A DNA stretch of 63,933 bases, the filler included, from Thelocarpon superellum (taxonomy: Eukaryota): NCBI GenBank assembly GCA_026025795.1. It is 7 parts of 7 records of this genome, joined end to end, with 100 filler letters (N's around TTAATTAATTAA, not from the genome) between each part and the next. Parts side by side here need not be neighbours in the genome. Positions count along the whole stretch, not along the records: positions 18,578 to 27,691 come from JAPEUG010000578.1; 6 more parts are not named here. The stretch is one strand, 5' to 3'. Under the pieces are notes generated by a model, which did not search any database, was not told the DNA's origin, and saw only the letters and a program-made list of their open reading frames with translations. The position numbers were made by a program, and so were the translations under genes. Of the stretch, positions 1-63,933 are shown one piece after another; position 1 is the stretch's first letter, and each line of letters starts with the position of its first letter.

Positions 1-421
1 CATCATCAACCTAGGTTCAAATGATAGCTTAAGGTCTTGTCTACTTACATCTTTGAGGATTGATAAGTAGAAGCTGTGGTGGTGGAGTTGTAGCTGATTG
101 TGGAGGTAGGGTTGAGAGAAAAGTGGGCGGAAAGTAGGTGAATACTGTTACTACGCGGTCGGCCGTGCTCAAGCTATGTTACCTCAACACTCGGCAGCGT
201 CAGGCACGAACCGCCCTCTAGATACAGGGCAACTGCAGCACTCCGTGGTGCCGCGCTGTGAAAAGCACATAAGGTCATCCTGAGTCGTGACACCGCCAGG
301 GGTCTGGTCATGACAGGAGCAGCAAGAGCAGCAAAGGAGCCATCAAGCTAGTGCAGGGTGGGCGGTGCGCAGTGCGCAGCGGGCAGAACACAGCACGCTG
401 TTCATACGCAGTGGGTGGCGC

Positions 422-2667
422 CTACTGGCTGTCGGTCAGAGTCCACCGCTTCTCCGCCTCGCGTGCACCGACACGAGTAGCTACGGCCATCAGCGTGTCC
501 CGTATCGCATCTTTGGAGGCTTTGGGGAACCTGCGCCACCGTTAGTGCAAGATGAACCACGTCAGATCAGGTCCACCCACCGCTTCTTCAACACCTCGAT
601 GAGTCCCGCCTTGGTCAGGTCGCTTCCCTGCACCGCCAGCCGGAAATTCTCCATGTCGTCGGGACCGATCAAGCGCTTCTGGGCAAGGTGCGGCTTTGCC
701 GACGACCGCTGTGTCGACACAAGTCCCGGCCCTTTCAGGCCCGACTTCGCCAGCATCAACATCGGATTGCTGGCCGCACTAGATCCCTTGACTGCATGGA
801 GCGGCATCCGCGGTAGGCTCGTCTGCGCGGCTCCAACCGGCCCATCCGACCCGCTCCGCTCGAGGGCAGACGTGGACGAGGCCATGCCCTCCCGCGGCAT
901 CGTTGACCGAGGCAGGGCGAAGGGGTCGATGGGAAAGCTGAGGTCATCTGGATGAGAAGATTAGCAAGATCGTTCCCAGGGTCAATCGTGTAGGGGATAC
1001 CGACAAGGAATCAGCTCGAGGCGGTGCGCTCCCACGTCGACCGAGCTTCTTTCCTCGGAGGTGACGGCATCGCCCCGCTCATCCGCCCAGCATAGGCCGC
1101 TGCACACCGGTTCCAGGTCACCGCCCGTCACTCGTCGTTTGCCGCCCGCCGTGCCGGCCGGAACCGTGACACCTTCATCATCGAGGAAGTCGTGGAGATC
1201 CTCGCCGTCTTCTTCGCTGGCTCCATCGTCCTCGCCTTCAGAGTCAAGGTCCTCCCCGTCCTCAGGATCCGGCTCCTCCCATTCCGCTTCGGAATCGTAG
1301 TCATAGTTGGTGTCAGGTAAGGCGCGCTGGAAAGGATTCCGGCCGCGAGCAAGCGACGAGCTGGCCGGAGGTCGCTTGCTGTACGTGCCCCGGTATGGCG
1401 GTCGCACGTCTTCCGCAAATTGGAGCACCTTCACTGGAATCGTCTGCAACACGTCTTCCGGTCGGGATGCCGACCTGCCGTGCGACTCGTCCGTCAGGGG
1501 AAGATCAACCGGGTGAGTGGCGGATTCAAGCATTTTTTCGACGAGCTGCTTCGTCGTCGCCGTCGGCACGAGCGGGGTCCGGCGGCGGCGGATGAAAAGG
1601 GCACGTAGAGCGTGGCGTGACCGTGAGAGCCCAAGCGCCTCCTCAGCGGGTGCGGGTGCGTCTGTCGGTTCGAGGCACGCGTCGATGCGGGCATGTGCCG
1701 CTTGTTGAGCATCCTCGTCTGGACGAAGGCCTGGGTACGGAGCCAGCGAGACGTGGGACTGGAGGAAGAAGGGCGGGAAAGTTCGTTCGTAGTCGCTTTG
1801 ACTGCGCTTGGACGGTGAAGATGATGCCTCGCCCGACTCGACCGATGCGTCCTCACGTGCTTCGCGCGAGTTCGGGCGGATGGGGCTGCTGCCCAAGAAG
1901 CTCGCGCCCCGCCCAGCTGCGGTTCGCGAGGTTTCTGGGCTAGAGGTCGTCGGCCTGACGAAGAAGGCGTTCAATCGTAGCTGGGCCTGCAGCGGGCGTC
2001 AGCCATCAAACGCCTGCTTAATACCACATCAGTCGAGCCCGACCTTTTCTTTCTTCAGCTTCTCTTCTTCCTTGATCTTCTTCTCTTCCTCCTTCGCCCG
2101 CTTCTCTTCCTCCTTTGCCCGCTTCTCTTCCTCCTTGACCCGCTTCTCTTCTTCCTTGAGGTTCTTCTTCTCCTCTCGGACTTGGTCCTTTCGCCGTTTC
2201 TCCACCTCGCGCTCTTGATCCTTGCGGCGCTTCTCCTCTTCCTTCTGCCGTCGCTCGTCCTCTTTCACCCGTTTGGCCTCTTCTCGTTTGGCTCTCTGCG
2301 GGGCGAGGGTTATGATCTGGCGCGGCGTAGACTTCTGCGAATGAGAACGTACCTGCTCAGCCTTGGCCTTCTCGGCCTCGTCCTTGCTTCGGCGCTTCTC
2401 TTCCTTTTCCGACACGGTGAGCTTCCGGCGCTTGACCGGCGGGTCGCCGGCGACCACCGGCGCGCCCACGTGGCCATTGAGGGATGCAGCGCTACTCGGA
2501 GCGGGCGATATCGCATGAATGTCAGACTCGCCCGGGATGTCATCATCAACCGGGTCGGGAGAAGGAGAAGCACGCTTGACCGAGGTCCGGGGGCTGTGCG
2601 GGCGCTGGGACGCCATCACCATAGGTGAGTGCGAACCGGTCATCTTTGCCACAGCAACGGAGGTCAT
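422..2667 (-). CDS. RLF2: Chromatin assembly factor 1 large subunit (p90/Cac1/CHAF1A), 5 exons
   Basis: KER coiled-coil run (EEKRAKEEEK repeats), motifs LQFAEDVRPPYRGT and NYDYDSEAEWEE, acidic ED tract, C-terminal winged-helix-like segment (LTKAGLIEVLKKRF). ORFs 2029-2667, 982-1974 and 562-900 are joined by GT-AG introns. Stop TAG at 422-424. Confidence 0.92.
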
Positions 2668-2940
2668 GCGACGATCATGGAGCAGCTCGCGTCCTCAAAC
2701 CCCGCCGAGCGATTGATGGGCCGTGGGACTGGGCTGAAGAAGGGTTCTTGACAGCGGGCGGTGACGCTCGGAGCGTGTTGAAGCTAAGTGGTGGACGCGT
2801 CGCGCCGTTACTGTCGCTTGCCACTTTACGCGACCCCGTCGTGCTCGTTTGGGCCAGATGAGAGAGCCCGACAAGTCCATCACGCCAGCGCGCCTGTGTT
2901 GGAAGATGACATGATCAGTGATTGCTCATAGGAGAGCTCA

Positions 2941-3084
2941 TGTTATGCCTTCAGCAGGACATGAATGAGTTTGTTATTCCATCTAGCTAGCTATCCAACA
3001 GTGGGATACACCCAGGCTAGTCCTGGGATCACCTGACTGCAAAGTCAGGTGACTATCATGGCACGTCAGGTTAACCACGTGACA
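2941..3084 (+). mobile_element. Short solo-LTR-like element (family copy 1), nested in the copia 5' LTR
   Basis: TGTTATGCC..CCACGTGACA, flanked by GCTCA/GCTGA (4 of 5 match). Clearly similar to the copies at 45657-45777 and 56708-56827. Confidence 0.78.
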
Positions 3085-3208
3085 GCTGAGTGGGAAACGC
3101 CGCCTTCGGCGTTCCAATAATATGTCATTTGGTGTAGGGGGACCTAGGCACAATTTTGGAGATTAGCCGTAATACTATCCACGCTGATTCCTGCCTGCGC
3201 GATAGGTT

Positions 3209-4710
3209 ATGAGCCCGGATATCGCGCGGAACCAGTCAATAGCCCTGGCTCCGGAAGACCAGTCAGCAACGGATTCCCAACGAGAGTCTGATATCGAGAA
3301 GCTCACCTCGAAGAACTACCCACTGTGGCAACAGACGGTGAAGCGCGGGCTGCACTCAAGAAGGTGTGGACAATTGTGACAGGAAAGAGAGAACACCGTG
3401 CCACGAGGACGGACCGCAAAGCAACAGAGGAAGAGATCGAGAACTGGGATTTCCAAAGGTCCCACACGCTAATGACCATCGTCAAACACGTCAGCAAGGA
3501 ACCACGGGGCCTCACACTGGGAGTTGAGGACCCACATACCTTGTTAGAGAAGCTCCGATCAAACCATTATGGCTCGACCTACCCGGAATATAAACCTTCT
3601 TCTCGAACTCCTCAATTAGCAGCGGATGGACGGTGAAGGCGCTGTCGCAGCAGGATCCAGACTCCAGCATCTACTCTTCGAACTGTCAGCATCAGACGAC
3701 AACTATGAGGCCGAGACGCTCAGGCGCTACGCAGAGAAGATGGCGAAGATCATCTTTATCCGCAACCTACCTGCCTCGAGCGCCTTCCTCGCAGACGCCT
3801 TCCTCAACGAGGCGGACGTCAGCCTCGATGATATGATATCCCGAGCCAGACGGGCAGAGGAGAGAGAGTATGTGAAGGGACCTGGACAATCGCCAGCCCT
3901 GATCACTCGAGGCAGACCGAGCCAGCGAAAGGGGAAGAAGAAGTCCACCGGGCCTCCATGCGACCACTGCGGGAGGACAAACCACCTCGCGAGGCTCTGC
4001 CCCTCCCCAGGGAAGCAGCAACAGCATCTCCACGGGAGGAGCAGGACCCTCCGACGCGAGATCCACAGCTCACCCGCCCCTGTATTCCCGAGGGAAGAGC
4101 CAGTCAAAATCGGAACACACGCGTATCACCCACACACAGACGATCAGTATAAGCAGCACGTCCTTCAGCGAGGAGAAGACCTTGCTTGTGAGCGCCGGAC
4201 GCTCTTCAGAGAAACGGGATCCGTCATGGATCCTGAGCTCCGCGGCGACGTGCCATATGACTGGGGATAGATCCCTGTTCGGCACGTTAGCTACGGACAG
4301 AACCTTGGTGTGGACGGCAAGCCAGCCCATGGAAGCGGAAGGGAGAGGCGGCGTCCGGATCCACCTACCTGGAAGGAAGTCGGGAGGAACTCACCTCACG
4401 ATCAGGAAGGTATTGTACGTCCCGTCGCTAAGATCCAACCTCCTCTCCCTCTGGCAGCTCCAGGAATCGGGAGCGGAGATCCAATTCCACGCCGACGGTA
4501 TCACCATCACTAAGAATGGCACGTACTTCGGATCCGCGAGAAAGGACCGCTCCAAGAGGCAGTACATCCTCCACGCCATCGACGGGCTTTCGGAAGAGTC
4601 CGCCCTTGTCGGCGAGGGCCAGACCCCGACGTCATCCTAGGACCGGCTGAATCTCTGGCACCAGATGCTCGGCCACCCAGGGATCGCCAACCTTCGTGAA
4701 GCTCTAGGTG
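3209..4710 (+). pseudogene. Frameshifted copia gag-protease-pre-integrase remnant
   Basis: IEKLTSKNYPLW (gag N-terminus), zinc knuckle CDHCGRTNHLARLC (CX2CX4HX4C), protease-like WILSSAATCHMTGDRSLF (catalytic D lost), VLYVPSLRSNLLS and LWHQMLGHP (GAG-pre-integrase WHxRLGH). These are split over several frames with stops. Confidence 0.88.
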
Positions 4711-5583
4711 TGGATGAGAACGATGAGGTTGGAAACCGCGGAGGTCGGTAGGGCAGTTAGTCCTGCCGACCTACTTCAACTCACCCAAGTTCCGCATGTG
4801 GGATATCACTCGCTTTACCAATGCTTTCAGTGCCTATAGGCATCATGGCACAGCGGTCAACTATCCCCTGTTTATCAGAGAGGGTGGGGATGCGGGTCGG
4901 CACAGCGGAGCCATCTTTTTGGATTTTCTGCATTGCTTCCTACGTGGTGATATTTCCTATCTGGGCAAACCCCCGCTGATTCCTGCCTGTGTAAAGAGCC
5001 TGTGATATGTCTGAGACATGATGTGGTTGCTGTGGTGTGCATTCCACGGTTTTCCTTCGATTTCAATATGGAACGGAAATCACTTAGTTGAGCAAAACGT
5101 GGCGCATTGTCATGTTGCCTACTTGACACTTCAACGGGATATGGCAGTGCGGGTGCTGGTGGTGGATGTGGAGCTATTACATATCCATCCGATCGCACCA
5201 GCTGTGTATTCGGCTTTCATCTATGGGACAAGGAGAGAGTGTTCTTTGATCCCACATCAAAAGCCATCAAGTCAGATGCTTCGCCCCTAACGCTAGATCC
5301 TCACGCAGCCTTATCAAAGCCCTCACACAAATGAAACCCCTTATCCTACACGTCTTCACCAGTACTAAAATCTCCTGCTAGTCCATTCCACCAGATACCG
5401 CCCTTGTATCACGAATTTCAAATTTAGGCAACCAAAATGTCTGAGGTTCTCTTGCGGCTGGTGTGACTGCTCGCCTAGGCGGACATTGGTAGACTGTAGA
5501 CGACTGTAGACGACTGTAGACAGGATTCCTGGCCTTCAGAGCGACCTCCTTCTATGCTACCGCGTTGACAAAGGGACGGAAGC

Positions 5584-7124
5584 ATGGAGAGCCTCGCCAT
5601 ACAATCCGAAGACATCGGCGTCATTCATGCCCTGCATGCAGGAGCACCAGATCAGTCGGTGGAGCGGGACCGGCGAGTCCAAAAGTCGCGAGGGACTCGG
5701 CGAAGATGCTAACACGCGCACCGAGATAGGGGCTGGATCCTCTCAAGGCTGGACGAAGTATTCCATTCCATCGTCACCTCTATCCTCGCCGGGCACGAGA
5801 AAGTCACCATCAAGTTGAAAAGACGCTTGACCGGCTCCTATGCCATTGGCCCAAAAAACCATCTGATCAGGACGACGGGCGGACAGCGCCTCAGCGGAGT
5901 CTCCTATCCTGGAAAGACGCAGAAAGAAACATGGTCCTTCAGTACGTCAAACGTGGATCACGGCTTGTTCACGGACCACATTTCTGACCCCGCCCTCAAG
6001 CCGTCGTCCTACGTATCTTGAACACGGTGCACGAGGCTTTGACCAACAATACCGTCGTTACAAAGCGGTGATTGTGTACTCGCTCCGACCCTTGGTTCTT
6101 ATAACTCATCTGTGCCAGAGAGATCTTCTACAACGATCCCAAGCTCTACATCCGGCAAGAGGTGGTGGATCGTTATGTAGATGATATCGCCTGTACGCTG
6201 GGTGTCAGACGTGGCTGCCTCAATGTGGTTCGTCTGGCGTCAAAGAAGGTGGGACGAGCCTCGCCATAGGCTGACAATGAAATCCGTCTCAGGTAGCCAC
6301 GGCCAAGGGGCTGGTAGCGGGCGCCATTGTGATCACTCGGAAAGATGGGTCAACGGTCAGCTGTGCGGAGGACGCCCAGGGGCTGCTCATCCCGAATGTC
6401 CGAGAGATCCGATCCATCGACGTCTCGGCTGTAGCCTGGGTTTTGGTGCTGGAAAAAGAGGTGCGGAAGCGACCCATTTTCTTCTGCACGTCGCGGTGCT
6501 GATGATAGGTAGGCGGCCTTTCGGTCGCTGGCCGTCGATTTGCTCTGGCGGCAGGATGGAGGTGGCAGGGGAGGGGTGTTGGTGACGGTCAGACTCACCG
6601 GCGTGTCATCTCACAGGTACCGTGGCTGATCAAACCTCCCGAGGCAGGGCAAAGGGTACCCGGACATCTCCACCCGCGCCTTTCTCCACATTCTGGCGAC
6701 ACAATTTCCCGCCGGCCTCGCCCCACCCATCTTTGCTTTGGTGGATCTGGATCCAGATGGGGTCAGCATCATGTCAACGTACAAGTACGGGTCGGCTGCG
6801 CTCGCTCACGAGAATGCCCATCTTCATGTGCCAGGATTGCAATGGCTGGGTGTGCACAGCGCCGATCTGTCCGAGGCTGCTTTCTCCCAAGAGGAAGACG
6901 GCCGTCTATCTTTGACCGCCAGGGACCGACGACGGGCCACCAAACTGCTCGGCAAGGACATTTTTGCCGAGGATGGACCAGAGCGGCTCTGGCGGCGGGA
7001 GGTCCAGGTGATGCTGATGATGAATTGGAAGGCCGAGATCCAGATGCTTGGGCGGGCGGAGGGCGGTCTGGCAACGTACCTCGACGCTCGTCTGGCAATA
7101 ACCGCGGGGGCCGGGCACGGATGA
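5584..7124 (+). CDS. SPO11: Meiotic double-strand-break transesterase Spo11/Rec12, multi-exon
   Basis: Spliced motifs VTKR/EIFYND (catalytic Tyr region), VDRYVDDIACTLGV, VATAKGLVAG, VLVLEKEAAF, GKGYPDISTR, LVDLDPDGVSIMSTYKYGS (TOPRIM DxD) and KAEIQ. The start codon is tentative. Confidence 0.93.
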
Positions 7125-7271
7125 ATAAGGTGGTAAGTGTGCTTCACGATTCGGCTTGCGTAACCTAGCGCCGAGAACTCCGTTGCTCCCAATAGATACA
7201 GACCTCGCCGCTGCGCAATGGGTGACACCCAGCGCCTCCTCGCTATACAATGTTCAGATTGAGTGACGCGG

Positions 7272-7845
7272 TCACAGCCCCAGCACGCGTCGAACACCGT
7301 CCCGCACCACGCGCTCGTACTCGCCCCGGTTGTTCCGCCACATGACCGCGGCCTCGACGTTGGCCGGGCTCTCGTCGTTCGGCTCAGCCAGCATGCTGAC
7401 GACAGAGATCAGGATCTTCTCCACGCTCTGGATGGGACTCCACCGCTCGCTCCTATGCTCGTAGTGATTCGGGTCGTCGCCTGGTGGGTGAAGGATGCTG
7501 ATGCACACCAAGCCGTTGGGGTAGACTGCGCCCCCCACTCATCAGCCACGAGCGAACACACATGCGAGCAATCCACCGCACGTGTGGGACCCTACCGTTG
7601 GGATGCCAGATCTCGCACTCAAACTTCATCCGTGGGGGCGCGATAGGGTAGTCTTTGGGAAAGGTCAGGGTGCACGGGAAGAGGCCGCCTTCAAACGGGG
7701 TTCCCGACGGTCCCGAGAGGAGACAGTCCCAGACGAACAGGTTGTCTTCAGTCGCAGGACCAGCGAGAATGCCTTCCAAGGGATCGGTGGTGATCGCCCG
7801 GTATTCATGGAGCAGTCGCTTCTGGGCTATGGCCTGGGCCGACAT
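7272..7845 (-). CDS. UBC7: Ubiquitin-conjugating enzyme E2 (Ubc7/UBE2G2), 2 exons
   Basis: [43 protein letters not shown], with the catalytic Cys and the Ubc7 acidic loop. Confidence 0.95.
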
Positions 7846-8172
7846 GATGGGAGTACAGCTTGATAATTCAGGGCGAGTGAGGTGGGTTTGGACATTCGTT
7901 GCGCTATTCTCCGTGCACAAAGTGCAATGGGATGGTCGCTGGTGTCTCCGTCGTCTGGAAGAGCGACCCGCAAGACGAGGAGGAAGTCGGTTGGGCGCCG
8001 TGTAAGCTCATCAGAGTCGAGTAGCGTGGCCGTGGATCACTTCAGGCGATTGGCGAGGAACTTGGTCGTCGACCCGTACGAGGTACGAAGTTCTTCATTC
8101 TTCGTCCATAGACGAGACGAGACTCTTGGCCGAGCAAACTCACTTGATCGGCTCTCATCTCGATCTGAAGCC

Positions 8173-8265
8173 ACACAATGATGACGATAATGAGCTCATT
8201 CATTCTCGACTTAGAATGCATCATCCTCGAACCTTGAGATTTACATTCTCTGTGCCCTGAATGTG
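8173..8265 (+). ncRNA. Candidate box C/D snoRNA, target unknown
   Basis: Box C ATGATGA (8178-8184), box D CTGA (8257-8260), short terminal pairing CACA/TGTG and internal hairpin CATTCT..AGAATG. It lies next to a better-supported snoRNA. Confidence 0.5.
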
Positions 8266-8380
8266 CTCGATCAGGCTGCAAGGATGGCCACGCACCCCAC
8301 AATTCATGATTGAGCCTCAACACACACAACGGTTAGTCTTGCCAATGCTTTCTCTTCACAGCGCCTTACTTCACGATATA

Positions 8381-8491
8381 ACTGCGGTGATGATACTACA
8401 TTGTGGCCAAGAGGAGCGGCTCTGACTTTACGTCGCTCCTCGATGCCGGCTCATATTCTCTTTGAGAAGACTACAACGGTATCTGAGCAGT
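8381..8491 (+). ncRNA. snR79: Box C/D snoRNA, snR79-like (18S rRNA Cm1007 guide)
   Basis: Terminal stem ACTGC/GCAGT, box C GTGATGA (8387-8393), box D CTGA (8483-8486). The upstream guide AAGACTACAACGGTAT is complementary to conserved 18S ATACCGTCGTAGTCTT with one mismatch. Confidence 0.82.
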
Positions 8492-8605
8492 CAAGCTTCC
8501 ACGACCGTCTTTACCTGCCACCAATGCAAACCACACAGAATTTTGACCTAGCTGACTCCGGCAGCATAGCATCTTACAGGGCGTTGCGTTGACCTGGTGC
8601 GGAGA

Positions 8606-9256
8606 ATGGCCATGCCCGAGACGGTAACCGCAGAAGCGGGAGCCCCACAGGCCGCTCATGGCGGTCCCCAGGCACCTAGACGACCGCCGCGCCCAAACTA
8701 TCACCGCATCCACGCCCTCCCCATGCCCCTCGCCGTCTACCCACTACCTGCCCTAGTTCTACACAACCCGCTCTCGATTCTGTCCTTTGCTCTGACTTAT
8801 TTTCTGCAATCCTTTCAGTCATGGTCATCCCACCCCAAGCGCCGGCCTTGGGGCTACTTGTCCGTCGAGACACGCTCTGTGCATGTCACCGATCCTGAGA
8901 TCATCCGGGAATTATGGGAAAGGGGGTTCTTTGGCAAGGGGAGCCTCAGTCGGAGTGAGCCGACATGGCTCACCAAGGAGAAGCGGCGGCGAGGCTTGAC
9001 GGCGCACGAGACGAGCGAGGAGTTAACGGCCAAACGACGCCAGGATCGGAGGGAGTTCAAGAATGAACGAGCACGGAAAGAGCGTGAGGCCATCGAGCAG
9101 AAGCTGCAAGAGGAGCGCACCCTCCATTCCGTCTCCGCTAGTGCGACAACTGAGCCGGCGATCACGCAACCACTCACTCGGGTCGACGCATCGAAGGAGA
9201 GCACCGCAGAAGGGGATCCGTGCTTGAGGACGAACGCTGTTCCGGACGGACCCACT
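8606..9256 (+). CDS. SEN2: tRNA-splicing endonuclease subunit Sen2, 3'-truncated at the contig end
   Basis: LWERGFFGKGSLSRSEPTW motif, followed by TSEELTAKRRQDRREFKNERARKERE, typical of Pezizomycotina Sen2. Confidence 0.9.
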
Positions 9257-9356
9257 NNNNNNNNNNNNNNNNNNNNNNNNNNNNNNNNNNNNNNNNNNNN
9301 TTAATTAATTAANNNNNNNNNNNNNNNNNNNNNNNNNNNNNNNNNNNNNNNNNNNN
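9257..9356. other. Artificial contig linker (N44-TTAATTAATTAA-N44)
   Basis: Identical 100-bp spacer with stops in all six frames, found six times. Confidence 0.99.
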
Positions 9357-11885
9357 CTACCAGGGAGCGCATGGGCATGGCGCATGGCGTACCAGAGCTT
9401 CTTCTGGGGCTCGTTTGCAAACGCGGACCAGGGGGGGCCAGGGCCCACCAGGGTGTGACGGTAGCGGCACCACCTGTTCCTCTCGCTCTCCGCCTCCGAT
9501 ACATGGGACCCAACGACCATAGTTTTGGCGACGACGGAAGCAGACAAGAGCCAGGCTCGACGCCTCGAGGTAAAGGCATAGCGACCGGGGTAGGGTTGGG
9601 GGAAGGGGGGTGGGTAGGGGTGGTCGCCCAGGGCCCATGGGCCGGCAAGGTCAAGGGACCGCTGGGCGAGAGCCATTCAGGCGGCGCCAGTGGCCGGTGG
9701 TGTGACGCTCGGTGCTTCGAGCCGCAGTCTTACGGCGGGTTTATCGGTTTCACCGGCTTGCCTGTTTCGGCGCCAACGCCTGGCAGCGTTCCCTCGGTTG
9801 GAGCGTGGAACATAATCGTGACCGAGTCCAGCGTAGCGACGAGTGGAATCACCATGGGCCAGAGGGCGGCATCTATGGGAGGGGATGGTATCGCATGGTA
9901 GATCTGCTGGGTGTGCTTTGTGCATGTGCTAGTCGATCATTCTTGATGTCTCCCCGTCCGGCCGCCACCGCGATCGTGCTCGCGCTCGCGACGGCACCCG
10001 CGTCCCGCATCCGCTGTTGCGCGGCAGTGCGGCCTGCGCGGTGGTATCCGCCGTTGAAGCATGGACTGGTCGCTCGACCGACGGCGTTTGCCCGTCCTGC
10101 CGGTCCCCAAGCGACGGGACAGAGAGAGGATCGGAGCTCGCAACATACCACACGTATGGTAGAGCGTCGGGATGGTCAACGGATCTCATACTCGTCTCAA
10201 GCCCGTAAATTACTGGTACTTCGTCCCATACGAGAGCAGCGCGAGGGCCAGCCCGCCGACGGCCGCCGACCACCACCGACCACCGACCACCTTGCCTCCG
10301 GGCCTCGTGGCCGCAACGACCACGCACGCCCGTATTCGATCAAGAGGCTTCCTGCGTTTCGACCAACAAGGCCATAGTGTGGCGTAGATTCATCAGGCAC
10401 CACCGGCAGCCTCTATGCTTGCGGTTCCAGCCTTTTCGCTTGTCCAATCCGATCCAGGCCTGTCTTGCAGCGCGAGGAGCGACCAATCCCGACCCGAGCG
10501 CACCTAACATCGACCGAGACACGGCGAGCAGCGCCAACGTCGTTCAGGTCGCCTCCGTCCGTCCGTCTGTCCCGCTGCCGGTCGGGGCAGCGACAGATGG
10601 CGCGCCACGGCGGCGAGCATCATCCACCAGGCGCACCGCTGGAGCGCGCCATCAACCGCACGCGCTGACAAAGAGGCGGGCCTATCCGTCGACCCGGTCT
10701 GAAAGGTCTGATTCGACATGGGAAGGGCCAGGGAAAGGAAGGGTGCAGGGATCGTCCGCGATTGTCTTGGCGTCCTCGGTCGAGCCAGAGAGGGAAAGGC
10801 TGAGGCAAGTGCCCGAACGGCTCAGGTCTCACGTTCGTCGGCCAAGCGAGAGGAGGCCACCTCGGCAACCCGTCGACCAATGGCGTCATTCCACCACGCA
10901 GGTCCAGCGACTGATGCTGCCGTTTCGAAACGCCACTGACTCAGGCGCGGGCGTGGGCGCGGGCGCGGGCGCATGGCTGCGACGACGCTGCCCCAAGCGC
11001 ATGTCCGCCGAAGTCTGATGTCAAGTGCATCCAATCTTGGCGACTCAAAAGGATGTCTCACCAAATTGAGCCAGGCTGTTCTCCACAACATGCACGCGTG
11101 ATTCACGGGTGGAAGGGCCCGCGTGGGTTAGGAGAGTCATGACTCGTCGTGGTCCTATGCTGGCACGAGTCCGAGTATCGTGTAGCACATTTAGGAATGC
11201 GTGCATCGTTGATCAAAGGCTATTTTGACGCGCGCCAGTGATCTCGTCACATACTTGACTGTCGCACAAGCGCTCCGTTCCAGAGTACCAGACGACTCTC
11301 CCGTCGCGAAAGACCGTGTTGATGCGGAGAGGTGAGCGGAGCTGCTTTAACGACCCGAGTCAGGCGAGGCGAGCGTGAGGGAGGTGAGTTACAAGAAGAG
11401 GCTAAGAGGACGGCGTCGTTGGCTCGTTGGCTTGACGTATTTTACCGAAAGCTGAAGATTACGGCCACAGTTACGGTAACCGCACCGAACAAAATCTCGT
11501 AAAGCTGCTCTTGTAGGAACCAGAGCTGAAACGTGAAATTTATGCGTCGCTAGGATAGTCTATGGGGAGCGCACATGGTATGTACAACCGGCGATCTTAA
11601 ATGCCATTGAATAAGTGGGCATTGGAGTGAACATCGGCGACTATAATTATGACGCAGCGACAGTTTTGAGTATGAACCTGGCACATTTGACGTGGAGGTA
11701 GAACAAGACTTCAATGCGGGACGTTGTTTCATTAAGAGCTATAGCACGTATCGACTTAAGAGTAGTCAAAGTGAATTTCGATCGGATCTCATTCATGCCC
11801 CCGTTGGCGCATGGCGCCCAGGTCTATTTCGACTCCGTGTCCCTGCGACCCACCCGACCCTGATGCGATCGTGCGAAACCTAAGA

Positions 11886-11911
11886 CGACAACGACAACGA
11901 CAACGACAACG
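11886..11911 (+). repeat. (ACGACA)n microsatellite
   Basis: acgacaacgacaacgacaacgacaacg upstream of RPC19. Confidence 0.8.
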
Positions 11912-12128
11912 AAGCGAGCAGAGAAAATGTTCCCCACATCACTCCAACGCACCGCTACCACCAGCTCCACGGGGCATCGCAGAGCCGCCTGACTCTGACG
12001 TAGCAGTCCGCCTACTCTAACTTGAAGTTGGAGGGTGCGCCTGCGCACAACCAGTGCATCACCGGATGGAGGTGCAAAAATAACGTCTTCGCTCGCACGC
12101 ATCCAGTCTTTCGACGGTTTCCTTTTCA

Positions 12129-12739
12129 ATGGCCTCACAATCCTCCGCCACCGGCCCGGCAGAGGCTGGCCCCGCTGCCACCGCGGACGGCCCCGATGCC
12201 ACCAGTCATGCAGAGGAGATGTTGAATGAGCGGCGGATTCGAGTCGTACGTTATCATGAGACCGGACGCAACTTGACGCGACGCCGCGTGGAAGGGCATC
12301 GAGGAGCTGATGTCAACCGCCGCCGACAGCTGCCAGGAGCGAGTGACACCGCTGCGTCCTTTGAGTTTGAGGGTGAAGATCACACCCTTGGAAACGCGTT
12401 ACGCTATATGATCATGAAGAAGTAGGATTTCGATGGACCGTGATACGGAAACGCGTTGTCTGACTTGTCCGACGATCCAGTCCTGAGGTGGAATTCTGTG
12501 GATATTCCATCCCTCATCCCTCCGAGGCAAAGATGAATGTGCGAATTCAGACTTATGGTTGGACTCCCCTTTCTTCTCCCGGTGCATCTGTAGACGTTGG
12601 TGGCTCACCGTTGGATGTAGATGGCACGACGGCGTACGACGCATTGGAAAAGGGCTTCGACGACCTCATGGGGTTGTGTGATGTCGTGGTGGATAAATTT
12701 ACAGTGGCCCGAGAGGAGTACGCAGATAGCCAGTCATAG
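12129..12739 (+). CDS. RPC19: RNA polymerase I/III shared subunit AC19, 4 exons
   Basis: [48 protein letters not shown]. Confidence 0.96.
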
Positions 12740-12824
12740 AGATCAATCCACCCAGTACCAAGGCGAGGCGGCTGTCACGCTTCGAAGGGCGAACGAAGTT
12801 GGATCTGTACGGTCTGCTATGTCT

Positions 12825-13450
12825 CTAATTTCGACCCTGCCATTCTATCAGTCATCTTTCCGAAACGGAGACTGATGAGACATTACCTCTAAAAATCCAC
12901 TCATGAAGTTTTTGGGAAGTCGAGCATTGGGGTCCTCTTCCGCCCGGAAGTATTTCAGCACATGCGACAACTGCTTCCAGTAATTCAACGTCTCCTAGGG
13001 TTCCAGCATCAGCTCCAATTCGACAGCGTTCATTTCTCCACGAGAGCGATTGCTGGCTCGCGCACCTGAAACTCCGCATGTGACTGGAACAGCAACATAT
13101 CAACCGTTTGCAGGTGTGACACGAATCGATGTCGTTCGAATTCTTGTCGGATCTTGGTCCGAATGGCCGACACCGGCATATTCAGCGAGTACATCTGCTG
13201 GACCTCTGGAGCCTAGTGCGCCACACGGTAGCGAAGTCATCAGCACGGGGCGAGTGTGGGACGCTGCACGGTGAGATGTTGCTGCTCACCGCGCGGAGCC
13301 ACTCTCGATAGCTCTTGGTCACCCGCCGCTGCGCGTCGGCCCAATTGACGGCTGATGGAAGGTCAGGGTCCAAGATCACGCTCAGGAATGGAAGAAGAGA
13401 GACTTACACGATCGCGTTCGCGACGCGAGGTACGTGGGGTTAATCACCAT
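12825..13450 (-). CDS. NDUFA6: NADH:ubiquinone oxidoreductase 14.8 kDa/B14 subunit (LYR family), 5 exons
   Basis: Spliced product [54 protein letters not shown]..[34 protein letters not shown]. Not recovered as one ORF in the track. Confidence 0.93.
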
Positions 13451-14069
13451 CCTGTCCTTGATGTTCTCCTCCTCGTACATGACTCCAACTATCTCCACTC
13501 AAGCTGGACGGTTGGCTCCTACGGTCACCTGATCAGACCTTCGAACACCGCGAGTGTGGATAACGAGTCCGGCACGAATGCTTACATAAGTCCGGCAGTC
13601 ACGATCGACCTTCCTTTCGTCTCGCTTTCGCATCTCGAAGGGAAAATTGACCTTCACGTGCAGGGTCGCATATTTGAGATCTCGACGGAGAATCCGCAGA
13701 ACGTGGCAGCCTCACATTAAGGAGCGGAATCTGTAGGGGCGAACCTTTCACATGGCGCTCTCTTTGCATCTGCATGAGCAGGAATGGCGGAGATTGACGG
13801 AGCCCGCGAATGGTGATCCTGTCGTTGCATCTGCCTGTTTCGGCATCGATAAGGAAAGTCAATGTGGACAAGGTTCGAGACTTGTTCACGATATTCTCTC
13901 TCTTATTATATCTGCGATAGCGAGCAGCACCGTTGGAACGTGGATGTGCTTGATTAAAGGTCTTTGATGGGCCCTGTGGTGATCCGGCAGCGGTCCGCGA
14001 TCCATCGTCCGTGTCTCTCCAAGCTGTACAGATCATTGCCGGTCCGGTCACGCTCCGACGGCAACCAGC

Positions 14070-15276
14070 ATGCGCTCCTCCGTGGTGTTTCCGCTGCTGT
14101 TGCAGATATTCGGCTTGGCCACCGTCGTGCTTGCCCAACAGACCCCCGCGCAGCAGAATCCAGCGCAAGGGTATCCATCGCGAAGGTCACGACGAAAACA
14201 AGGGGCGGGTAGGAACCAAGCGGCGCCCTGGCAACAGACGCAAGGTCGGCCAGCGGCCCACGGGGTAGTCTGTACGGGAGATCTTCCTCAGGGTGCTTCG
14301 CAATATGGTCCCGGTGCCAATCCGAGTGACTTTAGCCTTCTGGCAGACTACTGTGTGATGTCTCCCGACGGACCGGCTCTTGTCTGCCCCAGTCCCCAGT
14401 ACACCAGGCCAGTCCCTCTCATACCTGAAGACGAACCAGGGAAAAGGCTCTGGGAGGAACACTGGCAGAGCGAAGCTGGAGGGCGTTGCCGCTTCACCTG
14501 CTCATGTTCGCAGGATCGAGCGGAAAAACTGCGGCAGCTCCATTTGCACACTTTTCTGAAGGACTTGGAAAGGTACTGGGCTGTGCAGAAACAGGCAGGG
14601 ATGAGGGATGCAGGGCAAAGTGGAAGCAGTGGGGACAGTTCCTTCTCCTATTTCTCAACCGACCCGTTTCAGGTAGGTGACGTTCCGACAAAAGGAAAGA
14701 GACCCCGCTGATGATAGACAGTTCCAAATGCAGTGCGCCGGGCAACTCTCATCCAGCCAGGCGGATTTCCCGGCGGGCGTCGATCCTAGCACCTTTTCCA
14801 ACCTGACGTCCTACTGCGAGAAGGAGGTTGGAGGGCAGTGCGAGCTGGCAGCGCCGCTGTTCCTTCCGGCCAACGGCACTCAGGGCGCGTGGTTGAGATC
14901 TATCAAGGCACCTGCGAGTACAGCGTGCTCCAAGTGCCGGTGCGGCAAGCCTGCGGATGACGGAAAGGGTGGACGATACATGAACATGTCCGACGTCTCG
15001 CCCAACCTTGAACCACTCATCCGGCGGATGAAGCGAATCCGCACAGTCCCGGATTGGAGGCCTGCGGATGAGCCGCAAACCCCTGCCGCGCCGGACACCT
15101 CCACCCAGGGCTCGTGCACTGTCGGCAACAACGAAACGTGCCAGGCCTGCACGAAGAAGGAGGATTGCTCCGGCCTCGACTGCATCTTCCGCTCACAATC
15201 GGCATGGCCTGGCCCGAAGCCAGTGACCTTGGGGTTCTGTGGATTTTCCTTCGACTCCACCTTGCCGAGACTTTAG
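14070..15276 (+). CDS. Secreted Cys-rich hypothetical protein (~385 aa, 2 exons) with a duplicated domain
   Basis: Signal-peptide-like MRSSVVFPLLLQIFGLATVVLA. Intron 14673-14721 (GTAGGT..GCTGAT..ACAG) joins ORFs 14070 and 14677 in frame. Two similar Cys modules are followed by a 6-Cys tail. Confidence 0.75.
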
Positions 15277-16006
15277 ATGAGCATGCACTTAGAGACATAT
15301 TTTGCGTGCATATACTGCGGTGTAAGTTGAATATATACACTCGCTCGAGAGAAGTCTTGAATACATGTAGCCTTCAGATATGCCGGACTAGACAGAGAAT
15401 TTACTCCCTACCCGGTCAAGTAGCGTCATCACCGTGAAGGTGAGCGTTGCGCCTGAACAAATCATCCTCCTGCACAATCAAGACGTGTATCATGAGAAGG
15501 GAACAAGTGGGAAAGCTTCAGGATTCTATTTTCTCCCAACGGAACAGACGCAATAAAATATTCGTGGGAAAAATAGAAATCACGTGCCTGCAACCTTCGA
15601 ACACATTACGTCAGGCGGACATTCTATACCAGCGCCACCTCGAAATATTATATCTGTAGGAGCGCGCACGTGATCTAGTCACGTGCCCACTCCTATTACT
15701 TTCCCGACTACGCGTAGGTTAGCAATTCAGCTCTGATTCCTACATATCGAATTCTTGCATCTAAGGCAGCCACGACAGATTTCCCTTACCTACAACTGTA
15801 CAAGACAAGCTCCGAAAGTGACTCGACGCATATCGCACCAGCCCACATCTTTTCTCCATCTCATCAACAAGCTCGTAGGGAGCTTGCGAGGGACTTCTCT
15901 CGAGCAACAGAGTGCGCCATCCACGCGGGTCCTCGACCAGCCAGTGAGTGCACGGCGCACCGGTCCATTCGCCACAGGGCCACATCCGCCCGCCCGCCCA
16001 TCCACC

Positions 16007-16557
16007 ATGCCACCGATCCGTAGTTCACGATCGCGCAAGCCCCCCCCCGATGGATTCGAAGATATCGAGGACACGCTGCTGGAGTTCAGCAACAAGATGA
16101 AAGACGCAGAGAACGCATCGCACGAGGGAAAGAAACGAAACGAGGTGCTCTGGCCCATCTTCCAGATCAGCCATCAACGTACGTCACCGACCCCCCCGTC
16201 GCTCTCCTCCCGCTTCCTTCTTGACTCGCTGTTATGTCTATCCCGTTGCGTCCCGTGACTGACGTCGTCCCGGTAAGAACAGGCTCGAGGTACATCTACG
16301 AGCTGTACTACGAGAAAGAGGCCATCTCCAAGACGCTCTACGACTGGTTGCTGAAGAACGGGTACGCCGAGCCGATGTTGATCGCCAAGTGGAAGAAACA
16401 AGGTTACGAGAAACTGTGTTGCGTGCGGTGCATCCAGGCCAACGAGAACAACTTCAACGCCACCTGCATCTGTCGTGTGCCCAGGGCGCAGATGAAGGGC
16501 GAGCAGACCATCGAGTGTGTTAGCTGTGGATGCCATGGCTGTGCGTCGTGCGATTGA
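16007..16557 (+). CDS. BUD31: Splicing factor Bud31/Cwf14/G10, 2 exons
   Basis: LWPIFQISHQR-SRYIYELYY..LIAKWKKQGYEKLCCVRCIQ..CICRVP..CVSCGCHGCASCD. Confidence 0.97.
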
Positions 16558-16785
16558 TGCGGTCGGATGACACCTCACTTGTGCGAGGGACGGGCGAACG
16601 GATAGAGGGTGGAGAGGAGGCATCTACGATTGAAAAACGCATCTGATCATTGTCATGGCTATGGCGTGGTCGTGGCCACGGGGTCGCGTGAAACATGGAA
16701 ATACCCGGCGCATACAGGAGAGCGGAGTAGGAACGGAGCATATGACGGCGTTTCCAATGCAATTTCAACCCCCCCAGTCCGATGT

Positions 16786-17317
16786 TTACATGAAGGCGCC
16801 CGAGCCCTCAGTATCAACGTCCATGTGGAAGCAATCGCAGTTTTGTGGACAAGTGGCGTAAGCAGGTGTAGTAGCGATGGTGTCGTTCCAATTCGCCGGC
16901 GGGCCAGCGCAAACACCATCCTCCGCCGTCGCTATGTATTGCTCACAGCCGTAATATTTATGGCAGCTCATGACGTTGCGGCATTGGAGCGAGAAGTCTT
17001 GGTTGGCCGTCCAAGTCACATTTGAAGCCGCGCAGTAGAGCTTGTAGGACCTCCCCAAGTCTTGCAGATCCACTGACCAAGGCGTGCCGGGTATTAGGAC
17101 CTTCTCGTTCTCCGCGGCGCCGCTGGCGATGAAGAGACTGAGGGCGATTTCTATGGATTGAGACCTGTGCGTCAGCCCTTTAGATCTCTGGTATCCTGGT
17201 TCTTCATCGCGGTGTTCCTGAATGTGGGGTTTGATCAGGTGCCGAGGAGGGGGAGGAGGGGGAGGAGGGGGAGGAGGGGGAGGGCACACCCAAGCTGGAA
17301 AGACCGAGGAACTTCAT
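16786..17317 (-). CDS. Small secreted Cys-rich protein (~130 aa, 8 Cys, 2 exons)
   Basis: Removing intron 17151-17289 (GTGTGC..GCTGAC..ATAG) gives the signal peptide MKFLGLSSLEIALSLFIASGAA in frame with the Cys-rich part of ORF 16786-17289, which ends ..TCPQNCDCFHM.. Confidence 0.7.
17245..17284 (+). repeat. (GGAGGAGGG)n tandem repeat inside a predicted intron
   Basis: About four 9-bp units. Explains the poly-Pro in the raw ORF. Confidence 0.85.
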
Positions 17318-18477
17318 GATGACCGTCGTGTGGGCTGAATGGAACACAAAAGTAGAGAAGTACTGAGGATCGGATAGCAGGAAGACTCGATTCTGTGGGT
17401 AGAAGATGAGAGACGAGGAAGGGAAAGGGGAGGATTGACAAGTTGAATAGCATCAAGAGTGCCGGACGATGCGAGGGCAGGAACAAGAGCATGTTGCACC
17501 ATCTTGACGGAAATCCAGGGCCTGAGAACCCTGCACATGCCATCTTTGACCTGAGATGAACAAGCCGGCAGAGCAGATATGGCACGCGTATGGTAGAGCA
17601 CGGCGAGGAGGAGGAGAAGGCGTAAAATTAGGATACGCAAGGACGCCTACCTTCTAGACCTGGAGTTGGCGTTCGGTCGTCCTTGGATCCGGCAGGTGTG
17701 CAGCGAAACATGAAAATGAAATGGAGAATGGCATAAGGGAGCCCAGCGGGACGTGCATGCGTGCGTGGTTTCTGCTGCGAGTCTTGGCGGAAGTTGTGGC
17801 ACGGATGCATGAATGGATGGATGGAGGAGCTTCTCCCAACGCGCAAGTCCAGCATGATGTGCGAAGAACCTCCTGTACCTCGCACATGTGAAGAATCGCG
17901 ATTGGCTGGCGAGTCTCGTTCGCGACTTCGGTCGTGGCTTCACTTCCTACCATTTGCATGTGTGTCATCCCTGAGATTCCCGTTGTCCAATGCCTCAACA
18001 TTATGTCGCATTACCTGCCACGTACTGAGTCGCCCTCCCCATGAATCACCACAAGGAATGAAGGTCTCTGGTCATGCACCTCTCCATGTTCACCCCAAAC
18101 GTATACCATGGACCGGTACACAGCCCCCTTAGTTTATAGACCATGTTTGTGTTGTTTTCTATCATAATGGACGTGAGACGTCATACCTGTGGACTATCGT
18201 GCCGTCACATTGGCGGCGCCAGTGGATCATGGAACACCTGGACCAGTGAGTGGCTGGGCCAGAAGGGCCTCGACGTCGACCAGCCCGAAAGAGATGAACT
18301 GGCGAGCCTGCCATCGACGGAGTACACACGTGAGAGTGGGAGACACCAGAGACAGAAATATCGCCACCAGCAGTCCCAAACACATACACAATCATACCAG
18401 AGACCGCCGCATGAGATTCACTCCACGCTCAGCCATGTGCGAGCCTGCGCCCCAGGACGGTCACAGGAGACCTGACC

Positions 18478-18577
18478 NNNNNNNNNNNNNNNNNNNNNNN
18501 NNNNNNNNNNNNNNNNNNNNNTTAATTAATTAANNNNNNNNNNNNNNNNNNNNNNNNNNNNNNNNNNNNNNNNNNNN
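18478..18577. other. Artificial contig linker
   Basis: N44-TTAATTAATTAA-N44. Confidence 0.99.
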
Positions 18578-19137
18578 TGATCTGCTCTGTTCCAGGAGAT
18601 GGCGGATTTAAGACCTTACGGCCGACTTGTTTCCGAATCTTTCGATCTTTATGTCTGTCTCTCGCTTTGTCATACGCTCGCTGCGCTCTTCCAGGACGGG
18701 CGTATGTTTGTTTGGACCGGCGAAGACGGGAGTAGAGCGGAAGTAGACGTGGGGGAACGGAGGAGAGGGGAGGAGAGAATCGCTGTACAAAAGAATGAAC
18801 GCAAAATGAAACAACATCAGCAAGCTTTGGTAGCCACAAGCAAATACCTGAACCTCGCCATTCATCATACACAAAGATACTCCTCGCTCCTTGTTTTCCC
18901 TTCCAAGCTCCTTTCCGTTCCGTTCCTCTCCTTTCCTTTGCCTCCCTTCCTTTCACACATGCTCCCTTAGCCTAGGACGCGCGAATGGTACAATCGCGCC
19001 ATACTTCTCGCGCCACGCAATGTTCAATCGGGTGACAGACCTTGTGCAAAGCCATGGTGCACATTCGTACCCTACAGACTCCTAGATCAGACGATCGCAC
19101 CACCGTATCCAGGATCCAAGATGCAGCAATAGATCTC

Positions 19138-20963
19138 TCAGGCTGCAGCGCTCCCGATTTGCATCTGCAGACTCGCGCCCTGCTCTGCGCCGTCTCTCAT
19201 CCCGCTCGTGGTGGCGGTGAGGCCGCCGCTGGCTGTGGCGGAGTTGGTCGCGCCGCTTCCGCTACCACTGCCGTTGCCGTTGCCGCCGCCGCCTCCGGTA
19301 CTATTGTTCCGTTTCTTCTCTTTCTTGGCCCATCGTACTACATCGGATCGTGTCAGTTGAAGTAGGAGAGGAGACGGTGGAAGAGGAAGGGTGACGCACG
19401 ACCACACGCATTACAGAGCGTCTTGGGTCCCGATGGGCCTTTTCGCCATTCGGGCGAATCTAGTGTGCCTATTCGTCCCGCCGATCAGTCCATGTCGCAG
19501 TGGGGGACGCCCAGGAGTGTCGCCCACCACAATCCGTGCAGACGTATTCGTCGGCCACTTTCAACTTCTTCTTCTTGTCGGACCCCGTGCGGTTGTCCTT
19601 GTCCACGGTGATGGCAATGCCGGCGTCGCCGCGGATCAGCGCGGGACTGGCATCGCCGGTACTGATGCCCTGGGAGCGTTCGCCGTCGCGATACCGAAGT
19701 CCCGTCAACATCTCAATCGTCTCAATGTGGGTGGCGCCCTCGTAGCGTGCCATCTTGTCGTTGATGCTGTCTGGTTTCGAGAAAGCATTGGCTTCGTCAA
19801 GGTTCTGCCGCGTCAACGCCGTGTTGGACGTGCCGGGCTTCGCGGGAGGCGGCATGGCGTGGAAGTCGTTGGACTGTGCCGACGTCATCGAGTGCGAGCC
19901 CGGGGTCTCACTCTCCGTCGGCTGCGTCTCCGAGGGTGTGAGGCTGCCTTGCCCCTCTTGCTTCTTGAGCCAGGGCCGCTGCTGATTCTCCGCCTCCTCT
20001 TGCTCCTCGCGCTTCAGGTCGGCGATGCGCTTTGTCAAGCGTTCGTTCTCGATCTTGTGCTCAAGGAAGGAATCTAGCAAAGCCGCGTTCTTGGCCGGAT
20101 ACGGCCGGGCCATCATGAAGAAGCCACGACAAAAGCCGCCGGCATTGTTGGGCCCAAACGCAGCCGCCTCCGACGTCAGGTGTGGATGGCCGTGCGACTC
20201 AAAGATGGCGTAGGTGCCGTCGGCTTTGCGGAAGCGATAGAAGAAGCGGAGCGGGTTGCCCGTGGCAATGGACTCGTGAAACTCGCGCACGAAGATGCTG
20301 CTATCGTCGGGGTGGATGAAGTCGACGATGAACTTGCCCATCAGGTCGTCATGGTCATAGCCGGTGATGGCCTTGGCCGACGGCGAAGCATATAAGACGC
20401 GGCCATCGGGCGTGAGGATGTGCAAGAAGTCCCGGAGCTCCTCTAAGACGCGGCGCGACCAGTTCCGCCGTTTGGTGAACTCGGTCAAGGTGCTGCCGCC
20501 GCCGACGTTGGCCTGCGTCCCAAAGCCGGTGGGCAAGGGACCGTCGCCGACTCCCGTGGTGGTTCCGTTGCTGGAAGCCTGCATGGCGTCCGACGTGCCC
20601 TCGTGCGTCGCGAGGTGGCTTGCGTTATCCTCGGCCGTGGTGGCAGAAAAGCCTGGCCGGTCGATGGTCTCATCCAGAGCAACGTCAAGATGCATGGGCA
20701 TCATATCCAAGCCCAGTCCGTCCAGGAGGTCGCCACTTTGCTCGAGCATGCCGGACATAGCGGCATCCTCGCCGAGGTCGGTCATCTGCCGTCGGGTCAG
20801 CTTCACGCGGCCCGTCTGGGCACGGCTCGCGCTACGAGGGGCCGGTGGGGAAGGAGGGGAGAGGAAAACGCACGCCGGCAGTGAAGATGGGCATACCCGG
20901 TGCCTCAAGGGACATCGACGTTCCCTCCACCGAGCCAGACGAGGGTGGGAGTGCGGAAGCCAT
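19138..20963 (-). CDS. wc-2: White collar-2 / LreB PAS + GATA zinc-finger transcription factor, 4 exons
   Basis: [15 protein letters not shown] domain (DFIHPDD), [15 protein letters not shown] and spliced GATA finger [32 protein letters not shown]. Confidence 0.96.
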
Positions 20964-21508
20964 CGATGGGTGATCGAGAACAGTCAACCCTATGAAGTGG
21001 CAACATCGAGACTCAACTGCCCAACCACGCTCCCCGACTCAGCGGTCTCTATCTTAGCCCGTGTGGGAAGGAAATGTCCCGCATTATCCTCATCCTGCGC
21101 TGCGAGCCTTACCATACTGACCAGCTACGCCCCATGGATTGTAGAGAGCAGCGGATTCGGGCCGCTTAACTGAGTTACCTAACCCGCCAGCCTTACTCCT
21201 CACGACCTAGGCCGTCCCTGGGTCATCGGTCGCTCGCTCCTACACGTGCTCTCGTGCAGCTCTCCCCACGTAAATGGGCTCGCTTGACGCGAGTCCCGGA
21301 ACATCGTGTAAGGAGCAAGACTTGTTGCCTCTTCAGCGGAATCTCGTTGTGGGAGACATTGGATCGAGCTTACGCTCCACGTGCTCCCAGCAATCGTCAG
21401 TCTGGTGTCGGCTGCGTGGGATGGGAATCCAGGTGGAACTTCTCCAGGCCTACTGATCCCATCGTTCTCGCGCCTCACCCACGGGCAGGCCAAGTTCCGA
21501 TAGCTAGA

Positions 21509-24500
21509 ATGTAAGCATCGCTGCCGTGGCCCCGACAATTACCCGCTAATCAGGACTCTGTGCTTCACAGGTGTATGTCGGATGAGACCTGCCCGCGTCA
21601 TCTGTTGCTTTTGATCATTTCTGATGCGTGGTAGCGAAAATTGATAAGCTCTCGATCCTGGGGTTCGTTCCACCTCCGGCGCCGGGCCTCGACAGCGATG
21701 GTTACCCTGCTCACCTGCTGCCTAGCGTCCGCTCCTTTGACAATACGCGGAGTGAAACCATCCAATTTCAAACGCCGTTGACCTTGATTGTCGGATACAA
21801 TGGCTCGGGCAAGACGGTTGAGCTCGCTCACGCTGCCTCAGATCTACAGCGCTTACGTGACCACAGACGATCATCGAATGTCTCAAATATGCCACTACGG
21901 GGGATCTGCCTCCAAACAGCCGAGGGGGAGCCTTCATACATGATCCAAAGGTATGACTCACGGTGAATTGCGGTCCTGGGATGGTCGTTGATAAACACCC
22001 CAGCTGTGCGGAGAGAAGGAGGTCTTGGCCCAAGTCAAGCTCTCCTTCAAAGGCACCTCTGGCGCCAAGATGGTGGCGACCCGGAGCCTCCAGCTCACGG
22101 TCAAGAAGGCGACCCGCCAACAAAAGAGCCTCGAGGGTCAACTGCTCATGATCAAGGATGGCGAGCGGACAGCCATCTCCTCCCGCGTCGCCGAGCTGGA
22201 CCAGATTATGCCGCAGTATCTCGGCGTGTCGCGCGCCATCCTCGATTCTGTCATCTTCTGCCACCAGGATGAGAGCCTGTGGCCCATGAGCGAGCCCTCG
22301 GTGCTCAAGAAGAAGTTTGACGAGATCTTCGAGGCTATGAAGTACACGAAGGCCATCGACAACATCAAGGTCCTACGCAAGAAGCAAACCGAGGAGCTGG
22401 GCAAGTATAAGCTGCTCGAGCAGCAGTACAAGATCGATAAAGATCGCGCCGACCGGGCGGAGAGGCAGTCCAAGCTGCTGGCCGACGAGATTGAGCAGCT
22501 GCGCCGCGAGTGCCACCAGCTCAAACACGACATCGACCAGGCCACCCGCGAGGCTGACCGGCTCTGGGCCGAAGCAGCCGCATACGAAAAGATCATCGGC
22601 ACCCTCGACGGCAGGCGTATCGAGGCCAGGGTCGTCCGAACGACTATGGAGGACTTGGCTCAACACATCGAGCAGATGCAGGAGTCCGACGAATGGCTGA
22701 CCACGACTTTGGAGAACTACGAGGCGCGAGTTTCTGAGCTCGACCAACGCATCGACGTCCAACGGCAAGAGTACGATCAGGTCGGCAAGACCATCGAGGA
22801 GCATCGCCAACGGCTGGGCGCTACGCTGACCGACGTGGGCAAGTACGAGGCCGAGAAGGCCCAGCATGACCGGCAGCTGGCCCAGCGGGAGACGTTGATC
22901 AAAGAGACGGCGAGACGACACGCGATGCGTGGTTTCGATACCGATCTCGATAGCGCACTCATCGACGACTTCATGGTCCGCATCAACAAGATGGCCCGTG
23001 ATCAGACTCTCGCCTTGGACCGCGCCAAGGCCGAGGCGCGCGACGCCTTGCAAGACGCCCAGGCAGCCCTCAACCGGCTGAGCGAGCAACGATCCACGTG
23101 GAACCAACGCAAGCTGTTCGCCAAGCAGGAGATCTCCGCCAATGATAACAAGATCATCGGCATCCAAGCGGAGCTCGATCGGATCGATATCGACGAGGGC
23201 AGACTCGCTACCTTGAGCTCCGCTGTCACCGCCGTCGATGCCCGCTTGGCGGCGGCGAAGGACGAGTTCGATCATGCCGCGTGGGAAGACCAGCTTCACG
23301 CCGCGAATCAACAGCTTCGAGAGTGTGAGGAGGGTGCCGAGCGTTTGAACGCTAAGATGGTGGAGAGCACGCGGAAAGCCGGTGATGTCGCCAAGCTCCA
23401 CTTCATGCGGAATGAGCTGCGCGATCGGCAGCAGAGTCTGGATATCATGTGCAGCGCTCACGGCGACAAGATCGCTGCCACAGTCGGCGCGGGTTGGCAG
23501 CCGACTCACCTCGAGCGTGACTTTCACGCCGTGCTTGAGCAGAAGAAGGAGGATTTTTCCGAGGCTGAACGGCAACGGGACGGCGTGACGAGGGAACTTG
23601 AGCAGATCGAGCTTCGACTCCACCTCGCCCGGGACGCGCTGAAGAAGAGGCGGCAAGAGAAGGCCGCCGCCGAGAAGCTCATCGGTGAAGCCATCGGCGA
23701 CGAACCAAGCGATTATTCGGAAATCCTTGCCCAGCTCGAGGAGCGTCGCGACATTCGACGGGGCGATGTAGACGGCTTCGCCCACCTTCGCAATTACTAC
23801 TCGCTCTGCCTCAAGTCGGCCAAAGAAAACGACGTCTGCCGTCTCTGCGTGCGGCCCTTTCACGCCAAAAAAGAGCAAGCCGACTTCGTCGCTCGACTCG
23901 AGCGACTGATCTCGCAAGGGGGCCAAAAGCGTGCGGAGGATGAGCTGCGTGAGTACGAGGCGGATCTAGCCAAGGCTAAGCAAGTTGGCCCTAGCTACGA
24001 TGCCTATCAGCGGCTCTCCACCACGGAAATTCCCCAGTTAGAGGCCGAGAGCAACGCACACGAGTTGCGGCGAGAGAAAGTCTTGACACAGATAGAGGAA
24101 CAGGATGCGAGCGTCAGTCGCCGAGGGACCGCGATGAAGGAGGTGGAGTCGCTGAGCAAGACGGTGCACAATCTGGTCAAATACCGGGTGGAGATGGATG
24201 GCTTTGAGGCCCAGATCGAGGAGCTTGCGGCTCGGCACAGCGAGGTTGGCGAAACACAGACGCTGGAAGAGATCCAGGAACAGCTCGGCGCTCTGGGCGA
24301 GCAGTCGCGCGCCATCAAAAAGACCATCGCACGCGTGACGGGAGACAAGGACCGCGGCCGTGCCCAGATCAATGCCCTCGAGCTGGAGACACGAGACGTT
24401 CGGACGAAGCTGACTAACGCCACCTACCACCTGGAGAAGAAAGGCACCCTGGTGGTGCGGGTGGACGAGCTACGCCGCGCCAATGAGACACAACGCGAGG

Positions 24501-25810
24501 CCATCGTACAGGCGGATCAGGCGCTCGAGAAGATGGCGCCCGATTTCGCCAAGGCGCAGACCAAGTACGATGACATCAATCAACAGGGTGCGGAGAGGGA
24601 ACGGGAGCTACAGCAGCAAGCCCGCAAGATCTCGGACAGCGTGTACCAGGTGAAGCTGGCGGAGCAAGAGATCCATGCCTACGTTGAGAAGGGGGGGCCC
24701 GATCAGCTGGCGCAATGTCAGCAAAGTGTGCAGCAGCTTGAGCAAGCCATCGCGCGCTTCGAGGGCGAGCAGCGCCAGGTGGCGGCGGAGATCAACAAGG
24801 TAGTGAAGCAAAAGGATGAGAACGACCGGACGAAGCGGACCATCGCCGACAACGTCCAGTACCGCCGCTCCGTGGCAACGTTGGAGAAGGTCCGCGGCGA
24901 GATTGCGGAGCTCGAGGCTAAGAATGCCGAGGTCGACCGCGAACGCTTCGTCCAGGAGGCCGACAAGATGAGTGTGAGACATCGAAAACTCTCGGCGGAG
25001 GAAGCGACGAAGATCGGGGTGATGAAGTCCAAAGACAACGAGCTGACGCGTCTGCTGAACGACTGGAACACGGATTACAAAGACGCGGCGAAGAATTTCA
25101 AGGAGTCGCACATCAAGGTCGAGACGACGAAAGCGGCGGTGGAGGACTTGGGTCGTTATGGCAGCGCCTTGGACAAGGCCATCATGAAGTATCACGGGCT
25201 CAAGATGGAAGAGATCAATCGCATTGTGGAGGAACTGTGGAAGCGGACATATCAAGGGACCGATGTGGATACGATCCTCATCCGGTCCGACAACGAAAGT
25301 GGCAAGGGCAATCGCTCATACAACTATCGGGTCCGTCCCCTTGCGTACGCCGTCACGGCTCTCTGCTGACATTGGACTGGTAGGTGTGCATGGTCAAGCA
25401 AGACGTGGAGATGGACATGCGGGGTCGGTGCAGTGCTGGCCAGAAGGTGCTGGCCAGTATCCTCATCCGGCTGGCGCTGGCCGAGTGCTTCGGCACCAAC
25501 TGCGGCCTGATTGCACTCGACGAGCCGACGACAAATCTCGACCGGGACAACATCCGGGCGCTGGCGGAGTCGCTTCACGACATCATCAACGCACGACGAC
25601 AGCAGTCCAACTTTCAGCTGATCGTCATCACGCACGATGAAGATTTCCTTCGCTACATGAAATGTGCCGACTTCTGCGATAACTACTACCGGGTCTCGCG
25701 GAATGATCGCCAGAAGTCCATCATCGTGCGGTAAGGTGGTCGCGTGACATCCATGGAGAGCGGAGACTGATGCGCGCAGACAATCCATCGCCGAGGTTAC
25801 TTCCTTCTGA
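21509..25810 (+). CDS. RAD50: DNA repair ATPase Rad50, multi-exon
   Basis: [15 protein letters not shown], Walker [17 protein letters not shown], zinc hook CRLC, signature CSAGQK, Walker [12 protein letters not shown]-loop VITHD. The stop position is tentative because a further small intron is possible. Confidence 0.97.
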
Positions 25811-27691
25811 GCCGCGGTCACCAGGTCTGGATAGGCTCTCGGCGTTCTGCGCAGCGGCTGCGGCGCTCCGGTTTCGAATAGGCATAAACGATCAGGGACG
25901 TCACAGGTGCATAAGGGGCGTTGTGAAATAAGCTTGCAAGGGGGCAGCGAGGCGTACCCGGATGTCTCAGCAGAATGATTCCCATTTCCAGTCTCATTTG
26001 ATAGGTTACATCCCGCTGAACTGACATGGACAGCTTACACAGGAGCGAAAAGGGGAAGGGGTAAGGGGGTGCTGTGATGGATCTGGTCGCTCGTAGCTCC
26101 AGTGTTCCTTCGATACGTACCCTCTCTTCTCGGGAAAGGGAAGAGATGTTGGTCCCAGCTTCACAATTCCGATGTCTGAACTGTCAGAGCGTAAAGCAGG
26201 GAGGTGAGCACGTGCGCGCTGGTAGTTCCGTGCAAGTGATGATCCGAACCACGCGACAACTGGATTCATTCCCTGCATACCGTTCGATCCAAGGCGAGGC
26301 GAGGCAATGCAATGCAACGCAATGCCATGACAACAGACGGTCTCAAGAGCAACCGACCCCCTTTCCCCCTACGTGTCGTCTCATCGACGGGATGACCGGG
26401 GGCCCTAATCTTAGCGCCAGATATAGCCATTTTGCGATAGCGTCCGTCCGTCGTGGCCGCTTCTGACCACTGGTGGAGAAGCTGCCATCCGAAAGTGGAG
26501 ACGGGCATGGACTGGGCGCGCAAGGTGCAGACGCATCGCATGAACGCTCATGCGTCGGTCAACGCGAAAAGAAGTGGTCGGGACGAACCAGGATGCTGGA
26601 TGAGGGATCCTCCAGCCCGTCGCTACCAGCGGAGCAGAGCAACGATTCTCCTAGGCGACTTTGGCGATAGGTAGCGTATAGGGTCACGTAGTTAGCGGGA
26701 ATCAGCGAATGTTCCACGTCCTGTCTCGAACACTCCCTCGCCGGCACCTTGACGACTTAGGTGACATGCGCGCATGTTACTCGACCTTCTTGCCTGTACG
26801 AGTTTTCGCGGTCGCACCCTGCAACGGCTGCGTTGCTTACCTGTACCGTTGGTCATCGTTGGACGCTGTTCTGCTCGCTTCCCAGGTAACGTCCGGGTAC
26901 GAGAATTACCACTACTACTTTACTAGTAGTAAGTACTGGTAGGTAGTAGTAGCTCCTAGGAAGTACCGCTACTTAGCAGTTATCATGGTATGAGTAACAG
27001 TAGGTCGCTGCGGAAAGGCAACGGCTGGGGGGTTGTCACGCTGGTAAGCGACTGCCCGTGTGCATTGATGGTATCATGACTAGGAAAATGTGGGGAGCGG
27101 GCCACAGTCGATCGGCGCAGGTTGGTTTCCAACCAACGCGAACGTACGGAGGATTTCGGACTGTTATACGCAGGACATCTGGCACCGCGCAACGTCGATC
27201 GTGACTCCTGACAGGATGCATCTATCTGCGAATTTGACATCCACTCTCATGCAAGACGCCATCCGTCGGCCGAGAGATCGGTTCGTGCTCTTGACAGGCC
27301 ACACGGGCGTCGCTGTTGGCCGCGCGGCGCTCCATCCTTCGCGCATCCTGCCGGTGGTCATGTCGAAGCTTGGCGGTCGTCGTGACATGGGACATGGATG
27401 GGTCAGTGGGCAAGGGGAGCCCGGGAACGAAGAGGTACCACCATGCGGATGACAACAATGCCATGTGGTAGTTTATCCTGCGTGTTGACACAGTCATTTC
27501 TTTAGGTGTGAGACATGAGGACTGATCTTCATTATTCACTATTACCTCCCTTGTCAGTCGGGGCTAACTAGATGAGAATCTCCAAGGATCCCTGAACACT
27601 CAATGCTCAACGCTCACTCGCCCAACTAAATACACCCAAGTCGACTATACCCAACAGGCAGTCAAGGTTCGGAAACCCACAGCGGATGAGA

Positions 27692-27791
27692 NNNNNNNNN
27701 NNNNNNNNNNNNNNNNNNNNNNNNNNNNNNNNNNNTTAATTAATTAANNNNNNNNNNNNNNNNNNNNNNNNNNNNNNNNNNNNNNNNNNNN
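27692..27791. other. Artificial contig linker
   Basis: N44-TTAATTAATTAA-N44. Confidence 0.99.
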
Positions 27792-28460
27792 GGGAGGCTG
27801 AATTAATAGGGGCATCAACCCACACAGGGCCCTGAGACCTTCTGCACGAATGTAAACCTTCCCCCGAAAGGGCGAGGGGTTTCGATAGGAAAGAGGATTG
27901 AAGGCACACCTTCCCTCTGACCGAAGCTTTTGTTGCAGCCACTCCTGGAGGCAGATGCGTTTGTCGGCTCATCAGGTTTCATTTTTACACATGCTGATCT
28001 TGTCGAGACGGGCTTGCGGATCGATCTTCATCGCCCTATCTACAACAGACACAACCATCGGTGATCCCTGGCGCCCAGCGAACGATACGGGAACGGAAAA
28101 GACAGACAAAGAGGATGGTATGGCAGAGAGGGCAACGACATGGCCGGTGTGGTTTATTGAACACTCTATCGCGGTCGAGTGGCCGAGTGGGGAAAGAGGG
28201 GGAGAGGAAGAGGTGGTTCGAAGGGTATCATCCAAGCCCACAGTCAGCAAATTGGTCAAATCAAATCGTGTCAAACGCCTCGCCATGAATGCTAGGTGTC
28301 TCCTCCCCCGGCCTCGAGGCTGCCCCTTGGTACTCGTACAGAACACCCGAAAATAACGAGATCTTTCTAGACCAATATCCCCACCATATCTCGTCCTTGG
28401 TCCTTCGTCGATGTCCATCGTCCATCGTCCGTCGTCATCGTCACCTCGATCCGTATCGCC

Positions 28461-31400
28461 CTACTCGCTGTTGCTCCCACTAGAAAAGTAACTCTGATCC
28501 AGCGCCAGGATCCACTCGATCTTCTCCCGCTCGCTGCGCGCGGCAAATAAGAAGGCGTTGTGCGCCGCGTAGACGGCGAAGACGTTTGGGCGAGTGCGGA
28601 TCGGCGCCAGCAACTTGGCAATGTCCGGCTGATGGTCGATGCGAGACGTCGACAGATTGATCGCCGTGAGCTCGTCGCCGCCGTCAGGGGGCACCGAGTG
28701 GATGTGCAGATAAGGCCGCCGCAGCTCCACGTACCGCCGAATCCAGTGCCGACCCGTGTCCGACGGCGTCAGAAGGTGGCCGCCCTTGAGGAGCGTCGGA
28801 TTCTTGGCCACGTGATGCACCGCCGCGACCAAGCGTGGCGGACCCGCGTCCGCATCCGAGTCGGCCGCAAAGGCCGCGCCATGCGCCGGCGGCTCTGTGT
28901 TCTCCTTCACCAAGATGACTTCTCCGGGGTCTTTGCGTGCCGACCAGAGCCGCAGGCACTTGGACGCAAGCTCATGCTGCGCGTCGGTCCATGCCGCCAC
29001 GTCGGGTGTCGGTCCATGCCGGCCATTCGGCATCGACAGCGCGCCACTGCTCAACAGGCCCTTGGCCGTCTCAATCTCCGCAAGCCGGCGGCGTCGCTGC
29101 TGCGCGCCGATATATTCGCGCACGAGCGAGACCCCGCGCGGCGCCCAGCCGATGAGCAGCTCCTCGCCCTTGACGTACTCGTGCTGCGTATTCATCCGCC
29201 AGAGGTCGACCGCGCGCTTGGTCGACGTCGGTCGGAGGGCGAGCGCAAACAGGCCGACAGTGGAGTGCACCACCCGCGTCGAGCTCCACAGTTGCAAGAA
29301 GCCCGCGGGCGATCGGAGGTAGGACCGTGGGTGCACGTGGAGGGCCAGGTCGAGGGCGAAGACGGTGGGCGCCGATAGTCGCGCCGATGCCACATCCCAC
29401 CGGAGTGACATGCGCACCCGGTACTTCTCCGCCGTGGTCCGGTCCAAGAGCAGCGACTCATGCAGACTCGAGTCCCACTGCCCGATCACGGTCACTTGCC
29501 GGGTGCCGTTTGCGTTGACCGTCACGTACGGCGCGCCCGTGGGCTTGAGGGGAATCTCCGGCGTTGGCGAGCTGAGATCCGGCATCTTGCCCGACGGATC
29601 CACCAGACGGACGTTGCCGATGCGCAGGCCCGACACGTCCTGCCACTGAAGTGCGTCGCCCGAACTGTGCGTCAGGTTCACCACAATCCGTCGCTGTAGC
29701 CCCTGGTGCAGCTGATACACGCCCGCGTCCATGTCGTGCTGCTGCACCACGTCTACGGGGGCATACTCGCCCGTCTCGCCGAGCTCCAAGAGCTGGATTC
29801 GGGCGAAGACATCATGGCTCTCCTCCGTATAGAACTCCGTCTCGGCGAGGCGTGCGTGCTTGCGTCGCTGGTGCGGCGGCGGCGCGGCATCGCGCATGTC
29901 GTCCCAGCTGAGGAGCTTGTCCAGGTGCATGGCCGTGACCCGGGCGAAGATGGCCACCCGGAGCATCGACGTCGGCGGACTCGACCAGGGGAGACTCATG
30001 CTGTGCACGCTCTCGAACCGGACCGGGCCCTCGTCAAATCCCCGAATCATCTGCGTCGTCGTCGCCCCACCCTCGTCTGACACGCCCGGGATAAACAATT
30101 GCGCGTGCACGTCGGTACCCTCACGCTCGGCGAAGCCGTGCATGTCGTGCATGACCACGTTGAACTTGAGCGTCGATGACGGCGCCTCGGCCGAGGAGGG
30201 CTCGAGCGAGAGTTTGACGATGCCCACGATGCCAAAGGTGTGCGGCGAGAGCACCTCGATCGCAAAGTCCTGCACGCGCGACTCCATCACCGCCGTCAGC
30301 GGTACGTCGGCGTCTCCGACCAGAGAGTATTGGGGGAGACAGGTCTCGGAAAAGGGGTTGCCCAGGTCCAGGTGTTGCAGGTACTCTGGCCGGTCCAGAT
30401 ATTGGTACATCTGTCGCATGAGCCGCACCCGCTGTTGGAGCTTCTCCAGCGACCAGAGGTGCACGACACCATGCTTGAAGTCGACGACGCGCACGCCAAC
30501 GCAAGGCTTCGGCGCCGCTTCGAGTGCGTCATCCTCCTCGCCGGAGATCCCGTGGAGCACCAGGTCATACGACGAGGCCAGGGTGTGACCGACGTCGACG
30601 ACGACGAATTGGAAGACGACATTCTTGTCCAGCTCCTGACTCAGGGCCTGTGCCTGCTTCAGCGTCGCGGCATGTCGTAACATCGATTCCGCCATGCGCA
30701 CGTATCGCCGTCGCCGCCACTGGTCCGCCGCACCGCGCGCAATGTACTGCTCCGATTCGGTCAGCGGCGCCTGCAATCGATCCGCGGCGGCTTCGGCATC
30801 GGCCGATACGCCGAGTTGCTGCAGGCGACTCTGGAAGGCCCGCTGCTGTTCGGCCAGCTGACGCTCCAGCTCGACTTTGGCCTCCTGGAGGCTCGCCTCC
30901 ATCCGCTCCTTCTCGCGCCGGATGTCTTCCATCTCGCCGTGAGCGGCCTCGGCGGACGTGAGTCGCGACTGGTATTCCTCCCTCTGCTTCTCCAATTTCG
31001 TCTGCATCTCCTCCTGCACCAGCCGGAGGCGGTCGTCCACCTCGCCGTGCTGTGGGGTCGATGGTAACGTGATGGCCGTATCCAGCGAGAAATTATCGAT
31101 TGTCCCCGTCGACAGGTACTTCTCGCGGATGGGGTACGACGTGGTCGAGTCGGTGTCGTCCTCGAGCTCGAGCCGACTCTCGGGTCGCCCCTTCCGCACC
31201 GCGCGCGCACGCTGCACATCTTCAAACAGATTATCCAGCTCGTCGTCGGTCAGATGGGTGATTTTCTGGTCGACGCCGAGAATTGCGCTGGCGGCTTCGC
31301 GCCGAGCAAAGGACCAGTCCGAATCGCGACTGTTTCGCGGTCCTGGCAACGGTGACTCGGGGCGACTGCCCTCCTGACCGAGATCCGAGTCGGCCTTGCT

Positions 31401-33360
31401 GTGGGAGCGCTCGTGCCCGGCTACTCCATTCCCCGCTCGGGGCATCGGCGAGCCCAGTTGGCTGGCGGTGAAGGAATGGCGGAGCAGGCTTTGCTCTGCG
31501 CGCTCGGCCCGGGCTTCCTGGGGATTGTTGAAGCGGAAGATATGGAAGTCGCCGAGGATGATGCGATTGCCGCTGCGCAGGCGTTTGGGCTTGTCAATCC
31601 GCACGCCGTTGACCATGACGGCGGCGCCCTCATTGGGCACCGCCGTCACCACGCCGTCGACATTCTCGAAGGTGCAGTGATCGTGGAGGATTTTGGTGCC
31701 GTTCAGGCGGATCTCCGACGTGGTCGCGGTGTCCACATTGCCCACCGTAGTCGAGCCGGGCTTGAGGTTGTAGACCAGACACTCGGCCAAGAGCGGATCA
31801 TCGCTAAGGTTGACGAGATGAGGCATCTTCTTGGGGGTGTGGAGCCCGACAAAGCCCTTCTCAATGCTGATGCCCAGTTCCTCCAGGGCCGCCTCGCGCT
31901 CCTTGTGGATCTCCTCGGTACGCTGCAGTTTCTGCTCCCACGTTTGGTTGAGATCGGAGTAGAGCTTCTCCGACTGGTTGAGTTGCTCGGCGATCTCGGC
32001 CTTGGAGACCTTCTTGACCGTGCCGTCGGGTGCCGTGATGGTCACAATCTGCTTCTCCAGCGGCGTGTCGGGCGCGTACTGCTCGCCACCCACGACCCCG
32101 GCGGGCCCAGCTCCACCTCCTCCGAGCTGGGCCCGGAGCTGGGCCAGCTCGTCCTTCAGCTCGCGGATCATGCGGGCGTTGGGATCTTCGTTCACGACCG
32201 CATGGTTCTTGATCCGCTTGGCGGAATCGGCGTAGCGCAGGGTCGAGAGCGTCTCCTCGAAGTTGATGTCGGCCGGCGAGATGGCGGCGATCATGGCGGT
32301 CATGCTGTTGCCGCCGAGGGAGTCCTTGAGCAGCCATGTCAGGACCGAGTCGCGGTACGGCACCATGGATGCGTTCTTCTTCTTTCCCGTCGACAGGTCT
32401 GCCAGCGCGGCGATCACCCGCCCGAGGGTCGAGAGAGAGCGGTTGATCTCCGCGCCCTCCTTGAGCCGAGCGCCCGTCGCGCCCGTGGATGTGGCACGCT
32501 CGGAGCCAGCCAGGTCGACGAGACTGATTTTGGCCACCTTTTCCGTATCAAAGCCTGTCTCGACGTCGTGGCGCTTCTGCGTCAGGGTCAGGGTGAAGAC
32601 GGCGTGCGAGCGACTGGAGGTCTCGTTCATGTTGGTGGCGGCGACTGTCCGGGCCTTGTTTCCCTCGTCCATCAAATGCTCAATCTCTTGAAAGGAGCGG
32701 ACGACGAGCTTGGCGAGGTCCTCCACGTAGGGCCCGGTCGAGGGGTGCTCGCGGACCTTGAGATTGCCCTTGGTGGTGGGATTGAGCAGGTCGCGCACGC
32801 GCTCGTTGTAGATCTCCAGGTAAGAGACCTCGACGGTGCAGCCCAGGTGCTTGTCCTGCTGCAGGGTTGTGATGCGCTCGAACATGTCACGACAGATCTG
32901 CGGGATCACGCCGGCCTCGCTGCCATATCCCATCATGGAGTAGGACTTGCCCGAGCCCGTCTGTCCGTAGGCGAAGATGCAGTTGTTGTAGCCCTGGAAG
33001 GCGTTGTCCAGCAACGGCCGGCCCAGGTCGGCGAAGAGATGGTCTTGTCCGGCGAAGTGGGGGCTGGAGCGGTCGAAGCTCCAATAGCTCTTGTCGAAGG
33101 CAAACGTCTTCTGGCCGTCTCCCTTGCCTCCTTTGCCCGACCCGCGCAGGCGTTCCTCGGCCTCGGGAGGGGGAACCAGGATGGTCTGGCTATCCTTCAT
33201 CTGCACGATGCATCGTGCATTGCGGTCCAGTTCTGTGCGCGGGTCAGCAACGGCTCTCCGTGGCGGGACAAGCATGATCGCGCTCTCTGCTCATACCCCT
33301 GCCATTGAAAGGTCGCACCCGCACCACCACCTTGATGTTGCCACCACCGGCGGGCGCCAT
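28461..33360 (-). CDS. uncA: Kinesin-3 (Unc104/KIF1A/UncA-type) motor, 2 exons
   Basis: NIKVVVRVRP, GQTGSGKS, NETSSRSHA, LVDLAGSE, FHA region (PHLVNLSDDPLLAECLVY) and C-terminal PH domain. Confidence 0.96.
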
Positions 33361-34537
33361 GATGTCGACGTCCGGACCTCAGCGGGGCAGGTACGTGGGT
33401 GGATCCCAGAACGAATCGACGGTGGGACACAGTCGGGGGATGCAGCTGTGTGGGAGTGGGCCGCGTGAAATGCTCGCGCTGGACAGAGGGGAGAGCGGGC
33501 GCTCAGAGGCCCGCGTTCGGAGGCGGGGTCCGGGGGCCGGGGGCCCGGCGCACGTATGGCGCACGTTCACAGCGCGAGCGAAGCCGCTCGCGAAGCCGCG
33601 GTGATGCTCATAGAGCGTGTAGGCGCGTCCAGGTGAAGCGTGTCACGACCGGAGCGCTCCCATGATCTCGGGGAGGATGGGGCGTCATCGGAAAAACACC
33701 CAACGCGAAACTTAGCCTGGCGGCCCCCCCGGTCGTCGCTCGCTTGCGAACGTCTGTTATGTCAATTCCAGATGGAAGAACTCCATGACTACCATCTATA
33801 CCTGCAATGAATCTGGTAGCGACATGACCACGAGTCTCACATTATCATTGCCCGGGCTGGCCCTACCGCCTGCACCGAGCACGGTCAGATGTGACTAAGG
33901 CAGGATGACCAACCGCCGACTACTTGTCCATATCCCGACATGGACGACTGCGAGGATCCTCTTCCTCTCCCCCTCCCAATGCTTCGCACGGGGCCGCAGG
34001 ATATACATGTGCTGAGGCTGTCGGTGGCGGTGCCGCTCGGCGCATCCACCGTACTTCATTCCAAGATATTGCAGTTCTCGTACATAGTCCCCCACGCAGA
34101 CCACGACCCATCCATGGCCTGCAGGCCGCCGTGTCGCTGTGTTCCTTCGAGTTCCTCCCTCTCCTGGAGGATGCACGATATTTCCGTCCCGTCCCCTGAG
34201 CTTGCGCTATCGATCTGGACGCTGGCAAAAAGAAAAATCACCCAGGAGGGCAGCGGCAGAGGCAATGGCCATGGCCATGGCAATGACTCGCAAGGACAAG
34301 GACAAGGACCATGACAAAGGGAACACGCGACAACGAACGAGGGGGCCAACATCAACATGATCCACACGACACGCTCGTCCGTCGTGGTCGTGACTCATGG
34401 AAACCGGGGACGAACGGAAGCAAAATCAACCCGCGCAGTGCCCAATCGCCCAAAAGTGCAGATGCCAGAGCCGGTGCATGTGCAGGCGCAATCTCGATAG
34501 CAATCTTGCTGGCCGCGACGCTCGCGTCCACTACCGC

Positions 34538-35755
34538 TCAGCCGTCGTCATCACCATCCTCGTCTTCTTCAAGCTCGTCGCTGTCCTCCGCGCTCGTACT
34601 TTGCCGCGGGCCCTGACCCGTGGCGGCGCCCGGCGCAGCCTCTGTCTTGGGCTTCTTCGATGGCGTGGCGTCGTCGGCGTGTGGGCCATCGGCTTTCCGC
34701 TTTGGCCCGGACCCCGTCGCATTAGGGCCCAAGGAGGAGTTGACATGAGCGGGCGTGCCGTCTTCGTCCTTCACCAGGTCCTCGCCCGTCTCGGGATTCT
34801 TGCCCGCCCGCTCCATCTCCGCCACTTCATCTGCCGTCAGGAAGCGACCGCCAGGCCCACGCGGCCGTCGCATCGCGTGCTTATGGCGAGATTCGTGGAG
34901 GTAGGGCTTCCGTCCCTTGGACGTGAGTCGAAGGTTCTCCTCGAGCTTCTGTCGGGCCAGCCGGCGCTTCAAGATCCGATGGAACTGCTTGGCGTTGACG
35001 TAGAGTGGCGACTCCTCCGCGCCGCCCGACACGACTTCGGGCGAGGGTGGATGCGGCGCCGGTGCGGGCGCTTGTTGCGACATGGCCGGCGGGACGGAGG
35101 CCCGCGACCCCGCCGGGCCGCCGTGGGCCATACCAGGTTGAGAGTTGGGCACCGCGGGACTGGCCACCGGTCGGCTCAGGCGTCGGCCTTGTAGCTGTTG
35201 ATTCGCCTGCACCTGCACCTGGGACGGGAGCGACGCTGGGCCGCCCATCGCACCGGCCATCTGCTGGGGCGGTGACCGGGGCCCGCCGCGTTCCTTCTTG
35301 ACCGCGACGCCGGCCATGCGCGGCGAGCCACGCGGGTCCGCCCCAAGGCCCGGCTGCAGCCCTTCGTTGGGGAGCGGGTAATATCCTTGGCCCGACGCGG
35401 CGGCGGTCGCGGCCATGGCGGCGGCCTGCGTAGGCGAGATGCCAAAAGGGTGCGGATGCATCCCTTGTGCCGGGACGCCGTAGGCCTGCGAGTAGTTCAT
35501 CGGCATCGGGTGGCCCGGCGCACTTTGCCCGGGTTGCTGTTGCAGGGAATGGGTCTGTGACGGGAGGATGGGTGAGGCCTGGTTGTGGGATGCATGCTGG
35601 CCGTGCATCGGCGGCGCTTGGTTCTGTGACGATGGCATGGGCAGACCAGCCTGGCCAGGGTTCTGTGATGTCGCAGGATATCCTCCGGGCAGGTGTGCCG
35701 GAGCGTGTGGATGTTGGCCATGCGGCGGCTGTTGATATTGTGCGTAGTCCATCAT
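34538..35755 (-). CDS. hapB: CCAAT-binding factor subunit HapB/Hap2/NF-YA
   Basis: [41 protein letters not shown] with a Q/P-rich N-terminus. Confidence 0.97.
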
Positions 35756-36891
35756 CGGTCCAACCCCGCCAGCGACGTCGGCGTAGGGACACGCCGGTCA
35801 CGATCGGGGCCGTGGTGGTGCGTGAGGAAGGGAGGAGGGACGGAGCCGGATGCTCGTCGACGAAGAACGCGACGTGGGCGATGTCGATGGATTCGCCACG
35901 CCAAGGGTGCTCCGCGCGACGGTGGAACCTCGGGTGACGGGGAGACGAGGGCGAGGTTGGCGATACGGCAACCTGATACGCCGGTGAAGGCGACTGGTCA
36001 GCACGCGTCGTCTGGCTAGGGCACGTCTGATTGGTCGTGGTCGCCACCAATCCCGTACCCGGTTGAGTTCGACCCTGGAGGAACTCGCGGGAGGCGAGGG
36101 TGGAGATGATCGTCGCGGTCGTCGTCGGGATGGACCGTCGTCGGATGCGGCGGGTCGGGAAGGGAACCGTGGTTGAGCAGGAACGGACGACAGATGGGAC
36201 GGCGTGTAAATGGTACAAGTAGGCCTTTGGACGTTAGTTATGGCGCATTGGAGGCCAGGCAAGGCAGCGATGCGTTGTCCGTCGGCGTCAGCGCTCCGCA
36301 GCTAGTTCGAAGGGCGGCGACGGCGGCGACGGAGGATGAGGCCGGCAGGCGATACCGGGGATCCACCCAGGCAGGTCGCGGACCTGGGACAGGGCGCGTC
36401 GTCCGTCAACGGGCGAGCGTGGAAAGATGATCCTTCTGGGCCCTGCGCACGTCCACGTCGACGGCGACGTCCAAGGAGGCGTGGCGGCGGTGCGGCGGTG
36501 CGGCGGTCGACGGGCGGAGGTGCCGTCGGCGGCTGTGCGCGGTAGAATGAGGCCGTGAGGCTCGCTGAGCCACGGGGCGGTCGGTGCTCGGGGCGAGGGC
36601 CGCGGGTAGGATGACGCAGAGGATGCAGAGAGGAGATCTAACAGCGGTGCTGCGATCAGCGGCGGACCTATGAGGGCGTTGGGCGTGGAGGAAATGCGAG
36701 GGCAAATCGCGGAGTGGTGGAAAAAGTGGGAAAGTGTGTTTTGGTGTGATTGGAGTTGATGCGTTGGCAATGCGGGAGCTCATGCAGGCCACAACATACC
36801 TTGTCGATCAGGCTTCTTCACCGCACTTCGAGCGAGCTATGCGTGCGTGGTGCTTGGTTTCGGTCGGTGGTATGCTTGACTAATCCGGCGC

Positions 36892-36991
36892 NNNNNNNNN
36901 NNNNNNNNNNNNNNNNNNNNNNNNNNNNNNNNNNNTTAATTAATTAANNNNNNNNNNNNNNNNNNNNNNNNNNNNNNNNNNNNNNNNNNNN
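36892..36991. other. Artificial contig linker
   Basis: N44-TTAATTAATTAA-N44. Confidence 0.99.
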
Positions 36992-37029
36992 CGACGGGCA
37001 GGCAATACGACGTGTCGGGCCAGGCCGCG

Positions 37030-38549
37030 TCATTGGGGATGTTCTTTGACGTGGAAACTCTTGAGCTTCACAAATTGATCGAAACCAAACCGACTCAGCG
37101 TGACACCCTTCCCCGACTTCTTCCACCCTGTCCATGCCAGGTCCTGATCAGGTGATATATGTCAGCGGCTACTTCTCGTCCTTGGCATGGGTCCAAACGG
37201 CACGTACTGGACTTGGAAAGTCACATCGATTGACGAATACAGTGCCGGCCTCCACCTGTGCCGCGAGCATCTCGCCGCGGACGATGTTTTTAGTCCAGAT
37301 GCTCGCCGTGAGACCAAATTCGCTGTCATTCATCCGGTCCACCGCCTCGGCGTCGGTTGCCACCTTCATCACCGGAATCACGGGGCCGAATGTCTCATCA
37401 GTCACGATCAGCATGTCATGCGTCACATCGATCAGTAACGTCGGGGCAACGAAATTGCCCTCGGGAGGCGGTGTCATGAAACTATCGTTGTGAGGGGTCA
37501 TATCTTGGGCCCCTTTCTTGAGGGCATCGTCGATGTGAGACTGAATCGTGGCGGCCGATCGCTTCGAAACGACCGGTCCAATTTGGGTTTGCGAGTTGAA
37601 CGGATCACCTAAGCGGTAGCCTTTCAACACCTCTTGCACCGCGCCAACAAAGGCGTCGTGAATAGTCTGATCAACGTAGACTCGCTCGATGCTGCAGCAA
37701 CTCTGGCCCGAATTAAAGATGGCGCCATCCACAATCTCCTCAGCGGCCCACTTGAGGTCGACATCTGCCCGGACGTAGGCGGGGTCCTTGCCGCCAAGCT
37801 CGAGACCAATTGGCACGAACCGATCTGCGGCGGCACGTTGTACGGACAAGCCGCCGGCCACGGAACCCGTGAAGCAGATGAGCTTGATCTCGGGTGATCG
37901 GACGACGGTTTCAAGAATGGAAGGGGAGCCACAGTGAAACAATTGAATTACGTGTTCTGGCAGGCCGGCAGCGAGGAAGATGTCATGGAAATGCTCTGCA
38001 ATCGTCGGCGTTTGAGGGGACGGCTTGAGGATGACGGTATTGCCGGCGAGGAGTGCCGGGATCAACGAGTTTACTAGGATGAGATAGGGATACTGTTCGG
38101 GACGTTAATGGGCCGTCCGACCACGAGCGACGGGACACACCCACATTCCAAGCAAAGATGATGAGCACCGGTCCTACGGGTACTCTCCGAATATGACGCT
38201 TGAAACCCTTCTCGGGCTCGCCATCAGTGTCCTTCAGCGCGTCGCCACTGATCTTCCAGAGATACCGCCCGCGGGCCACGGCCGTGGTGATCTCCTTGGC
38301 CGTGTAGGCAATCGGGCGTCCCATCTGCTCCGTAAGCTCCTTGCCGAGCACATCTTTTCTTTCCTCTAATAGCTCCAAGGCTTTTCCGACTATCCGTTGT
38401 CGCTCTGTCAAGGTTGTCGTTCGGAATTTGAGGAAAGCATTGCGCGCCGTGACCGGGAGGGTTTTGAGGTCGACATCGGAGAGCCCGTGGCGTGTGAGGA
38501 CTGGTTTGTTATTTATAGGGGAGATGGTTGTGATCACTTCCAGGGACAT
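37030..38549 (-). CDS. NAD(P)-dependent aldehyde dehydrogenase, 3 exons
   Basis: AWN-YP, LKPSPQTP, FTGS, LELGGKDP, NSGQSCC (catalytic Cys), ETFGPV and last exon WTGWKKSGKG. Confidence 0.95.
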
Positions 38550-38829
38550 ATTTGGAGAATCGGTGACGATGTCGGAGGGGAGGTCGATGCTCACGGTGGC
38601 GGGGTTGTGATCGATGGCTTAGCAGAGCTCGTACTTGCCATGCTCGTCCACTCACGGCCATCTCCTCGACGTAGGATGAGTGCCCAAAGTCAAACTGGGT
38701 GCACGATCCGCTAGTCATTTGTGCGAAGTAGTTCGTACAGTTAACCCTCGCCTGGCCCTATAGTTAGGCGCGAGTAGCTGCAGAACCATCGCGCCATCTT
38801 TACGACACATCCCGAATCCATCAATCAAG

Positions 38830-39756
38830 ATGGCGGATGTTGCAGGTGCAGAGAGCGGGAACGCTCCAAATCAAACGTATGCATGTCCCTTATAGCCCTG
38901 GAATCTTCCTGACTGCGTCTACAGAGTATATGTGCGGAGCCCCACAGCAAGTCCCCCACGCAAAGCTGACCCGCACGACAGGTACGCAACCTGGAAGAGA
39001 GCATCAAGGTCGAGCAGCTCAAGGAAGCCCTGACGGAAATCTTCTCGGAATATGGCAACATCATTGATCTAGTGGCCAAGAAGAACCTCAAAGCCAAGGG
39101 CCAAGCATTCGTCGTCTTCGACGATATCGCGGCGGCGGAGCGGGCCATCGATGAAGTCCAAGGCTTTGAGCTATTTGCGAAGCCCATGGTCCTTGACTAC
39201 GCCAAGACCCGGAGCGATGCCACGGTCAAGCAGACGGGCACAGAGGAGGAGCTCGACCTGCATAAGAGGCGCCGGCTGGCAGAGAAGGGTGGGTGCTCTT
39301 CCCGTTGTCATGGTGTGGCACAGCGACTGACGCGCGACGCGGCTAGAGCGACGGCAAGCGCAAGAGGCCCTCGAGAACCAGAAGATGCTAAAGCGCCCGG
39401 CCCCCGGTACGACGGCCGCGGGCGAGACCGTCAACGGCAGGCCAGCCAAGGCTTCGCGTGGGGCAGGCCTGAAGTCGTCCAATCCGTCGGCGGGGGCCGT
39501 GGTGGCGGACGAGTATCTGCCGCCCAACAAGATCATCTTTGTGCGAAATCTCCCCAATGGCTACGATGTCGACAGCCTGACCGCTATCTTCGGTCGATTC
39601 GAGGGTTTCAAGGAAGTGCGACTGGTTCCCGGTCGCAGTGGCATTGCCTTTGTGGAGTACGAGAACGAGGCAGGCGCCATCAGCGCCAAGGAGAACACGG
39701 CCGGCATGGCGCTGGGAGACGAACAAGTGATCAAGGTCACCTACCAACGGCAATAG
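38830..39756 (+). CDS. U1A/U2B''-family snRNP protein with two RRMs, 4 exons
   Basis: PNQT-VY-VRNLEE..IFSEYGNIIDLVAKKNLKAKGQAFVVF and LPPNKIIFVRNLP..RLVPGRSGIAFVEYE. 7-nt exon at 38925-38931. Confidence 0.93.
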
Positions 39757-39869
39757 CCCGTCCTCAGATCGTGTACACTAGATTTTGGCACGCTGGTCTT
39801 GAAGGAAACTACTCGTACATGGTCGTGACGGGCTACGGCTGTCTGCAATGGGTGCGGCACCGTAATCCG

Positions 39870-41131
39870 TTAGAAGATGACATCCTCGTCCTCCTTGTCC
39901 GCCAAGAGATCGGGTGGCGTATTGCTGTCGTGGTTTTCTTTTTCGCTCTGGCTTTTCTTTTTCGCCGCCATCTCCGCATCGTTCGCCGCGTTGTCTCGCT
40001 GCTTCTTGTTGGACACCTGCGGCGTGTCATCAGCTCAAGTCCGCCACTCATCCTACAGACATCGCCATCCCACCTTTTTCAGTCGATAAAACTCTTCTCT
40101 GTCCAGTTCATCAAGCTCGGAGTTGATGTCTGAGATCATTAGCTTTGCGAGTGCTTTCGGTCGGGGTGGCCTACATTTGATGGTATTTTCGGTGCGAGGG
40201 ATGATGATCTGCTTCAATGAGTGGAAGTGCGGACGTACGTAGAATAAGACGTACGTGTTCACTGTGGAGACATGGGTGATCAGTAGCTGGTCGGAGCTTG
40301 ATCTGCATCAAAAGACTTACATGGCATTGACTAGGCAAAACGAGAGTCAGTAGTGCAAGCTTTATAGCTGTGATCGTTTGACGTACCTCTCCGGTTCACA
40401 ATCTTGATGACCTCATCGAGGATGACAAAGGCCGTCTAGGATGAAGGTGGACATGAGGATCATCCGGGCTTCGCGGACAAGAGGGCTGACCTGTAAGCTC
40501 GCCAGCTCGACCAGAGTCTCCACAGCGCGGGCGTAGGTCTCGCGACATCGCTGCACTTGTTGGCCGCCTTTTCCGAGGCCAGTCAAGGCGAAGTCATTGC
40601 TGCCCTCGGTCGTGTAGCTCTCAAACTGTGGCAAGAAGACGCCCGACACGTTCTCCTGCTTGGTCCGTAATCTGAAGCGAGCGGACTTGGCTGATTCCTG
40701 TACTTGATACCCAATGTCTCCTCCAACGGCGTAGGTGACTTCGGCGAGGGAGAATGCGGCAATCTGCATGACTCGCCCCATCTTTCGTTTGGCTTCGTCG
40801 ATGCGCCGAGTGATTTCTAAGGGCGAGCATCAGACAGGTGTGCGAAGACCCAGGACGTAGGGCTCCTTACCTCGAAAACGTCTGGTTGGGGCGGATTGGC
40901 GTCAGCGAGCCATGGCGAGCCAGGCGACTGCCAGCGCTTACTTTGTCAGAGCCTCGCTCTTTCTCTTCAACAAGCTGTGACCCGTCTCGGCACCCTTCAG
41001 CTTTCCTTTCATGGCACCCAATGACTGGCGGGTGGGAAACACGGCCTCGCGATCCTAAGACGGCCCGACGTTAGGTCAGCCCTGCGAGACTCGTCGGGAA
41101 GAAGCGTGCGACTGACCCCCGACCCGGACAT
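39870..41131 (-). CDS. VMA8: V-ATPase V1 subunit D, 10 exons
   Basis: DREAVFPTR..GHSLLKRKSEALTKRFR, ENVSGVFLP, LVELASLQTAFVILDEVIKIVNRRVNAIEHIIIPR, SELDELDREEFYRLKKV, ending DVIF*. Confidence 0.96.
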
Positions 41132-41655
41132 CTTGGCTGTGATGCACCGTGATGCAGCACCGAGAGCTGGAGGACGAAAGCGAGATTACACAGCACCCTC
41201 TGGTACATAAGCGGGAGGAAGCGCCTGGCTGTTGGCGACACCTCTTCTTGGGGAGCTCCCGTGTGAGGGTAGCAGTACCATTAGCCACTGCCCGTATCGT
41301 GATATGTGAGTTGCTCCCTGTCGCCTTCCGTAGTAGTGTCCTCTAAACCGTTCATGTCACTAGCGCAGCTTTTCGCTGCGTTCAGATTCAGGCGCATCAC
41401 GTCTTAGTCACTTCGTCGCTCGGTCTGCTCCTAGCTATTGGTCAGTGGAGACAACGCGCCGGAGAGATTGTCAACCTTCTCCACACCATCGCCCTCGATG
41501 CCGAATCACTCTACCTGGTGGATGGCTCAAGGCGAGACGGGGCCGAGTCGCAGTGGGCGGTCCCTTTGAGAGTTTGCTCTTCCGCGCTCACTTTCCGGGC
41601 TCCGGTCGTGCCTCCCTCCACCGATCAGAGTTCCACCCATCATCGGCACCACACC

Positions 41656-44328
41656 ATGCCCGGCGAATTGTTGCCCACCATGACAGTCCGAGAGGAGCAT
41701 CCCACAAAGGCCAGGCGCAGCCGGCCTGGCTTGGATCTGTATCTCATCGTACGTCAACAACCCTCGCGGTGCTGTCATCTTCATCGCACTGACGGCTCTC
41801 AGTCGGAGGACGATACTGTCTACGAACAAGACATCCTGCGCGATCCCACCAGCGTAAAGCCTTGGCTGGCCTACGTTGAAGTCAAGACGCGCCACAGCAC
41901 TCTCTTGGAACAAGCATATGTCCTGGAAAGAGCATGCACGGCCTTGCCTCGCTCGTATAAGCTGTGGAAGCTGGTGGGTCCCGCTCCCGCACTCTCGACG
42001 CCTTCCCTCTGGCTCCGTCCCGGCTAACATGGGTGGATCAAGTATCTGGATCTCCGCGTCAAGCATCTGAAACGGATGAATCCGGCTGTCCACCGCCGTG
42101 AATTCGCCAAGGTCAACGCCCTTTTCGAGCGTGCCCTCATTCTTTTGAACAAGATGCCCGTCATCTGGGAATCGTATCTGTCTTTTATGTTGCTACAGCC
42201 CTCGTACACCCACCTCCGCCTTATCTTCGACCGTGCCCTCCAAGCTCTCCCCATCACCCAACACAACCGCATCTGGGCCCTGTTTCGGCCCTTTGCCCGC
42301 GCCGCCGGCGGTCCCACGGCGGTCAAGATCATCCAACGCTACATGCAGGTCCATCCCGAAGATGCCGAGGACTTCATCGACCTGCTCCTAGAGAATCAGC
42401 AGTGGACCGACGCCGTGCTGCAGTACCTGAAGATCCTTAACGATGCTCGATTCCGGAGCAAGCAAGGCAAGAGCCACTTTCAGCTGTGGACCGAGATGGT
42501 CGACCTGCTGGTCAATCACGCCAAGCTCATCGACACCGGTCCTGACGGCATCGGCCTGGACGTGGACAGTATCGTCCGTAGCGGCATCGATCGGTTCGCG
42601 GACCAACGTGGCAAGCTCTGGACCGGCCTGGCCACGTACTGGATCACGCGCGGCAACTTTGACCAGGCCCGCGACGTCTTTGAAGAGGGCATCACCACTG
42701 CCATGACGGTCCGTGACTTTACGCTGGTGTATGATTCATACGTCGAGTTTGAGGAGTCCATCGTCTCCACCTTGATGAATGCCGCTGCGGCCCGGGCCAA
42801 GGCGGACGTGGTGGATAGCGATGCCGACGACGACCTGGACCTGCGAATGCTCCGCTTCGAGCAGCTCATGGACCGTCGCCCGTTTCTTGTCAACGACGTC
42901 ATGCTCCGCCAGAACCCGAACAACGTGATCGAATGGCAGAAGCGCGTGGGCCTGTGGGAGCAGAATGCCGAGCAAGTGGTGCAGACGTATACCGACGCCA
43001 TCGCGGCCATCGACCCCAAGAAGGCTGTGGGCAAGTTTGAGGAGCTGTGGATAAATTATGCCAAGTTCTACGAGAAGGGTGGAGATTGGCGCACTGCCGA
43101 GATCATCATGGAAAAGGCCATCAAGGTGCCTTTCAAGACCGTCGCTGAGCTCGCCGAGGTCTGGTGTGAGTACGCGGAGATGCAGCTGCGTCGACAGGAT
43201 TTCCAGCGGGCCATGAAGATCATGGACACGGCCATCCGGGGGCCTAAGCGCTCGACGGTGGACTACTTCGACGACTCGCTGACGCCGCAGCAACGCCTGC
43301 ACAAGAGCTGGAAGGTGTGGAGCTTCTACGTTGATCTGGTGGAGAGCGTCGGCACGGTGGAGGACACCAAGACCGTGTACGAGCGGATCCTGGAGCTGCG
43401 CATCGCCACGCCGCAGACCATCGTGAACTACGGCAAGTACCTCGAGGAGCATGAGTACTTTGAGGAGTCCTTCCGGGTAGGTTGGCGTGATCATCATGGG
43501 TGGGCCCAGGCTAACGTGGTGCAGGTGTATGAACGGGGCATCGATCTATTCACCTACCCCGTCGCCTTTGAGCTCTGGAACATCTACCTCACCAAGGCGA
43601 TGGACCGGGGGGTCCACATGGACCGGCTCCGGGACCTTTTCGAGTCGGCCGTGGACGGGTGCCCGCCCAAGTTCGCCAAGCCCCTGTACATCATGTACGG
43701 GGACCTCGAGGAGAAGCGGGGTCTCACCCGGACGGCGATGCGCATCTACGAACGGGCGCTCTTCGCGGTGGCGGAAGAAGACCGCAAGGATATGTACGAG
43801 TACTATATCCTTCACCTGGCCGTGAACATCGGGCTTGCCGCCTCACGCCCGGTGTACGAGATGGCCATCACGACGCTGGACGACGCCGAGGCGCGCGACA
43901 TGTGCCTCAAGTTTGCCGACATGGAGACGCGTCTGGGCGAGATCGACCGCGCGCGCAGCGTGTACGGCTACGGGTCGCAGATGAGCGACCCACGGACGGC
44001 GACGGAGTTCTGGGACCGTTGGGAGGCTTTTGAGGTCAAGCACGGGAACGAGGACACGTTCAAGGAGATGCTGCGCGTCAAGCGGAGCGTCCGTGCGCAA
44101 TATAAGTACGTCCTTTGCTCCCTCGCCTGTCCTTGCCTACCTATGCTAATCTCGTGCAGCACGGATATTGGGCTCCTGGTGTCTCGGGTTGTCGCGGGAG
44201 GCTCGACCTCGTCGGCCCAGGGCGTACAGGCAGTTCCCGAGAGCACCACGGCCGACACGACCTCGGCTCCCCCAGCTCTGCTGACGTCCAACCCTGACGT
44301 CATTGACATCGGGGAGATGGAGGAGTAG
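41656..44328 (+). CDS. SYF1: Pre-mRNA splicing factor Syf1/Cwf3/XAB2 (HAT repeats), 5 exons
   Basis: YEQDILRDP, ERACTALPRSYKLW, FEQLMDRRPFLVNDVMLRQNPNNV, FEVKHGNEDTFKEMLRVKRSV. Confidence 0.96.
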
Positions 44329-44588
44329 AGCAGGGACGGGGCCGATGGCCTCGGCGATGGTAGCGGGGGAATGGGAGGAGTACGAGGGGTTCATTCTGTA
44401 CTATGATCACCCTCGTTTGCGTCGTCATCAGCATCGGCGTCATTATCCTTAGTGTAGCATTATCGCCTTTCTTACCTGCATCGTCACCAGCAGAGTGGTG
44501 GCAAGAGGGCCCCATGAGAGTACGAGCGACACGGGCATCGGAGGCCTCACGGTCTGCCGAATGTTTGGCCCATCGTCCAATGGCATGA

Positions 44589-44708
44589 CCAAGTGATATT
44601 TCAAGACGTTTGTCGACGTGCGCGCGAGACGCCTCTCCCCGACCGCCAAGCCAAGTGATATTTCAAGACGTTTGTCGACGTGCGCGCGAGACGCCTCTCC
44701 CCGACCGC
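44589..44708 (+). repeat. Perfect 58-bp direct duplication (period 62)
   Basis: CCAAGTGATATTTCAAGACG..CCCCGACCGC at 44589-44646 and 44651-44708. Confidence 0.92.
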
Positions 44709-45656
44709 GTTGAGATATGCCTTCTTTCCTGGTTTCAGATCGCAGGAGATGAAGATGAAACTCCTGCACGACCACTAGACCATCGAAATGGGCAGCCTTG
44801 GCGCAATGCATCCGCAATGCATCCGCCCACGAACGCATCAATCTTCACAGAAATGCAGCGGGCAATGCTCTACCTCCACAAGTCGGCCCGCTCTAGACGG
44901 TGCTTTGCTCATGCCATGTTGTGATTTACCATGCGCCTGAGCAGCGAAAGCCGAACTACATTTAGGCCTAACACCTTTGTGGTCGCCGGTTCACGCTGTC
45001 GCATCATGCGCGAGACCCTTTTATGGACTTAGCCGTAGCCCTCCGAATACGCAAACGAGCGCGAGGTTCATCAGTGGAGGATGGATGAAACGGCAGCCCG
45101 GGCAGGTATTTGGAGCTGCACGTCATCTCCACCGTTGCTTCTTCCTCACCCGAACGCCCTGTCTCCGGCAATTTAGCCAGCAGTCCGCGCGCCCTTTCCG
45201 TCCTTCCAGCATGCATCCGAACAGCGTCATCCGCGGGCTCGCAAGCCTGCTGCTCGGCACAGCTGCGGTAGGCGCGTCGCCGACGCGCATCGAGACGAGG
45301 GACACGTCGATCAGCTACTCGGAAGTGGGCATCAAGTGATATTCCGCCGACTTTGCCCTATTTAAATACGTATTCAACTCCGCGAGGTTTGCCGCCGGGA
45401 TCGAGTGCGCCAACGCTAGACCGGCAGGAGGCTGGCGCGCTGATGGCTAGGGCGCTGTCACGCTGCAGCCACGTCAATTTTACATTTCCAAGTGATGGAA
45501 CGCTCATCGCCGCGTCGACGCTTCCTGCCTACGTCGTATGCAACAGCACTCTGGACAGTCCTGGCACCAGCCTTTCCATCTCATCGGATATAGACCAATG
45601 ATTTGGCCCCTGTTGGTGTCCATGGCATGGCCAAGGGACAGCAGTGACAGCAGGGG

Positions 45657-45777
45657 TGTCACGTGGGCACCTGACTGTATAGTCAGGTGACCATGGATTC
45701 GCCTGGGTATATTCCACCGTTGGCTACCCAGCTCGATAGAACAATCAACTCACAAGCATCCTGCCGAAGGCATAACA
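45657..45777 (-). mobile_element. Short solo-LTR-like element (family copy 2)
   Basis: Reverse strand reads TGTTATGCCTTCGGCAGGATGC..TCACCTGACTATACAGTCAGGTGCCCACGTGACA. Flanks AGGGG/AAGGA are a possible degenerate target-site duplication. Confidence 0.8.
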
Positions 45778-46032
45778 AAGGACGGCGGGGCTAGAGGGGG
45801 AGATGAGGACTCACTGGACGGACGCGAGGGCGCCACGTCACTCCGACTCCTTGTCAAGGCTCCAGGGGTTCAGGATCGGCGGAGAGGGAATGCAATGCAC
45901 TTCTTGTTTGCGACTGCTCGGGGGAGGGAACGGCGATCTGGTAGCCAAGTGACAGGCGTCTTGCTCCTTCTCTACAGCATGTGGTGGCACTTGTGTAGCA
46001 CAGAAAACCAGGCGTATGAGACAGGTTCCATC

Positions 46033-46132
46033 NNNNNNNNNNNNNNNNNNNNNNNNNNNNNNNNNNNNNNNNNNNNTTAATTAATTAANNNNNNNNNNNN
46101 NNNNNNNNNNNNNNNNNNNNNNNNNNNNNNNN
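46033..46132. other. Artificial contig linker
   Basis: N44-TTAATTAATTAA-N44. Confidence 0.99.
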
Positions 46133-46586
46133 CATGATGGAGCAGTCGGTTTCGAGACAAGTCGTCCGTTTCCATGTGCGAGTAATTCCCACGAAGCCAG
46201 AGCGATGTAGTTCGCTCGGCGAGCGTGTGCACTTCTCCTGGTGACCGAGCGTTGTATCGTAGAGCTGGACGCGGATCAGAGAGAGATTGGCCTGCTCGCT
46301 GCCGATCACATCCCTCCGCCCCATTGACCTCCTGGCGGGAGTTTCGCCCTGGACTTGGCTCCGGTATCATTGCCCATGAGCGTAACGACGACCTCCGTAC
46401 CATTGTAGCATACGTCTCCGGCGTGCCGACCGCTTTCATCATTCTCGGTGCGTCCGCCCGTCTCGCCGTCCCGCCGTGTCGCCGTCTCGGATCGCACGAG
46501 TCCTCGGAGGCGGGGCTAACGGAGGCACTCGGTCTCGCAAAGGGCATCGTGGAAGGTCGGACGAGCCCCAGAGTGGCAGTCTCGCG

Positions 46587-49500
46587 ATGTTCAATCTATC
46601 CTCTCTGGTTCAGAGAGCTCAATCGCTCATCGACGCCGCTCAGGCGCCCGGTGCTGCCAACGGCGACGGGAACCCGTCCAAGGCGACCCTCTTCCGCCAT
46701 CAATTTCGCCTCCCCGACTCGCAGAACCCGCTGCAAGAGATCAATGCCGAGCTTACCCTATCCGCCGCTCCCTCCTCCGCCGCTACACGCACGTCCCTCG
46801 GCGAAAAGGAGCGCGACCGGGACCGTGGACAGCCCTACACGGGCAAGCTACACCTGAGCGAGGGCTTTCTCTGCTTCTCCACGCAGACCACCAGCTTCGC
46901 CAGGTCCGCCAGCTTCAGCACCTCCGCCAGCTACACGGGCCAGACGCACGGCGCCGGCCCCGGTGGCAATGGCTTCACCTTACCTCTATGTGCCATCAAG
47001 CGGGTCGAACGGCTCCACAGCCAGAGTTACATGTTTGCCCTGGCCATCACACCATGGAACGGCCTCGGGGCCGGGCCGGGCGCGAAGCCGAGCGCTGAGG
47101 GACTTTCGGGCGCTGCCGGCCAGCCACGATTGACCATCCAACTGATCGGCAGCCGACCGGCGTGTGAGCGATTCTGCGACGGCTTGAAGAAAGGTTTGCG
47201 GGAGGGCGTGCGAGAAGTGGAGAAGATGAAGGAGGTGGTGGCACAGTGTTACTCCGAGTATCTGCTCAGCGGCGATCCCAAAAAGGCAAAGGACGCTGGC
47301 AAGGACGGCACAAAAGCCCGGGAGCCTCCCGACGCCGGCCTGGGCATGGTGTTTCGATATCCGGGCGATGCCCGCAAGCTCCGCGACCGAAGTAAGATGA
47401 GGCTCTGGAGCGAGTATCTACGAGGTGGGTGCTGTCCATGAGTGTGGCGTTTCCATGGATAATGGGCTGACTCCATTGACAGAGAATGGGCGCAATGTTG
47501 CACTCGTACGCCAACCCACCTTCCACAAGCTCATCCGTGTCGGCCTGCCAAATCGATTACGTGGCGAGATCTGGGAGCTCACGTCTGGCTCTCTATTCCT
47601 CCGCCTGCAGTCTCCAAAGCTCTTCTCGGACACGCTGTCCAAGTTCTCCGGTCAGGATTCGCTCGCCATCGATGAGATTGAAAAAGATCTCAACCGAAGT
47701 CTCCCCGAATATCCCGGCTTTCAGAGTGAAGAAGGCATCGGACGGCTTCGGAGGGTCTTGACCGCATACAGCTGGACCAATGCGCAGGTTGGATACTGCC
47801 AGGCAATGAATATTGTCGTCGCCGCCTTGCTCATGTACGTGTCTCGCCTCTGCTTCCGTGCACTCTTTACCTGTCCCAAGGTGGCGCTGATGACCGCGGG
47901 ATAGCTACATGTCGGAATCGCAAGCATTCTTCCTTCTCTCTGTACTCTGCGACCGTCTTCTCCCTGGCTACTATTCGACAACGATGTACGGTACGCTCCT
48001 GGACCAACGGGTGTTTGAATCACTCGTGGAGAAGACGATGCCTATTTTGTGGGACCACCTGGTCAAATCCGACGTGCAACTCTCGGTCGTCTCGTTGCCC
48101 TGGTTCCTCTCGCTGTACATCAACTCGATGCCCTTGGTCTTCGCCTTCCGCGTGTTGGACGTCTTCTTCCTTGAAGGCGCCAAGGTGTTGTTTCAGGTGG
48201 GCCTGGCCATCCTGCGGATCAACGGCGAAGAGTTGCTGGACGCGGCCGATGATGGTGCCTTTATCTCGGTGCTGAAGTCGTACTTCTCGCGGCTCGACGA
48301 ATCAGCGCATCCCAAGTCGGAAAACGAGAAGCTCCGGGCAGTGACGCGCTTCCAGGAGCTCATGGTAGTGGCCTTTAAGGAATTCGCGGGCATCACGCAA
48401 AGCACCATTGCAGAGCAACGCGCGAAGCACAAGGATACCGTGCTGGTCAACATTGAGAGCTTTGCCAAGCGGACTTCCATCCGGAATCTGGGCCCGGACA
48501 GCAAGCGCTTGAGCGTGGAGGACTTGGGTGCCTTATACGATCGTTTCTACGGTGTGCTGTACGATCGACAACAACGACTGCAGGTGATGCGCGAAGGCGC
48601 CGATCGGCAGGCGAAAGCGGCAGCGGCGCCGACGCGGGGCGGGCGACTCACATCGGATATGGCGCCGGAGAATCGGGTGGAGAAGGGCCGGGTCGGGCTC
48701 GGCCCCAGTACGACGCTGCTGGATTACGATGGCTTCCGAGAATTCCTTGCGGGTATCGCCCGCTGGGCCATCACGGACTCGCCCAGCTCGCCCTACAAGG
48801 AGCTTTCGCCTGAGCCGCACTCTTACTTTGGTCACGCGACACGACCGCCGCCGTCGGTGTCGCCATGGGGCGCCGGGAATCCTGAGCCGGCGGACCACGA
48901 ATTCATGCGGCGGCTCTATCGGCGATGGCGGCAGCCCGAGGAGGAGGAAGGCTTGAGTCTGCAACACGTGGTGACGGGGCTGGCGCAGGTCAAGGGCACG
49001 ACGGACATTATGAGCAGCATCAGCTACTTCTTTGAGCTGCACGACGACGACGGCGATGGCAAGGTCGACCGGGAGGGGATCCTTCGTATCTCCGAAGCCC
49101 TCTTGTTCCTCTCCCGGCGCGGGCTCGACCCGTCCCTGACGCCGTCGACGTCGCTGAGCGGCCTGAGCGAGATGGAGACCGAGGCCAACGGGCTCGGGGA
49201 GCCCGGTCGGAAGGGAAACATGGACGAGAAGTTCCTCGGCAGCGTCAGCGCCTTCATCCGTCGGTGCTTTGAATACGCCGACCCGGACCATCCGCAGAAC
49301 CGCGATGGGCGCAGTCCCCGCCGGGAAGGCGGGGTGGCGAGTGCGCAGCTGGAGCATTTTAGCATCGGCGGGGACGAGGATGAAGATGACCTGCTGGATC
49401 TCGGGACGGATGCGGCTGGTGCCGCTGGCACCGTGTCGCCGGACTCGTCCACGTCAGCGGCGAAGAAGTCAGCGCGCCTCCCCTCTGCCGCCACGCCGGT

Positions 49501-50200
49501 GAGCGACCCACGATCGTCAAGCACGCTACGCAAGTCCTCCAAGGCCGAGGCGGAATCGGCTAACCTGGCGCTCGACCCGGCCAATCCACTTCATATCACG
49601 CTCCCCACGTTTCGCATGGTGATCCTGGCCGACGAACTCCTCGTGCACTTCTTCGAGACCTCCTTTCCATCCTCGTTCCGCCTCTCCGATCACCCTCTGC
49701 CGTCACACGGGTCCAGCTCGTCGGCAAACCTCACGACCTTTTCGAATCTCGCGTCCCGCCCGCTCGCGGCGTCGAGGCCGCTGACGGTGGGCATGGCCGG
49801 GGGCGTGGTGCCGCCTGGGAAGGGCCTCCGTGGCGTGCTTGACAACATTGTGAGCGACGGGATGCGGGTGGCGGCCGAGGTGCGACGGCGGGTGGACGAC
49901 GCGCAGCGTGAGATGGAAAAGAACGCGCTGAACAAGGACGAGGAGGATGAAGAAGATGACGGCCCGACGGCAGGCCATTATGGTGGGGACGCCGACCGAC
50001 GGAGCGTGCGAGAGGACGACCGCGACCTCCTCGAGGGCGCGGAAGCCGAGGTGGGCAGCATGCGGGAGAAGGAGGGCGAGAGCCGCGGTGGATCCAGCAC
50101 CGCGAGCAACCTGCCGGACGCCGGGGAAGTCACCACGACGCCCACACGGGCTCGAGGCGGCAGTTTCGCCAGCGAACGCGTCGTGGAATTTGAGCGGTGA
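46587..50200 (+). CDS. GYP2: Rab GTPase-activating protein Gyp2/Mdr1 (GRAM-like, TBC, EF-hand), 3 exons
   Basis: [40 protein letters not shown] and EF-hand [12 protein letters not shown]. Confidence 0.94.
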
Positions 50201-50718
50201 TAGGCTCTCCCTCGCTCACGTCGCTTGGTGGTACTCGTATTACGAGTACAGAGGTAACGTACCACTTCGTACGTCGCCATCGCGGTGGATGGGCTGGGCG
50301 TTTATGACGACATGTAACCCGGGCATTCTCCCCGCATACTACTATCATCCACGCTGGGCACGTTGCCACACAGCCATGACGAACAAATTTTTGAGATAAA
50401 CCTGCTCCGAAAATATAGAGAGATCGAATGATTTTCTCGTGATGTCGGCGCGTGATGGTATTTTGGCGTGACGGTATCGGTGACACTTGCTATGCGTTTG
50501 CCTGGAGCTGCGGGGCCGGACGGCCCAGCGCCCAGTCCCCGAAGCTTCTAGCGCTGGCAGAGCCAAGGACTTCGCCTCCGGCCTCTCGCCACGACCTACG
50601 CCCCACGACCCGCGACCGACGGCAGCCTCGGACATCTGCTCGCCATCTCCTACTCCCAGTTACCGTCATCACCAGCCGAGACATCACTCACGACTGCATC
50701 TCGCGCCTCTCCGTCACG

Positions 50719-51718
50719 ATGGGCAGCAACCCCAAGTACCAGCCGACCGCCCAGCGCGACTCGCTCGATGACCCGATCCACTACACCCAACCCCCGCCAT
50801 CTTACCAGGCCGAGAGCGACGAGCCACTGCTGGGCAGTCCCCGCTCCGAGGACGACAATGTGCCGGATGATTTCAAGGTGGGTGCCCGTGGATGAAGCCG
50901 CTGAGACAGGCCTGGTGATGCTGACGGAGGGTGCAGTTTGGTGGATATGTGGCCGAGGCGACCATCGACATTCGGATGGCATTTGTCCGGAAGGTTTACA
51001 CCATCCTGTGAGTCGACGATGTGGACTGCTGAGCGCCATGGAGAAGTGAGGCTGACACAACGCATAGGAGCGCGCAACTCCTCGTCACCTGTATCCTCAG
51101 CGCCATCTCCTTCTTCCGAGCCGACTACAAGCACTGGATCCAGAGCCATCAGTGGATGATGTGGACATCTTTGTTCGGCGCCATCGCCTTCATGGTGAGC
51201 CGGAGCGTTGACTCTCGTGCGCGTGGAGAGATGCTAACGGTGGGCTGTAGCTACTGACGTTCTGGAAACGAATGTCTTACCCGACCAACCTCTTGTTCCT
51301 CACCGGCTTCACCGTGCTGGAGGCTTACTCGATCTCGGTGATTGTGTCCTTCTACGAGTCCCGGATCGTGCTGCAAGCGCTGCTGTTGACCCTGGGCATC
51401 TTCATCGCCCTCACCCTCTTCGCTTGCCAGACCAAGTACGACTTCACGTCGTGGATGCCGTATCTCTTTGGCTCCCTCTGGGCCTTGATCCTCTTCGGCT
51501 TCATGGCCGCCTTCTTTCCCCATAACGGCGTCGTCGAGCTGGCGTACTCGGGCATCGCGGCCCTGCTGTTCAGCGCGTACATTCTGGTCGACACGCAGCT
51601 GGTGATGCGACACTACCACGTCGAGGAGGAGATTGCCGCCGCCATCTCGCTGTACCTGGACATCATCAACCTGTTCCTATCCATCCTGCGCATCCTCAAC
51701 AGCCAATCTAACAACTGA
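50719..51718 (+). CDS. BXI1: Bax inhibitor-1/TMBIM family membrane protein, 4 exons
   Basis: DDNVPDDFK-FGGYVAEATIDIRMAFVRKVYTIL, YPTNLLFL, QTKYDF, YILVDTQ, AAISLYLDIINLFLSILRIL. Confidence 0.94.
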
Positions 51719-52717
51719 GCGACACGAGCGCGCGGCGCCGTGTCGGACGGGGCTGGGTGCGGCTCTTTCTGGCGTTGCGTGGCGAGGTGCGCGGGGAGGT
51801 TTAGCATGAGGGCACGTTCGTGCACAGACTGTATAATAAGGGCCGTCTTGGGACTGGGTGGGATGAGAGCGAGTCGGGATGAAAATGCACAATGAGCGGT
51901 ACGGGTCCGGGTAGGGATGAGGATACCAGCACCAGCACGAGTAGGAGAGAGGCAAGGACCGCTCACCCTTGAATGGCGCAACAGGTCACGACACAGGTCA
52001 CGACCCAGGTCCTCGCAGCCCAGAAATACCGGAGGGGTCGCCGTGGTCACGCGGCTCAGGCGGGGTGTGCGAGGACTGCTCCTCGTGATTGGCGGCCAGG
52101 TCGAGAGCTCTACCCTCCCACCATGCTCCCCCTAACGCGATCGAGTCTCGCGTGTTCCTTCGTACCTTAATGCCTAGGGCCCTGGTAGTGGGTGTCGACA
52201 GCTGCACACTCGACAGCATCTAATACTATGTTACAAGCGTCGGCAGATAGCGAGCTCCAACATGGATCCCCGTGCCCCGTGTTGAAACCCTCCTCCACTA
52301 CGGTGGATTACCGTGACTGCGTCCCATCGCCCATCGATCGTGGCCCATTGCCCGCGGCCCCACTGTCCCTCGTGCATCCAGCAGCCGTCGCGCCGCTCTC
52401 CCGGTCGTTTCCATGCCGTGCCCTTGTCCCGAGCCCCACTGAAGTGACTCGCCGGTCCTGCCCGCCAACGATCGTGTGCACCCGCCAAGCGCTGCCAAGA
52501 GCCGAGCTCCCTCCCTTCCACGCACCGCTGCAGCGACCTTTGCTCACCGCCTTCTGCCCCTTGGGCCTCCCGCCACGTCTCCCCGCACCCCCGGAGGACC
52601 CTTGATCTGCCCAATGTCCCCAAGGTCATTGATGCCCGTGATCTGCACCACATAAACCTCACGAGCTGCCTCCCCCTTTCCTTCGGAGGCGTCCCCGACA
52701 CCTTCACCCACGCGGGC

Positions 52718-54485
52718 ATGGCCGGTGCTGCATCACCGGCAGAGCTTGCGCAGGAGGGGAACGATGGAAGCCCGCCGCCAAGTGTCTACGGGGCCGGGAA
52801 GGAGATGGAGGCCGACTCCTTCCCCCATCCCCACGCGCCATACCCGTCGGCCGCAATTGGCCCGGCCTCGTTATCGCCAAAGACGAGTGCGAGCACGAGG
52901 AAAAAGAAGAAGCAGAGAGATGAGGGCCCCATGGCGAGTGCATGTGCCTGGGTGGTGGAGTATCAGCTCGGTGGGCCTGTCCCGACTTGACCCCGATGAA
53001 CGACCGACTGACGCCGACGCAGGCCTCGCCATCAATCTGGTCCTGCTCCTAATCCTGACCCACCTCTGCTTTCCTCGCGCCCGACGACACACCCGCAAGT
53101 TCTTCGAGCTCTCGTACTACGATGCCGAGACGGGTCGGTATGGGGCAGGATGGAACGACATGTCCATGGTGTTTTATTGGATCGTCTTGTTTACGGGTCT
53201 GCGGGTCGGCGTCATGGATTTCATTCTGATACCCTTTGCCCAATGGGGCGGCGTGCGAAACAGGAAGGGACGCGTCCGGTTTGCGGAGCAGGGTTGGCTC
53301 TTCTTTTACTATGGGTTCTCTTGGTCGCTGGGCATGGTGAGTCGGCCGAGCTCCCAGCATCGACCCTCGACCCTCGACCCTCGACCCCCGACCCACGAGC
53401 GCTGACGTGGCGCGCAGTACATCTACTACAACTCGCCGTACTGGCTGAACCTGCACGAGATGTGGACGGATTGGCCGAACCGACAGATGGACGGGCTCTC
53501 CAAGTGGTACTATCTCGTTCAGTACGCCTTTTACCTGGATCAGATCTTCGTCGTCAACATCGAGGAGCGGCGCAAGGATTATGCCCAGATGTTCACCCAC
53601 CATATCGTCACCTGCGCCCTCATCTGTGCGAGCTACGGCTACCATCAGACCAAGGTAGGCACGGTGATTCTGTGTCTGATGGATGTCGTGGATATCATCT
53701 TGCCTGTGGGTTGTCCCGTCCCGAGCGAGACACCTCGTCGGCCCGCTAAACTGACCTGGGTCATCTCATAGTTGGCCAAGATGCTGAAATACCTCCACTT
53801 CAACGTGGCATGTGACATCGCCTTTGGCGTCTTCATGGTGACGTGGTTCGTGGCGCGACACGTCTTGTATGTGATCGTCATCTGGTCGGTCTACGCCGAT
53901 TCTCCCGTCATCATCCAGAGCGGATGCTACGCGGGCAAGAACGGGGCGATCGTGGGGCCATTTCCCGCGCCCCAGAGCTTTGGTCACCGGTTTCAACCCT
54001 TCTTTGATCCCGAGGGCCTCCTCTGTTGGGACAATCAGATCCTCGGGACGTTTTTGAGCATGTTGCTCTTTCTCGAGGTCGTGGCTTTGATCTGGTTCGG
54101 GATGATCATCCGGGTGGCGTGGCGTGTCATCCATGGTGGGACAGCGGAGGACTCCCGAAGCGACGACGAGTGCGACGAGGAGGAAGAGGAGGACGATCTG
54201 CTAGACGAGGAGGAACAACACGTGGGCACCAGGATGCACGGTTGGCCGAGCGATCTTCGTCGCTCGTCCCCGTCCTCCTCAAGCTCGCTCGACCGGGGGA
54301 TGACGCTGATCACGAGCCCGCCACTGGAGGAGGAAGTGGGCGTCGAAGCCATCAACCTCAAGGGACGCAGTACGTCCTTGAGCCGGCGATATAAAAAGGC
54401 GGCGAGCACCAGCGGTGCCACGCTCCCTGGCCACAGCGACCGGAAGGATCTCCTGGGACGGATTGGTTGCGACAAGACGGCATGA
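52718..54485 (+). CDS. LAG1: Ceramide synthase (Lag1/Lac1 TLC family, possibly BarA-type), 4 exons
   Basis: RFAEQGW, Lag1p motif EERRKDYAQMFTHHIVT..LMDVVD, AEDSRSDDE and C-terminal LLGRIGCDK. Confidence 0.93.
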
Positions 54486-55121
54486 TGGTCTATGTCGATT
54501 ACCTATAGGCCGAATCGACGTGAGTCGGTGTGGTTCGGCACTCCACAGATGCTTCGCTAGTGGATAGACCGGGATGGACTCGAGAGTCTTCGCACGTGGG
54601 TTCTCTTTTCTTGACGAGGGAGACTGGTGATGACTCGGATCAAGAGGTCGCACGAGGCTCGATTTTCCATGTCGATCGAGGATTATCGACTATCAGCTCG
54701 GTGGATGCGGACAGTGCTTTGCATATTGTTTGATTGCCTTGTGGGTTCCTTTACTTGGCCAATCGGTCAGTCATTCACTTCATTCGTTTGATATTCGGCA
54801 TTCCACCACATTTTCATCTCTCTTGTAACCTCTTTATCCTCTCTACATCCTCTCTATATGCTCTCTACATTCTCACCATATTCTCTCTACATCCTTTCTC
54901 ATCCTTTCCTTTCCTCTCTTATATGCAGGTGCCATCACCATAACATCTCCATCATTCACCGAGGAAGCCCCCGGAGGATGGGGAGGAAGCGTCTTACTAG
55001 ACGAGAGCTAGAGACCAAAGACGAGACATGAAAGACACGCAAGAGCCAAGCCATACCCAAAGAGGGAGTAGAGATGGATGAGGCCAAGATAAAAGCTCGG
55101 AGACCGCGGGTCTTCGAGAAT

Positions 55122-55221
55122 NNNNNNNNNNNNNNNNNNNNNNNNNNNNNNNNNNNNNNNNNNNNTTAATTAATTAANNNNNNNNNNNNNNNNNNNNNNN
55201 NNNNNNNNNNNNNNNNNNNNN
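55122..55221. other. Artificial contig linker
   Basis: N44-TTAATTAATTAA-N44. Confidence 0.99.
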
Positions 55222-56707
55222 GCGGGGTCTCGGTGAGGAGGTGTCGCATGGATTGGCTGAGGCCTGGCGAAGGCATGTGGGAATGGGAGGTCGCCTTGGG
55301 CACATGGTGGAGGGTGATGCGCGGGATATGGCGCGGCGAGAGAATCATGTCGAAGTGAATTGAAGTGAAGAGCAGAAGGCAGACAACTTGGCCAGCCACG
55401 GAAGGGGAAGCAGTGAAAGAGTGGATGACGCTGGCGCTGCCAGGTCGAGGATCTCGAGACTATGCGCACAGGGCGGCGACGCTCCGGCCACAGCACATCA
55501 GGCTCGGGTGTCCGGGTGTCCTCTTGGGTGGGGGAACGGACCATGAGCCTGGCGCAGCACGGTGAAGGAGGAAGGCGAAGGATGCGAAGAGACGTCAGAT
55601 GTCCAGCATCGACCGTTTCGAAAGCTCGCGTGCCTACTTGTACAAAGGACCAGCCGAACTGTGGACCAGGCAAGCCCAGCGTGAAGACATGGGGAGAAGT
55701 AGGGATCCGGCTGCCGGCCGCCGGAGCTAGGGAGGGCGAGTGGCAAGAGACGCGGCGCACCACGAGAACGTTCAGCCAGCTCGTCACCCCACTACTTTAC
55801 CATTTACCACCATGCCACGGTGTCGCATGGCCAGGGAGGGCATGCCGTTTGGTGGGCGAGGGCCGTGGTGGATCCCTAGCACGCGCGGTGATAGGACGGT
55901 GCAGCCAAGGGGGATGGATTGTTACATGACGCGGATCGCCCCACCCTGGTGGTCCGGTCTCGAATGGCTGAAACACCAAGCGCCTGCCGGGCCAGGTGCC
56001 GGCATGACGGCCGCTCTGCCCGCGCGACCCTTGAACCCTCGCGATTGGCCACGGCGGGCTTTGCCTCGAACCCGAGAAAGACCATCAGCCCCGATGGGTC
56101 CTTGAGTCTCCTCCATCCTCCGTCCTTCATCCTTTGCCCCGCACCGCCCGTACGCATGCAGCAACGCTGACGCTGATGCTGATGCTGACACTCGCAGCCG
56201 ACGTTGGTCGGGGCGGCGACGCTGTCGTTCCACCAACCAACACCCCCCGACACGTTTGGAGTGGGCCCTAATCCTTGTCGAGCGGCGTTCTCGTAATCAG
56301 GATAAGGAGCGGCGACCGCTGTTTGCTACCGAGGAGTAACAGATTCGTACTCGGTACCATACTCGGGGTGCTCCACGCTCGCCTACGAATCACGACTCGT
56401 TGCTCGTAGGCGAGCGTGTCGAGCGACGTTCGACGTTCCGAGTGGTTTTAGCGTGGCCAGGACTCGCAGTTGCAGTGCCCCCTGTGGACACTGCAATTCC
56501 CCGGCGTCCCCCGACTGTCCAAGGCTTAGCGAGCCAGTCCTGCCCGAGTCATGGCGGCCGCGGCCGGGGTCGTGCGGCGCGGACCCTTACGATATCGGGG
56601 AGGACGAAGACGAGGACGAGGACGAGGACGAGGAAGCCGTCGCGAGTGGAATGAAAGGCGGCCAGGCTCCACCACCCCCCCCCTTTCACAGCTTACGAGT
56701 ACAGGTT

Positions 56708-56827
56708 GGTTATGCCTTCGGCAGGATGCTGATGAGTTGATTGTTCTCTTTAGCTACGTAGCCAACGGTGGGATCTACCCAGACCAATCATGGTCACGTG
56801 ACTATATAGTCAGGTGCCAACGTGACA
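56708..56827 (+). mobile_element. Short solo-LTR-like element (family copy 3) with a perfect 5-bp target-site duplication
   Basis: GGTTATGCCTTCGGCAGGATGCTGATGAG..CAACGTGACA, flanked by AGGTT at 56703-56707 and 56828-56832. Confidence 0.85.
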
Positions 56828-57437
56828 AGGTTCGTCGTTCAGATTCCGTTCTCAGGCCCTTGAATGGTGACTTGGAGGGCAAGCAGAGTCTGAACCCTCG
56901 TACCATGCTCCTCCCGCTTCACGACGTGACTTCGATCGCCCTGACCTAACCGACCACCGAATGATCAGTCGCGGCACGCTCTTGCAAGTGAACGCGATCC
57001 TGTACGGGCGCACTTTCATTGGCCATGGAAGCACAAAGACCTTGTGTCTGTCTTGGTTTGGAGATGGCAGTGGCACGAAGGACTTTTGGTAGTGCGAATA
57101 TTCGAGCATTATGACTATACTACAAACACACCACGGTCGTCCCTTGTTCCCCGAGGATCAATTATTCTACTAATTCCATGGCACCCTGGTCGCTGAGGGG
57201 CCGGTCAACGAGCGAGAGCGAGAGAGCGGAAAAAGGAATGGACGTGTGCGAAAGGCGAGTCGTGAAGAGAGCAATCGTCGGCACGTAAAGAGGAGAGGAG
57301 AGGTCGTACGGGGTCTGACGGTATCGCGGTGACGGATGTAAATGCGGAGACGCCGGGGCAAAGAAGCGGGCCAGTGGTGGGGCCGCACCCATGAGGCGCG
57401 TCGGAGACCGTAATCCGGGCACGGCGGAGACGCGTGA

Positions 57438-60400
57438 TCATGAGGCCGGGATGGGCATGCTGGCCGGAGGTCGAGGGAACTCGTTTGCATCGACGGCGGA
57501 CCCGAGGGCCGGCACGGTGTCCGTGAGTCGAGGCCCACCCAGCTGCTGGCTCCCCGCCCGCCGCTTCACCACCGGTGTCTTCTCCATTCGACTTTGGATC
57601 ATCTCGTCCAGCATCCGGCTCATCTCGTCCACGCCCTGGCTGCGCTCGTGCGCGTGGGCCGGGGGCGAACGCGGCGGGCTGGCGACGGCCCGCCCCGGCT
57701 CGGACTCGGGCTCGGGTTCGGCACTTCGGCGCACGTCGCGGCCGCCGCTGGTGCGCCGCTCCGTGGGTGCCTCGGACATGAGATCGGCGACGTCGCGCTT
57801 GCGAGCGGCGCTGCGCAGGGCCGTCAGCATGCGCTCCTTGTCGTCCAGGCGCGACTTGAGCTCTTCAATCTCCGCGTCCTTCTCCTTGACGAGGGAGTCG
57901 ACGCCGTCGTCTTCCCAAAAGACGCCGTGCATTTTCTGCGGCGAGAAGCCGAGCGAGGTCCGCGAGTGGCTCGACCGACGCGCCTGCAGCAGCCGCTTCT
58001 CCAGCGTCGAGATGTAGCGGTTGCGGTCCGCCAGATCCGCCTGCAGCGCCCGTACCTGCGCCGACAAGGACGCCGTGCCGTCGCCAAACTCGCCCATCGA
58101 GTCGTCCGACACCGATCGGGTCTCGTCCGCGTCGGCCTCGCCGTCGGGCCCCCCCGCCGACGCTCGCGGTCGCTGGCCCACCGTCGAGGCCGAGGCGACG
58201 GAGGTTGACCGGCTGACGCCGCCCGCGCCACGCCCGACCGTCGAGGCGGCGGCAGACGAACGTTGCGACAAGGCGGAGCCGTGGCCGCTGGCGCTGGTGA
58301 CGCGTGAGTTTGGGCCGAGCCCGGCGAAGGTGCTGCTCGAGTTGACGCCCGTCGACTTGGAGCTGAGGATGAGCCGGTTCAGGTGCTCGATGCGCTCCTT
58401 GAGCGCGGTGCGCGCCAGCTGGATCTCGAGCATCTGTTCCTCGTGTCGCGCCTCCGCCTCCTTCTCTTTCTCCTTGTCCTCGTCCACCTGACGCGCCTTG
58501 GCCTGGCCCTCGAGCTCGCCGCGCAGCTCGAGGATCTCCATGCGGTAGCGCTCCAGGAGCACGCGGCTCCCCGCGTCGCCACCGCCGCTGCCCAAGGCCT
58601 CCTCGGCCTTCTTGGCGTGACTCACGATGTTGTTCTTCGCGCGGGCCGCGAACTTGAGCGTGTTCAGCGTCTCGCCCGTGTGCGAGTTGGCCGCGGCCGC
58701 CGAGCCGGCCGAGCCGATCTGGATGGTGCACAGGATGCTGACGAGGGAATTGCCCGACAGCGCCGGCTGCAGCAGGCGCGTGAGCTTGCTGTCCCGGTAG
58801 GGGAGATGCTTGCCGTCCTTGTCCGTCGGGTTGCCGTTCTTGTCCTTGTCGCCCGACAGTCGGGCAATGACGGTGCCCAGGGTGAGCAGGCTCTTGTTGA
58901 TGTGCGCGCCTTCGGTACGCCGCTCTTTGCTCTCCGCCGCCCGCTCCGACCCGGCCAGGTCGATCAGGCTCAGGGTCGACACGCGGACGCCGCCCGGCAC
59001 CATGGCCGCGCGCTTGCTGTCCTGCATCGAACCGCTCCCGGGCATGCGCTCGCGACTCTCCACCACGATCTGCACCACCGCGTGGCTCCGCGAGCTGCGC
59101 GCGTTGTACTGCGTGCTGCTGGTGCGCCGCGCGTGGTCGCCGCGGGCGATGACCCGCAGCAGCTGCGTCGGGCTCTGCACGATCTCTTCCTTCAACGGGC
59201 TCGCGTACACGCCCCGCTTGCTGTCTTCGCGCAGCTTGATCTCCTCCTGCTGGCCGCCACCCATCCCGCCGAGGCCAGGGCCGGCGGGGGTCGACAGGAG
59301 GTCGTGGATCTTTTCGTTGTAGATCTCCAGGTAGCTTACCCGGAGGAGGAACTCGCGATGGGGCGTCTCGCGGATATAGGAGAAGATGTCGGTGATGGCC
59401 AGGGGAATGACCCCCGGCGAGGTGGCGGTACCCTGCATCGAAAAGGTCTTGCCCGTGCCCGTCATGCCATACGCGAACACAGTGCCGTGGTAGCCTTCCA
59501 TGACTCGCCGAACCAGCCGTTTGGCCGAGGCGTCGTAGACCTTGGCGTTCTGATCGTGCGTTGCAAACACATTGTCTGCCCATGCGTCAGTGAAAGGTCC
59601 AGCGCATGCGGGAACCGGGGCCGAAGTACGGACCGTAATAGTAGTCGCCGCCCTCGCGGCCGCGATAGGCGACCAGCGAGCGCCGGCCATCCACCATCCA
59701 CTCTCCCTCCGTCCGGCCGTGCTCATTGCTCGCGTCGGGCCGCACGCGGACGCTCACGATGACGTTGCCCTTGCCCTCCTTGGACTTGGAGTCGCGCTTC
59801 TCCTCGGCCTCGGCCTCGGCCTCGTCCCCGCCCGCCCGCGACGGGACGACGGCCTCGCCGCAGTCGTCAAAGGTCGTGGCCGAGGTGGAAGACGAGCCCT
59901 GGGCGGATGAGGTGCGGCTCTCCGCCGGCGACGTGATGCTCAGCAGGCCATCCGAGGCCCGGCCGCCCACGCTGAGCGAGATGGCCTTCCCCTCGCCGCT
60001 CCCGTTGAGTAGGCTCGGCGTCCGGGAGGCCGTGAAGCTGTGCGACATGTTGCTACCGCTCGTCTTGGAGCGCTTCAGCCGTGGCGGCCCAGCCGACGAG
60101 CTCGGGCTCGCCTTGTCTGCGTCGCGCTGGCTCCGCGAGGCCTCGAGCATGGGTGCGACCGATCTCGACCCCACCCCAGCCGACAAAGGTGAGGATGGTA
60201 GGCTGGCGATGCGTGACGTACCTGCCGAGGTATGAGGGAATGCAGAGGTACTGATGGTGCGGTGAAGGGTCTTGCCCGGGGTCGGGACGCCTGGCCGGGT
60301 AGATTTGGTGTTGGTGTCGAGGGAGGGGAGTTTCGAGAGCGCGCCCGCATCGGGGGTCGCGATCCTCGAGGGTGTCAGCGTGGGTAGATGTGAGGTAGAT

Positions 60401-60573
60401 GCGGCGCGTGGTGAGCGGGTGTCGGGCAGCATGGATGGAGCTGCGTCAGTGGACGGTGTGGTGGAGGATGTCGTGTTCATCGGTCGTCGGGACTTGGACA
60501 CAGGGAGCGGCGGTAAGGCCGCGGTGGGAGGGCCTCGCGAGGAGCGTGCGGGACGCGGTATTGAGGCGGCCAT
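57438..60573 (-). CDS. kipA: Kinesin-7 (KipA/Tea2/Kip2-type), 2 exons
   Basis: Long S/P-rich N-terminus, NVIVSVRVRP, GMTGTGKT, NARSSRSHA, LIDLAGSE, HLPYRDSKLTRLLQPALSG and C-terminal coiled coils. Confidence 0.95.
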
Positions 60574-63118
60574 GATGGCCAAATCCTGGGAACAGACGTG
60601 GGTGCACTCTTTCTGTTCGTCTCCGTCGTCGTTGTTGCCGTAGACGTCGACGTCGTCGTTGTCGTTGTCGTTGTCGTTGCCGTCCGAGCCCGGCGCTGTC
60701 GGGACGTCGTCGACGATGGAGGCCTGTTACGCCACCAATCTCATGTCATCTTCGATCGCCACCACGGTTCGTGCGATCGGTGTGTGGTAGATGAAGGGGA
60801 TAAGCAATGCCTCGACCGGCGCTCTGGACGGCGTTGACGGGAACGACCCTTTCCACGGCTCACGGCGGAATCGACTCGAGGGTGTGGTGAGTGGCGGGTT
60901 CGCGTGGAAGAAGCGATAAGGGTGGTTCAAGCGACGGCCGGTCGTTGGTGCTTTCCCCCGTTAACCTTCACCTCGATGACAAGCCCCCTGCCAGAAGGCC
61001 CCCAGCCTCACTCACCGTGGTGGAGAAGGCCGTGCGTCGAGAAGGAAGGGTAAGGTCTCCAGGGCAGGAGTGCTGTTTGCGCGTCTGCACTTCTGCACGG
61101 CAGCACGTCTGGTCATCAGACAGGATCGCGATGGACTGTAGTTCGGGGTCCGATCAAAGGGTGCACAGGACTCACCAAGGGGTGCGTGGTCCGGGGTGCG
61201 GTCGGGCCGGGCCCAGCACCTACCAGTCGCACTACTCGCGCGGCCGCGGATGGGTCGCTGGTGGGACTAAACACCGAAGGAGCCAATGGTTCCTCGCGGT
61301 GCTTGAAACACGACTATTCTTTCCTCGAGGTTGTCACAGTCCAAGCTAGTCGCGGTACTCGTCGTAGTGCGTCGTGTGGTCGTGCGTCGTGCTCCCCAGC
61401 GCCCCAGCGCCCAGCGCCCCAGCGGCCCCATGGACGTTACCATACTCGTACGGCACGTCACGGCCAACGCGGGAGGGGAAAAGGGAGTCATGACGGGGAC
61501 GGGCCCCCGAGAAGCAACCGCCTTCAAGAGCCGTGCCCTGGTCGGTCCTGCGCTAGTCGCAGGCACAGCTGCCGCCAAAATGATGCTCGATTCGCTCGCT
61601 CCCAGGGGCGGGCGCAACCCTCGTACTCGTCCCGGTCGATAGCCTTTTGACGGGGGCGGGCCCTGGTCGAATGGAGGCCCACCCCCCTCCCGGCGGAGGG
61701 TCATGAGAGGCTCGCGAGGCGCAAAGACTTCCGACGAACCATGGCGTGCCTCTTAGCTCGTGATGATGCCGGCGGCGTGCCTCTTGGGTAGGGCTGCCCG
61801 CGGCCTGTCCATCCTCTCGGTTTCCTTTCCTCTGCGGCTCTCGATGAGGCTGCAGCGTTCCGCCTTGCAGGCGCCAGGCCCGACCGGCGCGGGTTTTTGC
61901 TTCTTCGCCTCTCGCTACCTCGCTGGTCATGATGGATGTCGATCATGCCGCGCCGTCCCAAAGGAGTGGAAAGTTACGAGCACCCTTCGGCCTGGTCCAG
62001 TGTCGTCCGTCGATGGATATTTCGGACAGGCCACTCGTCCAAACATGGTATCTAAGTACTTGTTCGAGGGGATGATGCAAGACGTCCTATAACACTCGGT
62101 CGATGCCCTCATGGCCGCCGCCGGTGGGGCTGTCACACTCGTAGTTACATCGCTGGGAGCATCTATCATAGGCCGACGGGACAGCCACCGTCTTCGTAGC
62201 ACGGGCTCCGCCCTCGTCGCTCCAGAGGGCCTCTACCATCCCGGGCGAGCATCATAGCCACGGCGCACATGGAACGCGTCTCAGCCGGTGCGGTGCGATG
62301 ATATGGGAGATACGGATGGGTGCTTGAGGAGGACGATACAACGGTCCACGAACGTGTCGTGCACGAATCGTCCAGCTCGTCCCACGAGCGTTGGGCGAGG
62401 GCCGTTGGCATGCTGCTCTGTGTTGCTCCTGTCCGACGGCGCCGAGGACCGTTTATCCCTTTTCGACCGCCGACGCATCGACGTCGTGCGCCCTTGACCG
62501 CGGTCGGGAGCCGAACCACGGTTCTACTGGACCGACCATGGCGGAGATCATCTTGCCCGCTGGGACGCCAAGAGACGGGGGATGTTCGGTTGGTGGCCCA
62601 GCTGGTGTCGGCAGACTACAGGTCCTCGAATCTCGCGCCTCGCGCCGCCACCGCCACCCGGGATGGGGCGCGGTGACGCAGCGATGATCCACAATGCCGG
62701 CGTCGACGCTGGAGCAGCGCCGCACCGCCGCACCGCCGCACCGCCGCAAGGGGAGGCGGACGTGACGAGCGAGGCGACGTCGTTCGCTTCCGGTTGGCCG
62801 GCCCTCTACCACATCATCATGCAGGCCCCGGGCGGACCGCCGTGCCAGCAAGGGTCAGCCAATCGCTGTAGCCGGATGAGATGAACTCATTATCGCGCGG
62901 AAATTAAAGAGGGTCTCCCCGTACCCGTCGCAGCGCAAGCGAGGTCGGTGGAAGCAAGGAGCGGACCTCGAATCCACGCTCGACTTGCCTGCAGCCAGCG
63001 TGGGGAGCGCATTGCCCACGGCGCAAGTGCCAGTACAAGTACTGGTAGTTACGTGTGAGATGGCAAGTGCTCCTACTACAAGGAACTAGTAGTTCCTGGT
63101 CGGAATGCGTGAAAGTAC

Positions 63119-63153
63119 TAGTTATCAGTGGTAGTTATCAGTGGTAGTTATCA
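63119..63153 (+). repeat. 13-bp tandem repeat (TAGTTATCAGTGG) x2.7 carrying three TGATAA (GATA) motifs on the minus strand
   Basis: tagttatcagtggtagttatcagtggtagttatca. Confidence 0.8.
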
Positions 63154-63792
63154 CGAATTCTGACCAGGAATGCTTTTTTGGCGGGACGGGCTTGACTGCA
63201 CGCTTGCGGAAGTGTTGCCTCGCTACTCTCACTCTCCGCATCGCCGCGCACCGTGGGAGCGGGTTGACCCCTGTTAGTCTCCCGTTGATGCAGCTTCACT
63301 AGGATCCGTGCTAATCCTGCAGGCCCGATACATCTGTGCATGTATGGTGTGGTAGTCATGGTACTCCAACCCCATACTTGGACACACTTGCAGTCAATAA
63401 TCATCGCTGACACGCGTTCACATGCATGCATATGGTACGAATAAGGTACGGGGGTGAACGTACCCGGTCCCCGACGCCGGCCACGACCATCAATAGATTT
63501 CTTCATCTCCACTTCCTCGCCATTGCTCAAACCATGTCTTCTTATCGTCCATCTCCCCGAATGACAGAGCATTGTGGGGAGGGACTGTCTACGGTACGAC
63601 ATTTGACTACAGGGACCGTTGGGTCGCTTCCAGAGTGCTCCAGCTCCTGCTTCATCGTGATGCCTCAATCCCTGCCACGGCTTTTACCGCTCGACGCGAA
63701 CAGATACTGATACTCGTCGACGCCGAGAATTTCTGCCCAGCCCACCGCGATATTCGCGCAGAGATGTTCTGTTCAATGACCTCCCTCGAGAC

Positions 63793-63827
63793 GGTCGAGG
63801 GTCGAGGGTCGAGGGTCGAGGGTCGAG
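63793..63827 (+). repeat. (GGTCGAG)n heptamer repeat
   Basis: About five units. The reverse complement (CGACCCT)n occurs in a ceramide synthase intron near 53361-53385. Confidence 0.8.
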
Positions 63828-63933
63828 ATGTGAGGTTTGGGTCTCAGCCAGGGACATCGGTCGAAGAGTCGAGGGCTTTCTTGGACGCCCTTCACCGGGA
63901 GGCAGAGAAGTCGAGGCGCCGCGCGACTTTGGA

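Follow-up and report, generated by a model that had tools for sequence, protein, structure and literature searches.

Where does translation of RAD50 begin in a fungus whose first conserved RAD50 exon carries no start codon? RAD50 is a core gene of double-strand-break repair and meiosis, and serves as a marker when the sexual capacity of fungi is assessed. In the window, the whole 63,933-base stretch of Thelocarpon superellum DNA analysed here, the exon for the conserved Rad50 N-terminus begins at 21635, and in frame 0 no ATG lies between the stop before it and its end. Comparison of genomic sequences indicates that the start codon is very probably split, and completed by a two-base GT exon lying between two ordinary introns. 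This was the core reading of a preliminary description of the locus (split start, 2-nt GT exon, MSKI N-terminus), and it is strongly supported by other fungal RAD50 loci, 14 of 15 of which are alike.

The RAD50 gene and its start region

The gene at approximately 21509–25810 (+ strand) is RAD50 of a lichen-forming ascomycete. Its spliced coding sequence is an open frame of 3912 nt, encoding 1303 aa. The best match of the gene is a Thelocarpon superellum Rad50 entry, and its translation is 100% identical over 1109 aa to P0001, the gene's own public model; the public protein has Pfam hits to the families AAA_23, SMC_N and SbcC_Walker_B. The features of the Rad50 class are all present: an N-terminal Walker A motif (GYNGSGKT), a long coiled coil whose zinc hook has the CxxC form (CRLC) and a C-terminal signature/Walker B half. 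An orthologue, P0037, matches the solved structure 7zr1_C over its full length (E = 4.9e-285). The features of the gene are as follows.

21509–21510, + strand: end of exon 1 (AT), bases 1–2 of the start codon
21511–21570, + strand: intron 1, 60 nt; donor GTAAGC, branch GCTAAT at 21545–21550, acceptor CACAG
21571–21572, + strand: two-base exon GT; G ends the ATG and T opens the Ser codon TCG
21573–21634, + strand: intron 2, 62 nt; donor GTATGT, branch TCTGAT at 21620–21625, acceptor GGTAG
21635–21662, + strand: exon 3, 28 nt; CG AAA ATT GAT AAG CTC TCG ATC CTG GG, encoding (S)KIDKLSILG
21663–21725, + strand: intron 3, 63 nt; GTTCGT..CTCAC..CCTAG
21726–25810, + strand: remaining RAD50; exons 21726–21816, 21867–21950, 22004–25330, 25384–25730 and 25780–25810 (stop included)

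Exon 1, whose upstream part would be 5′ UTR, is placed by its 3′ end (21510). Read directly from the window, with slashes at the proposed boundaries, 21509–21662 is AGAAT/GTAAGC..GCTAAT..CACAG/GT/GTATGT..TCTGAT..GGTAG/CGAAAATT, and every coordinate and motif given for this region in the preliminary description is found in the sequence. Joining AT, GT and CG yields ATG TCG AAA ATT, or Met-Ser-Lys-Ile (MSKI), confirming what had been claimed for removal of both introns. The solved Chaetomium thermophilum Rad50 (7zr1_C) reads MSKIEKLSILGVRSF from residue 1 onward.

Both introns run from GT to AG with a consensus-like donor (GTAAGC..CAG and GTATGT..TAG), and each acceptor is preceded, within workable reach, by a separate branch site, the branch A lying 21 nt from the 3′ end in intron 1 and 10 nt in intron 2. 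Intron 2 is a phase-1 intron within codon 2 of RAD50. The gene has five other introns, of 49–63 nt (50, 53, 53 and 49 nt between the exons of 21726–25810), and the lengths of introns 1 and 2, 60 and 62 nt, fall inside this range.

We searched by brute force all GT..AG excisions of 20–200 nt in 21480–21680. Exactly one two-step solution gives ATGT followed by CGAAAATT, namely 21511–21570 plus 21573–21634, and no single GT–AG intron among these excisions restores that product. One intron spanning 21511–21634 is rejected, as its product reads TAG CTA GAA TCG AAA, without an ATG. The composite pattern ATGTRNGY-N25-55-CTRAY-N3-25-YAGGTGTRNGY matches once in the window, at 21509–21578, and in none of 100 dinucleotide-preserving shuffles; the arrangement of two introns around GT is far beyond chance. 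The RNA of 21495–21665 folds no more stably than shuffled versions of it (z = +0.72), 148 of 200 of which do at least equally well, and an RNA structure holding the splice sites close to one another is rejected on this result. A scan of 20900–21700 for bacterial promoters and terminators, which is not relevant to a eukaryote, found nothing.

Conservation of the layout in other fungi

With exon 3 as the anchor, metagenome contigs were scanned for the KI[DE]KLSILG exon, giving 118 loci, of which 15 were called as fungal RAD50 from downstream RSF and Walker A motifs and 66–100% identity to Rad50 proteins. All but one of these 15 share the arrangement of the window: purine-NN-AT/GT..branch..YAG/GT/GT..branch..YAG/C(G, A or C) AAR. 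The split start had been taken for a local oddity, which it is not; the proposed comparison of RAD50 5′ ends from other fungi shows both intron positions conserved in 14 of the 15 loci. These 14 loci stand for about 11 lineages, L013, L038 and L082 being close relatives, likewise L008 and L062.

In the window and the 14 layout loci together, the AT before the donor of intron 1, the two-base GT, the 2-nt distance between AG and GT, and a purine at −3 are invariant across all 15 sequences, and codon 2 is always Ser in the layout loci. Homologous intron 1 is 48–62 nt long and homologous intron 2 is 51–122 nt long across the 14 loci. Their interiors are unalignable (mean column identity 40%), conservation being confined to the exon and the splice signals. 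A standard branch site is found in intron 1 of 14 of 14 loci and in intron 2 of 12 of 14; the related loci L008 and L062 have no standard CTRAY at the usual distance from the intron 2 acceptor. As in the window, no single GT–AG intron restores ATGT plus the exon in any of the 14 loci, and every workable two-step solution with the conserved intron 2 leaves GT. The strict composite pattern matches 7 of the 118 loci, all of them RAD50; it under-counts, since the other 7 of the 14 layout loci deviate at a donor, branch or acceptor position.

The same mature mRNA could also arise through one non-canonical AA..AG intron, 21513–21634, with the retained GT at 21511–21512 and no two-base exon. The mature sequence AGAATGT/CGAAA is identical for GT at 21571–21572 or 21511–21512, and the mRNA alone cannot discriminate between them. 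However, AA–AG is not a recognised spliceosomal boundary, and such an intron leaves unexplained why a perfect GTAAGT/GTATGT donor, together with a YAG and a branch site, recurs approximately 50–60 nt past the ATG in 14 of 15 loci, kept while the neighbouring intron sequence diverged beyond alignment. We regard this intron as highly improbable.

The 14 loci also bear on whether the start region is broken or mis-assembled, or whether translation is initiated elsewhere, either from a codon other than AUG or from an AUG further downstream. The window comes from a metagenome-assembled genome, in which a base error is conceivable, and the near-cognate codons CTG 21521 and GTG 21560 come into frame if intron 2 alone is removed. 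Against this, the rest of RAD50 is intact, a 1303-codon frame with all its motifs; a local assembly error is made unlikely, if not ruled out, by 14 other loci with the same layout; and a downstream AUG would delete the Walker A region of Rad50. A broken or displaced start is thus extremely unlikely.

The layout loci with two introns and a two-base exon reach well beyond one group. L049 matches a Penicillium canescens Rad50 along 246 aa with 100% identity, and L033 is 81–83% identical to Rad50 of Pseudogymnoascus, a Leotiomycete; Thelocarpales are placed as leotiomyceta incertae sedis. The layout is common to Eurotiomycetes, a Leotiomycete and Thelocarpales, and is old and deeply conserved. In L064 the ATGTCG is contiguous and 352 codons run on without an intron, and Sordariomycete models begin with MSRI or MSKI in ordinary annotations; L064 and the Sordariomycetes seem to be devoid of the arrangement.

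Public annotations of the RAD50 start

Among the 120 best homologues, only 10 start with MSKI, and 107 have no start at or containing MSKI; a start of the form MS[KR]I is found in 10 of these 120 and in 14 of 47 further homologues. One species among the homologues has three different N-termini. Entries of Aspergillus aculeatus and A. saccharolyticus are examples of public models that do begin with MSKI. Gene predictors had been expected to miss a 2-nt exon, and the 107 homologues together with the gene's own public model, which appears wrong at this end, bear that out. P0001 takes a different upstream exon and keeps intron 3 as coding, and its alignment has 22 extra columns between G21 and R44.

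21274–21307, + strand: first coding exon of P0001, the rival start; ATG..T, MGSLDASPGTS; donor GTAAGG at 21308, 327-nt intron to 21634

Were P0001 correct, translation would begin at ATG 21274, in a 34-nt exon joined from the donor GTAAGG at 21308, across the 327-nt intron, to 21635. This is the deposited annotation of the gene, and the donor is the sole consensus-like one among 7 GT candidates (20950–21600) that open an ATG frame into 21635. We nevertheless consider the model very unlikely to be right. Its intron is five times as long as any other in the gene (49–63 nt), its 11-residue extension is absent from the other 166 homologues seen, and it ignores the signals kept in 14 of 15 other loci, while the solved fungal Rad50 begins at MSKI. 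P0001 is also visibly unreliable as a model, as it retains intron 3 and splits the invariant ILG/VRSF.

The public N-termini carry traces that fit a split start completed by GT. Immediately before KIDKL the wrong public models have S, A, P or T, all compatible with an NCG codon. Ten of the 120 homologues have [R/K]S before KIDKL, as expected if ..A(G or A)G/G T/CG were read as coding, and 14 of the 120 have A, as expected of read-through of ..AG/CG. P0002, the model of the sister species, has 21 codons plus T before CG, and this extra stretch would correspond to AT + 60 + GT. P0133 (Trichophyton benhamiae, TPA_exp), an RNA-based third-party annotation, starts ..SVPKIDKL and not MSKI; this is weak evidence against the MSKI start, since aligners and predictors rarely place 2-nt exons.

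The split layout would account for the frequent wrong RAD50 starts in public annotations. A study of Lepraria, Stereocaulon and Cladonia states that no conserved rad50 start codon was identifiable in these genera (PMC11515122), and the layout would account for the start codon that its authors found missing. If the split start is real, most public annotations for Eurotiomycetes, for lichen fungi and for their relatives have overlooked where RAD50 truly begins, and the RAD50 5′ end would be a benchmark for gene predictors and RNA-seq aligners that are unable to place 2-nt exons.

Splicing of the two introns and comparison with known systems

In the mechanism that we propose, the start codon would be non-contiguous in the DNA (AT, a U2-type intron of 60 nt, GT, a U2-type intron of 62 nt, CG AAA ATT), and removal of both introns with the GT kept would give AUG UCG AAA AUU, the canonical Rad50 N-terminus Met-Ser-Lys-Ile. 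Each intron would be recognised separately by intron definition, through its own donor, CTRAY branch and YAG acceptor. Only 2 nt separate the intron 1 acceptor from the intron 2 donor, and two spliceosomes probably cannot act on both sites simultaneously, so the introns would be removed one after another, in either order; the product is the same whichever is removed first. The preliminary description had likened this to the ordered removal of twin introns. Sequential removal is probable on steric grounds, but nothing in the sequence imposes an order, both introns being complete and either order workable. After removal of intron 1, the strong GTATGT/GTAAGT donor, and not the GTGTAx made at the junction, would set the cut, so that GT would stay in the mRNA. 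The GT exon is most likely included in the mRNA, to judge from the comparative evidence. The layout would also serve as a natural, deeply conserved test of how the spliceosome handles an acceptor and a donor 2 nt apart.

The GT exon is indispensable for the open frame: without it there is no ATG, as the preliminary description had pointed out for skipping, and a message that retains intron 1 begins ATG TAA, a start followed by a stop. Skipping (no AUG) and retention (AUG-stop) would both fail to yield Rad50. The preliminary description suggested a splicing-controlled on/off switch, an idea that adds to the structural model: GT skipping or intron 1 retention would shut down Rad50 synthesis under some conditions. 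In its favour, either failure leaves the gene cleanly ‘off’, since skipping takes away the AUG and intron 1 retention gives an AUG with an immediate stop in 12 of 15 sequences, and the layout has been maintained over a very long time. The AUG-stop, however, is automatic from the donor consensus GT(A/G)(A/G)G after AT, and 5′-proximal introns are rarely lost, so their persistence needs no function. The contiguous, intronless start of L064 (ATGTCG, 352 codons) and the Sordariomycete MSRI/MSKI models suggest that the gene works without the device, and there is no conserved RNA structure (fold z +0.72). We consider such a switch unlikely. The wider idea, in which split start, AUG-stop and 2-nt exon form a conserved licensing device and fungi tune Rad50 dosage by skipping or retention, is to our minds just as doubtful; if true, no mRNA short of complete and correct splicing would yield Rad50, and filamentous fungi would adjust its dosage in situations such as meiosis or DNA damage. 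Most simply, the layout would be a frozen ancestral structure, preserved by purifying selection because RAD50 is important.

Exons of such extreme shortness have precedents in fungi. Published work describes 57 two-base exons, spread over 50 genes, in a long-read annotation of Coprinopsis cinerea (PMC12230235), a 1-nt exon in Fusarium CYP621A (PMC12940212) and a 1-nt exon in Arabidopsis APC11 (PMC4674806). Like these exons of 1–3 nt in fungi and plants, the RAD50 GT is too short to hold signals and is flanked by two ordinary GT–AG introns, its omission ruins the frame, automated annotation misses it and it is conserved among relatives. It differs in lying in the start codon and codon 2, where it would create the AUG itself, in belonging to a core repair gene and in a layout conserved across distant classes, not within one genus. 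The cited exons have transcript proof, whereas the GT exon is known here from genomic sequence. What appears to be new for fungi is therefore not an ultra-short exon as such but a deeply conserved one that would complete a start codon; in the literature outside subscription journals, we found neither a split start codon nor a 2-nt exon described for fungal RAD50.

Stwintrons provide a second comparison. By definition, one intron lies inside another and splits its donor, branch site or acceptor, the external intron exists only after removal of the internal one, and nothing between them is kept (PMC8469720, PMC5587772, PMC12403724). The RAD50 arrangement resembles the stwintrons of Pezizomycotina in that it occurs in the same fungi, places two short U2 introns together and probably requires consecutive splicing. 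It differs in that both introns are complete from the outset, either order works and 2 nt are retained; with donor, branch site and acceptor intact in both, identity with a stwintron is rejected.

Recursive splicing proceeds through ratchet points (YAG/GTAAGT) in long animal introns. Such points leave nothing behind, as a zero-length exon, or use a removable exon, and they serve very long introns. The RAD50 start shares with them an acceptor set against a strong donor, stepwise removal and a junction-regenerated donor that competes with the downstream donor. The RAD50 introns, in contrast, are approximately 60 nt long, and the 2 nt between them would be kept and coding. A recursive splice site with a zero-length exon does not describe this locus, where two bases separate AG from GT and are needed for the start codon.

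The start region of RAD50

The sequence of 21000–22200, read and indexed, matches base for base the preliminary description of 21509–21662, in which two introns and a two-base exon lie between the AT that ends exon 1 and the conserved RAD50 exon.

Features of the RAD50 start region and its surroundings, as read from the sequence
Ending at 21510, + strand: exon 1 end, ..GCTAGAAT
21511–21570, + strand: intron 1, 60 nt; GTAAGC start, GCTAAT at 21545–21550, CACAG end
21571–21572, + strand: two-base exon GT
21573–21634, + strand: intron 2, 62 nt; GTATGT start, TCTGAT at 21620–21625, GGTAG end
21635–21662, + strand: exon after intron 2, CGAAAATTGATAAGCTCTCGATCCTGGG
19469–20983, − strand: PAS-domain gene, upstream neighbour of RAD50; 504-codon open frame; Pfam PAS_3, E = 1.3e-15
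9257–9356, 18478–18577, 27692–27791, 36892–36991, 46033–46132, 55122–55221: spacers, N-TTAATTAATTAA-N

An ATG at 21509–21511 overlaps the first donor, and a message with intron 1 unspliced reads ATG TAA. Removal of a single intron, 21511–21634, yields TAG CTA GAA TCG AAA without ATG, and no in-frame ATG was found in the 21635 exon after the preceding stop. Skipping the two-base exon does remove the start codon, as had been proposed: without GT, the spliced sequence has no AUG. The composite signal, an ATG over a consensus donor followed by a branch site and YAG-GT-consensus donor, has one match in 63,933 bases and none in 100 shuffles. Further upstream, GTAAGG at 21308 resembles a consensus donor, with CTTAC and CCCAG some 80 nt on; were transcription to begin upstream of this donor, 21308–21390 might be an intron of the 5′ UTR.

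With the start-region introns and five more (63, 50, 53, 53 and 49 nt) removed, 1303 codons are open in frame, encoding a Walker A motif (GYNGSGKT), a zinc hook (CRLC) and the usual C-terminal half of Rad50. The exon at 22004–25330 is 100% identical to the public Rad50 protein of the lichen fungus Thelocarpon superellum, known from a metagenome assembly; Pfam AAA_23, SMC_N and SbcC_Walker_B are found in that protein. Alignment with the solved Chaetomium thermophilum Rad50 (7zr1_C) begins at residue 1, reading MSKIEKLSILGVRSF, and the N-terminus produced by removing both introns is therefore canonical, in agreement with the preliminary description.

The PAS gene is transcribed away from RAD50, and the two share some 520 bases of upstream sequence before the RAD50 ATG. 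Its protein has a CTDCG motif close to the C-terminal end and presumably resembles a light-signalling PAS/GATA-type regulator. Both genes lie on the same 9,114-base piece (18578–27691). The six spacers, each 44 N, TTAATTAATTAA and 44 N, recur every ~9.1–9.2 kb, so the window consists of separate contigs joined in a row, and adjacency of genes on either side of a spacer carries no meaning.

Conservation of the layout in other fungi

Scanning metagenome contigs for the KI[DE]KLSILG exon gave at least 118 loci. Among the matches listed, 15 were taken as RAD50, with RSF and Walker A downstream and 66–100% identity to fungal Rad50; the remaining 103 were left out as chance or unrelated, L046 and L077 among them having the RSF motif only. 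Comparison of RAD50 5′ ends, suggested earlier as a check, found the window's architecture, with both intron positions, in 14 of these 15 listed loci, and its presence in 14 other loci makes an assembly error at the start region unlikely.

All 14 have a purine at −3 and AT immediately before the GT donor. Intron 1 spans 48–62 nt, with a CTRAY-type branch site 9–27 nt from YAG (AAG in one group), and is followed in every case by GT and a second donor (GTAAGT in 8, GTACGT in 3, GTATGC in 2, GTTGAG in 1). Intron 2 (51–122 nt) precedes C(G/A/C) AAR ATH GAY, and codon 2 is invariably Ser. No single GT–AG intron of 20–300 nt restoring ATGT and the exon was found in the 14 loci, and all two-step solutions with the conserved second intron keep GT; three further formal solutions in L010 depend on poor sites with a 3-nt gap. 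In a MAFFT alignment of the 16 regions, mean column identity is 40% and conservation is confined to ATGT, AGGTGTA-GT, the final acceptor and the exon; the signals thus persist, although the introns themselves are too diverged to be recognised as related. One non-canonical AA..AG intron, 21513–21634, without a two-base exon, would give an identical mRNA, which cDNA alone cannot separate from the two-intron reading, but it leaves the conserved internal splice signals unexplained and is extremely improbable.

The fifteenth locus, L064, has a contiguous ACCATGTCGAAAATC and is intron-free over 352 codons (L064:152–1096); either its lineage has lost every 5′ intron or the contig derives from RNA. 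Its nearest named proteins share only ~69% identity.

The 14 loci represent about 11 lineages, L013, L038 and L082 forming one close group and L008 and L062 another. Over 246 aa, L049 matches a Penicillium canescens Rad50 at 100% identity, and the false N-terminus MYGSFPEP of a different P. canescens model is encoded by L049 intron 1. L004 shares 90% identity with a protein of Aspergillus terreus, and L033 shares 81–83% with proteins of Pseudogymnoascus, a Leotiomycete. Counting Thelocarpales, which are leotiomyceta incertae sedis, the layout is, judging by these matches, spread over both main branches of leotiomyceta and would thus date to early filamentous ascomycetes, an age we take to be a few hundred million years.

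Probable splicing of the two-base exon

This comparison indicates that the two-base exon is very probably included in the mRNA. It is flanked by two complete canonical short introns, and the product is the same whichever is removed first; the sequence imposes no fixed order of the twin-intron type that had been thought to be required. A stwintron (spliceosomal twin intron) was rejected because no splice element is interrupted, the defining trait, and a recursive splice site because the two bases are retained. Folding against shuffles found no unusual RNA structure in the start region (z = +0.72).

Because intron definition governs the recognition of short fungal introns, an exon of two bases can do without its own signals. 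The intron 1 acceptor would fall in the region occupied by U1, and later U5/U6, at the intron 2 donor, so the reactions are probably consecutive, not simultaneous. Once intron 1 is out, the junction would read AT/GTGTAxGT; the downstream GTAAGT or GTATGT should be a far better donor than GTGTAx, so that the cut would fall 2 nt further on and GT would be kept. Neither kind of splicing failure would yield Rad50: the skipped form has no AUG, and in 12 of 15 sequences a message that retains intron 1 reads AUG-stop. The AUG-stop is a built-in consequence of the donor consensus and does not require selection; that the layout serves regulated switching of Rad50 is doubtful.

Ultra-short exons are documented in fungi, with 57 two-base exons described from long reads in Coprinopsis (PMC12230235) and a one-base exon with read support described in Fusarium CYP621A (PMC12940212). 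The RAD50 exon is of the same kind, within the 1–3 nt class. Our search of the open-access literature found no description of a RAD50 split start or two-base exon in fungi. Particular to this exon are that it completes a start codon, that the gene is RAD50 and that the layout is conserved across classes.

Rad50 N-termini in public protein models

The layout has misled most annotations, as anticipated for gene predictors: exact MSKI, the canonical start, is rare among the 120 best homologues, and the window's own model is wrong.

N-termini of the 120 best Rad50 homologues
Exact MSKI start: 10/120, correct start
MSKI behind extension: 3/120, start within longer model
[R/K]S before KIDKL: 10/120, read through ..AGG or ..AAG, then T/CG
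A before KIDKL: 14/120, last acceptor read through, AG/CG
Other S, P or T before KIDKL: 9/120, NCG codon
Exon in part only: 3/120, truncated model
Exon absent: 71/120, missed

Three annotations of P. canescens give three Rad50 N-termini (P0028, P0040 and P0111; MYGSFPEP.., MLIP.., MSQQRS..). The model of the sister species Thelocarpon impressellum has 21 codons and T before CG, which would correspond exactly to AT + 60 + GT read in frame, with Arg at the end. The window's own model begins at ATG 21274, joins 21307 directly to 21635 and retains intron 3 (21663–21725, 63 nt, in frame), inserting ~21 residues inside the invariant ILG/VRSF of Rad50. As a reading of the start, this is the one alternative that combines a single intron with a plausible donor, but it requires a 327-nt intron, has no counterpart among homologues and comes from a prediction demonstrably wrong 150 bases downstream; we regard it as highly improbable.

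Some public models start with MSKI, and the correct RAD50 mRNA has probably already been captured for some species. MS[KR]I starts occur in 14 of 47 further homologues. Ordinary pipelines gave such starts in Hypocreales and Microascales models, a hint that the split start may be absent from Sordariomycetes. One full-length fungal-type Rad50, P0140, is deposited under the tree Carpinus fangiana and probably reflects fungal sequence within the tree's assembly.
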